From NCBI GenBank assembly GCA_963821525.1, contig CAWGED010000019.1, positions 1 to 64,000 on the forward strand: 64,000 bases of DNA, in the 5' to 3' direction. The translations under genes and the position numbers were made by a program. The stretch comes from an uncultured Gemmatimonadales bacterium. GTDB lineage: Bacteria; Gemmatimonadota; Gemmatimonadetes; Gemmatimonadales; GWC2-71-9. The number at the start of each line of letters is the position of its first letter. Position 1 is the first letter of the stretch. Below are positions 1-64,000 of this stretch, piece by piece. Below the pieces are notes generated by a model. That model did not search any database. It saw only the letters and a list, made by a program, of their open reading frames with translations, and was not told the DNA's origin.

Positions 1-570
1 GGACATGATCTGGTCTCTGCCGCCGCCCAACTCGCCACCCTGAACGGGGTGTCCTGTGATTTCCGGCAGGGCAACATTTCTGACCTTACTGGGATCGATT
101 CCGACGCGTTCGATGTAGTCGTGGGAATTGCGGTTCTGCACCATCTGCCTGAGGCTGAGGTCTTAAGAACGGTCCAGGAGTGTCACCGAGTCCTTAAGCC
201 CGGTGGCGTCGCGGTATTCGTGGAGACCATGGAAAACAGCCGGTGGTTCGACCTGTTTAAAAGCTCTTCCCGGCCGGCCAAGGAGTGACAGCTCCTATTA
301 CCGTCCCTCGATTCTGGACCGTCGCCGTTGGAAAGAATACGTTGCGGCGTTGGATGAGCGCGCGATGACCAACGAGGAGTTGTTGTCGGTGAGCCAAGGG
401 CTTTTCCGCATGACCCGGATCACCGGCTACGGATTCCTGATCCGGCTGGCCAGGTTGTTCGGACCCTCCTCTGCCGAGCCGCTGATGGCCATCGACCGTT
501 TTCTCTACGTTTCCTGCCCCCGCTCGCGGCCTGGTGTTGCCGCATGGCGCTGGTTGTCTACACCAAGTAG
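1..570 (+). CDS. class I SAM-dependent methyltransferase (5'-partial, frameshifted)
   Basis: ORF 49..288 has FDVVVGIAVLHHL...ECHRVLKPGG, a methyltransferase motif; coding continues in ORF 203..694; end approximate. Confidence 0.7.
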
Positions 571-689
571 CTGGCCGGCGGTCCGGTCTGAGATCGCCTC
601 GCCCAGCTGGCACCGCCGCCACCACCGCAATCACTCCGTGACGAGGACAGCGGTTGCAGAGGTTCGCTCAGGCTTCGACCGCGGCCCTC

Positions 690-1947
690 AGTGATGCCAG
701 CGACCGATCGGCCGGTGCTGCGCCTCTCGAGAGTATTCCGGGGCGGCCCTCGAGGAGCATCCGCCATGTTTCGCCGCCGCGCATGGTCGTTCATCAGGGA
801 TTCGACGGCTTGAGCCAAGTCAGCCGGTGACCTCCGAGGGCACGACGATTCCCGCTCCCCGACCCCGGACCAGGTCGGCGCCCGGGCCCTCGGGTCCAGA
901 ATAGATGATGGGCAGGCCCATCGCCATCGACTCGAAAATTTTGGAGGGAATGACGGTGCGAAACGCCTCGGCGTTGCGAAGATGGATCAGCGAAACCTGA
1001 CAGACGCTCCAGTAGGCGGGCACGTCCTCTTTGAGCTGGCGGGGGCGCAAATACAACGTTACCGATCCCCTCTTTATGCACCAGCGACTCGAGACCCTCC
1101 TTGGCGGCACCAACCCCCACAATGAACAGGAGCGCTGGGGTGTCCTGCAGCAGCTGAAACGCGCGGATGGCGTGTTCGAGACCCTGGGAGAGCCCGATGG
1201 TGCCGATGTATCCCACCACGAACCTGCCGGACAGGCGATATCGCTCCATTACCGGTCGGTCGACTGGCCTGGGAGTGAATAGTTCCAGGTTGGCCCCGTT
1301 GATGATCACGTCAACCTTTTGTCGAGGGATGCCCCGGGCGACGATATCATCCGCGATCCCCGGCGACAGCGCGATGAACGGGCCGACCGCCGGTAGAGCA
1401 TCAATTCAGTGCCCTCGAGGAATCGGTAGACCAACCCCCGGCGCAGTCCTGCGTTCTCCAGCAGGGACGGGCAGAGGTCTCGCACCTCGATGACGTGCGG
1501 GACTCTCCGCATGAAGGCATGAGCGCACCCGGCGTAGGCGACGAACAGATGCGGCGAAGAGGAGATGATGACATCGGCCTTGGCTCCCCAAAGGCCGCCC
1601 AGAACGACGAGCACATGTACGACAGATAGTCCAGGATCCATCGTACAAATCCTTCGTTCCGGGCGATGTATGTTTTGACCCGGATCACTCGGACGCCATC
1701 CATCATCTCGACGGCGCGCCACGAGTTCCGGTAGCCGGGGTAGACCCTTCCTTCCGGAAAATTCGGGGCACTTGTCATCACGGTGACCTGGTGCCCGCCG
1801 GCGACCCAGAGCCGGCAGCGTTCGAAGATGTGCGCGGCGGGCGCACTCGGTTCCGGACGAAAATGATCCGTGAAAAACAGTATTTTCAGCTTGGACCGGC
1901 CGGAAGGAGCGACGGTAGAGGCTGACTGGATCTCGAAGCAATTTCAT
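690..1947 (-). CDS. glycosyltransferase family 4 (WbuB-like), several frameshifts
   Basis: Fragments KILFFTDHFRPEPSAPA..TSAPNFPEG; YIGTIGLSQGLE; IPSKIFESMAMGLPII; both ends approximate. Confidence 0.8.
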
Positions 1948-2077
1948 GATGGCGTCCGAGATCGCCGCGGCTTCATCGAATCGACCAGCCGCACGATTCT
2001 CCCTCCAATAGCGCTCGCCACGCTGGGAATCGGACCGATGATCGGAGCCACGAGTCCGCCTCCTTGTGATTCCGCCT

Positions 2078-3178
2078 TAGCCTGACAGGCGCCGGTACAG
2101 ACCAGCAGCCGGCCTTCCTGCGACCCCCAGTTATAGCGCTCACGAACCGCGGCCTGACCGCGTTGCCCCATCGCGGCCGCCAGTGCCGGGTCGTTGAGCA
2201 GGCGATTCGCCGCTTCGGCTATCGCTTCGGGCCGCTCTGGATCCACGAGAAGACCGCAGCCGGCTTCCTCGATGATGCCACGCCAGAGCGGAAAATCCGA
2301 CGCGACGACCGGGATCCTGCAGCCATGTATTCGAACAGCTTCACCGGGTAGCTCTCGACGTAACTGGGCGTCGGATGCAGCGTCACCAGGCCGATACGCG
2401 CTTGCCCCAAGAGGGTCCGGACTCCTTCTCGGTCTAACCAGCCCAGGAAATCGACCCGGTCCCAGCCCGGGAGCGCGGCGAGTTGGCGCTCTATCCGGGG
2501 AGGTCCATCCGCCCCGAAGCAGCAGCCTGGCTCCCGGTACCATTGCCATCGCCCGCACCATTTCCAGAGCGCCGCGCGTGATATCAATGCCTCCAATGTA
2601 AGCCAGCAGACGCCCCCGATTAGCTAGAGGGGAGGCCGCTGGGGCAAGCAGCTCCTCCTCCCGCGGGAAGTTCTGCAGAATCACGGTGCGGTCAGGTGGA
2701 AATCGCGCGGCGATCTGCGGCGTCGCCGCGACGATCGCGTGCGCTCCCCGGCCGAGCAGCGCCTCACCCAGGCCGGCGGCGCTGCTGACGGCACTCCGAG
2801 CCCACGGGCGATCCAGTACTTAGATCGTACCTGGCGCGGCAGATCCTCGTGCACGTCATATACCACACGCGCACCGTTCCGGCGGAGGAACGGGACACCC
2901 TGCACAATTCCGGATCATGAAGGTGATAGATGGCGGCTCGCTCTTCGAGGGCAGCGCGACACACTCGCCACACGGTGTTGGTCATCCTCCGGGCGCGACC
3001 GCCGCTGACCCTAACGGCACGCACATGCACCCCTGCGACATCAGCATCTCGGTCCGCAGGCGCCACCAGTACAACCCGGTAGCCGGCGCTCCGCTAACGT
3101 CCGGCACTCGCGATATAGGATCCTGGTGTCGAGTGGTGCGTGCACGGAGGTGAGATGGACCACTGTGGGGCCGGTCAC
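2078..3178 (-). CDS. glycosyltransferase family 4, several frameshifts
   Basis: GTG start at 3178: VHLTSVHAPLDTRILYRECRTL; VYDVHEDLP; YIGGIDITRG; PVKLFEYMAAG; PVVASDFP; end approximate. Confidence 0.8.
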
Positions 3179-3342
3179 ACGGCCCCCTGGGGTTGAGCGA
3201 CCGGGTCGTCTTTGGCCACGACCGCCAAGGCGGTTCCGGACAAGAGATAAACAAGGGCGATCAGAAGCAGCATCCCATGACTCATCAGCGTGGTGAGGAG
3301 CGCCGTGTTGGCGAGCGCCAGACTGGGCAGGCCCGAATTCAT
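3175..3342 (-). pseudogene. 55-aa mini-ORF, C-terminal remnant of a Wzy-like polymerase
   Basis: LPSLALANTALLTTLMSHGMLLLIALVYL aligns by eye with MPAVAVTNSELLTTLLGHGLGLGLVLAWL in the upstream Wzy-like region; ATGA and GTGA overlaps with both neighbours. Confidence 0.6.
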
Positions 3343-6300
3343 CGCTTCGCAACTTGGCTGTAGATGGCCAGCAGTTCGCGCTGCTCGTTGTCCCAGTGCA
3401 GTTCCGCCGCGGCCCGTCGGCAATGCTCACGCAATCGGGCACATTCGGCAGGGTTGGCCAACCATTGCTGGACAACCGCAGCCAGCGCCGCCGCGTCCCC
3501 CTCGGCAAACCAGCGGCCCACCTCATAGCGCTCGAGCAGCCGCCGGACCTCATCCGAGCCGCTGTGAATGATCGGCAGGCCCGATTGCAGGTACTCAAAC
3601 ACCTTGTTTGGAAGTGCGAGGGCGTAACTCTCCCACTTGGATTCCATGGGGTTCAGTCCGAAATTTGCCGAGCGCCCAAATTGTATCAGTGCGCCCGGTG
3701 GCACAGGCTTCACGAATGAGACCCGGTCGCCAACCCCTGCGAGGCGGGCCTGATCCACAAGGCCAGCCACATAGGCAGGAGGCCCGTGCCCCAAGATCGC
3801 CAGGTGAGTCGGTGGTGCCAACATCGCCACGGCTGCGATAGCGACGTCCACCCCTCGACCCGGGGATACCACACCCTGGTACAGCAGCAGTGGTACTGAG
3901 GGAGCCAGGCCGAGGTGTTCGCGAATTCCGGCTTCTGCCGTCCCGGACTCATCGCGTGGCCGATCAGGCACGTTTCGGACGAGCACAACAGGAACATTCT
4001 CGAACGCGATCTCAAGCCGTTCAACAATGCCCGGTGATACCGTGATCACGGTATCTGCTCTGCGTGCCAGCATCCGCTCCATCCGGAGGCCGAACCACTG
4101 CAGCCACTTCGGAAAGCGTCGCATACTCGCAGCTCCAGCCCAGTATTCGTGCGAATCATAAATCAGGGCTGCGCCGCTGATCCGTGCAATGATGAAGCCG
4201 ATTGGCAGGGTGTTGAGGTCATTGGCGTGTACCACGCTCGGTCTAACCTGATAGCCCGCCCGGAACATCCGAAAAGCACACTCGGCGTATTTGACAAGCT
4301 GCACGAAGGGTGTCTTCGACCAGCTGCGGGTCCGAAGTGGAACTCGGATGACCCGGAATCCAGAGACGGATTCCTCAAACGGTAATCCATTCTCGTGGAG
4401 CGCCAGGAGTGTTACAGCATAGCCATGCTCGGCCAGAGTCCGATTTTCCCGCAGTACCCTGGAATCGTTGACAAATGGATTGAGAACGAGCGCCAGCACC
4501 TTTGCGGCGGGAAGTGGCTGATCGCGACCAATTGATACAGGAAGATCCGTCTCGACTATCGGCGGCATGTCGCGGCGCTCCTTCAGATCATGACGCATTC
4601 CACCCGCGTCATTCATCGCCTTCGACATTGGTCCGGCGTCGTTTCGGAAGCCAGCGCCTGACTCCGCCACCGTCTGCTTCCAGGCGGTATCCAACTGCTC
4701 ACCGGTAACCGTATCGAGCTGGCGGGCGTGCGTAATCAGCTCGAGGACCACGGTCGCGGCCGACGCGAGAATCAGGCCGACGAACGTGCCCAGAATCAGC
4801 TTGAAGAGCAGGCCACGGCGATCCGGCAGCCCACTGACGTGCGTGGCCTCAACGATGGTAATCACCGGCGTGCTGCGAACCTCTTCAATTCGGGCCTGTT
4901 CCACCGCTCGGGCCAGGGTTGCCACTACATCCTGACGAATAAGGACCAGCCGCTGAAGCCGGTCATTCTCAAACACCAGCCGAGGCGAGCCTCGGAATTC
5001 CCGGTTCTGCTCCAGGAACGTCGCCATCTCGCCCTCTGACTCCCGCAATTCGGCGGAAGCGGCCTTGAGACGCTCCTCAGCAAACTCCCGCTCGGATCTG
5101 GCCTGACTCTGCCGCTTCTCCCGATTGAATTCCTGAACCAAGTCAAGCGCACGGTCAACGACCGCCGTCGCGACCAAAGGCGTTCCGAACTTGGCCGAAA
5201 TCTCCACCGTGGCGGTCCCGGGATTGGAGATCGTCCAGAACCGGCTGCCGAGGCGAAGGGCGGCCTTGGCCACTTTTTCACTATCCGAGCTCCCCGAGAC
5301 CCCGAGGGAGTCGGGCAGCCAGACCCGGGCGCTGTCCTTCCCGATGAAGTAGGGGGCCTGCACAAGCGCCTCGATGACGGCGTCGGAGCCAAGGTACTCG
5401 GCGTAGAAGTCGGGTGAATCCGAGGAGCTGCTACTGGCGATCGGAAGGCCAAGCTGCGCCGCCGCCCCGATCAGGGTGCTCAAGCTGCTGGACCCTGCTC
5501 CCGTCGCAAAAATCGTCGTGGCAGTCCATGTTCGGTCCCGAATGAGGCCCACCACCACGGGGGTAGCGCCGAAGACCATCGGAAGCAGGATGAATAGCCG
5601 GCGCCGCCGAAGCATGGCGGCGACGAGACTCAATATGGTGGGTTCACCGGGCATTTCAGGCTTTCCTCCGAAAGCAGAGGAAAGGGGCAACGCCTCCGTG
5701 GGTGGATTGCCCTGGGAGGACGAAGGGATGGATGCCGGTGATGAAGGATCCGGCCAGAGCCAGGCCAGCACGAGTCCTAAACCAAGGCCGTGACCCAACA
5801 GGGTGGTCAAGAGCTCGGAATTGGTCACGGCCACCGCGGGCATCGCGAAGATTGCCAGCGCGATCATGCGGTCTTTGCCTCTCGTGGCCTGGTCGGCCAA
5901 CCACAGGACAGCTCCGAGTAGAACGCCAAAAACCGGAATTCCGCCCCAACCAAACTTCGAATAGGCCGCGGCAAAGAGATTTGCATTGGCGTTGCTGCCC
6001 GCCCCGGGTGCCAAGAGATCTCCGATGACGTATCCTGCGGTACGGCCGTAGGCGTCGTCGGTGAGTCGGCCAAGGAAACTATATCCGATCTGGGCGTGCG
6101 GATGATTTGAAAAAAATTCAACATAGTACCCGCTCAGCAAACCCGGCATGATCAGCACCCTGCGTACCAATAGCATGTCGAGGAGAGGCCGTCCAACGAA
6201 CATATCCACTGCTATGCAGGCCGCCACCGAAAACAAAGCTGCTGCGACCAGCACAAGCGCGAATGGCGCCTTGCGCCAAGCCAGTAGAACGATTAGCCCG

Positions 6301-7049
6301 GCAATCAGTACGGGAGCAAACAGCAGCGTCTTGAATCCGGCAATGGCAAAGAGTGTCAATTGGATTGCCAATAGGCCTGCCCAGAGCAACGGGCGCCGGC
6401 GCCGTACGGCGAATGCCGTTGTCATCGGTACCAGCACATTACCCGCCCACGCTATTCCCCAAAGGATCCCAGCGCCGCGGGTTTGTACTTCTGCTTTGAA
6501 CTCGCCACGAACTTGATAGACCTCGTATATGCTGGGCAGCCGCTCGGGGAAGCCGAACAGCGCGACAATACTGGCCCAAATCACGACGATTGCCAGAAAT
6601 ACCAGTAACCAGAACAACGAATTACCTATCGCCAACCGTGGCAACTGAATCGTGGGCAAGGTAGTCATCAGCGATGCAAGGCCAAGACTGATCAACAGGA
6701 AGAATGAGAGCTGAAGAACCCTCGGGCCGTGCAGGGTCCCGGTCCAGAATGGGACTAGAATGCTGGTACACACCACGACCAGGTAGAGCAGCCAGAGCAC
6801 AAAACTGCTCACCCGTTCGATCCCCAGCGGCAGCCAGAAGGCCGGCAAGAGGGCAAGTCCGAATAGCACCCAGGGGTTGTTGTCCGGAACAGGAGCCACG
6901 ACATAACCCCGGAGGCCGAAAAGCGGTCCAATCAGGTGAGCCTCTGCCCAGTATAGTGCACCGAGGTAGCTCGCCACCCCGATGATCACAGCAACACGCC
7001 AGAATATCCGCTGATCCGGACTCAACTGTGGTTCGGCTGACGGGCTCAC
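3339..7049 (-). CDS. 1236-aa ORF: Wzy-like polymerase (aa ~1-435) + Wzz/GNVR-type co-polymerase (from ATG 5654) + GT4 glycosyltransferase (from ATG ~4568); possibly three genes
   Basis: Multi-TM N-terminus; then TM-coiled coil-TM; then NPFVNDSRVLRE, YDSHE and LPNKVFEYLQSGLP GT4 motifs; SD-like GGAGG and AAGGAG precede internal in-frame ATGs. Confidence 0.75.
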   Translation of the reverse strand: MSPSAEPQLSPDQRIFWRVAVIIGVASYLGALYWAEAHLIGPLFGLRGYVVAPVPDNNPWVLFGLALLPAFWLPLGIERVSSFVLWLLYLVVVCTSILVPFWTGTLHGPRVLQLSFFLLISLGLASLMTTLPTIQLPRLAIGNSLFWLLVFLAIVVIWASIVALFGFPERLPSIYEVYQVRGEFKAEVQTRGAGILWGIAWAGNVLVPMTTAFAVRRRRPLLWAGLLAIQLTLFAIAGFKTLLFAPVLIAGLIVLLAWRKAPFALVLVAAALFSVAACIAVDMFVGRPLLDMLLVRRVLIMPGLLSGYYVEFFSNHPHAQIGYSFLGRLTDDAYGRTAGYVIGDLLAPGAGSNANANLFAAAYSKFGWGGIPVFGVLLGAVLWLADQATRGKDRMIALAIFAMPAVAVTNSELLTTLLGHGLGLGLVLAWLWPDPSSPASIPSSSQGNPPTEALPLSSAFGGKPEMPGEPTILSLVAAMLRRRRLFILLPMVFGATPVVVGLIRDRTWTATTIFATGAGSSSLSTLIGAAAQLGLPIASSSSSDSPDFYAEYLGSDAVIEALVQAPYFIGKDSARVWLPDSLGVSGSSDSEKVAKAALRLGSRFWTISNPGTATVEISAKFGTPLVATAVVDRALDLVQEFNREKRQSQARSEREFAEERLKAASAELRESEGEMATFLEQNREFRGSPRLVFENDRLQRLVLIRQDVVATLARAVEQARIEEVRSTPVITIVEATHVSGLPDRRGLLFKLILGTFVGLILASAATVVLELITHARQLDTVTGEQLDTAWKQTVAESGAGFRNDAGPMSKAMNDAGGMRHDLKERRDMPPIVETDLPVSIGRDQPLPAAKVLALVLNPFVNDSRVLRENRTLAEHGYAVTLLALHENGLPFEESVSGFRVIRVPLRTRSWSKTPFVQLVKYAECAFRMFRAGYQVRPSVVHANDLNTLPIGFIIARISGAALIYDSHEYWAGAASMRRFPKWLQWFGLRMERMLARRADTVITVSPGIVERLEIAFENVPVVLVRNVPDRPRDESGTAEAGIREHLGLAPSVPLLLYQGVVSPGRGVDVAIAAVAMLAPPTHLAILGHGPPAYVAGLVDQARLAGVGDRVSFVKPVPPGALIQFGRSANFGLNPMESKWESYALALPNKVFEYLQSGLPIIHSGSDEVRRLLERYEVGRWFAEGDAAALAAVVQQWLANPAECARLREHCRRAAAELHWDNEQRELLAIYSQVAKR

Positions 7050-8346
7050 GCGGGGTCCGCCTCGGGAGGCCCCTGCACCGAGGAGTTGCCACGGGACAGC
7101 CGGGTCACCAGGTGGAGCAGAACCCCGAAATAGAATAGATAGGCCGTGGCCTGTCCGGCACTAAACGCCCACACCGTCCTCTCAAGCGGCCATGCGGCCA
7201 CGCGCGCGCAGGTGATAACACCAGTCAGCACACCAAGCGTTGCGATGTCATAACCCAGCTTCGCTCGCTGGCCTCCGAGTACCAGGACCACCGAACTCAC
7301 CGGGCTCACTACCAGGGCAGCCATAGTGCTTGGCAGCAGGGCGATTGCCAATCGGCCAGCTGGGCCCCAGTTGGTCCCGAAGACACGATCGAATCCGAAA
7401 TAGGCGATCCCGACAATCAACACAGCCAAACCGATGGAGGCGACAAGAAGAGCAAGGCACATCTTGAGGAAGAGGGGGCGCACTGCAGAAGGCCGTTCCC
7501 GGGCCAGCAAGGCGATCCTGGCATAGAATGCATCGGAAACGCTGCGCCCTACCAGTGTGGCCGGCGCGCTTACCACCCGGGCCGCCAGTGCGAACTGACC
7601 TGCAGGGCCGGCGCCGAACGTGGTAGCGATAGGGGAAGCGCAAGGCCCTGGGCCGCAGCGTCCAGCAGAGATGACGGAACACCTACCATGGGGAAATCCC
7701 GATATCCCCGAATCAGCGCAGCGACCGCGGATCGTGTGAGTTGACGGCTTGCGACCCAAACCCGCTGCCATTGATTCCGGGCCAACTGACTTGCTCCCAC
7801 TGCGATCCCGCCAACCTCGCTGAGAAGAAGCCCCGCGGCCCCCGGTAGAATTGGGGCTGCCGCTAATGGAAAAAGCGCACGCCCCGACTGCTGCATGATC
7901 GTGGTCAAGCTAATGGCTCCGAACCGCTCCCCACGCAGACCCAGGTAACGAAAGGTGCTGTAACCCTGGTATAGCACCAGCATCAGCCACATCCAGGCCA
8001 TAATAGGCAGGATGCCCGGGCCGCCAGCCTGGCGGTCGCTCAGGGTGAGGACGAGCACTAGCGTTGATATGGTGGCGGTGAGAGGGCTCGCAAGGAGCGA
8101 CAAAGCAGCTAACTGATAGGCATCGGCATCGGTTCGGGCACCGACCGAGGCCTGATCGAGACGCAATCCCGTGGTGACGGAGGCGATCAGCACCAGGCTG
8201 AACAGCGATCCAGCCAGTCCCACCGCCTTGGGATCGTACAGTCGGGTGAGGAAGGGAGAGGTGAGGAACAGGATGCCCTGGCTGACGGCCGTGGCACCCG
8301 CCATCGCACCGATATTCCGAAAAAACGTGCGATGGGTCGCCTGCAT
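7046..8346 (-). CDS. wzx: Wzx-type polysaccharide flippase (frameshifted)
   Basis: GATAVSQGILFLTSPFLTRLYDP N-terminal signature, many TM segments; split between ORFs 7570..8346 and 7046..7771. Confidence 0.8.
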
Positions 8347-8447
8347 CGATTGGTCGGGTCACTCCTCCGCAGGGCCGGCGACTCGCCGGTCAATACTTAA
8401 GCTTGCCTCAGTGACGAAATTTGCACGCTCCGAGAGTCAAATACCAG

Positions 8448-10013
8448 TCACCAGAGTTGGGCCCTCTTGCCACAAAGATATTCGCTGACTATCTGCCCCA
8501 GCAGCGCGGAGGGTGGTCCATCGAACGCGAAACCATCCGTATTGGTCGCAAACACCCGCCCTCTGAAGTCGACCGCGGCCGGCGCGGTGCTCGCACCTAG
8601 CGCCACCAGTGATGCACCCAGGCGCTCTAGATCCGGACTAATGAACGCCAGCAGACCCCAGCCACTGAAACCGCCAGGAGATAGGCAAGGCCGCCCAGCC
8701 TTGGGGCGTCCGCACCACTTGGCCGGCGGGTATCCCCAATCGCCTCGGTTGGCGTAGCCCACCCGATACCACCCGTCGCTCCCATCAAAGAAGTTATTGA
8801 GCAGCGGAAGAGAAAAATCCCCTTGGAACGCACGGTAAAGATACTGGTTGACTGTCAGGGCTATCTCGCTCGAGTCTGGAAAAAGGCCCGGCAGGGTAAG
8901 GCGCGCGTCCCAAAGTGATCGGAGCGCTACCGGCAAACGCTGCACGTGCGAGACGTCCCAGCCGGCCCCGTGAGCAGGATGGGGAGCCTTGCCTTGAGGA
9001 TACTCAGCAGTGGTGTAGCCGCTGTAGATCATATCCGGGTGACTATCGAAATCCCCTTCAAAATACCCTAGGCTCCCGACTCGCATCCCGGCAGCGTTCT
9101 TGGTCTCAGAATGCGCCGTGGTGCGGAGCCTCAGCATTGCTGTGCCAGCTGTGACTATCTGGCGCAGACGCTCTTCTTCACCGAACAGTGGGACCAGATC
9201 TGGAGCAAGGTGATGAGCTTCGAGCACTTCGGCCGCCGTCGCGATGAGCCAAAGGTCACGATCCAGCATGCGGTATCGCCGGTCAGTTCCTGAGGCCTGC
9301 CAGAGTGGAACCAGCACGTCGGGAAGGCCTGGAGGGTTACCGTGAAACCTCGTCTCGTATGCCACCCGGATCAGGTGCTCCTGTACGAGAATTGGCGCGT
9401 AAGTATCGACAAACTTCTCCAGCACCGATGAGCGAGCTGCCGGGGGCAGCAACGCAATCAAATGGAAGAGTCTCGCCACTGGATGCATGAATTGGGTACT
9501 ACACAGCACGCATTCGGCCGGCAGATTTCCAGCGGGCCTTCGGTCGAGCCAGGGCAGGATCCGAGCAGTTGGCGCCCCCTGTGGGGCGTCTTGGCTGTGA
9601 GCCGCAGCCCCTCTACCGGCGGCCTGCACCTCGGCCACGGTCCGGAACCGGCCCAGATAGGCGAGAAAGAATCCGGCGGCGTCTTCGAGCAATGCGACAT
9701 TTTTCGTGGCCGAGGCCAGGGCAAGCATCCCTCGCATCGGCGGTTCCACGAAATAGGCCTTAGCAGCAGCGTCATCCTCCCCAGGCCAGTCAGGCACGAG
9801 GCTCCAACCGTGACCCGAGTCCCAGCGTAGACCCGACTGTTCAGACACCGAGGCTCGACCAACCGTTTCCCAGGCCTTCAGTGCGTATGCCGCCAAGCCG
9901 GCGTCGGAGGTATCTATCGGCACCTGGGCCCTCAGCGGCGCAGCAAGACTCAGGAGCAAACCAACACCTAACAAGAGGCGAGTAGCGAATGTGTGTGCTG
10001 TTCGGATCGACAT
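8448..10013 (-). CDS. secreted hypothetical protein (~520 aa)
   Basis: ATG at 10013 gives Sec-type signal MSIRTAHTFATRLLLGVGLLLSLAAPLRA|Q; uninterrupted ORF; family not recognised. Confidence 0.7.
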   Translation of the reverse strand: MSIRTAHTFATRLLLGVGLLLSLAAPLRAQVPIDTSDAGLAAYALKAWETVGRASVSEQSGLRWDSGHGWSLVPDWPGEDDAAAKAYFVEPPMRGMLALASATKNVALLEDAAGFFLAYLGRFRTVAEVQAAGRGAAAHSQDAPQGAPTARILPWLDRRPAGNLPAECVLCSTQFMHPVARLFHLIALLPPAARSSVLEKFVDTYAPILVQEHLIRVAYETRFHGNPPGLPDVLVPLWQASGTDRRYRMLDRDLWLIATAAEVLEAHHLAPDLVPLFGEEERLRQIVTAGTAMLRLRTTAHSETKNAAGMRVGSLGYFEGDFDSHPDMIYSGYTTAEYPQGKAPHPAHGAGWDVSHVQRLPVALRSLWDARLTLPGLFPDSSEIALTVNQYLYRAFQGDFSLPLLNNFFDGSDGWYRVGYANRGDWGYPPAKWCGRPKAGRPCLSPGGFSGWGLLAFISPDLERLGASLVALGASTAPAAVDFRGRVFATNTDGFAFDGPPSALLGQIVSEYLCGKRAQLW

Positions 10014-10122
10014 TCCCAACCCCCTGAGGTCGAGACGGAAGTTCAGACCCGTGCGTGAATTATTCGAGCGGCACGGACGGCCCATTGACTGGTGACGCGC
10101 TTCCAATCAACGATTCGACAGG

Positions 10123-10586
10123 GAGGCCGGGTTCAGTGGACCGACCCAGACCTTTGCCCTGGCCACGGAACTGATCCGCGCCGGCGTCGACGTGGTGATC
10201 ATCGCGCGCGGCGACTCGATCGACGGCGCCCTCCCCGGTGAATCGTCCGGCGGCATCCAGATGGCCGTTGAGGATGCCTGGGAAGCGGCCGATTGGGCTG
10301 CAGATGCCGGGAAGGCCAAACAGGCCGGCACCCTGATCACCAATCAGCAATTGGCCGACCTCGGGTATACACTGCAGTTCTCCATTCTGTTCAACTTCAA
10401 CACGGCGGGACTGGCGCTGGAAAAGGCCTGCAGAAGTTCAAAGCGAAGGGGCTGGAAGCGCTGGCCGACCTGCGGATCGAGGAAGACGCCGCGGCGGGTG
10501 GGTATCCCAACACCAAGATGCACCAGAAGTTTGCCGGGATGAATTGGTGGTTGATTCTCGAGTCGGTGCTCTCGCAGCGGAGCTGA
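10123..10586 (+). pseudogene. internally deleted 3' fragment of an isocitrate-lyase-like gene (copy 1)
   Basis: EAGFSGPTQTFALATELIRA / GVDVVIIARGDSIDGALPGESSGGIQMAVEDAWEAA / GKAKQAGTLITNQQLADLGYTLQFS...KMHQKFAGMN matches 15097..16236 with deletions. Confidence 0.9.
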
Positions 10587-10635
10587 GGGAGTCGAGAGAC
10601 GAGAAACTAGAGACGAGAGTCAAAACACTGAGTGC
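10357..10635 (+). repeat. ~270-bp direct repeat, copy A (icl 3' end plus downstream sequence)
   Basis: Near-identical to 13023..13288 (cactgcagttctccattctgttcaacttcaacacggcgggactggcgctgg...). Confidence 0.95.
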
Positions 10636-10691
10636 GAGGCGATCATATGATTGCCTGGCACTTCGTACTTAAGGGCACTGGGGACAACTCG

Positions 10692-10760
10692 TCCGCCTTG
10701 CCCGCCTTGTCCGCCTCGCCCGCCTCGACCCCGTCCGCCACTACCGCGCCGTCCCCGCCC
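10692..10760. repeat. degenerate 9-mer tandem repeat (CCGCCTYGY)
   Basis: tccgccttg cccgccttg tccgcctcg cccgcctcg... Confidence 0.6.
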
Positions 10761-11123
10761 TCAGCGCTTCGACAATCCGCTCACTCGCCTTGCCATCCCA
10801 CCCTTCGGGACAGCGGCTGCCGACGGCCAACCGCCCCTGCGCCAAGGTGCCGAGGAAGGCGAGGAAGCCCCAGGCGGCCGATGTCAGCCGGTAGATATAG
10901 GCGACCAATGACAGGCAACGTTGCGAAAATGGCCAGGTGCCCAATGGCCGCACTTCCCACCAGAAGAAGCAGACTCGACCAACCTTGCCTCGGACCCACG
11001 CAGAGCCTGGGCAAACCACTCGCCTAGTTTAGATGCAGCGAGTGCCAGCACGACGGCCAGGATGGAACGAAGTCTCGGCGCGTTGCAGACGCGCCCACGA
11101 TTGCACAAACTCGTACTCTGCGC

Positions 11124-12948
11124 TCATGCCGCCACGTTCTCCCCTTGCTCAACACCGAAGACGCTCTCCCATCGCGCCAAATTGAACCGACGCCACAGAG
11201 TTCCAAGATCGAGCCCTGCCGTAGTGTCGGCGCCATGCGCTGCCAGCAGCGGCGAGGCCACTATTTCGGCCTCCATCCGTGTCCGAATCGACGCGATCCA
11301 AGTCGCGGCCGGGGCCTCGAAGCCAAGCTTATTGGTCCGCCAGGCAATTTCCGGTCTGAGGCGCGAGTGTATGGCCTGACGCAGGGGATACTTCTGAAAT
11401 CCGCTTTTCATCCGCAGTCCCTCTGGAGCCCCCAAGGCCGTCTCGACCACATTGAAATCAAGGAACGGCAGTCTAGTTTCGATCGAAAATCGCATCGAAT
11501 TGCGGTCCTCATACCTGAGAAGCCTTGGCAGACTCCGAACGGTGATCTCACGCATAAGGAAATCGGTAAAGGGCAACTGGCGATAAATCTCATGATGCTG
11601 TGGATCGGTGCGCAGAATGCTGCTGCGCCCCTGCCTGCGGAATCGGCCCATGACTCGCCGCGCCCGAGGACCGCCCATAGCGTACGCCGTGTGGAACAAT
11701 GATTCCATTCGGCGGATCTCTGAATCCTCGCATATTCGCCACCGCGCGGGCCGCAGCAAACACCCTGCCCTTCATCAAAAGTGATGCGAGGTAGTCGCCG
11801 CGATAGTTTTCGTAGCCTCCGAACATCTCGTCGCTGCCCTGACCGTCGAGTAGAACTGGACACTCGGCGGCTCGTGCCGCTTGCATGACGAAATACTGCA
11901 TGAATACTGAAGGCCCTCGGAACGGCTCTTCCTGCGTTTGGATCACATCATCGAGTGCGGCCTTGAAATCGCTCTCATCGGGCCGTACCACACGCCAGTC
12001 TAGCCCGGCGTCCTCCGCCACCATCTGAGCATAGTGAGTTTCGTCCAGTGCCGGTTCGGTCGACTGCCCAGTAATCGCGAAGAAAGGCAGGCCTGTCTGG
12101 TTGCGGTAGAGATGGGCAGCGACCGTGGCGACGCTGGAGCTGTCGAGGCCGCCGCTCAAGCAGGTGCCAACTCGAACATCCGATCGCAATCTGAGGCCGA
12201 TCGATCGCTCGAATTCGGTCCGGAGAAGGTCGACGTAGCTCGCTGGCGTCATGCGCTCCGGTTCAGCGCGCGGCCTGAGCGTATAGTACCGGTTCACTCG
12301 GATTTGACCGGTAGTAAGGTCGACTGCCAGGTTGTGCCCGCCTCTCAGCTGCAGCACCCCCGCAAAGAAAGTTTCCTCGTCGTGGGCATTGAGACCCAGC
12401 CAAAGGTAGTCCGCCACGATTCTCGAATTGGCGACCCTCCGCGGCAGTAGGGTGAGCAATTGGCGGATCTCGGAGCTGAAAGCGAACTCCTGGCCCGCCC
12501 GCACGTAGTGGAATGGCTTGACGCCAAACCGGTCGCGGCTGCAGAACATGATCCGGCGCCTTCGGTCCAGCAAGGCAAATCCCCACATCCCGTTGAATCG
12601 CTCGACGCAGGACTCGCCCCAATGGTCATAGGCAGCCAGAAGCACCTCGCTATCCGTGCGAGAGCGGAACTGGTAGCCGACGGCTGCGAGTTCCGCGCGC
12701 AGCTCCAGGTAGTTGTAGATTTCGCCGTTGTAGGTCAGGACATATCGATCGAGATACTCCATCGGCTGATGGCCCGCCGAGGTCAGGTCGACAATTGAAA
12801 GCCGTCGATGCCCCAGGCCGACATTCCCCTCAATCCACTGCCCCGCATCGTCGGGTCCACGATGTGCCGCGGCTGCCACCATCCGTGCCAATGAATCCGG
12901 ATTAACCGGGTTGCCGTCGAATCTGACGATCCCTGCTATGCCGCACAT
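11124..12948 (-). CDS. asnB: asparagine synthase (glutamine-hydrolysing), polysaccharide-locus amidotransferase; frameshifted
   Basis: MCGIAG, HRGPD, LSGGLDSS, LDGQGSDE; C-terminal LRYEDRNSMRFSIETRLPFLD in ORF 11124..11759. Confidence 0.9.
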
Positions 12949-13022
12949 TCAGGTCCTTCTTGAGAGAGTGATCAAGAGATCAAGGGGCGCGTGGCACCAA
13001 CCGCCCGGCGGCCCTAAAGCGT

Positions 13023-13288
13023 GACCTCGGTGCACTGCAGTTCTCCATTCTGTTCAACTTCAACACGGCGGGACTGGCGCTGGAAAAAGGCCTGCAGAAG
13101 TTCAAGGCGAAGGGGCTGGAAGCGCTGGCCGACCTGTAGATCGAGGAAGACGCCGCGGCGGGTGGGTATCCCAGCACCAAGATGCACCAGAAGTTTGCCG
13201 GGATGAATCGGTGATTTTGGAATCGGTCTTTCGCAGCGGACCTGATCTAGTCGAGAGACGAGAGACAAGAGTCTGAACCCCGGAGTGC
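13023..13288 (+). pseudogene. 3' fragment of isocitrate-lyase-like gene (copy 2); direct repeat copy B
   Basis: LQFSILFNFNTAGLALEKGLQKFKAKGLEALADL*IEEDAAAGGYPSTKMHQKFAGMN with in-frame TAG. Confidence 0.9.
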
Positions 13289-13412
13289 CGGGCGAGAGAG
13301 TATCCACCGGGCCACTCAATCAAGCCGCATCCGCGCTCGACTCCGCCATGCAGCGCCCTCCAGCGAACCGAACCCGAGACCCGGGTATTGTCCTCCGCCA
13401 TGCCCGCTGCGC

Positions 13413-14771
13413 TCACCAGAGTTTCGCGCTCGGCGTTCCCGAAAGCCCCACCAGTTTGCCGTGTCCATTGGTCCGCAGCACGCCCCGGGTGTCTACCACC
13501 AGCGGAGCGAGCGCCAGCACCCGGCCGTAGTCCACGTCCTTGTGATCGGTCACGATCAAGGCCAGGTCAACCGATTGCAGCGCCTGATCGGTGAGCGAAA
13601 CGCTCCGCATCGGAAGTTCCTTGAGCGGAGTATGTCCGTCGTCCTCGATCATCGGAACGTACGGATCGTGATAGCTCACCTTGGCGCCCTTCTCCTGGAG
13701 CAGCCGGATGATGTCCAGCGCCGGGCTTTCCCGCAGGTCACCGATGTTCTTCTTGTAAGCCACGCCGAGGATCAGCACCTTGCTGCCCTTGAGCGAGGTC
13801 TCGCGGTCATTGAGCGCATCGGACACCTTGCGCACGACATAAGCCGGCATCTCGGCGTTGATCTCGCTGGCCAGCTCGATCATTCGGGTCTTGAAAGACA
13901 GGGTGCGCATCTTCCAGGACAGGTAATGCGGATCGAGCGGGATGCAGTGACCACCCAGACCGGGGCCCGGAGTGAATTTCATGAAACCGAACGGCTTGGT
14001 CGCGGCCGCATCGATCACGCCCCATACATCGAGTCCCAGCCGGTCGCACGCCTGAGCCAGCTCATTGACCAGGGCGATGTTGATCAGCCGGAACGTGTTC
14101 TCGTAGACCTTGACCAACTCGGCGGCCTCGGGACTCTCGACCGGCACCATGCGTGTCGAACACCTTGCGATAGAACGCGAGCCCCAACTCGCCAGCAGAG
14201 CGGAGTGATGCCGCCGATCACCTTTGGAGTGTTGCGCGTCTGCCACGTCGGGTTGCCCGGATCCACCCGCTCGGGGCTGAAGCACAGCGCAGAAATCCTT
14301 CCCGACTTCTAGCCCGGACTGCTCCAGGATCGGGAGCACAACTTCTCGGGTAGTCCCCGGATAGGTGGTGCTCTCCAGAATGATGAGCTGACCGGGACGC
14401 AGGCTCCGGCGTACGGCCTCGGCGGCGCTGACTACGTAGGAGAGGTCGGGATCCTTGGTCTTGTTGAGCGGAGTGGGGACACAGATCGAGATGGCGTCGC
14501 ACTCGGCCAGCCGGGAGAAGTCGGTGGTCGCCGCGATCAAGCCTTTCTTCACGAATCCGCCGAGCACCTCGCCGGACACGTCCTCGACGTGGCTCTTCCC
14601 GGCGTTGATCCCGTCTACAACTGCGCTGCTGATATCAAAGCCAATGGTCCGGAACCCGCTCCGGGCGAACTCGACCGCCAGGGGGAGACCGACGTACCCC
14701 TGACCGATGATCCCGGTGACCGCCTTCCCGCTGGCCACCAACTCCCGTAACTGTTCCAGACTGCCTGCCAT
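13413..14771 (-). CDS. UDP-N-acetylhexosamine/nucleotide-sugar 6-dehydrogenase (WbpA/WbpO/WecC family)
   Basis: GQGYVGLPLA, ICVPTP, LESTTYPGTT, PGPGLGGHCIP, DLRESPA; compensating frameshifts near 14150-14290 (true frame DPGNPTWQTRNTPKVIGG in ORF 14084..14266). Confidence 0.9.
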   Translation of the reverse strand: MAGSLEQLRELVASGKAVTGIIGQGYVGLPLAVEFARSGFRTIGFDISSAVVDGINAGKSHVEDVSGEVLGGFVKKGLIAATTDFSRLAECDAISICVPTPLNKTKDPDLSYVVSAAEAVRRSLRPGQLIILESTTYPGTTREVVLPILEQSGLEVGKDFCAVLQPRAGGSGQPDVADAQHSKGDRRHHSALLASWGSRSIARCSTRMVPVESPEAAELVKVYENTFRLINIALVNELAQACDRLGLDVWGVIDAAATKPFGFMKFTPGPGLGGHCIPLDPHYLSWKMRTLSFKTRMIELASEINAEMPAYVVRKVSDALNDRETSLKGSKVLILGVAYKKNIGDLRESPALDIIRLLQEKGAKVSYHDPYVPMIEDDGHTPLKELPMRSVSLTDQALQSVDLALIVTDHKDVDYGRVLALAPLVVDTRGVLRTNGHGKLVGLSGTPSAKLW

Positions 14772-14928
14772 GGCTTTGTTTCCTCGGTGAATGACCGGCC
14801 AACCCCGGGGGAGGCCAAGTGGGTGAAACTAGCCTAGTGCCAAGGGCTTCCACCAGTCCGCGATCCCGGTCCCCACCATCGCTTCTGGGGAGGCGGAGCC
14901 AATAAGCCCGCCCGGGGCGGGTGCCCTC

Positions 14929-14946
14929 TTGTGAAATATTTCACAT
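14929..14946. promoter_or_regulatory. palindromic operator TTGTGAAATATTTCACAT (Rex- or CRP/FNR-type)
   Basis: Perfect 16-bp palindrome TGTGAAATATTTCACA in an AT-rich patch of the divergent dehydrogenase/icl spacer. Confidence 0.65.
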
Positions 14947-15096
14947 TTGATAATTATAACGTGCCGTTCGGCAGCCCCGATCCGGCCGTATACTGGGGCT
15001 GTGGCAAGAGGTGGGCCTGCCCGGGCACGCTTCTGGCTCAACGGGCGTACCCAAGTCTGACGGCCCCATCGTCGAGTCTTCCGAGGGAGAGAGTCC

Positions 15097-16236
15097 ATGG
15101 CTACTGCGACACCCCCAGCCAACAAGAACGCCGTCTACCCCAAGGCCGAGGTGGCGCGGTTGCTGGCTCCGCCCGAGCAGGAGCAGCCCAGTGCCAAGCT
15201 CCGGCGGCTGTTACACGAAGCTCGCGCCCGCAAGTCCTACGTCCACACCGCCGGCGCTTACGACGCATACACTGCGGCCCTGATGACCCGGTTGGGCTTC
15301 AAGGCGCTCTATGGAAGCGGTTGGCAGCTCGCCGCCACGAAAAACATGTTCCCCGACATCGGCGTGTACCACTCCCACCAGATGGTGGAATTGGTTCAGG
15401 AGATGTGGAAGGGGATCGAAGGGGCGCGCCACACCCACTACTACGACACCGAAGGCCGCGAGCTGTTGTCCGTGCCGCCGATGTTCGTGGACATGGAAGC
15501 CGGATTCGGCGGGCCGACTCAGACCTTCTCGCTCGCCACGGAACTCATCCGGGCCCGCGCGGCCGGTGTGCACCTGGAAAACCAGGACCCCGCCAATCGC
15601 ACCTGCGGCCACATCGTCAACGTCGGAAAGGCGAAACGGGACAAGGTGCTGGTCCCTCGCGCCGACTGGATCGCCAAGCTCAAGGCCATCAGGGCCGCCT
15701 GCCAGGCCACCGGCATCGATCTCGTCATCATTGCGCGCACCGACTCGATCGACGGTGCGCTCCCTGGCCAGTCGTCGGGCGGGGTTCAAATGGCGGTGGA
15801 GGATGCTTGGGAGGCGGCGGAGCTGGGCTGCGACGTTGTTTGGCCGGAGTTCAATAACACGGAGCTGGACCAGCCCCAGGCGTTCAGCGAAGGCGTGCAC
15901 AAGTACTACCCCGACCAGATGCTGGGCTTCAACCTTTCGCCGTCACTCTATTTCGGAAAAGCGAAGCAGACGGGCACCCTGATCACCAACCAGCAGCTGG
16001 CGGATCTGGGCTTCACGCTCCAGTTCTCTACCCTCTTCAACTTCCGGACGGCCGGGCTCGCCCTGGAGAAGGGACTGCGCAAGTTCCTGACTCAAGGTCT
16101 CGATGCCCTGGCCGATCTACAGCTCGAGGAAGACGCCGCCGCCGGCGGGCCGCCCATGACCAAGATGCACCAGAAGTTTGCGGGGATGAACCGTTGGCTG
16201 CTGCTGGAGCAGGTGCTGAGCGCCAAGGCCGAGTAG
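15097..16236 (+). CDS. isocitrate lyase/PEP mutase family enzyme (ICL-like, divergent active site)
   Basis: GSGWQLAA, VDMEAGFGG, AAGVHLENQ..RTCGH, KVLVP, IIARTD, FNLSPS. Confidence 0.85.
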   Translation: MATATPPANKNAVYPKAEVARLLAPPEQEQPSAKLRRLLHEARARKSYVHTAGAYDAYTAALMTRLGFKALYGSGWQLAATKNMFPDIGVYHSHQMVELVQEMWKGIEGARHTHYYDTEGRELLSVPPMFVDMEAGFGGPTQTFSLATELIRARAAGVHLENQDPANRTCGHIVNVGKAKRDKVLVPRADWIAKLKAIRAACQATGIDLVIIARTDSIDGALPGQSSGGVQMAVEDAWEAAELGCDVVWPEFNNTELDQPQAFSEGVHKYYPDQMLGFNLSPSLYFGKAKQTGTLITNQQLADLGFTLQFSTLFNFRTAGLALEKGLRKFLTQGLDALADLQLEEDAAAGGPPMTKMHQKFAGMNRWLLLEQVLSAKAE

Positions 16237-16243
16237 GAGAGAG

Positions 16244-16339
16244 AGAAGGACTGAGGACTGAGGGGTCGTGAGTCATGGGTCATGAGTCTGTAGACTCCTG
16301 ACTTTCGACTTCAGACCACCCTCAGTCCTCAGTCCTTCT
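16244..16339. repeat. heptamer-built inverted repeat between convergent icl and hflX (likely terminator)
   Basis: Perfect 21-bp arms agaaggactgaggactgaggg (16244-16264) and ccctcagtcctcagtccttct (16319-16339) around inner gagtcat/gactcct units. Confidence 0.85.
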
Positions 16340-16350
16340 TACTCCTCCTT

Positions 16351-17661
16351 CTACTCCGCTCCCGCCCGGAGCCGCCGGGGACGGCTCGCCACCACCTCCA
16401 CCCCTTCCTTCCGCAGTTGCTCCACCCGCCATCCGTCGAGTCGCACCGTGATCTCGTTCTGGTCCCCCGAGGCGGCAAGGCCCAGCACTTCGCCATGACG
16501 GTATAACGCCGCCAGCCGGGCTCCGTCGGACATCGGCAACCGCACCGTCACTGCCGGCCGGACTTCCTGCTCCCGGGCGCGGAGCGCAGCCTTCAGAGGC
16601 TCCAGCCCATCGATGCGCATCGTGCTGGTCAGGACAGCGTCGGGATACAACTCCTTCACCCTGGTCGTGAGCGCGGCCGGGTCCCGCACCGAATCCATCT
16701 TGTTGAACACCGGTACTACCGGACGGTCCTCGATGCCGATCTCGACGAGCACCTGTTCGACGATCCGATACTGCTCATCCCATCCCGGATGACTGGCGTC
16801 AACCACGTGGAGCAGCACATCGGCCTCTCGGACCTCTTCGAGTGTGGCACGGAAGCTCGCGACCAGGTGGTGGGGCAATTTCCGGATGAAGCCTACGGTG
16901 TCGGAGACCCGCGCCCTTGATCCCGCTCCGAGATCCACCTCGCGAGTCAGGGTGTCGAGCGTCGCAAAGAGCCGGTCCTCCACGAAGATCTCGTTCTCGC
17001 CGGTCAGCATCCGGAGAATGCTCGACTTGCCCGCGTTGGTGTAGCCCACGAGAGCAGCGTTCAGAAGCGGCTGGCGACCCGCGCGCAGCACCGCCCGGTG
17101 CCGTTCGACCTCGCGAAGCTTGGCGCGGAGACTCTGGATCTTGCGCCGGATGATCCGGCGGTCGGTTTCCAGCTGGGTTTCGCCGGGACCGCGGAGTCCG
17201 ATACCACCTCGAATACGCGAAAGGTGAGTCCACATCCGCGTGAGGCGAGGCAGGAGATACTCGAGCTGAGCCAGCTCCACCTGCAGCTTGGCCTCATGCG
17301 AACGTGCCCGGGTCGAGAAGATGTCGAGGATGAGCTCGGCCCGGTCCATGACCCGCCGGGAAAGCTCCCGCTCCAGGTTGGCGCCCTGCACCGGCGAGAG
17401 CTCTTCGTCGAAGATCACCAGCGTCGCACCCCGGTCCTCGACCAGGGCACGCAACTCCTCGACCTTGCCTTCTCCGATCAGCGTTGCCGGATGGGGAGAG
17501 GGAACCTGCTGGGTCAGCCGGCCCACGACGTCAGCGCCCGCCGTATCGGCGAGGCGTGCCAGCTCATCCAGATGTTCGGTGACGTTCTGCGCATCCGGTG
17601 AGCCCTTCCGCGGGGCACCCACCAGAATGGCGCGCTCGATCGGCGCCTGGATCTCGATCAT
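16351..17661 (-). CDS. hflX: GTPase HflX
   Basis: GPGETQLETDRR, VGYTNAGKSS, LFATLD, DTVGFI, NKMD. Confidence 0.95.
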   Translation of the reverse strand: MIEIQAPIERAILVGAPRKGSPDAQNVTEHLDELARLADTAGADVVGRLTQQVPSPHPATLIGEGKVEELRALVEDRGATLVIFDEELSPVQGANLERELSRRVMDRAELILDIFSTRARSHEAKLQVELAQLEYLLPRLTRMWTHLSRIRGGIGLRGPGETQLETDRRIIRRKIQSLRAKLREVERHRAVLRAGRQPLLNAALVGYTNAGKSSILRMLTGENEIFVEDRLFATLDTLTREVDLGAGSRARVSDTVGFIRKLPHHLVASFRATLEEVREADVLLHVVDASHPGWDEQYRIVEQVLVEIGIEDRPVVPVFNKMDSVRDPAALTTRVKELYPDAVLTSTMRIDGLEPLKAALRAREQEVRPAVTVRLPMSDGARLAALYRHGEVLGLAASGDQNEITVRLDGWRVEQLRKEGVEVVASRPRRLRAGAE

Positions 17662-18123
17662 TGAACCACCGAAACCGTCCCGTCCTTGGTGAAGGGCACG
17701 TCGATCGTCACTGGCGTCGTCACCGACATGGTTCCTGCCAGGTGGTAGTTCACCTCGCCATAGCCAAGGATGTTCTTGGCCGCCGAGGCCATGTCGGCCC
17801 ACTTGAAGGTCAATGGGAGCGTGATGAGCGTAGTGTCTTCCTTCGTCAGGGTGAAGCCATCGGAGGTGACAAGGTCACCGAAGTGCTGGCCCGAGAGATC
17901 GAGCGCCTGCCGCAATCTTGGCGCCCTTCACCTCGAGGTGATTCGGGTTGGCAATGGCAAGCTGAGCATCCAGGGTACCGCCGGTGATTCCCGCGGAGCG
18001 GAGCTTGACCTGGCGGAGATTGACCTGAGGTTGAAGAAAATTGGACGGAGAAACACCGCTACCGCCGCAAGCAGCGACCAGCAGGGTGATGAGGGTCAGC
18101 CTAAAGATAATTCCCGGTCTCAT
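17658..18123 (-). CDS. LEA type 2 / WHy-like lipoprotein (frameshifted)
   Basis: Lipobox LVAAC; LAIANPN motif; split between ORFs 17875..18123 and 17658..17915. Confidence 0.65.
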
Positions 18124-19457
18124 CGCTCTGGTTCCCCTCCTCTTTTGAGAATGCTGGCATCGCGCTCCCGCTGCTGGTCCCAGTAATCCATCCGCTCCCT
18201 GATCCGCTTCTCGAATCCTACCGAATGCGGCTCGTAGAACAGCCGGCCCTTCAGGACGTCTGGAAGGTACTCCTGGGGGATGAACCCGGTCGGTGAATCG
18301 TGGGCGTACTGGTAGCCGGCCCCATACCCTAACTGCTTCATCAGGCCGGTCGGCGCGTTGCGAATGTGCATCGGGACCGGTGCCGCGGGTGTTTCCCGCG
18401 CCGCATCGAGGGCGGCCTGGAGTGCCACTACAGTCCGGTTGGATTTCGGCGCCGTGGCGAGGTAGATGGTCATCTCGGCCAGGGGCAGGTATCCCTCAGG
18501 CGCTCCCAGCATGTGGTAGGCGTCCCGCGCCGCGATCGCGAGCCGCAGAGCATCGGGGTCCGCCAGGCCGACGTCTTCCGCTGCCATGGCGACCGCCCTC
18601 CGGAAGATCGTCATGGGGTCTTCCCCACCCTCCAGCATGCGGGCCATCCAGTACAACGCACCTTGCGGATCGCTTCCCCTGAGAGACTTGTGGTACGCGG
18701 AGAGCATGTTGAAATGCTCTTCCCGACCCTTGTCGTACACCGCGATCCGGCGGGCGAGCGCTTCGGCCATCGCTTCTCGGCTGATGGTTCCTCGAGGTCC
18801 AGCCTGCTGAGCGGCCAGCTCCAACGCCGCCAGCGCCCGGCGCGCGTCACCGTCCGCCTGCTCCGCCAGCAGTTCGAGCGCGTCGTCCGGGACCTTGAGG
18901 TCGAGCTGCCCCAGTCCCCGCTCGGAATCTTCCAGCGTCCGCTGGAGCACCGTGAAAATGGCCGCCGGCGTGAGCGGCTGGAGGACATAGACCGTGCAGC
19001 GGCTTAGCAGCGAGCCGTTCAGTTCGAAGCTTGGGTTTTCAGTGGTGGCGCCGATCAGGGTGACCGTGGCGCGTTCGACGTGGGGGAGGAAGGCATCCTG
19101 CTGTGCCCGGTTGAAGCGGTGGATCTCATCGCAGAAGAGCACCGTCCCGCGACCCAACGAGCGGCGTGATTCGGCTTCCTTGACGATTTCCCGGACCCGG
19201 GGAATTCCGTCTACTACGGCGCTGAACTCCACGAATTCGCGGTCGGTGTACTGGGCGATCAGGCGCGCGATCGTCGTCTTGCCGCTGCCGGGTGGGCCCC
19301 AGAAGATGCAGCTGCCGACGTCACCACGCCGAATGGCATCGCCCAGCGGACGCCCCGGCGCCAGCAGATGCTCCTGCCCGACACATTCCTCCAGGGTGCG
19401 CGGACGCATCCGAGCGGCCAACGGCTCCGGCAACGTGAACAGCGACGACTGACTCAT
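18120..19457 (-). CDS. rarA: replication-associated recombination protein A (MgsA/RarA)
   Basis: PLAARMRP, WGPPGSGKTT, DEIHRFN, GATTENPSF, KSLRGSDP. Confidence 0.95.
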   Translation of the reverse strand: MSQSSLFTLPEPLAARMRPRTLEECVGQEHLLAPGRPLGDAIRRGDVGSCIFWGPPGSGKTTIARLIAQYTDREFVEFSAVVDGIPRVREIVKEAESRRSLGRGTVLFCDEIHRFNRAQQDAFLPHVERATVTLIGATTENPSFELNGSLLSRCTVYVLQPLTPAAIFTVLQRTLEDSERGLGQLDLKVPDDALELLAEQADGDARRALAALELAAQQAGPRGTISREAMAEALARRIAVYDKGREEHFNMLSAYHKSLRGSDPQGALYWMARMLEGGEDPMTIFRRAVAMAAEDVGLADPDALRLAIAARDAYHMLGAPEGYLPLAEMTIYLATAPKSNRTVVALQAALDAARETPAAPVPMHIRNAPTGLMKQLGYGAGYQYAHDSPTGFIPQEYLPDVLKGRLFYEPHSVGFEKRIRERMDYWDQQRERDASILKRGGEPER

Positions 19458-19511
19458 GCTGGAAAGGTAATCTGGACCTCCGTCCCCTTCTCCCGTCTCC
19501 CGTCTCCCGTC

Positions 19512-20228
19512 TTACCTCATCCCTGCCTCTACGGCCACCTTACTCAGGAAAAAGGCAACCGACCCTCCCAGCAGAGCCAACGGCATCCGCCAGCCTTGCT
19601 TCCCCTGAAACTCCGGCACCAGGTTGGAGGCGGCGACGTAGATGGTCACGCCCGCGGAGAGGGCGAGACCGTGAGCCTGAAGCGGTGCCAGGGTGTCGGT
19701 CAGCACCACTCCCACGATCGTCGCGATGCCCAGCGCTCCGGCTGCCAGCAAGGCGCGGCGACGGCCCTGACCGCTCGCGAGCGCGACACTGGCCATGGCC
19801 ACTCCCTCGGGCAGTTTGTGCAGGAACACCGCCAGGAAGAGGAGGAGACCCAGTTCGCTCGAGACGGCAAAGCCGCTCGCGATCGCAACCCCATCGAAGA
19901 AGGTGTGGAGCAGGAGCCCGATCAACGCGGTGAGCCCGGCTCCGGCCGAGACGCGGTGGGTCTCTTCACCGAAGTGAAAATGGGGAACGAAGGCGTGCTG
20001 GGTGAAGTGGACCGCCAGGTAGCCCAGAAGCATGTAGAGCGGCGCCTGGCCACCGCGAGCCCACGCCTCCGGGGCCACTTCGACCAGTGCCACCGCGAGC
20101 ATGAAACCGGCCCCGAACGCCATGAAGGTCTCGATAACGGTGAGACTGCGCCGCTCGTGGCGCACCACGGCCAGGGCACCGACGACATTCGCCGCCGCGG
20201 CAACCAGCGCGAAATAAATCGCGTTCAC
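19512..20228 (-). CDS. ZIP family metal transporter
   Basis: HFHFGEETH, LHTFFDG, LHKLPEG; multi-TM. Confidence 0.9.
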   Translation of the reverse strand: MNAIYFALVAAAANVVGALAVVRHERRSLTVIETFMAFGAGFMLAVALVEVAPEAWARGGQAPLYMLLGYLAVHFTQHAFVPHFHFGEETHRVSAGAGLTALIGLLLHTFFDGVAIASGFAVSSELGLLLFLAVFLHKLPEGVAMASVALASGQGRRRALLAAGALGIATIVGVVLTDTLAPLQAHGLALSAGVTIYVAASNLVPEFQGKQGWRMPLALLGGSVAFFLSKVAVEAGMR

Positions 20229-21505
20229 GCGAGTTTCCGGGCGTGGGTCAGCAGGGCTTCGCGGGTGTTCTGAGAGGGATCGTCCACGACGAGCGCCAGC
20301 AGGCGGTCAAGGAGATGGCCCATCGCCGGACCCGGGGCGATGCCGACAGTCTGAAGATCGCCGCCGGTCACCGCCAGCATTCGCCGGGTGAGCGGCTCGC
20401 CCCGTTCCCGAATCCCTCGCATGACGGGCTCCCAGAGCGGCTCGACGCCGTTGCGCATATGCCAGATCGCGGTCAGATCATCGGCGGCATCTCCCACCGC
20501 GGCCATCCAGCGTCGAACCGCCGTCACACTGAGAGAGGGCGGCTCTGCGGGACCGGACAATACCGCGGCGGCCCGGGCGATGTCAGAGCCCGAGGCCTTG
20601 AGCCGTACCAGCACGCCGACCGGATCGAGACAGAGCAACGTGGTGAGGAGCACCGGGTCCCGGCGCACCATCGTGCCCCGATCTTCGGCGCGGTTGGCCA
20701 GCGAGGCCGCCTGCTGGCCCATCCGGCCCACCAGCTCGTGCCGCCGAAGCAGCGGATTCTCTGGTGCCGTATCGGGCGAGGCTGAGAGTTCGGAGCCCTC
20801 CTTCATCAACTCAGGCAGCAGGACCGCCGCAGCTCCGCTGTCCCACCACAGCTCGACCAGGCGCTTGATCGAGCGGGAGCCACGCAGTCCCTTATACCAC
20901 TCCTCCCGCACCCGTTCAGCAGAGAGTTGAGCCAAGCCTGGCGTTGCCTCTCGAGCCGCTTCCCAGGTTGCCGGATCGATGGTGAATTCGAAGCGGGCGG
21001 CGAAACGAATCGCACGGAGGATCCGCAGGTAGTCTTCCCGAAAGCGCTCGAGCGGCGCGCCCACGGCACGGATCACTCCGGCTTCGAGATCGGCTAGTCC
21101 GCGGAACAGATCCCGCCATTCGTGCCGCAGCGGCTCATAGGCGATGGCGTTGACCGTGAAGTCGCGCCGGGCAAGATCCTCGTCGAGCGAAGCGCCGTAT
21201 TCCACCACCGCGTGCCGCCCGTCGGTCGTAACGTCCTTGCGAAAGGTGGTCACTTCGTGATGACGCCGGCGAGTTCGTACCGCCACCGTACCGAACCGCT
21301 CTCCCACCGGGACGGTGTGCTCAAACAGCTTCTTGACGACCTCGGGTGTCGCCGAAGTCGCCACGTCGTAGTCGGTATTCGCCTCGCCCAGCAGGGTGTC
21401 CCGGATGGCGCCGCCGACGCACCACGCCTCATGACCGGCGGCGCGCAACGTCTCGGCGATTTCCAGGACATCTTCGGGGATTTCGAGGCGATCAGGGAAA
21501 TGCAT
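20225..21505 (-). CDS. cca: CCA tRNA nucleotidyltransferase / poly(A) polymerase family
   Basis: VGGAIRD, DYDVAT, EVTTFR, DLARRDFTVNA, EDYLRILRAIRF. Confidence 0.9.
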   Translation of the reverse strand: MHFPDRLEIPEDVLEIAETLRAAGHEAWCVGGAIRDTLLGEANTDYDVATSATPEVVKKLFEHTVPVGERFGTVAVRTRRRHHEVTTFRKDVTTDGRHAVVEYGASLDEDLARRDFTVNAIAYEPLRHEWRDLFRGLADLEAGVIRAVGAPLERFREDYLRILRAIRFAARFEFTIDPATWEAAREATPGLAQLSAERVREEWYKGLRGSRSIKRLVELWWDSGAAAVLLPELMKEGSELSASPDTAPENPLLRRHELVGRMGQQAASLANRAEDRGTMVRRDPVLLTTLLCLDPVGVLVRLKASGSDIARAAAVLSGPAEPPSLSVTAVRRWMAAVGDAADDLTAIWHMRNGVEPLWEPVMRGIRERGEPLTRRMLAVTGGDLQTVGIAPGPAMGHLLDRLLALVVDDPSQNTREALLTHARKLA

Positions 21506-21561
21506 GGATGGAAAAGTAAGAGTGGATGGCGGATGGGACAGAGGGAGTAGGGAGTAGCCAC

Positions 21562-22524
21562 CTACTCCCCAGTCCCATACCCCACGCCCGCCGACAGGCA
21601 AATCGCCAGCTCCATCCGCGCCTGGGAGGGAGCGCGAGGACCGGCCGGCACGACTCCAAGCCGGATAAGGTCCCCACCGGCTCCGGGGAACGCATAGGTC
21701 GCGCTCACCTCGCCACTAATACAGCGACTGGCCAGCACCACCGGCTTCCCGGCATCGAGCCAGCGTCGCACGGCGGGAATGATGCCCGGTGGGCAGTTCC
21801 CGGTTCCGTAGCCCACGACGACGACACCGTCAAAAGAAGAGAGCGCACGATCGAGCAGCTCGCCATTGTCGCCCGTGATCACCGGAATCAGCGCGACCCG
21901 CGCCGAAAGTCCGGATGGAGCCACCGCCGCGGACTTGGCAGCCGGCGCTTGAAAATGAACCCCAGCTGTGGAGACGGTCCCCAACGCCGCGGCATGTGGC
22001 GCTGAGAACGCATCGAGATCGCTGGTGTGAGTCTTCACGGCCTGGTGCGCCGCGAAGACCTGACCGCCAAAGGCGACCATCACGCCGCGGTTCCTGCTTC
22101 CAGGATCCGTGGCGACTCGGACGGCATCGGTGAGATTGCGGGGGCCGTCCCAGCCGGGATCGCCCGAGGTCCGCATCGCACCGGTCACGACCACCGGCAG
22201 CTCCAGATCGAGGGTCCGCGCAAGGAGGTATCCGGTTTCCTCGATCGTGTCGGTACCGTGAGTGATGACGATGCCGGACGGAGGTGTTGAGCCTTTGGAG
22301 CCGGTGGCGACACTGCGCACATGTTCCCGCAGTTCCCATAGCTTGGCCTGATCCATATGACAGGCCGGGTAGCGTCCCCAATCGTCGATTGTGAGCGGCG
22401 CCAGCTCCGGAAGGCCCGGCGCCAGGTTCACCAGAGCCTTGCCATCGAGACTGGGAACCTTGCCGCCCGCTGCAGCATCCCGCTGCATCGAGATGGTGCC
22501 GCCGGTGAAGATGAGGTGGATCAT
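21562..22524 (-). CDS. L-asparaginase
   Basis: TGGTIS and HGTDTIEE catalytic motifs. Confidence 0.9.
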   Translation of the reverse strand: MIHLIFTGGTISMQRDAAAGGKVPSLDGKALVNLAPGLPELAPLTIDDWGRYPACHMDQAKLWELREHVRSVATGSKGSTPPSGIVITHGTDTIEETGYLLARTLDLELPVVVTGAMRTSGDPGWDGPRNLTDAVRVATDPGSRNRGVMVAFGGQVFAAHQAVKTHTSDLDAFSAPHAAALGTVSTAGVHFQAPAAKSAAVAPSGLSARVALIPVITGDNGELLDRALSSFDGVVVVGYGTGNCPPGIIPAVRRWLDAGKPVVLASRCISGEVSATYAFPGAGGDLIRLGVVPAGPRAPSQARMELAICLSAGVGYGTGE

Positions 22525-22533
22525 GGGTGTGGG

Positions 22534-22618
22534 GATTGAAGATTGAAGATTTCAGATTGAAGATACTCCTCGGACTGCGAATCTTCAATCTGCAATCTGA
22601 AATCTGCAATCTGCAATC
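22534..22618. repeat. heptamer inverted repeat array (GATTGAA)n / (TKMAATC)n
   Basis: gattgaa gattgaa gatttca gattgaa ... ttcaatc tgcaatc tgaaatc tgcaatc tgcaatc. Confidence 0.85.
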
Positions 22619-22620
22619 TC

Positions 22621-23373
22621 TCACCCGCACAGCACGCTCCCGCCATTCACATTCAGGATCTCGCCGGTCACGTGCCGCGCCAGATCCGAGCAGAGAAACA
22701 GGATGGGGCCTGCGATGTCCTCGGCCGAAGCGATGCGCCGCAGCGGAATGGTCTGGGCGATCCGCTCCCGGCCTCCCCCGCCGAAGGCGGGTTCGCTCAT
22801 TTCGGTATCGACCCAGCCCGGCGCCACACAGTTGACCGTGATGCCCGGTGCGCACTCGATGCAGAGCGATTTGACCAGCGAGATCATGGCCCCTTTGGTG
22901 GCGGCGTAATCCGCGTGCATCGCCTCGCCGCGCTGGCCCGCGGTGCTGCCGACCAGGACGACCCGGCCTCCGGGCGGCATCAGGGCCAGAGCCGCCTTCG
23001 TCGTGAGGAAGATTGCGTCGAGATTGGCGCCGAGTGTGCCTCGCCAGCGTTCATAGTCCATGCGCTGGAGCGGGACCTCCTCCTCGGGCCAGATCCCGGC
23101 ATTACCGATGAAGAGATCGAGCCGGCCGAATTCGCGCTTCACCGTTTGGAAGATCGAGTCCACCTGCTTCGGATCTCCCAGATCACCTCCCGCCGAGAAC
23201 GCCTTTCGCCCCATTCCCCTGATCTCGGCCACGACCTTTTCGGCATCCTCCACCCTGGTCAGATAGGTGATGCCGACATCCGCCCCCGCCCGCGCCAGCA
23301 GCAATGCCGTCGCGCGCCCGATCCCCCGGGATCCCCCGGTCACGAGTGCGGTTCGATTGCTCAGGTCAATCAT
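22621..23373 (-). CDS. SDR family oxidoreductase (FabG-like)
   Basis: TGGSRGIG, NAGI, YAATKG, VNCVAPG. Confidence 0.9.
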   Translation of the reverse strand: MIDLSNRTALVTGGSRGIGRATALLLARAGADVGITYLTRVEDAEKVVAEIRGMGRKAFSAGGDLGDPKQVDSIFQTVKREFGRLDLFIGNAGIWPEEEVPLQRMDYERWRGTLGANLDAIFLTTKAALALMPPGGRVVLVGSTAGQRGEAMHADYAATKGAMISLVKSLCIECAPGITVNCVAPGWVDTEMSEPAFGGGGRERIAQTIPLRRIASAEDIAGPILFLCSDLARHVTGEILNVNGGSVLCG

Positions 23374-23386
23374 GCCTCGTTCCCCA

Positions 23387-24004
23387 TTACTCCTCGGTAC
23401 TCGGTACTCGGTACTCGGTACTTCCCCTCGATACCCCAATCCCCAGCTCATTCTCAACTAACTCACACACCACATGCTCAATGGCGAGGTGCATTTCCTG
23501 AATGCGGCCGGTTTCGGAGGAAGGCACGACAAGGGCCTCGTCGACGATCTCCATGAGCCCGCCACCGTCGCGTCCGAGCAGGGCAACGATGGCGACGCCG
23601 CGCTTCCGAGCCGCGCGGGCTGCCGCGAGCAGATTGGGACTTTGTCCGCTGGTACTGTGGAGAATCAGAAGGTCGGACGGCCGGCAGAGAGTCTCCACCT
23701 GTCGAGCGAATACCTCCTCGAAGCCCATGTCATTGGCGGCGGCGGTAAGGAGCGAGGTATCGGTCGTCAGGGCGAGCGCCGCCAGGCCGGGGCGTTTCTG
23801 CTGATGCCGGACGACATATTCGGCGGCGATATGCTGCGCATCCGCGGCGCTGCCGCCGTTCCCGGCGAAGAACAGCGTCCCGCCCCGTCGCAGAGTCTCG
23901 GAGTATCGGCGGGCGATCCGCTCGATCTGTGGGGCCAGCGAGGCGCAGCGCTCAGCCAGTGCCCCGAGCGCCCGCAGGGACTGCGCAGCCCGGTCGGCGC
24001 TCAC
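23387..24004 (-). CDS. gmhA: D-sedoheptulose-7-phosphate isomerase (SIS domain)
   Basis: GNGGSAADAQH, STSGQSPN, RIQEMH; GTG start at 24004. Confidence 0.9.
   Translation of the reverse strand: MSADRAAQSLRALGALAERCASLAPQIERIARRYSETLRRGGTLFFAGNGGSAADAQHIAAEYVVRHQQKRPGLAALALTTDTSLLTAAANDMGFEEVFARQVETLCRPSDLLILHSTSGQSPNLLAAARAARKRGVAIVALLGRDGGGLMEIVDEALVVPSSETGRIQEMHLAIEHVVCELVENELGIGVSRGSTEYRVPSTEE
23393..23421. repeat. (CTCGGTA)x4 tandem heptamer inside the 3' end of gmhA
   Basis: ctcggta ctcggta ctcggta ctcggta. Confidence 0.9.
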
Positions 24005-24765
24005 GAAGATTCGCGTTCGAACAGCGTGCGCAGGCGTTCGAGGAAGGAGACCTTGACGGCAAGCGGCGGGACCGGCTCGACGTGGCCGTCGGAGATGATC
24101 GCCTTGGGATTCCGCGTCACGAGCAGCTCGCCCTGCATGAACCCGTGCTGGTCCTTGAGCGCCTCGAACGCGATGGCGACACTGCGCTCGTCTCCGTGGT
24201 TGTCGGCGGCGAGAATGTCGGCCAACCCGTTGGCAACCAGATCCCGCGCTCGCTCCCCTCGGGTGCGGGGCATGAAGAGCGTGGTCGCATCGACCTGCAT
24301 GACGGCGCCGGCCGCTTTCCACCTGCCTACCAGCGCGGGGGTGCAACAGGAGTAGCGTTCGGGATGGGCCACCAGCGGGATGAGTCCGATCCCGGTCACC
24401 CCGGCGATAGCCTGGGCCACGGTTTGCGCCGTGACCAGTCGCGGGAATTCGATCAGGATGTAGCGGGTGCGGTTGATGGTGAGGTCGCGCCGGTCGGCCA
24501 CGACGGCGGGCAGCGGCTTGTCCATCATTACCTCGGCGCCGCGCAGCAGCTTGATGCCGTAGGGGACATGCGGCGCCAGCGCCTCGAAGGCCCGGTCATG
24601 GGGTTCGGGTACTCCATCCCCTGCCTTGCTGGCGGAGACATGCGGAGTCAGGCACAGATGGGTGACGCCCTGGCGCTGCAACTCTTCAAGCACGCCAAGC
24701 GACTGCTGAACCGAGCGTGACCCGTCGTCCACTCCGGGCAACAGGTGCGAATGCAGATCGATCAC
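24001..24765 (-). CDS. CpsB/CapC-type PHP tyrosine phosphatase
   Basis: MIDLHSHLLPGVDDG, TPH, AHPERY, DNH. Confidence 0.9.
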   Translation of the reverse strand: MIDLHSHLLPGVDDGSRSVQQSLGVLEELQRQGVTHLCLTPHVSASKAGDGVPEPHDRAFEALAPHVPYGIKLLRGAEVMMDKPLPAVVADRRDLTINRTRYILIEFPRLVTAQTVAQAIAGVTGIGLIPLVAHPERYSCCTPALVGRWKAAGAVMQVDATTLFMPRTRGERARDLVANGLADILAADNHGDERSVAIAFEALKDQHGFMQGELLVTRNPKAIISDGHVEPVPPLAVKVSFLERLRTLFERESS

Positions 24766-25061
24766 TCAGCCCCCGCGATCTACCGTAAGCAGTTCCGTCG
24801 CAAACTCGGCCAGCCGCTCGGGCGCTTCCTCGGCTCTAGCCAACAGAGCCAGCGTAATCAGCGCGTCCGCGGCGAGGAGATCGAGGGCGACCGATCTGTC
24901 CCCGGGATGCTCCTCAACCTTGCTCAGCAGCTCCTGCGCAGTGATGCCCAGGTGCTCGGCATGGGATCCGCTTGCCGGTGCAGCGAGCGCGTGCTCCAAC
25001 ACCCGTTCCCGCAGGGGAACCGGGGCCTGGCTGGTTCGCGCTTCGAGCCAGGAGTGCAGAC

Positions 25062-25065
<4 letters not shown>
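24766..25065 (-). CDS. hypothetical protein
   Basis: Fills gap between alaS and the phosphatase with tight junctions; ALDLLAADALIT. Confidence 0.6.
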
Positions 25066-27692
<2,627 letters not shown>

Positions 27693-27720
27693 AGCGGGAA
27701 TATACAGGAAGGCAGGAGCT

Positions 27721-27812
27721 TAAGCCATAAGCCGTAGGCCCATAGGGGAAAGCCATGAGGGGGAGGCAGACCCAGGCTTGGTTACGGCTTACGGCCTACG
27801 GCTTATGGCTTA
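27721..27812. repeat. heptamer-built inverted repeat between recX and alaS
   Basis: Perfect 20-bp arms taagccataagccgtaggcc (27721-27740) and ggcctacggcttatggctta (27793-27812). Confidence 0.85.
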
Positions 27813-27831
27813 CGGCTTTTTCTGCCGACGG

Positions 27832-28474
27832 CTACGACAACTGCTCACGAACAACTCGCCGCACCATGTCAGTGACAGCCCTTCCGCTGAATCCCCGACG
27901 CCCGAGATACGCCGTCACCCGGCGCAGCTGGGCCGAAGCGGGCAAACCATGGAGTTGGGTGAGGCGCTTCCGGGCCAGTGCCTCCGCAGCAATTTGGGGA
28001 TCGTGATCCGGGGGTAAGGCCACCTCAAGCGCTCTCTCGATGACGACCGTGTCCACGCCCAATGCCAGCAGATCTCGCCGGATCCGGAGAGGCCCGCGGC
28101 CCCGTTCGGTGCGCGACTGAACGAACCTGGCAGCGAAGGCGGCGTCATCAAGCAACCCGGCCCGCACTGCCCGGGCGAGCGCCGCCTCGACCGCATCCTT
28201 CGGGTGACCCTTCCGCACCAGCGTACGGCGCAGTTCGGCGACGGCGAAGGAGCGCCGCTCCAGGGTCCGGAGCAGAGTCCGATAGGCCGCCTCCTCATCC
28301 GCGGCCTGGTTCAGATCGCGGACTCGCCCTGGCATCGAGTGCATCTCCAGCGGTAAACCCCGCGGCGGCGATCCGGGTGACCGGAAGGCTGCAGTACGGG
28401 GTTCCGTCCAGCTGAACCCGGACGAAACCGGCGCGCACCGGGTCCGGGTCCAGTGCCGTGATGGTTCTACTCAT
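27832..28474 (-). CDS. recX: regulatory protein RecX (frameshift near 28330)
   Basis: ATG at 28474 overlaps recA end ([10 protein letters not shown]); [26 protein letters not shown]. Confidence 0.85.
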
Positions 28475-29519
28475 CCTCCTCAGCCCCGACTCCGACCACC
28501 GTGGTTCCCTTCACGCCGAGCGAGTCCTTCACCTTCTGCTCGACCTCGGCCATGAGGGTGGGATTGTCCTTGAGGAACAGCTTGGCGTTCTCCCGACCCT
28601 GACCGATACGCTGATCACCGTAGGAGTACCACGCTCCAGACTTCTGGATGATCCCGGCCTCGGCCGCGATATCCACCACCAGCGAGGCATGGCTGATGCC
28701 TTCGTCGAACATCACGTCGAACTCCGCCTGCTTGAACGGCGGCGCCACCTTGTTCTTCACCACCTTCACCCGGACGTGATTGCCGATCACGATCTCCCGC
28801 TCCTTCACCGGACCCACGCGCCGAATGTCGAGCCGGAGCGAGGCGTAGAACTTGAGCGCCTTCCCTCCCGTGGTGGTCTCGGGGTTGCCGAACATCACGC
28901 CGATCTTTTCCCGCAGCTGGTTGATGAACACCACGGCGCAGTTGGAGCGGTTGATGGCGCCGGCCAGCTTGCGGAGCGCCTGGCTCATGAGCCGGGCCTG
29001 GAGCCCCATGTGACTATCGCCCATCTCGCCCTCGATCTCGGCCTTGGGCACCAGGGCCGCGACCGAGTCGATCACCACGAGATCCACCGCTCCCGAGCGG
29101 ACCAGGATCTCCACGACCTCGAGGGCCTGCTCGCCGGTATCGGGTTGCGACACCAGGAGATTCTCCACGTCGACCCCGAGCTTCTTGGCGTACTCCACGT
29201 CCAGCGCGTGCTCGGCATCGACGTAGGCCGCGACTCCGCCGGCCCGCTGCACATTGGCCGCGATGTGGAGTGTGAGGGTGGTCTTGCCTGAGGACTCAGG
29301 CCCGTAGATCTCGGTGATGCGGCCGCGAGGCACTCCTCCGATTCCGATCGCGGCATCCAGGTTGATGGCGCCGGTCGGAATCGCCGCGACCCTTACCCGG
29401 GGCGACTCTGAGCCCATCCGCATGATGGAGCCCTTCCCCAACTGCTTTTCGATTTGGGAGATAGCCAGATTGAGCGCCTTGCGGCGATCGGCGTCGAGTT
29501 TGTGCTCTTCTACGGCCAT
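28467..29519 (-). CDS. recA: recombinase RecA
   Basis: [38 protein letters not shown]. Confidence 0.99.
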
Positions 29520-29574
29520 GACTGGCTCCGGGTATTAAAATGGTTGATTTTGAGTCACTGAGTTACTAGGCACC

Positions 29575-29611
29575 AATCTACAGCCGAATATTACCCGAAT
29601 CAAGAGTGAAT
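29575..29611 (-). promoter_or_regulatory. recA sigma70-type promoter TTGATT-N17-TAGATT overlapped by CCGAA-N6-CCGAA direct repeat
   Basis: Reverse complement of 29575-29603 is ttgatt cgggtaatattcggctg tagatt; GAAT at 29586, 29597 and 29608 (11-bp period). Confidence 0.7.
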
Positions 29612-29636
29612 TTGTGACTCATTTTAATCCACTGAC

Positions 29637-30039
29637 TTATCGAAGACCCCGCCAAGCATCCTCGATGTGATTGATCTCGGGAGCAGCACCGGCTCTCCTC
29701 GGACACCTCGACCACGTCGAACCGGTACTCGTCTCCGGCGTGGCCGAACCTGATCCGCCAGATATCGGCGACCTTGGCAATCGCAGCCTGTTTGCGCCGG
29801 CCGACCGCGGAGCCGGGTGAGCCGAATTCGGTTCCCCGTCGAGTCTTCACTTCGATGAACGCCACGACGTGGCCGCGTCGGGCAATCAGATCCACATCAT
29901 GACGGCCCAGCCGAAAGCGATGGGCCTCGATGGACCAGCCGCAGGAGATCAGATATGCCATCGCCGCATGCTCGCCTTCGAGTCCGCGGATCTGGCGGGC
30001 ATCCTCCCATTCCCGGGTTGGAACGAAGCGGCGCGTCAT
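29637..30039 (-). CDS. YraN family protein (frameshift near C-terminus)
   Basis: GLEGE..DVDLIARRG..FIEVKTR..YRFDVV; shifted frame ends HIEDAWRGLR*. Confidence 0.85.
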
Positions 30040-30186
30040 CGTGGGCTAAGCTACGCCACGGCAGCACGAAGCCTTCATCAATCTGCCGCAAGAGGGAGTC
30101 AATTGAACGCGGCGGGGCTGCTACAGGCTTGCTGGGTCGGCGGAGATTTGACGTGCGGAGAGAACAGTGAACGGCGAACAGCAGCC

Positions 30187-30221
30187 GCTAACGGCTACGC
30201 TGACGGCTGACGGCTAACGGG
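30187..30221. repeat. (GCTRACG) heptamer tandem after ftsK
   Basis: gctaacg gctac gctgacg gctgacg gctaacg. Confidence 0.7.
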
Positions 30222-32465
30222 CTACCCCGCATACTCGTCCAGCTGATCGATTCCGATGAGCACGTCGCGGGGCTTGCTCCCGTCTGGCGGGCCAAGGATT
30301 CCGGCCTCGTAGAGCTGGTCGATGATCCGGGCTGCGCGCCCGTACCCGATCTTGAGCTTGCGCTGCAGCAACGAGGTGGATCCGCCCTGGTTCTGGACGC
30401 AGGCCTCGGCGGCCTCCCGGAATAACGGGTCGCGCTCACCTTCGAACTGCGACGGCCCGACACCCTCTTCCGCCTGCTCCTGGGCTCGGACCAGCTCGAT
30501 GATATCCGGCTCCTGGCTGGTCGCCGCTGAAGCACCGGCCCGCCTCGCTTCCCGGCGCTCCTCGAACCAGGCCATCAGCCGTTCGGTCTCGTCCGTTGCG
30601 ATGAAGGCACCCTGCAGCCGCATCGGCTCGCTCTTGCCCGGCGGCAGAAAGAGCATGTCGCCGTTGCCGAGCAGCGCCTCGGCGCCGTTCTGATCCAGGA
30701 TGGTGCGGCTGTCCACCTTGGATGCCACCCGAAATGCGATGCGGCTCGCAAAGTTCGCCTTGATGAGGCCCGTGAGGACGTTCACCGACGGGCGCTGAGT
30801 GGCCAGGATGATGTGGATGCCGATCGCCCGCGCCTTCTGCGCCAGGATGGCGAGCGGCGTTTCGACCTCCCCCTGCACCGTCATCATCAGGTCGGCCAGC
30901 TCGTCCACGATCATCACGATGAGCGGAAGCGGTCCGTCTCGATACTCCGTTTCGGCCGGGGGCTCCGGTGGCGTGTCGGGCGGCTCCGCGTTGACGCTGG
31001 TCAGTGTGGGCTTGGGTTTGGCCGGATGACGCAGCGGCTTCCCTTCCTCGACCTTGCGGTTGAAGTCCGCAAGATTGCGCGCGCCGTTCGCGTGCAGCAG
31101 CTCGTAGCGCCGGCTCATCTCGAACACCGCCCACTTGAGCACTCGCGCCGCGTCGTTGTTGTTGGTGACGACCGGGTGCCTGAGATGGGGAAGAGCGTTG
31201 TACATCGACAGCTCCACCATCTTCGGATCCACCATCAGGAGACGCAGCTGCTTCGGGGTGTAGCGGTAGACCAGGCTCGTGATGATGGTGTTGATCGCGA
31301 CGGACTTGCCGGACCCGGTCGCCCCGGCGATCAGGAGATGCGGCATCTTGGCGAGGTCGGCGATGATCGGCTTCCCCTCGAGATCGCGCCCCAGGGTCAC
31401 GGGAAGAGAGGCTCGGCTCATCTCCCACTCAGGAGCCTCGAGCAGCTCCCGCAGCGTCACCATGCGCGCGGTCGGATTGGGAATTTCGACTCCGACAGCT
31501 CCCTTGCCCGGGATTGGTGCGACCCGGATAGACTGGGCCCGCATGGCCATCGCCATATCGTCCGCCAGCGAGGCGATCCGGCCGGCCTTGATCCCCGGCG
31601 CCGGTACCACTTCGAACTGGGTGACGACAGGCCCGGTGGTTCTTCCGGCGATGGTCCCGTCAACCTTGAAGGTCTTGAGCGTCTCGAGCAGGACCTGGCC
31701 CAGCCGATCGAGTTGGGCCTCACCCGCGTCGGTGTCCTTCGTCGCGGGAGGCGCCAGCAGTTCGATCGGCGGCAATTCGTCTTCATCCCCCGCGTCGGGC
31801 AGCGGAGCGGTGGCACCCTTCGCTGGTTTCTTGGGTTTGCGTTCCCTGCGGGGTGGCGGAAGGATCGCCGGTTCGTCGTCCTCGATCTCACCGGCCCCTA
31901 CGACGGCGATCGGCGTCGTAATCGGCTCTCCTGCGCGCGCGGCCGGCGTCAATGTGCCGGTAGCGCCGCCCGCCAGCCGGCTGAGCGGGTGCCACGCGAT
32001 CGTCATGATCGTGAGTGCCGAGAGCGCAAAGAATCCCAGCAGGAATCCGCCGACCGGACCGATCCAGCCATACAAGTAGTACGCGATCATCCCCGGGCCG
32101 AATCCGGTGAGTCGCGCCGGAAGCGTGGGTCCATCGAAGTCGCGCGGGGTGACGTGGGTGACGATCCCGACCAGGAATGGCACGACCACGCTCAAGCCGA
32201 CGACCAGAACCGCGACTCGCTTCATGTCGAGGCGCGGAAGCCGATCAAACCCGGCGAGCCCGATGCCGAGGCCGAGCAGCGGAAATCCCAGCGCGCCGAT
32301 CCCGAGAAACGTCCACAGCGAGTGTCCTACCCAGTTCCCGAGCGGTCCGGTAATGGAGACAGGCAGCAGGGTGATTCCGAGGAAGACCCCCAGCACCAGC
32401 GCCGCGATCGCGGTGAGATGTCTGGCCTGATCGTGATCGGGGTGGCGGGATGCGTCAGCGGTCAT
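30222..32465 (-). CDS. ftsK: DNA translocase FtsK
   Basis: N-terminal TMs; PHLLIAGATGSGKS, DELADLM, ATQRPS, gamma domain STSLLQRKLKIGYGRAAR. Confidence 0.97.
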   Translation of the reverse strand: MTADASRHPDHDQARHLTAIAALVLGVFLGITLLPVSITGPLGNWVGHSLWTFLGIGALGFPLLGLGIGLAGFDRLPRLDMKRVAVLVVGLSVVVPFLVGIVTHVTPRDFDGPTLPARLTGFGPGMIAYYLYGWIGPVGGFLLGFFALSALTIMTIAWHPLSRLAGGATGTLTPAARAGEPITTPIAVVGAGEIEDDEPAILPPPRRERKPKKPAKGATAPLPDAGDEDELPPIELLAPPATKDTDAGEAQLDRLGQVLLETLKTFKVDGTIAGRTTGPVVTQFEVVPAPGIKAGRIASLADDMAMAMRAQSIRVAPIPGKGAVGVEIPNPTARMVTLRELLEAPEWEMSRASLPVTLGRDLEGKPIIADLAKMPHLLIAGATGSGKSVAINTIITSLVYRYTPKQLRLLMVDPKMVELSMYNALPHLRHPVVTNNNDAARVLKWAVFEMSRRYELLHANGARNLADFNRKVEEGKPLRHPAKPKPTLTSVNAEPPDTPPEPPAETEYRDGPLPLIVMIVDELADLMMTVQGEVETPLAILAQKARAIGIHIILATQRPSVNVLTGLIKANFASRIAFRVASKVDSRTILDQNGAEALLGNGDMLFLPPGKSEPMRLQGAFIATDETERLMAWFEERREARRAGASAATSQEPDIIELVRAQEQAEEGVGPSQFEGERDPLFREAAEACVQNQGGSTSLLQRKLKIGYGRAARIIDQLYEAGILGPPDGSKPRDVLIGIDQLDEYAG

Positions 32466-33202
32466 CAGGTGGAGGCAGCGGTCACCCGCCGCTCGTGGAA
32501 GAGCGCCAGCACCGGATAGGCATCGGCACGGGCGCAATCCAGCACGTCGTGTTTGAAGCCAATCGTGGACAGCTCTCGCCCTGCCCGGCTGCTGAGCAGG
32601 GGCCGCTCCCAGCGCTCACCGTAGCGTCGAACCAGGTGAAGCGCCGCCAATCCGGCGTCGTTCAACCCCTGTCGCCGCCGGACTCCGCCCAGCGCGACCG
32701 AGGCCAGCCGTCCCGCGCAGTACGCATCGTCAAGCGAAAACCGGTGATCCCGGCCGGCACAGAGGATGACCAGATCGCGATCCCGGGCCCAGATCTCCCG
32801 GGCGGCCGCGGCCGCGAGCGAGAAGTTCGCCGCGGCGGCGCAGTAGACCTGGGCCGCGCCCTGTGCCGCCAGCAGTGCTCCGGTGCCGTTCGTCGTCGTG
32901 ATGATTACGAGACGTCCCTTCACCGCTTCAGGTGTCATTTCCCGGGGACTGTTGCCGAGGGCAAACCCCGGAATGGGGAGGCCGTTACGCTCGCCCGCCA
33001 GCACGACCTCGCCCGGGCCCAGGGTCTGGGCCATGCGCAGGGCTTCTTCGGTTGACGGTACCGGAATGACTGCGCGGGCGCCGTGATGTAGGGCCGCGCA
33101 GACTGTGGTCGAGAGCCGCAGGATGTCGATGACGAACACCGTGCGGCCCTGCACCTCGGCCGGGGTGAGGCCGAGCGGGGAAAACAGAACGTCCAGCTTC
33201 AT
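32465..33202 (-). CDS. comB: 2-phosphosulfolactate phosphatase family
   Basis: VIDILR, GERNG, GNSP, TTTNGT, DDAYCAG. Confidence 0.85.
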
Positions 33203-34554
33203 GCCTCAGGATCGAAGAGCTGCGGCTGGCGCTCGAGGAACTTGGTGTCGACCCGGCCGGCCACGAAGTCCGGGTGACGGATAACCCGGCCGAGGAATGG
33301 GATCGTAGTCGTAACGCCCTCGAGGACGAAGCTGTCGAGTGCCTGGCCCATCCGCGCGAGCGCCTCCTCGCGGTCGTTGCCATGGACGATCACCTTCGCC
33401 AGGAGAGAATCGTAATAGGGTGGGACGGTGTAGCCGGCGTAGATGTGGCTGTCCAGCCGCACGCCGGGCCCGCCCGGCGGATGGTAGGCGGTGATGACCC
33501 CGGGCGAAGGCTGGAAGTTGCGGTAGGGATCCTCGGCATTGATCCGGCACTCGATGGCGTGGCCGCGGAGCCGCGCCCCGTCGCCCCGGAAGCTGACCGG
33601 GTCGCCCGACGCCACCCGGATCTGCTCCTTCACCAGGTCGAAGCTGGTGACCATCTCCGTCACCGGGTGCTCCACCTGGATCCGGGTGTTCATCTCCATG
33701 AAGTAGAAGCTGCCGTCCTCGTCGAGCAGGAACTCGATGGTGCCCGCGCCGGCGTAGTGATCGCCGACGCGAGCCGGATCGCCGCCTCGCCCATGCGGGC
33801 CCTGAGCTCAGGAGTGAGGGCCGGACTCGGGCTCTCCTCGATCAGCTTCTGGTGCCGCCGCTGCACCGAGCAGTCCCGCTCCCCGAGGTGGACCACGTTG
33901 CCGTGCAGGTCGCCCATGACCTGGATTTCCACGTGCCGGGGCCGCGCCAGATACTTCTCGACGTACACCTCACCGTTTCCGAACGCCGCCAGCGCCTCGT
34001 TCTGCGCCAGCGAGAACGACTGGGCGAACTGCTCCGCTTCCTGCGCCACCCGCATTCCCTTGCCGCCGCCGCCCGCCGTCGCCTTGATGATCACCGGGAA
34101 TCCGATGGCCTCGACGTGCTCAGCGCCTCGTCGAGATCCTGGACCGTGCCTGGAGTTCCCGGCACGGTCGGCACGCCGGCTTCCTGGGCCAGGCGCTTGG
34201 CGGTGGCCTTGTCTCCCATCTGGCGGATCTGGTCGCCGGTGGGGCCGATGAAGGCGATGTTGGAGGCCTTGCAGGTGTCGGCGAACTCGGCGTTCTCGGC
34301 CAGAAAGCCGTAGCCGGGATGGATCGCGTCGGCGCCGGTGATTTCGGCCGCGGCGATCAGGTTGGGGATGCGAAGATAGGACAGCCGGCTGGGGGCGGGC
34401 CGATGCAGACATCGTCGTCCGCGAAGCGGACGTGCAGCGACTCGCGGTCGGCCTCGCTGTAGACCGCCACAGTCTCCACGCCCAGCTCCCGGCAGGCCCG
34501 AATGACCCGCAGGGCGATTTCCCCGCGGTTGGCAATCAGGACTTTCTTGAACAT
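33199..34554 (-). CDS. accC: acetyl-CoA carboxylase biotin carboxylase (frameshifted)
   Basis: [54 protein letters not shown] across three ORFs. Confidence 0.95.
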
Positions 34555-35735
34555 CAGGGTGCGATATCCTGGGAGATGTCCGCGTCAGGCTTCCCGCCCT
34601 CCGCGATGCCGCTGAAGGTCCGGTCGGAGGCGGCGCTGACGCCCGACGCGCGCAAGGCGAATTCGCTCGGATTGCTGGAGTAGAACAGCGCGCTCTCGTA
34701 GGAGATCACCTTGTCCCGGTACCACTTCATCAGCGACTGGTCGAACGACTGCATGCCGTAGGCCTCGGTGCCTTCCGCGATCAGATCGGGGATGTTGAGC
34801 GCCTTCTCGATGTCGCGGATGTTGTCGGCCACCGCGGCGGTGTTGATGAGCACCTCGGCCGCGGCGACCCGTCCCTTGCCGTCGCTGCGGGGAACCAGGC
34901 GAAGGCAGACAACGGCCTGCAGCGCGGTCGAAAGCAGCGAACGGATCTCCTGGTGCTGGTGCGGCGGATAGAAGGAGATCACCCGGTTGATCGTCTGAGT
35001 CGCGTCGGTCGTGTGCAGGGTCGAGAAGACCAGGTGGCCGGTGTCGGCCGCCTTGAGCGCCGTGTCCAGGGTTTCCATGTCGCGGATCTCGCCGATCAGG
35101 ATCACGTCCGGGTCCTGCCGCAGCACGTGGCGGAGCGCGGTGCCGAAAGACAGCGTGTCGCTCCCCACCTCGCGCTGCGAGATGTTGGCGTGCACGTCGC
35201 GGTGCAGGAACTCGATCGGGTCCTCGATCGTGATGACGTTGACCCGCCGGTTCTGGTTCACGTGGTTGATCATCGCGGCGAGCGCGGTGGACTTGCCCGA
35301 GCCGGTCACCCCGGTGACCAGCACGAGCCCGCGGGGCTTGAGGGCGATCTCCTCGAGCACCTCCGGGAGATGGAGCTCCCGGATCGTCTTGACCTCGTAC
35401 GGAATCGCGCGGAAGGCGAAGGCCAGCGTGCCGCGCTGCTGGTAGATGTTGGTCCGGAAGCGGCCCACGCCCGGCACGCCGATGGCGAAGTCCGCTTCCT
35501 TCTTCTCGGCGAACTCCTTCACCTGCCGCGGCGTCATGATCTGCTCGGCCAGCAGCTTCAGGTCTTCCGGCTTGAGGGGCGGCATGTCGAGGCCGGCGAG
35601 CTCGCCGTTGACCCGGATGGTCGGCGGGCGGCCCACCTTGAGCAGCAGGTCGGAGCCGTTCCGCTGCACCATCTGCGAAATGGCCTGCTTGAAATTGAAC
35701 GGCGCGACCGGGCCCGTCGCGGCGGCCTCAGCCAT
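34554..35735 (-). CDS. pilT: type IV pilus retraction ATPase PilT/PilU family
   Basis: [51 protein letters not shown]; start MAEAAATGP at 35735. Confidence 0.9.
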
Positions 35736-36262
35736 TGGGATCCACCCGGAACAGCACGGTCCCGAACTCGACCGGTGGGCGTCGTCGAGACAGACTTCCC
35801 TCACCACGCCGGTGACCTCGGCCTCGATCTCGTTCATGATCTTCATCGCTTCGATGATGCAGACCGTCTGCCCGGCCGACACCCGGCTGCCGACCTTCAC
35901 GTAGGGCTCGGCGCCCGGCTCCGGCGCGCGGTAGAAGGTTCCCACCATCGGCGACTTGATTTCCTTGAGCGCGGCGGCCGCCGGCGCCGGCGGGCGCGGG
36001 ACTCCGCCGCCGCGGCGGCCGACCGGTGCCGGGCGCAGCGGCGCATCGGCATCGCCATCGGGGCCGATACCTGGACGGCATGATTGCCGGTCCGGGTGAT
36101 GAGAACCCCGGTGCCGAACCAGCCCTTCACTTCGATCGAGCCGATCTCCGGCGACTCCCGCAGCAGCTCGACCAGGTGCCGGACATCCTTGAGATCGATC
36201 GAACGGATGCCGGGCAGCTTGGTGAGCAGCTTGGCGAGATCGGTGGTTTCTTTGGTATTCAT
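35728..36262 (-). CDS. accB: biotin carboxyl carrier protein (frameshifted)
   Basis: IKSPMVGTFY, IIEAMKIMNEI, VEFGTVLFRV. Confidence 0.9.
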
Positions 36263-36286
36263 GGCCGTGAGTTGGCAGGTTGCGGT

Positions 36287-37380
36287 TCAGACCAGCTCGA
36301 CCAGCTCGACCCGGTTGTCCGACAGGAGCTCGGTCCCGTCTCCGGTCACCAGTGCGTCGTCTTCCAGCCGAACCCCGCCCCACTCGGGAAGATAGATCCC
36401 GGGCTCGACAGTTACCACCGCGCCCGGCGGTAGGGCGGTCTGTCCGCGTCGGCCCTACCCGGGGCGCCTCGTGCACCTCGAGCCCCAGGCCGTGCCCCAG
36501 CGAATGCCCGAAGGCCTCTCCGAAGCCTGCCGCGACGATGACTTCGCGGGCCAGGCGTCGGCCTCGCGGCCGGTGAGGCCGGCGCGAATTCCATTGAGCG
36601 CCCGTCGCTGCGCGCTAGCGACGGTGTCGTAAACCAGTCGTTGCCGCTGATCGGCCCGGGCCCCGACCACCACCGTCCTGGTCAGGTCGGCACAGTATCC
36701 GTCCACCTGGGCGCCGAAGTCAAGCAGGAGGCACTCTCCCGCCTGCGATGGTCCGCTCGCTGGTGCGGGCATGGGGCAGCGCGGCCCGCGGCCCCGACGC
36801 CACGATGGTCGGGAACGGATGCCACTCGCTCCCCCTCCTGCGCAGCGCGGCCTCGAGCAGCGCCGCCACCGCGAGTTCCTGCTGTCCTGCTGTAATCTCC
36901 CGGCAGCACCTCGCTCAGCGCGGCCTGGGCTAGCTCCGCGGCCCGACGGATCGCCTGCACTTCGCCGGGGTCCTTTACCAGCCGGAGCTGCTCGACCAGG
37001 TCGCTGACCGGCTCCCACTGCGCTGTGCTCGCATCGCGACGATTCGCTCGCCATCGCGCACCGTGGCGACGTGCGCCTCGAAACCCAGCTCGCTCCGTGG
37101 TTCGCTTCGCGCACCACGCTTGACGAGCCGGTCCCAGGCGCTGACCTGGTCGATCTCGACTCGGGCGCGCAGTCCCCGCCTCGCTCGGGGCCTGCGTCGC
37201 GTAGCGGAAATCGGTGATGAGGGCGGCGCCGGACGCCCGGATCAGCAGCAGCGCCGACGAGCCGGTGAACCCTGTGAGGTAGCGGATGTTTGCTAGCGAC
37301 AGCACCAGCAGCCCATCGAGTCCTGCCGCAGCAAGCCGCGCCCGCAGGGCGCCCTGGCGGGTCTCCCGGCGGTCAGCCAC
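36287..37380 (-). CDS. Xaa-Pro aminopeptidase (M24B), heavily frameshifted
   Basis: [61 protein letters not shown] in different frames. Confidence 0.85.
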
Positions 37381-37813
37381 CACGGAGCCGCGCACACCAG
37401 CGCCTGCAGCGCGAGGAGGTAGCCCAGCGGGCCGAATCCGGCGACGACGCCGAGGGCGAGATCCGCCAGCCGGGAGTGCCGCCGCTCCGGTTCGCGCGCA
37501 AAAATGTTCGAGAGATGCACTTCCACGAACGGCACTTTGACGGCCAGGAATGCGTCGCGGATCGCGAGGCTGGTGTGGGTGAAGGCCGCGGCATTGACCA
37601 GCGCGCCCTCCGCCTGTCCCCGTAGCCCCTGCACCGCGTCGACGAAATCTCCCTTCGTGATTGGTCTGGTGCCACTCTAGTCGAGACGCCGAGCCGGCGC
37701 AGCCTCATCCCGCACCATTTTCTCGAGCTCCGCCAGCGTGGTCGTCCGTACAGCTCCGGCTCTCGCGCACCCAGCAGATTGAGATTCGGGCCGTTCAGAA
37801 CGGCGATGTGCAT
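37373..37813 (-). CDS. aroQ: type II 3-dehydroquinate dehydratase (frameshifted)
   Basis: [39 protein letters not shown]. Confidence 0.93.
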
Positions 37814-39728
37814 TCACTTCTTGAGACTCTTCAGCCAGTTCTGGAACTGGTCGAGATCTTCTTCCAGGCCGGAGGGCTGGAGTAGTCCGGCCCGACGACT
37901 GCGAGCCGGCTCCCCTGAGCGTCCTTTCCACCGAAGAACTGATCGAAGGAGAAAGCGTGACCCGTCGTAGGCGTTGAGGCCGAGGGCGGAGCAGGCGGGG
38001 TCGCGGGTGGCGGCTGGGTGCTTTCCTCGCCGAAGATGGCGCTGAGCGACAAGGCGTCGTTCGCCGGCCGGGTCGGCGCGCCGGGCGATTGATCATCCGC
38101 TTGCGGCTCGGCACTCGGCCGCGACGCGGGCTCGGCCAGGCCACCGAGGGCCGCGGGACGGGCGGCGGCGAGAGAGTGGAAGAAAGATTCCACCGATTCG
38201 CCACCCGTGACCGAAGCGGAGTAGGCCGGCCATCTCGCAGTTGCGGGCTCGCTGCCGGCTCCCACCAATGATTCGAGCTCCCGGATCTTCGCCTCCAGCC
38301 GATGATCGCCCGGCATCTGCTCCAACAACCGCCGATAGACATGAAGCGCCTGATCGTTCAGACCCTGGCGGTGGTAGGTCTCGGCCATGCTCTCGGTGAA
38401 GATCGGCTCCGGCTCGGTCGGGGTTTCGTCCGGGTGGGAGATCCGGCGACTGCGCGGCGGAGCTTCCTGTGCTGCATCATCGGGAAAAATAAGTGGGAGC
38501 TTGTCGGAGCGCTCTTCGACTGCGGCCGCCGGTGCCGAAAGGTCGATTACTTCCCCCTCGACGACCTCCTCTGTCTTCCGCCGGCGGCGTCTCGTCTACC
38601 GGCGGCAGCATGACGGTCTCTTCCATCGCCGCGGCGTCGGCCGGCGCGAGATCTCGAGCCGGATCCGAGGCATTCTGATATTCCCCGCCGCCACCGCTTG
38701 CGCCGAGGAGGTCCTCGGTTCCGCTGGGCGTCTGAAACTCGTTGGAGGGCGAGGCAGACATCGCAAGCTCGGACGAAGCGTCCGGAACCTGGAATTCGGA
38801 GGAGGTGGAGGGCTGTACGTCCAGCAGGTCGTTCGAATGGTCCGTCGGCTGGAACTCCGAACTAACCGCGGGACGAATATAGATTTGCGAAGGCTCCTCG
38901 TGACTGAGCACTTCGATACCGAGGTCGGCCGGCGGGTCTGAATTCATCGTCCCGTTGCAGGTCGGTCAGCGGCGTGAGTGATGCCGTCTCCGCCGCTGCC
39001 GCCGCATTGAACTCGACCGACTCGACGCCGGCCATCGGTTCCGGCGCCGTGGTCCCGAATTCCGCCGAGGGGAGAAGGTCACTCTCCTCGAAGGGGACGC
39101 TCTCATGGCTCGACTCCAGAGGCGCTGAAGTATCTGGCTCGGGAGGCGAGTACTCGGCGGGAGAATCGAAAGTCGGAGTGGGGACGGTCTCTACGACGAG
39201 AGCGTCGTCATCCTCGATGGGCTCCGGCACCGGTTCATCGAGCGCCGCGTCCTGGAGTACCGGTTCTTCTGGCGGGGATACTTCGGCAATCGGCTCGGCA
39301 GATATGACGAGAGCGGCCTCCTGCTGCATCCCTTCGACCCTCTTCAGCTGGTCCCGAGCATCGTCGTTGGTGGGATCCACCTGCATCAAGCGGCCCAGCC
39401 ATTGGGACGCTTCCGCCAGCCTGCCTTGCCGCTCGGTGATATCTCCCAGTGCCTTGAGCGCGATAACGTTTTCCGGATCCAGCTCCAACACATGCGAGAA
39501 CGCCGCCTCGGCCCCGCCTTCATCGCCCATGTCGAGGCAGCAACGCCCTAGAACGATGTTTCCGGGAATGTGGTCAGGATTATTTACCAGGCCCTGCTGG
39601 AGCACCTCACGGGCCCGTTCCAGCTGCCCGTCCTTGCGGTAGACCTCCGCCAGCGGCGCGAAAACGGTCCCCTGTGGATTCTCTTTCCAACGGCGCTCGA
39701 GCTTGTCGATCTCGCTGGTGTAAGCCAT
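37814..39728 (-). CDS. TPR protein with long acidic/proline-rich linker (frameshifted)
   Basis: N-terminal TPRs (FAPLAEVYRK), TESMAETYHRQG, C-terminal DLDQFQNWLKSLKK*. Confidence 0.7.
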
Positions 39729-39898
39729 CCGGGGCCCTATGCCTAAGTTGTTGTGGTAATTGAACAAACATTAGCAACCCACTGCGGGGCTGTCAACTCT
39801 TGGAGGGGGCGCAGCCGCTTGAGATTCGGGGTTCTCCGGCGTAGACTTAGCCCTCTTTTTTCGGGTTGCCTCCGACTACTGGAGCAGGTTACCGCCGT

Positions 39899-41754
39899 AT
39901 GATGAAATTCTTCCGCAGTGTGGGTGGCAAAATCGCCGCGTTCGTGTTCGCGGTGCTGATGTTCATCTTCGTCGTCACCTCAGTGGATTGGAGCCAGATC
40001 ACCGGCGGCTCCCGTTCCACGGTCGGGGTGATCAACGGCGTCTCGGTTCCGGTCAACGCCTACCAGGCGATCCTGCAACAGGCCATCGACGCCCGCCAGC
40101 GGCAGAGCAGCTCCTCCCTTTCGGCCGACGATATCGAGGAAATCCGAAATCAGGTGTGGGAAAACCTGATCCAGGAACAGGTCATGAGCTCGGAGTTCAA
40201 ACGCCGCCACATCAGCGCCGACGCCGAGGAGATCGCAGAAGCGATCAAGAACAGCCCGCCGCAGGAACTCACGAACGTGCCGGAGTTCCAGACTGAGGGG
40301 AAGTTCGATCTGGCGAAATACCAGCGGTGGCTCAACTCCAGCATCGGCAGGCAGTACATCCCGCAGCTCGAGGCGCAGTATCGCGAAGAGATCATGCGGG
40401 GCAAGCTGCTGAGGGTCGTGACGGCCGATGTGTACCTCTCCGACGGGGCGCTGTGGCAGTCGTATCGGGACGCTCATGAGACTGTGACGATGCAGCTCAC
40501 CGCGGTGGTGCCCCGTGACGTGGTGCCCGATTCGGCGGTCCCGCTGACCGAGGCGGAGGTCAAGAAGTATTACGACGATCACCTCGAGCAGTTCCGGCAG
40601 CCCACGACCGTGTACCTGAGCTACGTCCAGATCTCCCGTCTGCCCGTCGCGAGCGATTCGGCCACGGCCCTGGCTCGCGCCGAAGAGATCCGCAAGGAGA
40701 TCCACGACGGAGCGCCCTTCGCCGAGGTAGCCAAGCGGGAGTCCTCCGACACCGTGAGCGGCGCCAAGGGCGGCGACCTCGGTGAGTTCAAGAAGGGCGC
40801 AGATGGATCCGGCCTTCGAAAAGGCCGCCTTCAGCCTGCCCATCGGCGCGCTTTCCAATCCGGTCCTGTCCAGCTTCGGCTATCACATCATCCAGATCGA
40901 ATCGCGTTCGGGAGACAAGGCCAAGGGCCGCCACATCCTGATTCCGATCGAGGTCACGGGGGATCATCGCGATCACCTCGATGCTCAGGCCGACAGCCTG
41001 GAATCGCTCGGTGCCGATCGGCTCGATCCGGCCGCGCTCGATACGGTCTCCCGAGTCATGGGACTCAAGATTGGCCGTGCCAATCCCACCCAGATCGGGA
41101 GCAAGGTGATGATCGGGATGCAGGTGATTCCCGAGGCCGCAGTCTGGGCCTTCAAGGCCAAGCAGGGGGAGACCAGCCGGGTTATCGAGTTGAGCTACGC
41201 CTACATGCTCTTCCGCCTGGACAGCCTGCATGCCGATCGAGTACCGCCCCTCGACCAGATCCACGGTGCGGTGGAAATCGCGGCGCGCAACGCCAAGAAG
41301 CCGGAGATGGCCAAGGCTGTCGTCAACGATATGAGCAAACGGTTGGCGGAGGGCAGTACGCTCGAGCAGGCCTCCAAGGCGCTTCACTTGCCCTTCCAGC
41401 AGTTACCGCCCTTCGCCCGGGTCAATCCTCCGTTCCCCAGCGCGATTCTGGTCGGGGCGGCGTTTGGAGTGGACACCGGCAAGGTGGCCGGCCCGATCGA
41501 AACGGACGAGGGTACCTACTTCCTGAAGGTCGTGAAGCGGGTCAAGGCGGATTCCGCGGCGTACGTTGCTGACCTGAATCAATTCAAGATCCAGCAGGTT
41601 CGCCTGGCCCGGCAGGATCGGGTCCGGAGCTATCTCGCCGCCTTGCGGGAGAACGCGAAGGTGGATGATCGCCGGGCGCGGATCTTCACGACCGATGCGC
41701 AGGCCGAGGCGGCTCAAGCAGCCCAGGCAGCTACAGACTGGCAAGAAGCTCTGA
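39899..41754 (+). CDS. SurA/PpiD-like peptidyl-prolyl isomerase (frameshift near 40800)
   Basis: N-terminal TM, SurA-N-like region, rotamase motifs FAEVAKRESSD..GGDLG / FEKAAF..FGYHII; end approximate. Confidence 0.85.
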
Positions 41755-41775
41755 TCGAAACTGATCGGCAAACAG

Positions 41776-41807
41776 AAAGGCCCCGGGACTTCCCGGGGCC
41801 TTCTTTT
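41776..41807. terminator. bidirectional intrinsic terminator
   Basis: aaa-ggccccggga-ct-tcccggggcc-ttctttt between convergent genes. Confidence 0.85.
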
Positions 41808-41830
41808 CGGGCTCGCGGCCTGACGATCGC

Positions 41831-42083
41831 CTACTGGCTCAGGCGCTTGGGATCGCCACCCGAAGGCGGGGTCGAGACCTTCGAGTCGATCTGGCGCGAT
41901 CCGCCATTGCGATCGGGCTCGTTGCCGGTGATGGCGTCGTTGGTATCGCTCAGGCTCCGCTTGAACTCACGGATTCCCTTGCCGAACGACGCGCCGATCT
42001 CGGGCAGGCGCTTGGCGCCGAACAAGGAGTAGAACGGCCACGAGGATGAGCAGCAGCTCGGGGAAACCGATGTTATTGAACAT
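41831..42083 (-). CDS. tatA: TatA/E translocase subunit (frameshift near 42030)
   Basis: MFNNIGFPELLLIL..LFGAKRLPEIGASFGKGIREFK. Confidence 0.9.
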
Positions 42084-42097
42084 GGCGACTCCAGCAC

Positions 42098-42370
42098 CTA
42101 GAAGAGGGAGCGGGCGATCAGATAGGCCACCAGCACGCCAACCAGCGCCAGGAACGACACATGGAGCCCCAACGGCCCCAACGTCAAATTAATCACCAGG
42201 AGGTCAATCGACACCGGCCCGATTGACGGGCTCCAGGTGGCGGTGAACACGGTCTTGGCGACGCTGTCCGGAACCACTTCCCTGATGAGCGCGGTAAAGA
42301 ACCCGCCCACGATGAATCCGGCGACGAGCACGCCAAGATAGAAGCCCGGCCGCCTCGGTCCACTGGCCAT
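42098..42370 (-). CDS. small membrane protein (DUF4321-like)
   Basis: MASGPRRPGFYLGVLVAG..IDLLVINLTLG; TM segments. Confidence 0.6.
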   Translation of the reverse strand: MASGPRRPGFYLGVLVAGFIVGGFFTALIREVVPDSVAKTVFTATWSPSIGPVSIDLLVINLTLGPLGLHVSFLALVGVLVAYLIARSLF

Positions 42371-43364
42371 CAGCGCCGGCGGTCGAGCACGTAGGTGATA
42401 CTGGCGCGCAGCGCGTCCCGGGCCGGGCCGGCGGGCAGCGCATCGAGCTCGCGACTCGGCCTGCTCCGCCAGGCTCTGGGCACGTTCCCGCGCATACTCG
42501 AGGCCGCCGATTTCCGCCACCAGGCCGACGACGTCGGCGATCTGGTCATCGCTCGGTTCGGGGGTCTCCATGAGACGCTCGACTTGTTTTCGGGCACTCG
42601 GGTCCATTCGCTCCAGCGCGAAGATCAGCGGCAGGGTCACCTTGTGCTCCCGCAGGTCGGACCCGGACGGTTTGCCGGTGACCGATGTGTCGCCGACGTA
42701 GTCGAGCAGATCGTCGATCGATCTGGAACGCCATGCCCGAGGTACTCGCCGAAACGCCGCAGCGCCTGCCGCTCCGCCGGCTCGCGCCCTGAGCGCGCCC
42801 ACCTCGCAGGCTCCCGAAAGCAGCGACGCCGTCTTCGAGCGAATCAGCAGATCGTACTCCTGCCTCGGAGAAAGCCAGCGGCTCGTGCGCCATGAGCTGC
42901 CGCATTTCACCGACCGTCATCTCATTGGTCACCCGGCTCAGCACTCGCAGCGGCTCGAGATCTCCAGCCGGACCAGCTCGATCACCGCGCGCGAATAGAG
43001 ATAGTCGCCCATGATCACCGAGATCTGGTGACTGAACAGGGCGTTGATGGTCGGCATGCCGCGACGCAGCACCGAGTGATCCACCGAATCGTCGTGCACC
43101 AGCGTCGCGAGGTGGATCAGCTCGATCACCGCCGCCAGGGTCGGCGCGCGCGGATCCTGCGACGGCGGACGCCTCTTCGGAGAGCAACAGCAGCGTCGGC
43201 CGGAACATCTTGCCCTGCATCTGCAGCAGGTGGCCGTTCACCTCGGCGATGAGGCCGAAGTCGCTCTCGATGATCCGGCGCAACTCCCGCTGCACCGTCT
43301 CCAGCCTCGTCCGGAGCGGTGCCTGCAGACTTGCCAGCGTGACTGGCGCAGTTCCCGATGTCAT
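42370..43364 (-). CDS. polyprenyl diphosphate synthase (frameshifted)
   Basis: GKMFRP, HLATLVHDDSVD..RRG, GDYL, KTASL, DDLLD, GKPSGSDLREHK. Confidence 0.9.
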
Positions 43365-45829
43365 CGGCTGCCCGCCAGGCGCGCTGCATGCGGTTTCCCG
43401 CATCCATGGAATCGGATATCCACCGCCAACACTCGTTCGTAGCAGGGCGAGCGCCGTCATCGACCTTCCCCTGCTCTTCCCGCGCCCGGCCGAGCCAGTA
43501 CGAGCAGCCCGATCTGCTCCTCGTCGCTCGCACCCAGGCTCTCCACGGCGCGGCGGAGGATGGCCTCGGCGATCGCGAACTGCTTCTTGTCGAAGAACGC
43601 GGTGCCCAGTGCTTCGGAGGTCCGTAGTCTGCCTTCGGGAGCCCGCAGCGCTTTCTGGAACTCGGCGATTGCTTCGTCCAGCAGGCCCATCTCCTTGAAC
43701 GCGACGCCGAGGTCATAGTGGGCCTGGAAGTCGTCGGCGTCGATGTTCTCATCCACGCCGCGCTTGAACTGGGTGAGCATCTCCTGGAAATCCTTCTGCT
43801 CATCCCCGGTAGGCTCCTCGTCCTCGACCCGCATGCGGAGATCCCGCGGCCGGTCGTCATCGAGAACGAGCGAACCGAGATCCACGAAGTCGCTGCTCGG
43901 GGCAAACATCGGAGCCGACAAGCGGGGAGCCCGGCGCTCCTCGGGCTCATCAGACTCGGCCAGTTCGTCTTCGGTAGCCTCCTGGATGTCGATCTCGCCC
44001 TCGGGCTCTTCCGCCTCGAGACCCGCCTGGGCAGGCGGCGCTTCTTCCGGCGGAGCGAGGGAATCCAGCGCGGCCTGTGCCCGGGCATTCTCCGGGTCAT
44101 GGTCAACCACTCGCCGGTAAACCGCCACCGCTTTATCCAGAGCACCGACCCGCATCAGCGCATCGCCCAGCTCCACATAGGCGTCGAGCAGACGAGTCCG
44201 GTCGCCGCCACGGAATGCCAGCTCCACCCGCTTCTGGTGATAGCGCACGCCGCTCGGATCCAGCCGGATAAGCTCACTCACCAGATCCGAGGCGTGATCC
44301 CAGTCCTCCACGGTTCTCGTAGGCAGAGAGAGCCAGCTCGAGTTCTTCCTGCCCTCGCGGTGATTCGCCGGCGGCGAGCAGTGCTTCGCCGAGCGCCCGG
44401 TGAGTATCCGGATTGTCGGGATCCTCGAGGACCTGATCCTCGAGCTCGTCAACCGTCAGCTGGCGGGCCTCCGGGACCTCGAGGAAGTCAACCTCGGAAC
44501 CGGTTTCCTCCACTTCGACCGGCTCCTCCGCACTCAGAGTCCGCGAGGGGAAGTCTTCCGTGGGGATGGACGTGAGCGGCGCATCGGGATCGATCAGATC
44601 GAGACCGAGTCCTTCATCTTCCGCGGACTCCTCCGTCACGGGCAATTCCTGAAGGTCCAGAGCCAGATCGTCGGTGAGATCGGGAGTTTCCCCGAGGCCT
44701 TCGGGCGCGATCAGGTCCAACTCGGAGGATGTGATGTTCTCGACTTCCTCCTCGGCGTCGAGATTGCGCTCGATGCCAGGTCCGGCGCGAGCTCGATGTC
44801 CACCGTATCGGGCAGTGGCGCGTCGATCTCCAGCCCATCGAGCGGCTTGACCGGTCGGCCGAAGACTCCTCGGCGATGGTCGGTTCGAACCCGAGGGTCT
44901 GGGCGACCTCGAGGTGCGTCATTTCCATCTGTGCTTCGTCGCTGATCGGCTGGACCGACTCCAGCGTCAGCGGAACGTCGGTGAGACTCGAGGTCTCGAT
45001 GCCGATCTGCTGCTTCTCGGCCGCAGCCTCGTCCGGCATGTCCATCTTGGGCAACGAGGGCGTCCGCTCGACGATCCGGGTCGTCGCTTCCACGCCTCGA
45101 GCGGGGACTTCCGGCCGACGCTGGGCCGACGATGCGACCCGCCGGCGTCGCCCCCGGTATCGAGGAATACGAGCTCGCCGGGCTTGGGCCGGGACGGCGC
45201 TTTCGGAGTGGCGTCGGATTCTTCGGCGTCCAGGGCCTGGAGCCGCGCGAGCGTCTTGCGCGCGCCCTGCGTGTCTCCCCTGGCCTCGAGGTCGCTCGCC
45301 AGCTTCTCCAGCTGCTCACGCGCTTCCTCGAAGCGGTCCGAGGCGCCGAAGCAACTCGCTCAGCATCAGCCGAATTTCTTTATTGCTGGGGAACTGGTCG
45401 GCGAAATCCTTCACGGACTTGAACGCCTGGTCAAGCTGACCCAGCGCATTCATCCGTTCGAGGTACTCGAGCAGGTTTTTCTTGGCTTCGATGACGACGT
45501 TCTTGCGGGCGTGGAGGTGGGCCAGGGTGAGGTAGGTCTGAATCCGGCCCGGATTGACCCGCAGGATCTTGCCGCAGAGCGCGATGGCGTTGTTGAAGAA
45601 CCCTGTTCCTTGTAGAGGTCGACCGCTCGTTCGTAGGCCTGAACCGCGGCCCCGGTTCGTTGGCCTTGAGGTAGAGGTCGCCGACACGGTTGTAGATCGC
45701 GAGGTCCGGGGCGGGATCTGCCCCGGCCTCGAACTCCCGGATGGCCTGCTGGTAGACATCGATGGCCCGCCGCCACTCTTCCTTCTGCTCGAATTTCCGG
45801 GCCGTTTCCTTCAGCTTCTCGAAGTTCAT
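43361..45829 (-). CDS. large TPR protein with acidic linker (frameshifted)
   Basis: MNFEKLKETARKFEQK..YNRVGDLY; C-terminal AHYDLGVAFKEMGLLDEAIAEFQKA. Confidence 0.7.
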
Positions 45830-45900
45830 CCGGCTCGGCGAGTGGGAAGGGTACAAAGCTAGGGAATCTGTCACTTAGAAGATACGAGTGGCCCTGAGGG

Positions 45901-47443
45901 CTAGCAAGCCAAACCGGCGGGCGGGGTCGAGGTCTGCCGCGTGCTGATGAGGGAGGCCAGTCGCTCCAGGTCCGGCGCCGGTGGGCGGTCGGCTTCGAGA
46001 CGGGGCACCCCGTCTCCGGAGTCTCGCACCCGTCTGGTACAGGTCGCTCGACTCCGCGTCCCGGCCGCAATGGCGCGAGGAACTCGAGGCCCTGGGCGGC
46101 GCAGAGGAGCTCCGCTGCGACGACGCGTTGGGCGTTCGCCAGGATCCGGCTGGCCTTGAATGCCGCGGCCATGCCCATGGGGACGAAGTCCTCCTGATTG
46201 GCGTCGGTCGGAATCGAGCCGATGCTGGCGGGATGGCGAGAGCTCCGGGACTCCGCGACCAGAGACGCGGCCGTGATCTGAACCATCATGAAGCCGGAGG
46301 AGAGGCCGGGATCGCCGGGTCAGGAACGCGGGCAGTCCCTGGGATAGATCGGGATTCACCAGACGTTCGACCCGGCGCTCGGAGATGGCCTGGAGCGTGG
46401 TGAGCGCGATCGCGAGAAAATCGAGCGCCTGGGCGACTGGCTGGCCATGGAAATTCCCGCCGGAGAGCACCGTCCCGTCCTCGAACACCAGCGGATTGTC
46501 GGTCGACGCATTGAGCTCGATCCGGACGGTCTCCCGAGCGAACCGAATGGCATCGGCCACTGCCCCCATCACCTGAGGAGTGCAGCGGAGACTATACGCG
46601 TCCTGCACCCGCGGATCGTTTTCCCGGTGCGACTCGCGGATCTCGCTGTCGGCCAGCAGGTCGCGCATCAGCTCGGCCGCGCGGAGCTGGCCCGGGTGGG
46701 GCCGAGCCGCGTGAATTCGTGGGTCGAGCGGGGTAGGAGTTCCCCGCAGCGCCTCCAGGCTCATCGCCGCCGCGCCGACCGCGGTCCGCCACAAGCACCT
46801 CGGCGTCGTGGACCAGGAGAGCCAGCAGAGCGGTCTGGGCCTGGGTTCCGTTGATGAAGCGATCCCTTCCTTGGGAGCGAAACGGAACGGCTTGAGGCCG
46901 GCCGCCGCGAGTGCCTTGTCCGCCGCGCCCGCTCGCCGCCAAGTACCTCGCCCTCACCCATCAGCACCATGCGCGATGTGACTGAGCGGCGCCAGATCAC
47001 CGCTCGCTCCGACACTTCCCTGCTCCGGGACCCGGGGAACGATGCCGGCGTTGAGCAACGCGACGAGGGCCTCGACCAACGCGGGACGAACTCCGCTGGT
47101 GGGGCGCAGCAGCACGTTGGCGCGGAGCAGCATCGGCGGCCCGCACGGCGTCTACCCACAAGGGCGATCCGACGCCGGCTGCGTGACTCCGGATGAGATT
47201 GACCTGAAGCTGATCGAGCTGGCCGGCCGGCACTCTCACATTGGCGAGCTTTCCGAAGCCGGTGTTGATGCCGTAGATGGTTTCGCCCGCCGCCACTGCC
47301 TGATCAACCAGACCGCGGCTTCGCTCGAGGCGGGCCAGCGCGTCGCTGCGCAGCACGATGCGCGTTTCGGGCGAGCGCGCGACCTGGACCACATCGTCGA
47401 TCGAGAGGTCCTGGCCACTGAGCGCTATTGTGGGGGCCGGCAT
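45901..47443 (-). CDS. hutH: histidine ammonia-lyase (frameshifted)
   Basis: [30 protein letters not shown] (MIO), [32 protein letters not shown]; end approximate. Confidence 0.9.
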
Positions 47444-47494
47444 GGCAACAAGAGTAAGCGATACACCGGGTACAGAGAACAGGGCCCATAACGA

Positions 47495-47526
47495 GCGACC
47501 CTCCGCGGCGGGGCCGGGAGGGTCGC
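47495..47526. terminator. GC-rich hairpin downstream of lipoprotein gene
   Basis: gcgaccctcc-N12-ggagggtcgc. Confidence 0.6.
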
Positions 47527-47549
47527 AGGTTAATGGTGAGATGGAGAGG

Positions 47550-48713
47550 CTAGTGGGTGCCGCCCCTGCCGACCAACAGCTCGATGTTGCCGGGATCGGT
47601 CTGGAAGGACCAGTCGACGATAATGAAGTTCTTGCCTGCGTGAGTGACGCGAAGCGCGCCAAACCGGGCGAAACCATCCCCGCCATCCATTTCAAACACG
47701 TAGCCCCAACCCGGCAGCGCCTCCAGACCGGCCAGCCCAAAACCGTTGACCGGCGCGGCGTCGATACTGGTGAGGTCGGCGACCGGTGCGTTGCCATAGA
47801 GCGCCACCTTGGTGCCCGCTCGGACCGGCGTGATGAAGAGAGCCTCACTGGCGTCCCGCTCCACCGAGAAGTCCTCGCTGGGAGAGGAGCCGAGTCCGAC
47901 CACTCCAATCTCATTCGGCTGCGCCACGCCATCGTGGTTGAAGTCGTTCCAGAAGCGGAACCCGCTCTCGTCATCCTGTTGCTGCCTGGCGTAGAGAACC
48001 ACATTGCGGGCATCCGGCCTCGGCGTGTCCTGGTGAATCGGTGACCAGAGACTCTCGAACCCTTCGATGCTGATCGCCGACACTCCGAAGCACCGCGGAG
48101 AACCGTTCGGGAGAGCACCGGCGACGAACTCGGGGGCTACCGTGGTTCCCTCAAGAGCCCACTGGTCGAGGCAGAGGTCGTTGTCCAGATCGTATGGAGT
48201 GCTGTAGACCCGATAGACCTTGAAAGCCGACGGATCAGAGGCGAAGGCGTTGTCGGACCAGGTCAACGCGATCGCGCCATTCAGAGAGGTCGTGGTCAGA
48301 GTGGCCGGCTTCTGAAGCGCGAGGCGTTCATCCACGGTTATGACATTGCTCGGCCCGCTCTCGACGCCGGCTTGATCCTCCGCAGTGACGTAATACTGGA
48401 GATGCGGAATACCGTTGTCGTGGAACGTGCTGGAAGTGGTCGATCCCCGAAGCAGGTACGACTCCGAGGTAGAACCACGGGAGTAGATGTGCCAGACCGC
48501 GAGGGCGGGATTCCCGTCGTCCTCCCAGCTCAGCAACACGCCGCTGGGCGCGCCGGGGGTGCCACTGGGTTCCACTTCGTAAGTGAGGTTCGCCGGGGGC
48601 GCGACTTGTCCGCCACCGCCGCCGACGGGGTTGGTGCCATAGTCGTTGCAGGCCACCAGGGCTGCGAGAGCGAGGGCCAAGGCCGGCATCGCGCGGGACA
48701 TCGTAGTCTCCAT
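47550..48713 (-). CDS. lipoprotein with two FN3-like beta-sandwich repeats
   Basis: Lipobox LVAC; YYVTAEDQAGVESGPS and FGVSAISIEGFESLWS. Confidence 0.7.
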   Translation of the reverse strand: METTMSRAMPALALALAALVACNDYGTNPVGGGGGQVAPPANLTYEVEPSGTPGAPSGVLLSWEDDGNPALAVWHIYSRGSTSESYLLRGSTTSSTFHDNGIPHLQYYVTAEDQAGVESGPSNVITVDERLALQKPATLTTTSLNGAIALTWSDNAFASDPSAFKVYRVYSTPYDLDNDLCLDQWALEGTTVAPEFVAGALPNGSPRCFGVSAISIEGFESLWSPIHQDTPRPDARNVVLYARQQQDDESGFRFWNDFNHDGVAQPNEIGVVGLGSSPSEDFSVERDASEALFITPVRAGTKVALYGNAPVADLTSIDAAPVNGFGLAGLEALPGWGYVFEMDGGDGFARFGALRVTHAGKNFIIVDWSFQTDPGNIELLVGRGGTH

Positions 48714-48916
48714 GTCGGGGAATCGTCAGCGCTATAGGCAGCCCGGATGCCATCCGGGGCATTATCGTAACTCATTGTGATATTGGTAGTTACGTATTAG
48801 TACCAGGTTTCGTTGATGTCCCCGGGTGCGGACAATCCATCGTCATCGGACTGCGGATTTGTTCAGCGGGAGACTAAGCAGGGGGTCTTGTGCTGCGGGA
48901 GCTGCGCAGACCGAGG

Positions 48917-51900
48917 CTACCGCTCGAACGTGGTCTGGTTGTAGTCGCCTTTGATTTCAGGCATGTCGGAGAGGAAGATCGAAAAATAGAAGGAGAAGTT
49001 GCCGTTCGCGTTGCGGACGAAATTGAAGGCGGCCCGCCATTCGTGGAGGTTCCGCTCCAGCCGGACCACGTTCGATTCAAAGTCCTTATCGGTGATGTTG
49101 TACTGGGACGACCAGGACACGGTCCACAAGGGCGTCGGAGAGAAGGACGTGCTGAAGCCCAGATTCTGCCGAGTCGGCTGACTCAACGCTGCGGTCGGGC
49201 GGGTACGTGAGAGCGTGTAGTTGAAGTTGGCGGTGAAGCGGCGGCTGCTGAATCCGGGCTGCAGGGCGTTGTTGTCCGACGTATAGAACGAGGGGGGGCG
49301 GCCGTTGCGGCTTTGACTGGCTACGTACGAGGGCGGGGGCGGTTCGTTGGTTCCCTGCTTTGCGGGCTTGGCCAGACCGAACAACCGCAGCACCGCGTTT
49401 ACCGTCCCACTGGAGACCGCAAAACCGGTCGTAGCGCTCGAAAGGAAGAGGTCGAAATGGCTCGCATCAAACCCGACGGGGCCATTCCAGAGGTCATGCG
49501 TCAGACTCAGGTTGAACCCCGGAACGAGATCGCTCTGGAACGTGTTGGTCACGCTCTGAGTCGTCCACCCATTCCGTCCCGGTTGCTTGGCCTGCTCGAA
49601 GTCGTAGGACACCGCAGATGTGGTAATTCCCAGCAGGCGGTATTTCCTCGTCTGGTCCTGTTCTGTTGAATCGGCGACCGTCGTATCGCCGGCCGCTTTC
49701 TTCGCTTTGCCTTCGATGTTTTGCGAGAGGCCGATGCTCAGGGTCTGGGTAGCAGGGGTGCGAGTCGAAACGGGCTGTCCGGGCCCCACGATGGCGCGGG
49801 CAAATTCCTGGGAGACGCTCGCCGCCGGATTGTAGGTGTAACTGATGGTCGGTGAGACGCTGTGCCGGATCCGGGCGATCGGCCCGAAGCCGGGGAAGAA
49901 TCCGAAGAAGGTCGGCGAGGACGTTACGCCGAAGTTGAACCGCTTGCCCTGAAATACCCAGTCCCCATTGGTGTTGCGATTGCGGATGGCGAACGGCCCA
50001 ATCGAGCTCGCGTTGGCCACACCCAGCACAGGCTGGAGTTTCCACGAGGCCCGAAACAGCGTAGGAAGGTTGATCCCCGTCTCCCAGTCGAAACTGCTGG
50101 AGAAATCCCCAGTGAAGGTCCGCGCGACGATGATCGAATCCGTTGGATCGGGTGTCGAGGGATCGGGAATCTTGATGGGAAGAGCGGTCAGCGACCCCTC
50201 ACGCTTCTGGTCGTTATAGGCGAAGGAGTTCCGGAAGTCCCAACCGCCGAAGCGGACCGGGGTGTCGAAGTTCATCGCGGTGGCCCGCTGGTCGAACGTC
50301 GAGCTCAGGGTATCCTTCCCGCCGCCGGGCAACACTCGGACCTGAGCATTCGGGCTGTTGTTGGTGAGATCATTGGTGATGCTGAACCCGGGGGACCACG
50401 TGATGTCCCTGGTGATGTCGATGGGCTTGGGAGAGATGGCCAGCGCCGGAAGCTGCATCGTGGTCGGCTGCCCCGTGGAGAGCGGCTGCCGGCGGTTGGC
50501 GCCGAGGTTCACGTTGCCCCAGGCAAAGCGCTTGGAAAAATTGGCGGAGCTGAGGATCTGCTGGGTGGAAAGCAGGGGATCCAGCGCGTTGTCGCTCACC
50601 ACCTGGGAGTTGCTGGCGTAGTTCAGGCTCAGGTTGAGCGAGGTACTCAGGTCAAAATTCTGGCGATGGTCCCACCGGATGTTGGTCGACGAGGACCCGG
50701 TGTTCTCGTGCTGCTGGTTGTAGGCAATCGCCCCGCTCACAAATCGGTTCAGCCAGCGGTACTGCCCTGCCACCCCATACTGGACATAGCGATTGTCGTA
50801 GAAGTCCAGCCGGGCGGTGAAATCCAGGTAGTCGTTAGCCGCCCAGTAGTAGCCTACGTTGGTGATTTGCCGATTGTACCCGCCGTTGGGTCGGACAATG
50901 TCGTTGAGCCCGAACCGCGGAATCAAGATTCCCGAGTGCCGGCCGGGCCGTCCATCCGCCCAGACGAAGGGGAGCCAGAGGACCGGCACATCCCGCACAT
51001 AGAGGACGGCGGGCCGAGCGATCATGATGGTCTGCGCGATCCACTTCACTTCCTTGGCGGAAAAGTGGTAGTGGGGCTCGGGTAGATCGCAGCTGGTGAT
51101 GTCGCTTGAGGAGGCGTAGACCCTTGAGGCACTGGAGTCCTGGGCCAGATTTCCCCGCAGAAACCAGTCGCTGCTGTTCTGCTTGAAGCTGGTGAGCGCC
51201 TTGGTCACGACTCCGCGCCGAATGCAGGTGTCGTAGCGAATGCCACCGCCGCCGGTCAGGACCGTCTCCCCATCGAAGAGGTTGGGAGTTCCCGAGGCCT
51301 CGATGAGACACGTGGTCTCCTGGTACAGAATCGAATCCGCCTCGAGCGTTGTGGTTCCGCGGCGAGTCATCGCCTTGCTGTCGAGGAAAATGCGGCGCTC
51401 GTCGGCGAGGACTGTGGCCGAATCCGATCGGTACCGCGTGGCTTCATACCCCTCCAGGAGCTGAAGCTCGGCGAGAGTCGAATCGTCGGGGGCGAAGGTG
51501 TAGCTCGGACCGGTGGGGAGACCAAGCCGACGGGCCGTTGCCGTATCCACCGCCTGGCCGGGCCGGACCCGGGTCGAGTCGGGGGGAAGGGTATCCCCCG
51601 GACCCCGTTGCACCGGCCGTCCGGGCTTGGGTGGGGGCACGGGCTGCTGGGCTGCAGCCCGATCCGGCAGGGCGAACAGAGCGAAGAAGATTACCGCGGC
51701 CGTGGCGGCGCGCCGGCGCCGGCGGTCGATGACCCAGGCGCCCACGAACCCGACCTCGTAAAGCAGCCACAGCGGCACGGTCATCATGATCATCGAGAGT
51801 ACGTCGGTGCCGGGCGAAAGGATTGCTCCGGCGAACATGCAGAGTACCATCGCGTAACGACGGAACCGGTGCAGGCCCATCGGCGAGATGACACCAACCG

Positions 51901-52450
51901 CCGCGAGGAGGATGATGACCAGCGGCAACTCGAAAGAGATCCCCATCGCGAGCACGATCTGCAGCACGAAACTGAAGTACTCGTTGTAGGTAATGACGAG
52001 CGCCAACGCCTCGGACTGGAAACTGAACAGCACGCGCAAAGCCTGGGGCAGCAGGTAGAAATACCCCAGGGACGATCCGGTCAGGAACAGGACCAATCCG
52101 AATCCCAGCGCCGGCATGATCGCTTTGCGTTCCCGGTCGTAGAGGGCCGGTGCGAGGAAGGCCCAGATCTGGTATATGATGATCGGGGAGACGAGAACGA
52201 CGCCGGTGATGAAGCCCAGTTTGAGGACGATCATCACCGGATCGGTGGGACTCAGGACCGCGAGCTTCCCGCCGGTGCTGGCGAGGTAGGGAGCGATCGG
52301 CTGTTTGAGGAGTGTGACGAGCTGAAACCGCTGGACCAACCAGAGACCGACTCCGAACCCCACGACGATCGCCCCGAGGGCTCGGATCAGCCGGATTCGG
52401 AGCTCCTCGAGGTGCTCGAGGAAGGGCATCTCCGCGCCCGGACCGGTCAT
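48917..52450 (-). CDS. tatC: TatC fused in frame to an LptD-like outer-membrane protein (1177 aa)
   Basis: aa 1-245 TatC (MPFLEHLEELRIRL, YQIWAFLAPAL, FELP, LYEVG); then RRRRR-hydrophobic-AAA|QQ; then LptD-like TSCDLPEPHYHF, RHSGILIP, GYYWA, ERNLHEW. Confidence 0.85.
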   Translation of the reverse strand: MTGPGAEMPFLEHLEELRIRLIRALGAIVVGFGVGLWLVQRFQLVTLLKQPIAPYLASTGGKLAVLSPTDPVMIVLKLGFITGVVLVSPIIIYQIWAFLAPALYDRERKAIMPALGFGLVLFLTGSSLGYFYLLPQALRVLFSFQSEALALVITYNEYFSFVLQIVLAMGISFELPLVIILLAAVGVISPMGLHRFRRYAMVLCMFAGAILSPGTDVLSMIMMTVPLWLLYEVGFVGAWVIDRRRRRAATAAVIFFALFALPDRAAAQQPVPPPKPGRPVQRGPGDTLPPDSTRVRPGQAVDTATARRLGLPTGPSYTFAPDDSTLAELQLLEGYEATRYRSDSATVLADERRIFLDSKAMTRRGTTTLEADSILYQETTCLIEASGTPNLFDGETVLTGGGGIRYDTCIRRGVVTKALTSFKQNSSDWFLRGNLAQDSSASRVYASSSDITSCDLPEPHYHFSAKEVKWIAQTIMIARPAVLYVRDVPVLWLPFVWADGRPGRHSGILIPRFGLNDIVRPNGGYNRQITNVGYYWAANDYLDFTARLDFYDNRYVQYGVAGQYRWLNRFVSGAIAYNQQHENTGSSSTNIRWDHRQNFDLSTSLNLSLNYASNSQVVSDNALDPLLSTQQILSSANFSKRFAWGNVNLGANRRQPLSTGQPTTMQLPALAISPKPIDITRDITWSPGFSITNDLTNNSPNAQVRVLPGGGKDTLSSTFDQRATAMNFDTPVRFGGWDFRNSFAYNDQKREGSLTALPIKIPDPSTPDPTDSIIVARTFTGDFSSSFDWETGINLPTLFRASWKLQPVLGVANASSIGPFAIRNRNTNGDWVFQGKRFNFGVTSSPTFFGFFPGFGPIARIRHSVSPTISYTYNPAASVSQEFARAIVGPGQPVSTRTPATQTLSIGLSQNIEGKAKKAAGDTTVADSTEQDQTRKYRLLGITTSAVSYDFEQAKQPGRNGWTTQSVTNTFQSDLVPGFNLSLTHDLWNGPVGFDASHFDLFLSSATTGFAVSSGTVNAVLRLFGLAKPAKQGTNEPPPPSYVASQSRNGRPPSFYTSDNNALQPGFSSRRFTANFNYTLSRTRPTAALSQPTRQNLGFSTSFSPTPLWTVSWSSQYNITDKDFESNVVRLERNLHEWRAAFNFVRNANGNFSFYFSIFLSDMPEIKGDYNQTTFER

Positions 52451-52466
52451 GCGGCCGATCCGGGTG

Positions 52467-53273
52467 CTACCGTCCGAGCGACTTCAGGCGATCTCGCGCG
52501 AGGGCCGCTTCGTCGGAACGGGGATAATCGGAGATGACGCGCTGGTAGTAGGCCTTCGCGCCTTCGAGATCCTTCCTGCGTTCCGCCACGAGTCCGAGCT
52601 TGTAGACCGCACTCGCCGCCCGAATCGACTGGGGTGCTGTCTCCACCACTTTCTGGTAGTAGCCCACCGCCGAATCGGGCGACTCCGCAGCGAAGCTCTC
52701 TCCGATGAAGTAGTTGGCATCAGGGACTCGAGGATCCGTCGGATACAGCCGGAGGAATTCCCGGAACCCGGTGCGCGCGGTTCCCGGCGATCCCCGCCGG
52801 AGCTGGTTCAGACTGGCTTCGTACATCTGGTCGGCTGAGGGCTGTGCAGCACCGGCCGCAGGGGCGGGCCGGGAGCTATCCGATGGAGCGGGAGCGGCGT
52901 TAAGCTGCTCTCCCCGCGCCTCGAGCTGAGTGCGGAGCTCGGTGAGACGCTGCTGGCTCTGGCCGGTTAGAGCCTGAATCTGAACCAGCTGCTGCTGAAT
53001 ATTGTAGAGATCGTTGGCGAGGTCGCCCTTGGCGGTACCCACCTGCCGCGAGGTCTGCTCCGCGGTGCGGGCCAGGGAGGACAGCGAATCCATGGTCCGC
53101 CGCTGGGTCTCGAGGATCTGGGCGAGTTGAACGGCGCGAGCCGAGTCGGCACGCATGTTTTCGGCGCGACTCAGGACCAGTTGTTCCTCGAGCCGGCGCA
53201 TGTCGCCCTTGGAGGCACAGGCTCCAAGGGCGAGCAGGCCCAGCGCGATGGCCGGGCAGTGGCGTGCGAGCAT
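52467..53273 (-). CDS. cpoB: tol-pal TPR lipoprotein CpoB/YbgF
   Basis: Lipobox LGAC, coiled coil, TPR PDANYFIGESF..YPRSDEA; follows pal. Confidence 0.85.
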   Translation of the reverse strand: MLARHCPAIALGLLALGACASKGDMRRLEEQLVLSRAENMRADSARAVQLAQILETQRRTMDSLSSLARTAEQTSRQVGTAKGDLANDLYNIQQQLVQIQALTGQSQQRLTELRTQLEARGEQLNAAPAPSDSSRPAPAAGAAQPSADQMYEASLNQLRRGSPGTARTGFREFLRLYPTDPRVPDANYFIGESFAAESPDSAVGYYQKVVETAPQSIRAASAVYKLGLVAERRKDLEGAKAYYQRVISDYPRSDEAALARDRLKSLGR

Positions 53274-53869
53274 TACTGGGGTGGCACCAGTGATTCGCCT
53301 CCGGCCGTCACCTCGAACTCATCGCGGCGATTCTTGGCCCAGGCGCCCTCATCGTGACCGGGATCGAGCGGACGCTCTTCCCCAAACGAAATGACTTCAA
53401 CGCGACCGGCATCTATGCCCTTATTCACCAGCTGGCGCTTGGCCGCGCCGGCGCGGCGGTTGCCCAGCGCCAGGTTGTATTCATCCGATCCGCGCTCGTC
53501 CGCATGGCCGCTTACCCGGAGCCGGACGCCTGGATTGGCCTGCATGATGGCGGCCTTGCGGTCCAGGTTGGAGACATCGTCCGACAGAATATCGGCCTTG
53601 TCGAAATCGAAGTGGATCATGGCCACCAGCTGCTGTAACGCCGTCGCGCGATCCGCTGCCGCCTTCTCGGCCGCTTCGCGGGCGAGACGGTCGCGTTCGG
53701 CTTGCTCACGGGCCGCCTTTGCCGCGGCATCCTCGGACGGAGGTGTCGGAGCGGGCTGGTTAGCCGTCGGCGTCGGCTGGGGAGCCGGAGCTTCGGGTTC
53801 GGCCTTCTTCCCGCATGCGATCAGGCCCACAGCTGCGACGATCGTGAGGAGGCGGAACTGGAGATGCAT
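53273..53869 (-). CDS. pal: peptidoglycan-associated lipoprotein
   Basis: Lipobox LIAC; IHFDFDK, GHADERGSDEYNLALGNRRA, KNRRDEF. Confidence 0.93.
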   Translation of the reverse strand: MHLQFRLLTIVAAVGLIACGKKAEPEAPAPQPTPTANQPAPTPPSEDAAAKAAREQAERDRLAREAAEKAAADRATALQQLVAMIHFDFDKADILSDDVSNLDRKAAIMQANPGVRLRVSGHADERGSDEYNLALGNRRAGAAKRQLVNKGIDAGRVEVISFGEERPLDPGHDEGAWAKNRRDEFEVTAGGESLVPPQ

Positions 53870-53907
53870 GATGACTCCGTAATTCAGGGGTGAGGTCGGT
53901 CGAGATC

Positions 53908-55191
53908 TCAGAATCGGCGTGACCACGTCGGGAGCCGCACTCCACCGGTGAACGTAAGCTGACGGACGCGCCCGGTAATGATGTCGATCACCCAAAGCTG
54001 CCGGGTCCCGCTACGATCGGACACGAACGCGACGTGCTTCCCGTCCGGGGCCCAAGTTGGGTCTTCGTTACGACCGGAAGATGTGAGCTGTCGCACCTTC
54101 CTGCCGGCTACGTCGAGAACGAAAATTTGCGGCGAGCGGTCCACGTCCCGATGGAACACTACACTGGCCCCATCCGGCGACCATTCCGGGGCATTGGAAC
54201 TGCCGGTAACGCCATAGTCAAACGGCGCCAGCAATTCCTGGTCGGTGCCGTCCGCGCCCATGACGTAAATCTGTGGCAGGCCTGCCCTTGTCGAGACGAA
54301 AGCCATCCGCCGTCCATCCGGCGCATAGCTGGGTGAAAGGTTATCGGAGTAGCGTCCGACGGTCAAGCGTTGTAAGCAGCATCCGGTGGCGACTTCCGCG
54401 GTGTAAATATCGGTCCCTTCTTCCGTCGCGCGCGCGAAGGCCAGGGTCCGGCCATCGGGGGAGAAGGCTGAGGTAAAGTTGAGCGCTTTGGTGGTCGGCG
54501 CGAGCACAGTCCGCTGCCCGGTGGCGACGTCGATCAAAATGATAGTACCCTGCCCCGCCACGAACTTGGTGTAGGCGATCTTCTTTCCGTCGGGACTCCA
54601 GGCAGGAGAAAGCACCTCGTCGCCATCGGGAGTGATGACGGTCATGTTCGCTCCGTCGCTGTCCACCCGATACGCCCGCTTGTTGGCGAGGAATACCACC
54701 TGAGACGCCGCGTAGCCAGGCGTGCCGATGGCGGAGCGGACGACCTCATCAGCGATGCGATGCACCGTCATCCGGAAATTGGGATCGCCCGGCGGGGGCA
54801 GGTTCACCCGCTGCTCCTTCCGCATCGTGCCCGTCTTCATGTCATGGAGCCGAAACGCCGTGGCCCCGGCCACATCGGCGAGCTCCACCCCGAAGTCCGC
54901 CCCCAACGATCGCAGCAGGACGTAGTTGACGGTGGTCGACGCACCCTCCGATCCGATGGGGATGATCTCGAAGCGGTCGCTGTAGTCGAGGTCGCGAAGA
55001 AGAATGTTTCGCGCGGAGTCGCGGCCTATGGCCGGCAGGACGACGATCGAGGGCCGTTCTCCCGGACGATATTCGATGCCGACCCGCACTCCTTCCTGGG
55101 CCTGCGTCGTGTCCTGGGCAAGGAGGCGACCGGAAACGCTCAGCGCAGCGGTCGTAAACAGTCCAATCAAGGCAGCACGGAAACGGATCAT
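53908..55191 (-). CDS. tolB: TolB beta-propeller protein
   Basis: DLDYSDRF, HRIADEV, repeated PxWSPDG motifs. Confidence 0.9.
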   Translation of the reverse strand: MIRFRAALIGLFTTAALSVSGRLLAQDTTQAQEGVRVGIEYRPGERPSIVVLPAIGRDSARNILLRDLDYSDRFEIIPIGSEGASTTVNYVLLRSLGADFGVELADVAGATAFRLHDMKTGTMRKEQRVNLPPPGDPNFRMTVHRIADEVVRSAIGTPGYAASQVVFLANKRAYRVDSDGANMTVITPDGDEVLSPAWSPDGKKIAYTKFVAGQGTIILIDVATGQRTVLAPTTKALNFTSAFSPDGRTLAFARATEEGTDIYTAEVATGCCLQRLTVGRYSDNLSPSYAPDGRRMAFVSTRAGLPQIYVMGADGTDQELLAPFDYGVTGSSNAPEWSPDGASVVFHRDVDRSPQIFVLDVAGRKVRQLTSSGRNEDPTWAPDGKHVAFVSDRSGTRQLWVIDIITGRVRQLTFTGGVRLPTWSRRF

Positions 55192-55880
55192 TGAGGACGT
55201 GGCGTGAAGTAGAAGGAAACGGGCAGGACGTCGGCCTCATACCCGTCGGGAAGCGGCCCGAAGGCCTTGGCGGCTCCCGCTGCTTCGATGGCGCCCTGAG
55301 CGGCGATATCGAACGAGAAATTTCCGGACCCATTCGTGACCCTGATCTCCCGCACCGTGCCGTCCCTCAGAATGAGGAAGCTCACTTCGGCCTTGAGCGA
55401 GGAGCCCATGGGACGGTCCCACCGCCGGTAGACCTCCTGCACGATGTTCCGGAGGTACTCCGGGAACGCAAAGGCCAGGCCCGGCGTGCTTACGGTCACG
55501 GCGTCCGATCCGGTGCTGGGCTTTTCACCGGGCAGCGGGGCCTGCTGTGCCGTGGTTCGGGGATTGGGCTCGGTCTTCTGCTCGGTCTCCGCGGGCTTGG
55601 GCGGAGGCGTCGGAGCCGTCTTCGGCAGCGGTTTGGGCGCCGGCTTGGTCGGTGCAGGAGGTTCTGCAGGCGGCCGCGTCACGGTTTCCGGAGCGGGTTT
55701 CTGCTCTGGTTTGGGTGCTGGTGCCGCGACCAGCTCCACCGCATAGGACGGCGGTGATGGAGGAGGCGGCTGGACTGCGACCCACAGAAAAGCCACCACG
55801 CCGGCGTGAACCGCCACGGTTCCGAAGAGACCGGCTCCAACACCTCCGGTCGGTTGACGGATCGCCGCGGCGTATCTCAC
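55188..55880 (-). CDS. TolA/TonB family protein
   Basis: TM with His, Pro-rich linker, C-terminal SGNFSFDIAA..FGPLP. Confidence 0.8.
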   Translation of the reverse strand: MRYAAAIRQPTGGVGAGLFGTVAVHAGVVAFLWVAVQPPPPSPPSYAVELVAAPAPKPEQKPAPETVTRPPAEPPAPTKPAPKPLPKTAPTPPPKPAETEQKTEPNPRTTAQQAPLPGEKPSTGSDAVTVSTPGLAFAFPEYLRNIVQEVYRRWDRPMGSSLKAEVSFLILRDGTVREIRVTNGSGNFSFDIAAQGAIEAAGAAKAFGPLPDGYEADVLPVSFYFTPRPQ

Positions 55881-56308
55881 GGCGCAGTTTCGTCCTGGGC
55901 GACGAGGCCCACGTCGCGCACTCCCGAGGTGCGGATCACGGCGAGGACGCGGACCACGTCCCCGTAGGGCACTCGGGAATCGGCCCGCACGTAGACCGAG
56001 GCCGGCTTGCGCGCCGTAACCAGCGACTTGAAGGTGATGCGAAAATCGTTGTAGGAAACCTGGGTCTGATCGATGAAGATCCGGCCCTGGCGATCCACCG
56101 AAACCACCATGCCTTCGCGGGCGGTGATCGGCCGCGCTTCGGCGCGGGGCAACTGAACGTCCACCCCGCCCTGCATGATAGGTGCTGCGATCATGAAGAT
56201 GATCAGCAGCACGAAGGCAACGTCCACCAGGGATGTGACGTTGATATCCGCGTTCAGCGGCAGCTCGCCGTGACCACGCAGCCCGCCGCGTCCCAGTCCG
56301 GTCAACAT
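55877..56308 (-). CDS. tolR: TolR/ExbD
   Basis: INVTSLVDVAFVLLIIFMI, VRADSRVPYG. Confidence 0.88.
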   Translation of the reverse strand: MLTGLGRGGLRGHGELPLNADINVTSLVDVAFVLLIIFMIAAPIMQGGVDVQLPRAEARPITAREGMVVSVDRQGRIFIDQTQVSYNDFRITFKSLVTARKPASVYVRADSRVPYGDVVRVLAVIRTSGVRDVGLVAQDETAP

Positions 56309-56309
56309 T

Positions 56310-57011
56310 TTACAGCAACCCTTCTCTCGCCATGCTGCCCACGATTTCGTGGGCGAACCCTTCAAGCTCACCGGCGAACAAGCCGATCCGGTTCACATAC
56401 GCATTGTACGCAATCACCGCCGGGATGGCAGCCGCCAGACCCGCCACAGTGGTGACGAGCGCTTCGGCGACGCCGGGCGCCACCGCCGAGAGGTTACCTG
56501 AGCCCTTGGACGCAATGCCGATGAACGCGTCCATGACGCCCAGCACGGTGCCCAGCAGACCGAGCAGTGGGCTCACGGAACCGATGGTGGCCAGCCAGGA
56601 GACGAACCGCGCCATCAGGTCCCGCTCCGCGGCCACCTCCTTCCCCAGGACCATTTTCAGGGCTTCGACCTGAGTGCTCGTCAGGGTGACCCGGCTCGCC
56701 TCGTCCTTGAGCCCACCGGGACGCAACTCGGAATAGAAGTTGAGCGACTCGCGAAACAGGCGGTTATAGGGCGAGGGCGGCAGCTTCATCACGGCATGGT
56801 AGGCATCCGTCAGGCGAGTGGTCCGCTCCAGCTCGGAGAAGAAGCGATCCGCCTGCTTCTTGAGCCGGCGGAACTGCCACCATTTGAGCCCGATGATAAA
56901 CCAGGAGATCAGCGAGAAGGCTGCGGTGATGGCCAGGACAACTTTGGTTTCGACACTGCTGGTGAGGACCAGGTCCCACGCGGAGGAAAGCGACGGTCCG
57001 GTCTGCTGCAT
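56310..57011 (-). CDS. tolQ: TolQ/ExbB
   Basis: SPLLGLLGTVLG, VAPGVAEALVTT, AIPAVIAYN. Confidence 0.9.
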   Translation of the reverse strand: MQQTGPSLSSAWDLVLTSSVETKVVLAITAAFSLISWFIIGLKWWQFRRLKKQADRFFSELERTTRLTDAYHAVMKLPPSPYNRLFRESLNFYSELRPGGLKDEASRVTLTSTQVEALKMVLGKEVAAERDLMARFVSWLATIGSVSPLLGLLGTVLGVMDAFIGIASKGSGNLSAVAPGVAEALVTTVAGLAAAIPAVIAYNAYVNRIGLFAGELEGFAHEIVGSMAREGLL

Positions 57012-57958
57012 CAGGGGGCTCCCTGCTTGAACCAGTTGACGAGTTGTTCGAGGCCGTCCTCGAAACGATGAACGGGCGTCCAGCGAAGTCCGTTACGTGC
57101 CTTGTCGATCACCAGTGAGTTGCGGCGCAATTCTCCCGGCCGCGGCGGGGCGAACTCCAGATCGGGCTTGCGGCCGACGATCTTTCCAACCGCCTCGGCC
57201 AGCTCGAGCACATTGCGTTGAATGCCGGTGGCGATGTTGAAGGCGGTGCTGTCGAGATCGCCTTGGGCCACCTGTGCGGTGGACGCGGCCAGATTCGCTC
57301 GCGCCACGTCCTGCACGAAAACGTAGTCCCGGGTCTGCAGCCCGTCTCCGAATACAGTGAGCGGCTGCCCGGCCAGGAGGCGTGAGGCGAAGATCGAAAT
57401 GACGCCCGCCTCCGACTTGGGGTCCTGACGCGGCCCGAAGACGTTCGCGTAGCGCAACGCCACCCGCTCGAACCCGTTCAGTTCTCCCAGGGTTCGGAGA
57501 TAGTACTCTCCCGACAGCTTGCTCACACCGTAGGGCGAAATCGGAAGCTTGGGGGCGCTTTCCGGCGTCGGGATGGTCTCCGGGTCGCCGTAGACGACAC
57601 CGCCGCTGCTGGCGAAGACCACCCGCTTCACCCCGCCCTCGGCGGCACCTTCAAGCAGGTTGATCAGCCCGACCAGGTTGATGCCGGCATCGTAGGACGG
57701 CTGGCTGACCGAGACTCGCACGTCGATCTGCGCCGCGTGGTGATTCATGACGTCGAAGCCACCCTTCGCGACCGTGGACCGCGCCTCGGGAGACCTGATG
57801 TCGGCCTTCACGAACTTGGCACCCTTGGGAACATTGCTCTGCTTGCCACGAGACAGATCGTCGAGGACTGTCACCTCCCATCCGGCGCGGAGGTGCTCCT
57901 CGGCAATGTGGGACCCGATGAACCCTGCTCCGCCGGTGATCAGTATCCGTCCGCTCAT
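57011..57958 (-). CDS. NAD-dependent epimerase/dehydratase (UDP-glucose 4-epimerase-like)
   Basis: TGGAGFIGSH, YGVSK, RYANVFGPRQ, TRDYVFV. Confidence 0.9.
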   Translation of the reverse strand: MSGRILITGGAGFIGSHIAEEHLRAGWEVTVLDDLSRGKQSNVPKGAKFVKADIRSPEARSTVAKGGFDVMNHHAAQIDVRVSVSQPSYDAGINLVGLINLLEGAAEGGVKRVVFASSGGVVYGDPETIPTPESAPKLPISPYGVSKLSGEYYLRTLGELNGFERVALRYANVFGPRQDPKSEAGVISIFASRLLAGQPLTVFGDGLQTRDYVFVQDVARANLAASTAQVAQGDLDSTAFNIATGIQRNVLELAEAVGKIVGRKPDLEFAPPRPGELRRNSLVIDKARNGLRWTPVHRFEDGLEQLVNWFKQGAP

Positions 57959-58013
57959 GCAGCTCCCTTTCCCCCGTTGGACTCCAGCTTGACTGGCGCA
58001 GAAACATAATGAC

Positions 58014-58043
58014 GACGAGGGGCGCCCGAGAGCGCCCCTCGTC
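58014..58043. terminator. hairpin, probable terminator
   Basis: gacgaggggcgc-ccgaga-gcgcccctcgtc. Confidence 0.7.
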
Positions 58044-58070
58044 AAGACTTGCGATCACCGGACCGGCCGA

Positions 58071-59284
58071 TCAGGACGGAAGCTTGGCGACCTGATGGAC
58101 TCCGGCGCCGGGCCGGATGTTGGGCTGGATGAGTTTCGCGATGCGGACGCTAGACGATTGCTCGCCGACGTGCACCACCTGCACCAGGGCCATGACCTCG
58201 TCGAGCGTTTCGGCCTCGCCCTGCGGAGCCTCGACATATCGCTTCGAAGAGCGGACTTCGAAAATGTCTCCGAGGTTTACCCCGTCCTTGCGGCCGCGAT
58301 CAATGAAGAGCACGTCGAGCGGACCCTTCAGCTGCTGCAGGTCCCGGCTCTGGATGACATGCCCCTGGACTCCATCCGAAATCGGCACGCTGCGGACGCT
58401 GCCCGGGTCCGGGAACTTCTCGGCCGGAAGGAGGAACTGATTGTTCAGAATCTGGGCGTACTGCTGAACCACGACTCCGACGTCCTCTGCCCCGCTCACA
58501 TCGGTGACCCGGACCAGACCGGTGGGCACGAGCACCAGGCCCCAGTCATTGATCTCGCGGTCGATGCGGACGATGAGGAGAGTATCGCCGACTTCATACT
58601 TCGCCCCTTCCGGCGGCCGGATCCCGACCTCGGAATAGATCCGCGCCCCTTTATGAGGAGACGAGGTGCTGATCTGCTGGGGAGTAACCGAGCCCAGCAG
58701 CTGACCGAAGGGAAGTTTCTGTTCCTCTGAGAGGAAACCGGAGCTATAGAACTCGTCCTCCCGAATGGGTCGGTAGAGCCGGCTGATTCCGCCTTCGATA
58801 CCGTTCTCCACTGTCCCGCTGCTGGTGGCCGAACAACGCGCTCAGGTCGTCGGCGTCACGCTCCGGCTGAGTGTCCTGCAGCTCGCCAACCTGAGCCTCG
58901 GCGAGGCCAGGCTCGGCCATGTTGGAATCCGCCGGAGCCCCCGCCATACCGGAATCGGGGGCCTGCCTCAGCCGACACCGGCGCGCCAGGTTCGGGCGGA
59001 ACCGGCGTATCCTCGGAAGGCACGGCGGCCACATCAGGCCCGCCTTGCAGTCTCAGGACCTCACCGGGGTAGATCCAGTGCGGATCTTCCACCACGTTGG
59101 TATTGAGCCGGTAGATCTCAGGCCAGAGGAAGGGATCGCCGAAATACTGGCGGGACAGGTCCCAAAGAGTGTCGCCCGGCCGGACCTCGTGAGAGTCGGG
59201 TCGGGGGGTCTGGGCCAGCACCGCGCTCGGCAGGGCCAGAGCGGCGACGACGGCGAAGAGGCGACTTGGGCTTGAGCCAGTCAT
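58071..59284 (-). CDS. secreted LysM peptidoglycan-binding protein (frameshifted)
   Basis: Signal peptide; [26 protein letters not shown]. Confidence 0.8.
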
Positions 59285-59532
59285 TTCACAACCCTCGCTT
59301 GATGTTCGTGGGGGCAAGCCAATATAGGCCAACTGCATCCAGCGCGCCACCTAGAGATCACACGAGGACAGTAACCGTAAAACGTTGGAGTTTAACCAGT
59401 TAACCAACATCAGCGAAAACCGGGGAACGCCGTTTGGCGGGATCGGATCCTTGGCAGCATGCCTTGATCCGCGTGCTTTAAGCGAGGGTCGGAGCCACCC
59501 GCCGGCGGACCGCACCGGCGGGTGTCCGGGCC

Positions 59533-60024
59533 TCAGAATGGCAGGTCGTCGTCCTCGGCGTCCAGGGCTTCGGGGAAGTCTTCGAAGCCTTCCTTGCCCT
59601 CCTTCTTGGGACCGGCCGCCGCGGCGGTGGCTCCCACCCGAGCCGGTGCCGACTCGGCCCCTGCTCCACCCTGTCGCCCCCCCAAGAGGATGATGTCCGA
59701 AGCCACGATTTCGGTGGTGTAGCGGGTCTGGCCTTCCCGATCCTGCCAGGAGCGATATTCGATCCGGCCTTCGACGTAGACCTTATCTCCCTTCTTGCAG
59801 AACTTTTCGGCGATATCGGCCAGGCCGGTACCCCGACTGTTGTTCCACAAGATGACCTTGTGCCACTCGGTCTTTTCCTGCTTGTCTCCTCCCTGACCAT
59901 TCCACTGGCGGCTGGTGGCTACCGACAGCGTCGCGACGCGGGTCCCGTTATTGGTGCTGCGCACCTCGGGGTCAGCGCCGAGGTTTCCGATCAGAATCAC
60001 TTTGTTCAGGCTGCGGCTGCTCAC
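59533..60024 (-). CDS. ssb: single-stranded DNA-binding protein
   Basis: LNKVILIGNLGADPE, TEWH, C-terminal DDDLPF; GTG start 60024. Confidence 0.97.
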   Translation of the reverse strand: MSSRSLNKVILIGNLGADPEVRSTNNGTRVATLSVATSRQWNGQGGDKQEKTEWHKVILWNNSRGTGLADIAEKFCKKGDKVYVEGRIEYRSWQDREGQTRYTTEIVASDIILLGGRQGGAGAESAPARVGATAAAAGPKKEGKEGFEDFPEALDAEDDDLPF

Positions 60025-60131
60025 AGGAACCTCCACACTCAGGCGTGACGGGGAAGGATTGGCGGACGCCTCGACGCTAGCGGCAGGGCGGTCCTCCACA
60101 CTAACCAGAATCTACATCGGCGGTGGCACAT

Positions 60132-60590
60132 TCACGCAGAGGTGGGGAGCGGCAAGTGCAGAACCAGCGCGTCCTCCACCGGCTGCCGGTAATACCGCTG
60201 TCTGGCCCCGACGACCCGGAACCCGCTAGCCAAGTACATGGCCCGGGCGCCGGCATTCGACTCCCTGACCTCGAGAAAGACTTCCCGCCCTCCACGAAGT
60301 TGGAGTTCGCGGAGGCCCGCTTCAAGGAGTATCCTGCCCACCCCCCGGCGGCGATGGTCGGGATCTACCGCGAGGTTCAGCACTTCAGCCTCACCTGCCA
60401 CCAGGCGAGCCAGAAAGTATCCCTGAAGGTCCTTGCCCATAGCGGCCACAAGCCCGAAGCAGACCGGCGTGGACAGGACCTCACGAAATCCCTCGGCGCT
60501 CCACGGATCGCTGAAACAGCGACGCTCGAGGATGCTGAGGGTGGTCGAGTCAGCCGGAGACGCTGGCCGGATTCGGTAGCGGTCGTCCAT
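60132..60590 (-). CDS. rimI: ribosomal protein S18 alanine N-acetyltransferase
   Basis: FSDPWS, LNLAVDP..RRRGVG, LEVRESN, RYY..EDAL. Confidence 0.9.
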   Translation of the reverse strand: MDDRYRIRPASPADSTTLSILERRCFSDPWSAEGFREVLSTPVCFGLVAAMGKDLQGYFLARLVAGEAEVLNLAVDPDHRRRGVGRILLEAGLRELQLRGGREVFLEVRESNAGARAMYLASGFRVVGARQRYYRQPVEDALVLHLPLPTSA

Positions 60591-61227
60591 GGGTGCGTTC
60601 CCACTGCACCTGCGCCTCGGCGGGCCGGCCGTAGTCCGGCTCCCACCGTCGGGGGTCGCTAATCCGGCGGACTCCCCCTGATAAACCGATCAAGCGAAGC
60701 AACGTGGCAGCAGATGGCCAGACTGGAACTCCGTCCATCCGATCCGCGGCGGGGCCGGTTATCACCTCTGGTACCAGTCCGGAGGCGTTGAGATCGTCGG
60801 GCCGGTGGACCGAGGGTGCAAGGACTGTATCCACCCGGCTCGAGGTCACCCGGTAGGCGGCGGCAAAGACCTCACCTCGCAAGGCATCGCCAATAGCAAG
60901 CACAAGGCGACCGTCGTGCCCTGCCGCTGCGGCTGAGGAGAGCAGCGATGGGGTACTCCAGAGCGCGATCGGCTGGCTTTCCACCAGCCCCTTGGCGACG
61001 GCAGCACCGACCCTGAGCCCGGTGAAGCTGCCGGGTCCATCGGCAAGCACAATCGCTTCAATCTCGAGAAGACGAGCCCCCGCGCGGCGCAGGGTTTCAA
61101 GAATCGCGGGGAGGAGCTGCGACGCGTGACGCCGCGCGCCGGAGATTTCCTCCTCGGCAAGAACGGATCCGGGAAGACCGAGCGCAACGGAGGCACGATC
61201 GGTGGCCGTATCAATCGCCAGCCACAT
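60550..61227 (-). CDS. tsaB: t6A biosynthesis protein TsaB
   Basis: LAIDTA, GPGSFTGLRVG, DALRGEVF. Confidence 0.9.
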   Translation of the reverse strand: MWLAIDTATDRASVALGLPGSVLAEEEISGARRHASQLLPAILETLRRAGARLLEIEAIVLADGPGSFTGLRVGAAVAKGLVESQPIALWSTPSLLSSAAAAGHDGRLVLAIGDALRGEVFAAAYRVTSSRVDTVLAPSVHRPDDLNASGLVPEVITGPAADRMDGVPVWPSAATLLRLIGLSGGVRRISDPRRWEPDYGRPAEAQVQWERTHGRPLPNPASVSG

Positions 61228-61634
61228 CAGAGGCGCTCCAGACCGCGGCGCGCCGCGTCGGCGAGATGGTGGAGACGGAATCGGATGGTTGGAGTCGGCA
61301 CCCAGCCCGCGGCTTTCTCGGGCCACTCGACCAGAATGGCGTCGCCATCGGCGACGAGTCCCTGCCAGTCGAGATCCCGCGCTTCCTCCGAACTCCGGAG
61401 CCGATAGCAGTCGAGATGGTAGACGGGGCCGCGACGTCCCTCGTAGCGGTGCACGAGCGCATACGAGGGGCTGGTGGCGGGAAGGGTGACGCCGAGGCCG
61501 CGTGCGATGGCGCGAATGAAGGTGGTCTTGCCCGCGCCGAGGTCTCCCTCAAACGAGAGCACCGCTCCTGATGGAAGACTGCGGCCCAGCGCCTCACCCT
61601 CGGCGTCGAGGTCTGACTCGGACAGCTCCCGCAT
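61227..61634 (-). CDS. tsaE: t6A biosynthesis ATPase TsaE
   Basis: [25 protein letters not shown]. Confidence 0.93.
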
Positions 61635-63718
61635 CAGGCGCGGCGGCGGCGGGCGGCGGCACCGGGCCTCCGCATCCGCGGCGCGGACTGTCCGGAGAAG
61701 CCGGTGCGCTGGACATCGGGGGCGTCGACCGCGCGCAGGTCGTTGAGCTGATCGCGAAGGACCGCGGCGATTTCAAACTCGAGGTTCGCGGCCGCTTCCT
61801 TCATCTGTCGCTCGAGCGCCGCGATGGCCTGGGCGCGCTTGGCCGGATCGTGGAGGTCGGCAACGGCGAGACTCTCGGTTCGGGGCGGTGGCTTCTCGGT
61901 ACGCGCGTCCGCCACCCGAGTCGTGAGCCGGACCTGTTCCATGGACTTCACGATCGAGCGCGGGGTGATGCCATGAACGCGATTGTGGTCCAGCTGCAGA
62001 CCGCGCCGGCGGCTCATTTCGGCCAGCGCGCGCTGCATGGAGCCGGTCATCCGGTCGGCGTAGAGAATTCCCCGACCATTGATATTGCGGGCGGCACGGC
62101 CGACGGTCTGAATCAGGGCGCGGTCGGAACGGAGAAATCCCTCCTGGTCGGCATCCAGAATGGCGACCAGCGAGACCTCCGGCAGGTCGAGGCCCTCCCG
62201 CAGCAGGTTGATTCCTACCAGGACGTCGAAGTCCCCCAGCCGAAGTCCTCGAAGGATTTCCATCCGCTCGATCGCGTCGATGTCGGAATGGAGATAGCGA
62301 ACCCGGACTCCGGTCTGCTGCAGGTAGTCGGTGAGGTCCTCCGACATCCGCTTGGTCAGAGTGGTGACCAGGACCCGCTCCCGCTGCTCGACCCGCTTTC
62401 GGATTTCGGCCAGAAGGTCGTCCACCTGGCCCTTCACCGGCCGGACTTCCACCTCGGGGTCCACCAATCCAGTGGGCCGAATGATCTGCTCTACTGCCAC
62501 TCCGCCGGAGAGACCCAGCTCGTACTCACCCGGAGTTGCCGAGAGCGAGATCATCTGGGGCACGAGGGTCATGAATTCGTCGAATGTCTGCGGCCGGTTA
62601 TCGAGCGCCGAAGGCAGACGGAAGCCGTACTCGACCAGCGTTTGCTTTCGGGCCCGGTCGCCGTTGTACATGCCGCCGATCTGGGGCAGCGAGACGTGTG
62701 ACTCGTCCACGACGACAAGGAACTCGGGTGGGAAATAGTCCAGGAGGCACGCGGGACGGTCCCCTTCTCTGCGCCCCGTCAGGTGGCGCGAGTAGTTCTC
62801 GATCCCTGCACAGGTCCCGACCTCCAGCATCATCTCGACATCGAAGGTCGTACGGGATTCAAGCCGCTGCGCTTCGAGCAGCTTTCCGGCTCCTCGGAGC
62901 ACCGCCAATCGCTCCGAAAGCTCCGCACGAATCGCCTTCACCGCCCGTTCGATGGTTGCGCGCTCGGTGACGAAGTGAGTCGCCGGGTAGACGGCGCAGC
63001 GGTCCAGAGTCGTGAGAGGCTCGCCGGTGATAGGGTGGACCTTGGTGATCCGTTCGATCACGTCTCCCCAGAACTCGACTCGGAGGGCCTGCTCGGAATA
63101 GGCCGGGAAGATCTCGACCGTGTCTCCCCGGACCCGGAAGGTTCCCTGCTCGAAGGAGACATCGTTCCGCTGGTACTGGATCCGAACCAGGTCGGCGAGG
63201 AGGCCGTCCCGTCCCATCGCCTCCCCCACCTTGGCGCTCATCATGAGTTTGCGATACTCGATCGGATCGCCTAGGCCGTAGATAGCACTCACCGTGGCAA
63301 CGATCACGACGTCGTCCCGCTCCATCAGGCTGGATGTCGCCCGGAGCCGCAGGCTCTCGAGATCCGCGTTGATCGAAGCGTCCTTCTCGATGTAAACGTC
63401 GGTCTGGGGGACGTATGCCTCGGGCTGGTAGTAGTCGTAGTAGGAGACGAAGTACTCCACCGCATTGCCAGGCAGGAACTGGCGGAGTTCCCCATACAGC
63501 TGCGCCGCCAGGGTCTTGTTATGAGAGAGGACCAGAGTAGGACGGCCGTAGTTCGCGAGGACGTGAGCCAGCGTCATCGTCTTGCCCGACCCCGTGACGC
63601 CGAGCAGAGTCTGATACCGGTCTCCCCGGTGCAGACCCTCGCTCAGGCTCTCGATGGCTTTCGGCTGATCTCCCGCCGGCTCGAAGGGAGCCACGACCTT
63701 GAAGGAGGGACTCGGCAT
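61634..63718 (-). CDS. uvrB: excinuclease ABC subunit B
   Basis: [40 protein letters not shown]; start at 63718. Confidence 0.98.
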
Positions 63719-63725
63719 GGGGAGA

Positions 63726-63753
63726 AATATACCGTCTTCGGTGGATCTTCGGT
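63726..63753 (-). promoter_or_regulatory. uvrB -10 (TATATT) with adjacent ACCGAAGA-N3-ACCGAAGA direct repeat
   Basis: Plus-strand tcttcggt at 63735 and 63746 (11-bp period); TATATT 7 nt before ATG. Confidence 0.6.
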
Positions 63754-63758
63754 ACGGG

Positions 63759-64000
63759 CTACTTCCCTCCGCCGGGCAGGCCACCCATTTCCAGCAATCG
63801 TTTCCATTGAGCGGGAGTCACCGGCATCACCGAGAGCCGGCCCATCCGCACGAGGGCGAGATCCTTGAGCGAGGCCTCAGCCTTGACCTCCGCGAGTGTC
63901 ACCGGCCGTTCGAGGCGGCGCTCGGGTATCACATCGACGACCACATGCTTCGGATCGTCCTGCTTCGGGTCGGGATACGCCGCCTTGGCCACTTTCGCGA
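63759..64000 (-). CDS. EVE domain protein (5'-partial)
   Basis: [30 protein letters not shown]. Confidence 0.85.

Follow-up and report, generated by a model that had tools for sequence, protein, structure and literature searches.

A tatC-lptD gene fusion in Gemmatimonadota, probably resolved by signal peptidase I at an internal signal peptide

The locus at 48917..52450 raises the question of how a single reading frame can supply TatC to the inner membrane and LptD to the outer membrane, and what, if anything, separates the two. The window is the whole 64,000-nucleotide stretch analyzed, from a Gemmatimonadales genome that is 81% complete. ORF calling gives a single stop-free tatC-lptD frame of 1177 aa on the minus strand, and Pfam domains at both ends confirm the uninterrupted TatC-LptD ORF claimed by an earlier sequence-only reading of the letters, which proposed that signal peptidase I cuts the two apart. 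The assembly contains frameshifts at 40-47 kb, tatA included, 2-9 kb from the ORF, so a test for an artifact was necessary. The genes adjoining the ORF at 47.5-58 kb are intact, in agreement with the earlier statement that no obvious frameshifts are found there. Among contigs from 4 of the 24 listed runs, those of three independent runs span the junction with 0 gaps, which supplies the sequencing check that had been proposed: X1 (DNA, 51267-52700), X3 (DNA, 50805-52700), and X15 (51569-52013, from an RNA library, a contig that gives neither starts nor strand); the X16 contigs do not cover the junction. The suggested search of relatives for TatC proteins carrying an LptD domain finds both domains in 119 of the 120 best homologs of near length (proteins of 647-2060 aa only were admitted), the remaining one being an 871-aa fragment, and the fused state in 100 of 111 genomes of the family, counted by hand.

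The TatC half is encoded at 51725..52450 (minus strand, aa 1-242). Pfam TatC (PF00902) aligns over aa 12-226 with E = 6e-60, covering model positions 1-208 of 208, and the NCBIfam tatC equivalog TIGR00945 passes its cut-off of 132.7 with 199.6 bits. The structure model has the TatC helical membrane fold with pLDDT mostly 80-96 across aa 11-240, and Foldseek matches this part to 4b4a and 4hts at TMt 0.77-0.79 (0.77 for 4b4a). The twin-arginine-binding residues of TatC are F94 and E103 in E. coli numbering (PMC13673990); they correspond here to F98 and E107, and the pattern is present in 111/111 fused junction loci. The fused ORF is the sole tatC found in this 81%-complete genome, which also encodes tatA and four candidate Tat substrates with Tat-type signal peptides. 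TatA number shows no link to the fusion: whether fused or unfused, most relatives have a single TatA. This TatC has no free cytoplasmic C-terminus; it runs on into a seventh hydrophobic segment and then into LptD. The seventh segment is modeled merely as an extension of TM6 with pLDDT about 50, and no special packing of it is seen in the model at that confidence.

The C-terminal part is LptD by sequence family and by fold, with its insertase role predicted. The predicted mature protein (aa 268-1177, 48920..51649, minus strand) has a low-confidence Pro-rich linker, a beta-jellyroll (about 338-499), and a large barrel (about 506-1174), for which the model has 28 strands of at least 8 residues beyond aa 520, barrel and loop strands not being separated in that count. 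The LptD-family match that the sequence-only reading had staked its claim on is Pfam LptD_2 (PF19838), which passes its cut-off over aa 477-675 with E = 6e-35, and LptD folds fill all of the top 16 Foldseek ranks, the best at E = 8e-26. A profile search of this part matches 7omm and 8h1r. NCBIfam models of proteobacterial LptD match weakly, well under cut-off, and in the source genome, 81% complete, there is no match to the proteobacterial LptD model PF04453 or to the LptA/LptD_N model. No other lptD or LptD_2 gene was found at that completeness. LptE, missed by the Pfam search, is found by tblastn from relatives at 45-57% identity, and lpxC is present in two pieces.

The junction reads as it had been quoted, with LYE at 230, RRRRR at 243-247, and Q268 starting from 51649. 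All of its features are on the minus strand. The basic cytoplasmic tail of TatC provides RRRRR (51710..51724) as an n-region, followed by a hydrophobic h-region (aa 248-261, 51668..51709) and a c-region PDRAAA (aa 262-267, 51650..51667), and signal peptidase I is predicted to cut between A267 and Q268 (51650/51649). Hence the signal peptide would be internal, after 242 residues, rather than N-terminal, and it has no conserved start of its own. Comparison was made over 111 distinct fused junctions, after dropping duplicates, L115 (fused, lacking the anchor motif), L172/L173, L026 in some counts, the frameshifted fused-type loci L142/L151/L155, and the unpublished-genome loci L020, L054, L213, L222, and L239. 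None of the 111 has lost the hydrophobic core or the small-x-[A/G/S]|Q site, while the h-region sequence varies freely. Taking the first Q past the core, position -1 is A/G/S in 104/111, and in 111/111 after a shift to a second Q at most 4 residues further on; position -3 is A/L/V/G/S/T/M in 111/111. Such a cleavage-type context occurs at merely 382 of 3538 Q residues in mature LptD. Net charge has a median of +4 and the 8-residue core a median KD of 3.2. The proposal that the TatC tail serves as n-region holds up, with at least 3 R/K before the core in 109/111 fused junctions and in the same region of 49/54 unfused TatC tails. Forty-six unfused LptDs have N-terminal signal peptides built alike, with A/G/S at -1 in 44/46 and a median core-to-Q distance of 8. 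In the source genome, a crude prediction gives 83 N-terminal signal peptides, 53 of them followed by Q against a background of 8%, and there is one gene for signal peptidase I; type I glutaminyl cyclase (PF05096) has no match in this 81%-complete genome. A promoter and terminator scan of 48500-53500 gave 2 and 4 sites, respectively, versus 0.9 and 3.0 by chance, none of them convincing. The junction itself contains one weak terminator-like stem.

Unfused relatives indicate where such a junction may come from. Other Gemmatimonadota (e.g., L022, L023, L027, L030, L164, L178) encode the same two proteins as split tatC and LptD_2-type lptD genes, likewise after cpoB, and LptD there has the same h/c region and A|Q site. 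In those loci the tatC stop and lptD start codons overlap (42/53 at -1), whereas in the source genome the stop, the start, and the LptD n-region are all gone. In the window, cpoB/ybgF at 52467..53273 (minus strand, by NCBIfam) ends the tol-pal run, bearing out the claimed position downstream of tol-pal, and it is upstream in 39/39 fused and 28/29 split loci tested. On the other side, downstream, a 387-aa lipoprotein-like gene (47550..48713, minus strand; no Pfam match, FN3-like by Atlas features) is syntenic in 33/34 fused and 14/27 split loci tested. By parsimony on midpoint-rooted FastTree trees, there are at least 5 independent fusions and three reversions; the reversions (L070, L071, L025/L067) have regained overlapping start and stop codons. 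The independent fusions of Longimicrobiales carry the site motif in 29/31 directly and in 31/31 with the same Q shift. In G011 and G016 the TatC half is lost, LptD stands behind a junction-like signal, and another TatC is encoded elsewhere; G011 retains a remnant of 24 residues of the TatC N-terminus (46% identity, E = 9e-6), and the G016 leader has no significant BLAST match to TatC. Given the multiple origins, the reversions, and the losses of the TatC half, the link appears to be tolerated and not required. The idea that 1:1 stoichiometry is the purpose of the fusion does not fare well: the unfused relatives are already translationally coupled and the fusion has repeatedly been undone, so that it is probably not the purpose.

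The explanation we consider probable is a single polypeptide exported via Sec and cleaved by signal peptidase I after Ala267, and the polyprotein proposal gains support from the comparative evidence of site conservation and unfused relatives. Ancestrally, tatC and lptD were adjacent, with overlapping stop and start. Comparison with the split loci shows that a short deletion took away the final residues of TatC, its stop, and the LptD start with its n-region, leaving the TatC basic tail directly ahead of the h and c regions of LptD's former Sec signal peptide. From established Sec biology, one ribosome would make the chain and SecYEG would insert the six TatC helices, after which the seventh segment, acting as an internal signal, would enter N-in/C-out, with LptD being threaded unfolded into the periplasm. 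Cleavage after Ala267 would free LptD, with N-terminal Gln, to chaperones, BAM, and LptE, and, barring further trimming, TatC would keep the used signal as its seventh helix. A partial parallel comes from E. coli, where AmiA function improved when a polytopic fusion was given a signal peptidase I site behind TM3 (PMC3471235); the authors read the gain as release, and as the construct was Tat-exported the parallel is indirect. The fusion would persist and recur as functionally near-neutral, TatC-LptD cooperation not being the reason; the mechanism looks like ordinary machinery put to near-neutral use.

A different source of LptD has been suggested within TM6, at 51743..51757 (minus strand), where GAGG precedes an in-frame GTG (aa 236, GTG at 51745). 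That GTG exists, and its Shine-Dalgarno (SD) energy of -7.1 kcal/mol is stronger than the median of -6.3 for real lptD starts, but its standing as a second start is not matched by conservation, since the equivalent codon is ATG/GTG/TTG in just 15/111 fused junctions. If LptD came mainly from such an internal start as an ordinary preprotein, with the long product incidental, the cleavage site would equally be conserved; we regard this as unlikely. Some start codon lies between the TM6 YE motif and the h-core in 89/111, the SD energy of a start is -6 or lower in 33/111 (seven control windows give 6-28/111, all lower), and two Gemmatimonadaceae fusions (L028, L061) retain a Met at the h-region start. 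Against it, 22/111 lack any such codon, no single position is start-type in more than 31/111, the GTG share of Val codons is 0.57 at the junction window versus 0.52-0.54 elsewhere, and fused loci have no SD excess over split ones at ATGs in the first half of TM6 (19/111 versus 10/54). The SD test is weak here, tatC's own start scoring -3.5. A conserved internal start is thus unsupported by codon conservation and SD counts. Moreover, as there is no in-frame stop, ribosomes on tatC would still produce the long chain, and processing would be needed anyway.

Very improbable is the separation of one chain by other means, whether by proteolysis within the membrane or in the periplasm or by a recoding event terminating TatC. 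A TAA is present in another frame at the junction of the source genome, with nothing else positive; conservation lies in the -3/-1/+1 pattern, junctions are 35-73 codons long and in frame without exception, and no conserved slippery or stop element is seen by eye in the printed junction DNA. We give equally little credence to an uncleaved trans-envelope protein, with a permanent seventh helix and an LptD that folds in the outer membrane while still attached to TatC. In its favor, there are about 65 residues of mostly low-confidence linker before the jellyroll, and an apolar run of at least 19 residues, enough for a true transmembrane helix, in 29/111 junctions. However, the cleavage motif is in all 111, reversions and TatC-half losses exist, and the uncleaved tethered barrel LamB A23D was toxic and not assembled into the outer membrane (PMC4817254). 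A tether might call for a longer linker, which is not seen, the median being 66 (n=99) in fused and 64 (n=41) in unfused proteins. Slimmer still is the chance that RRRRR serves as an internal twin-arginine signal for export of LptD by Tat, possibly via the attached TatC, in the dual Sec-Tat manner. RR is present in 102/111 junctions and a basic c-region residue in 45/111, but RR is missing in 9, no junction (0/111) matches the Tat consensus RRx[FL][LI], and the same RR is found in 46/54 unfused TatC tails. Outer-membrane barrels, furthermore, cross unfolded via Sec. Internal Tat signals are known where Sec has first inserted an even number of helices (PMC3471235, PMC5449189), but about 8 loop residues are required (PMC5449189), and here RR abuts TM6, at an offset of 13 from the LYE leucine in 85/111. 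An assembly artifact joining two genes, despite the nearby frameshifts and a relative, L233, that resembles one (garbled tail, retained ATG with SD -9.5), is ruled out by the contigs, family genomes, and homologs given above.

If signal peptidase I does resolve the fusion, this family makes no LPS insertase except as the tail end of its Tat translocase, and outer-membrane biogenesis begins with a polytopic inner-membrane precursor. In the source bacterium and most of its family, TatC and LptD are encoded as one chain via LptD's former export signal. The locus would then be a natural test of signal peptidase I acting on an internal signal after six helices, of a barrel handed to BAM after co-translational export, and of TatC tolerance of a seventh helix beside TM6. 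Domain fusion need not mean functional partnership. In named database entries, fused proteins of 1.1-1.2k residues are labeled just TatC, a label that conceals lptD. The literature searched, mostly without subscription papers and supplements, yielded no paper describing a TatC-LptD fusion; matches to TatC, LptD, and fusion were unrelated, judged from title and abstract start, and none joined Gemmatimonadota, LptD, and outer membrane. As a tentative suggestion, which may well not hold, signal-peptidase-resolved polyproteins could be a general, overlooked bacterial architecture, one deletion making a self-resolving fusion wherever a basic-tailed inner-membrane protein is translationally coupled to a secreted protein. 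TatC-LptD, with at least 5 origins, would be the first example to serve both membranes, with a seven-helix, C-out TatC, and a vWA-TPR gene of the source genome and a TatC-carboxypeptidase-regulatory-domain protein (P0149) might be further cases.

The cytochrome b-c1 precursor FbcH of Bradyrhizobium japonicum is likewise a polytopic protein and a second protein from one gene with an internal cleavable signal between them, a likeness that here is at the level of sequence; FbcH yields two subunits of a single inner-membrane complex, whereas TatC and LptD belong to unrelated machines in two membranes. ER signal peptidase separates the proteins of flavi-, pesti-, and bunyavirus polyproteins at internal signals, and there too the tail of the preceding protein bears the signal of the next, as proposed here, although those are eukaryotic and viral and tatC-lptD is a chromosomal bacterial housekeeping locus. 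Haloarchaeal TatCt (14-TM) and TatCx (10-TM) are also TatCs extended C-terminally by membrane segments, but what they add is transmembrane helices or a second TatC, not LptD (PMC13673990); neither "LptD" nor "Gemmatimonad" occurs in that review. With the Bacteroidetes the junction and the signal peptides of the source genome share the Q-rule, Gln immediately following the signal peptidase I site at +1 (PMC5837995, which does not contain "Gemmatimonad"). Dual Sec-Tat proteins such as the actinobacterial Rieske protein (PMC3471235, PMC5449189) have, as here, an internal signal-like helix preceded by arginines after Sec-inserted helices. As described there, such proteins depend on a folded cofactor domain, a Tat consensus, and a stretch of about 8 loop residues. 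TatC-LptD lacks all three: an S-R-R-x-F-L-K-like consensus is absent, as is, in most junctions, a loop of at least about 8 residues. What the TatC-LptD junction has instead, unlike those proteins, is a conserved cleavage site.

The fused tatC-lptD ORF, stop-free over 1177 aa at 48917-52450 on the minus strand, contains a complete TatC in its N-terminal part (Pfam TatC, aa 12-226) and an LptD-family match in its C-terminal part (Pfam LptD_2, aa 477-675), as the sequence-only reading had described it. In the AlphaFold2 model, built on a 130-sequence alignment with mean pLDDT 84.7, the TatC helices are followed by a low-confidence segment at about 250-300 and then by a beta-jellyroll and a large barrel; Foldseek returns LptD structures at ranks 1-16, then TatC. 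The jellyroll cysteines of protein P0001 (C381, C409, C454) are conserved in 93, 93, and 114 of the 130 alignment rows, and its barrel is free of cysteines. No further TatC or LptD_2 match is found in the genome (81% complete), which does encode LptE, TatA, and LpxC, a single signal peptidase I, and four Tat-type signal peptides. Among named relatives, Gemmatimonadales MAGs come closest.

Because assembly frameshifts occur at 40-47 kb, including one in tatA (about 41830-42090, minus strand, ~7 kb downstream of the fused ORF), an assembly artefact at the junction was a real risk. It is ruled out by contigs spanning the junction gap-free in three runs, two of DNA and one of an RNA library (4 of 24 listed runs examined), by the presence of both domains in 119 of the best 120 near-length homologues, and by a phylum search in which 100 of the 111 family genomes with a match (113 scored) are in frame across the junction. 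That last figure was counted by hand with cross-checks, and takes in two unpublished genomes (G083, G202) and G046, whose contig ends past the junction. The proposed checks of the junction, here at the level of run contigs, and of related genomes both came out for the fusion, which is real and conserved. Of the 196 classed loci, duplicates included, 124 are fused and 63 split; a contig end truncates 5, and the other 4 lack a downstream lptD. Genus g44 of the family has tatC alone at L068 (G091) and L069 (G192), without lptD within 3.5 kb downstream, and L237 (G208) has, by eye from the gene start, a second TatC-like gene between tatC and lptD. At 40-47 kb several neighbours are frameshifted as well (by eye, genes of histidine ammonia-lyase-like, TPR, and prenyltransferase-like type), and lpxC on contig C5 is split into two pieces; these breaks and that in tatA are probably sequencing indels.

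Sequence is free to vary among the 111 distinct fused junctions, whose length ranges from 35 to 73 codons; all of them keep a hydrophobic core and cleavage-type site, and nearly all have a basic stretch ahead of these. Anchoring on the first Q past the core, position -1 is A/G/S in 104/111, and in 111/111 when the anchor may move to a second Q at most 4 residues further along, with -3 always A/L/V/G/S/T/M; among the 3538 Q of mature LptD, only 382 share this context. The Q anchor brings in some circularity, which does not affect the -1/-3 pattern or the narrow core distance. Unfused LptD (n = 46) have N-terminal signal peptides of the same look. The basic stretch, also carried by 49/54 unfused TatC, is TatC's own tail, in line with the earlier proposal that this tail doubles as a signal-peptide n-region. 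Genome-wide, Q stands at +1 after 53 of 83 N-terminal signal peptides against a background of 8%, in a crude scan not using Q. This apparent Q-rule outside Bacteroidetes resembles the Bacteroidetes one, in the part of that paper available (PMC5837995), where the string "Gemmatimonad" is absent. No type I glutaminyl cyclase was found in the 81% complete genome.

The comparison shows one ORF with two intact folds and a conserved signal-peptidase-type site, with no conserved start for lptD itself. On established biology, Sec would insert TatC's six helices, the last leading back into the cytoplasm, the seventh segment would work as an internal signal, and LptD would be exported unfolded, cut after Ala267, and passed to chaperones, BAM, and LptE; TatC would retain a seventh helix unless trimmed. 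Indirect support for feasibility comes from a Tat-exported AmiA fusion that worked better once a site for signal peptidase I had been placed behind TM3 (PMC3471235, in part).

LptD might instead be made from a start inside TM6, for which an in-frame GTG (aa 236, 51745) had been proposed. The codon is real, with a fair Shine-Dalgarno (SD; -7.1 kcal/mol when paired with the 16S tail of this genome), but it is unconserved: ATG/GTG/TTG stands there in 15/111 fused junctions, and the GTG share of Val codons is barely higher than elsewhere (0.57 vs 0.52-0.54). Some start with an SD of -6 or stronger occurs in 33/111, above all seven control windows (6-28); this counts against the single-polypeptide reading, although the conserved Glu codon may partly account for the excess. 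Against this, ATGs earlier in TM6 have an SD no more often than in unfused TatC (19/111 fused, 10/54 unfused), and 22/111 junctions lack any ATG/GTG/TTG between the YE motif and h-core. The tatC start itself scores only -3.5, so the SD test is weak. Judged from these junctions, internal initiation cannot serve the whole family, though it may be a leak in some members. A permanent, uncleaved tether is unlikely because the linker is as long in unfused LptD (64) as in fused (66); LamB left uncleaved and tethered is unassembled and toxic (PMC4817254, in the part available). Export of LptD via Tat is unlikely, since the consensus is in no fused junction and the RR abuts TM6, whereas an internal Tat signal needs ~8 loop residues (PMC5449189, in part).

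Relatives without the fusion have the lptD start on the tatC stop, with an ATGA/GTGA overlap in 42/53 and a spacing within -1 to +7 in 48/53. With midpoint rooting and direction of change by parsimony, 6 changes account for the FastTree tree of 159 loci (a fusion at the family base, three reversions, and, in sister family f2, two separate fusions); separate TatC and LptD trees give the same placements with 6 and 7, and a scenario without reversions requires 21-22 fusions. A search with a Longimicrobiales TatC found more fusions there, confirmed in the DNA of three published genomes (L210-L212), with the cleavage motif kept in 31/31. In a 112-row tree, 29 of these proteins group as one clade, two more pair up separately, and a singleton is doubtful; the 9 changes in total point to at least five origins. 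Two family members have lost the TatC half and kept LptD: G011 (L244) has a 24-residue TatC N-terminal remnant, then an overlapping new start, and in G016 (L243), where BLAST detects no remnant, the frame opens at tatC's position and runs directly into a junction-like signal. Each has another TatC elsewhere, 41% identical. G005 adds one more split locus. Fused and ordinary separate genes are interchangeable. The reading of the fusion as a device for 1:1 stoichiometry does not hold up well: the fusion has arisen and been undone repeatedly, which suggests an accident tolerated in a gene pair that was coupled beforehand. Downstream of lptD, a 387-aa lipoprotein-like gene (47550-48713, minus strand), FN3-like by Atlas features, without a Pfam match, and in Gemmatimonadota clusters, is syntenic in 33/34 fused and 14/27 split loci; its product is a possible LptD accessory.

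Among 532 open frames of the genome with at least 2 hydrophobic segments, 6 match the internal-signal pattern, and four look like plain loops. Besides tatC-lptD, a second candidate is L209:2449-3981 (plus strand, C5), in which a vWA domain is followed by a transmembrane helix, RR, a hydrophobic stretch, AHA|Q, and a TPR-like region; it is flanked by a vWA gene and a BatD-like gene, with the Bat labels and TPR reading tentative. Protein P0149 joins TatC, a signal-like segment ending GA|Q, and a carboxypeptidase-regulatory-like domain, and as a single sequence may be an artefact.

Internal-signal polyproteins are a known kind, including bacterial FbcH and viral polyproteins. The terms "internal signal" and "polyprotein" are absent from the available part of a signal-peptide review (PMC9360617), and the known TatC fusions, as far as the portion seen of PMC13673990 describes them, are haloarchaeal membrane extensions. 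A search of openly accessible main texts gave no description of a TatC-LptD fusion, consistent with the initial impression that it was undescribed. TatC-LptD adds a new case to an already known kind of polyprotein.
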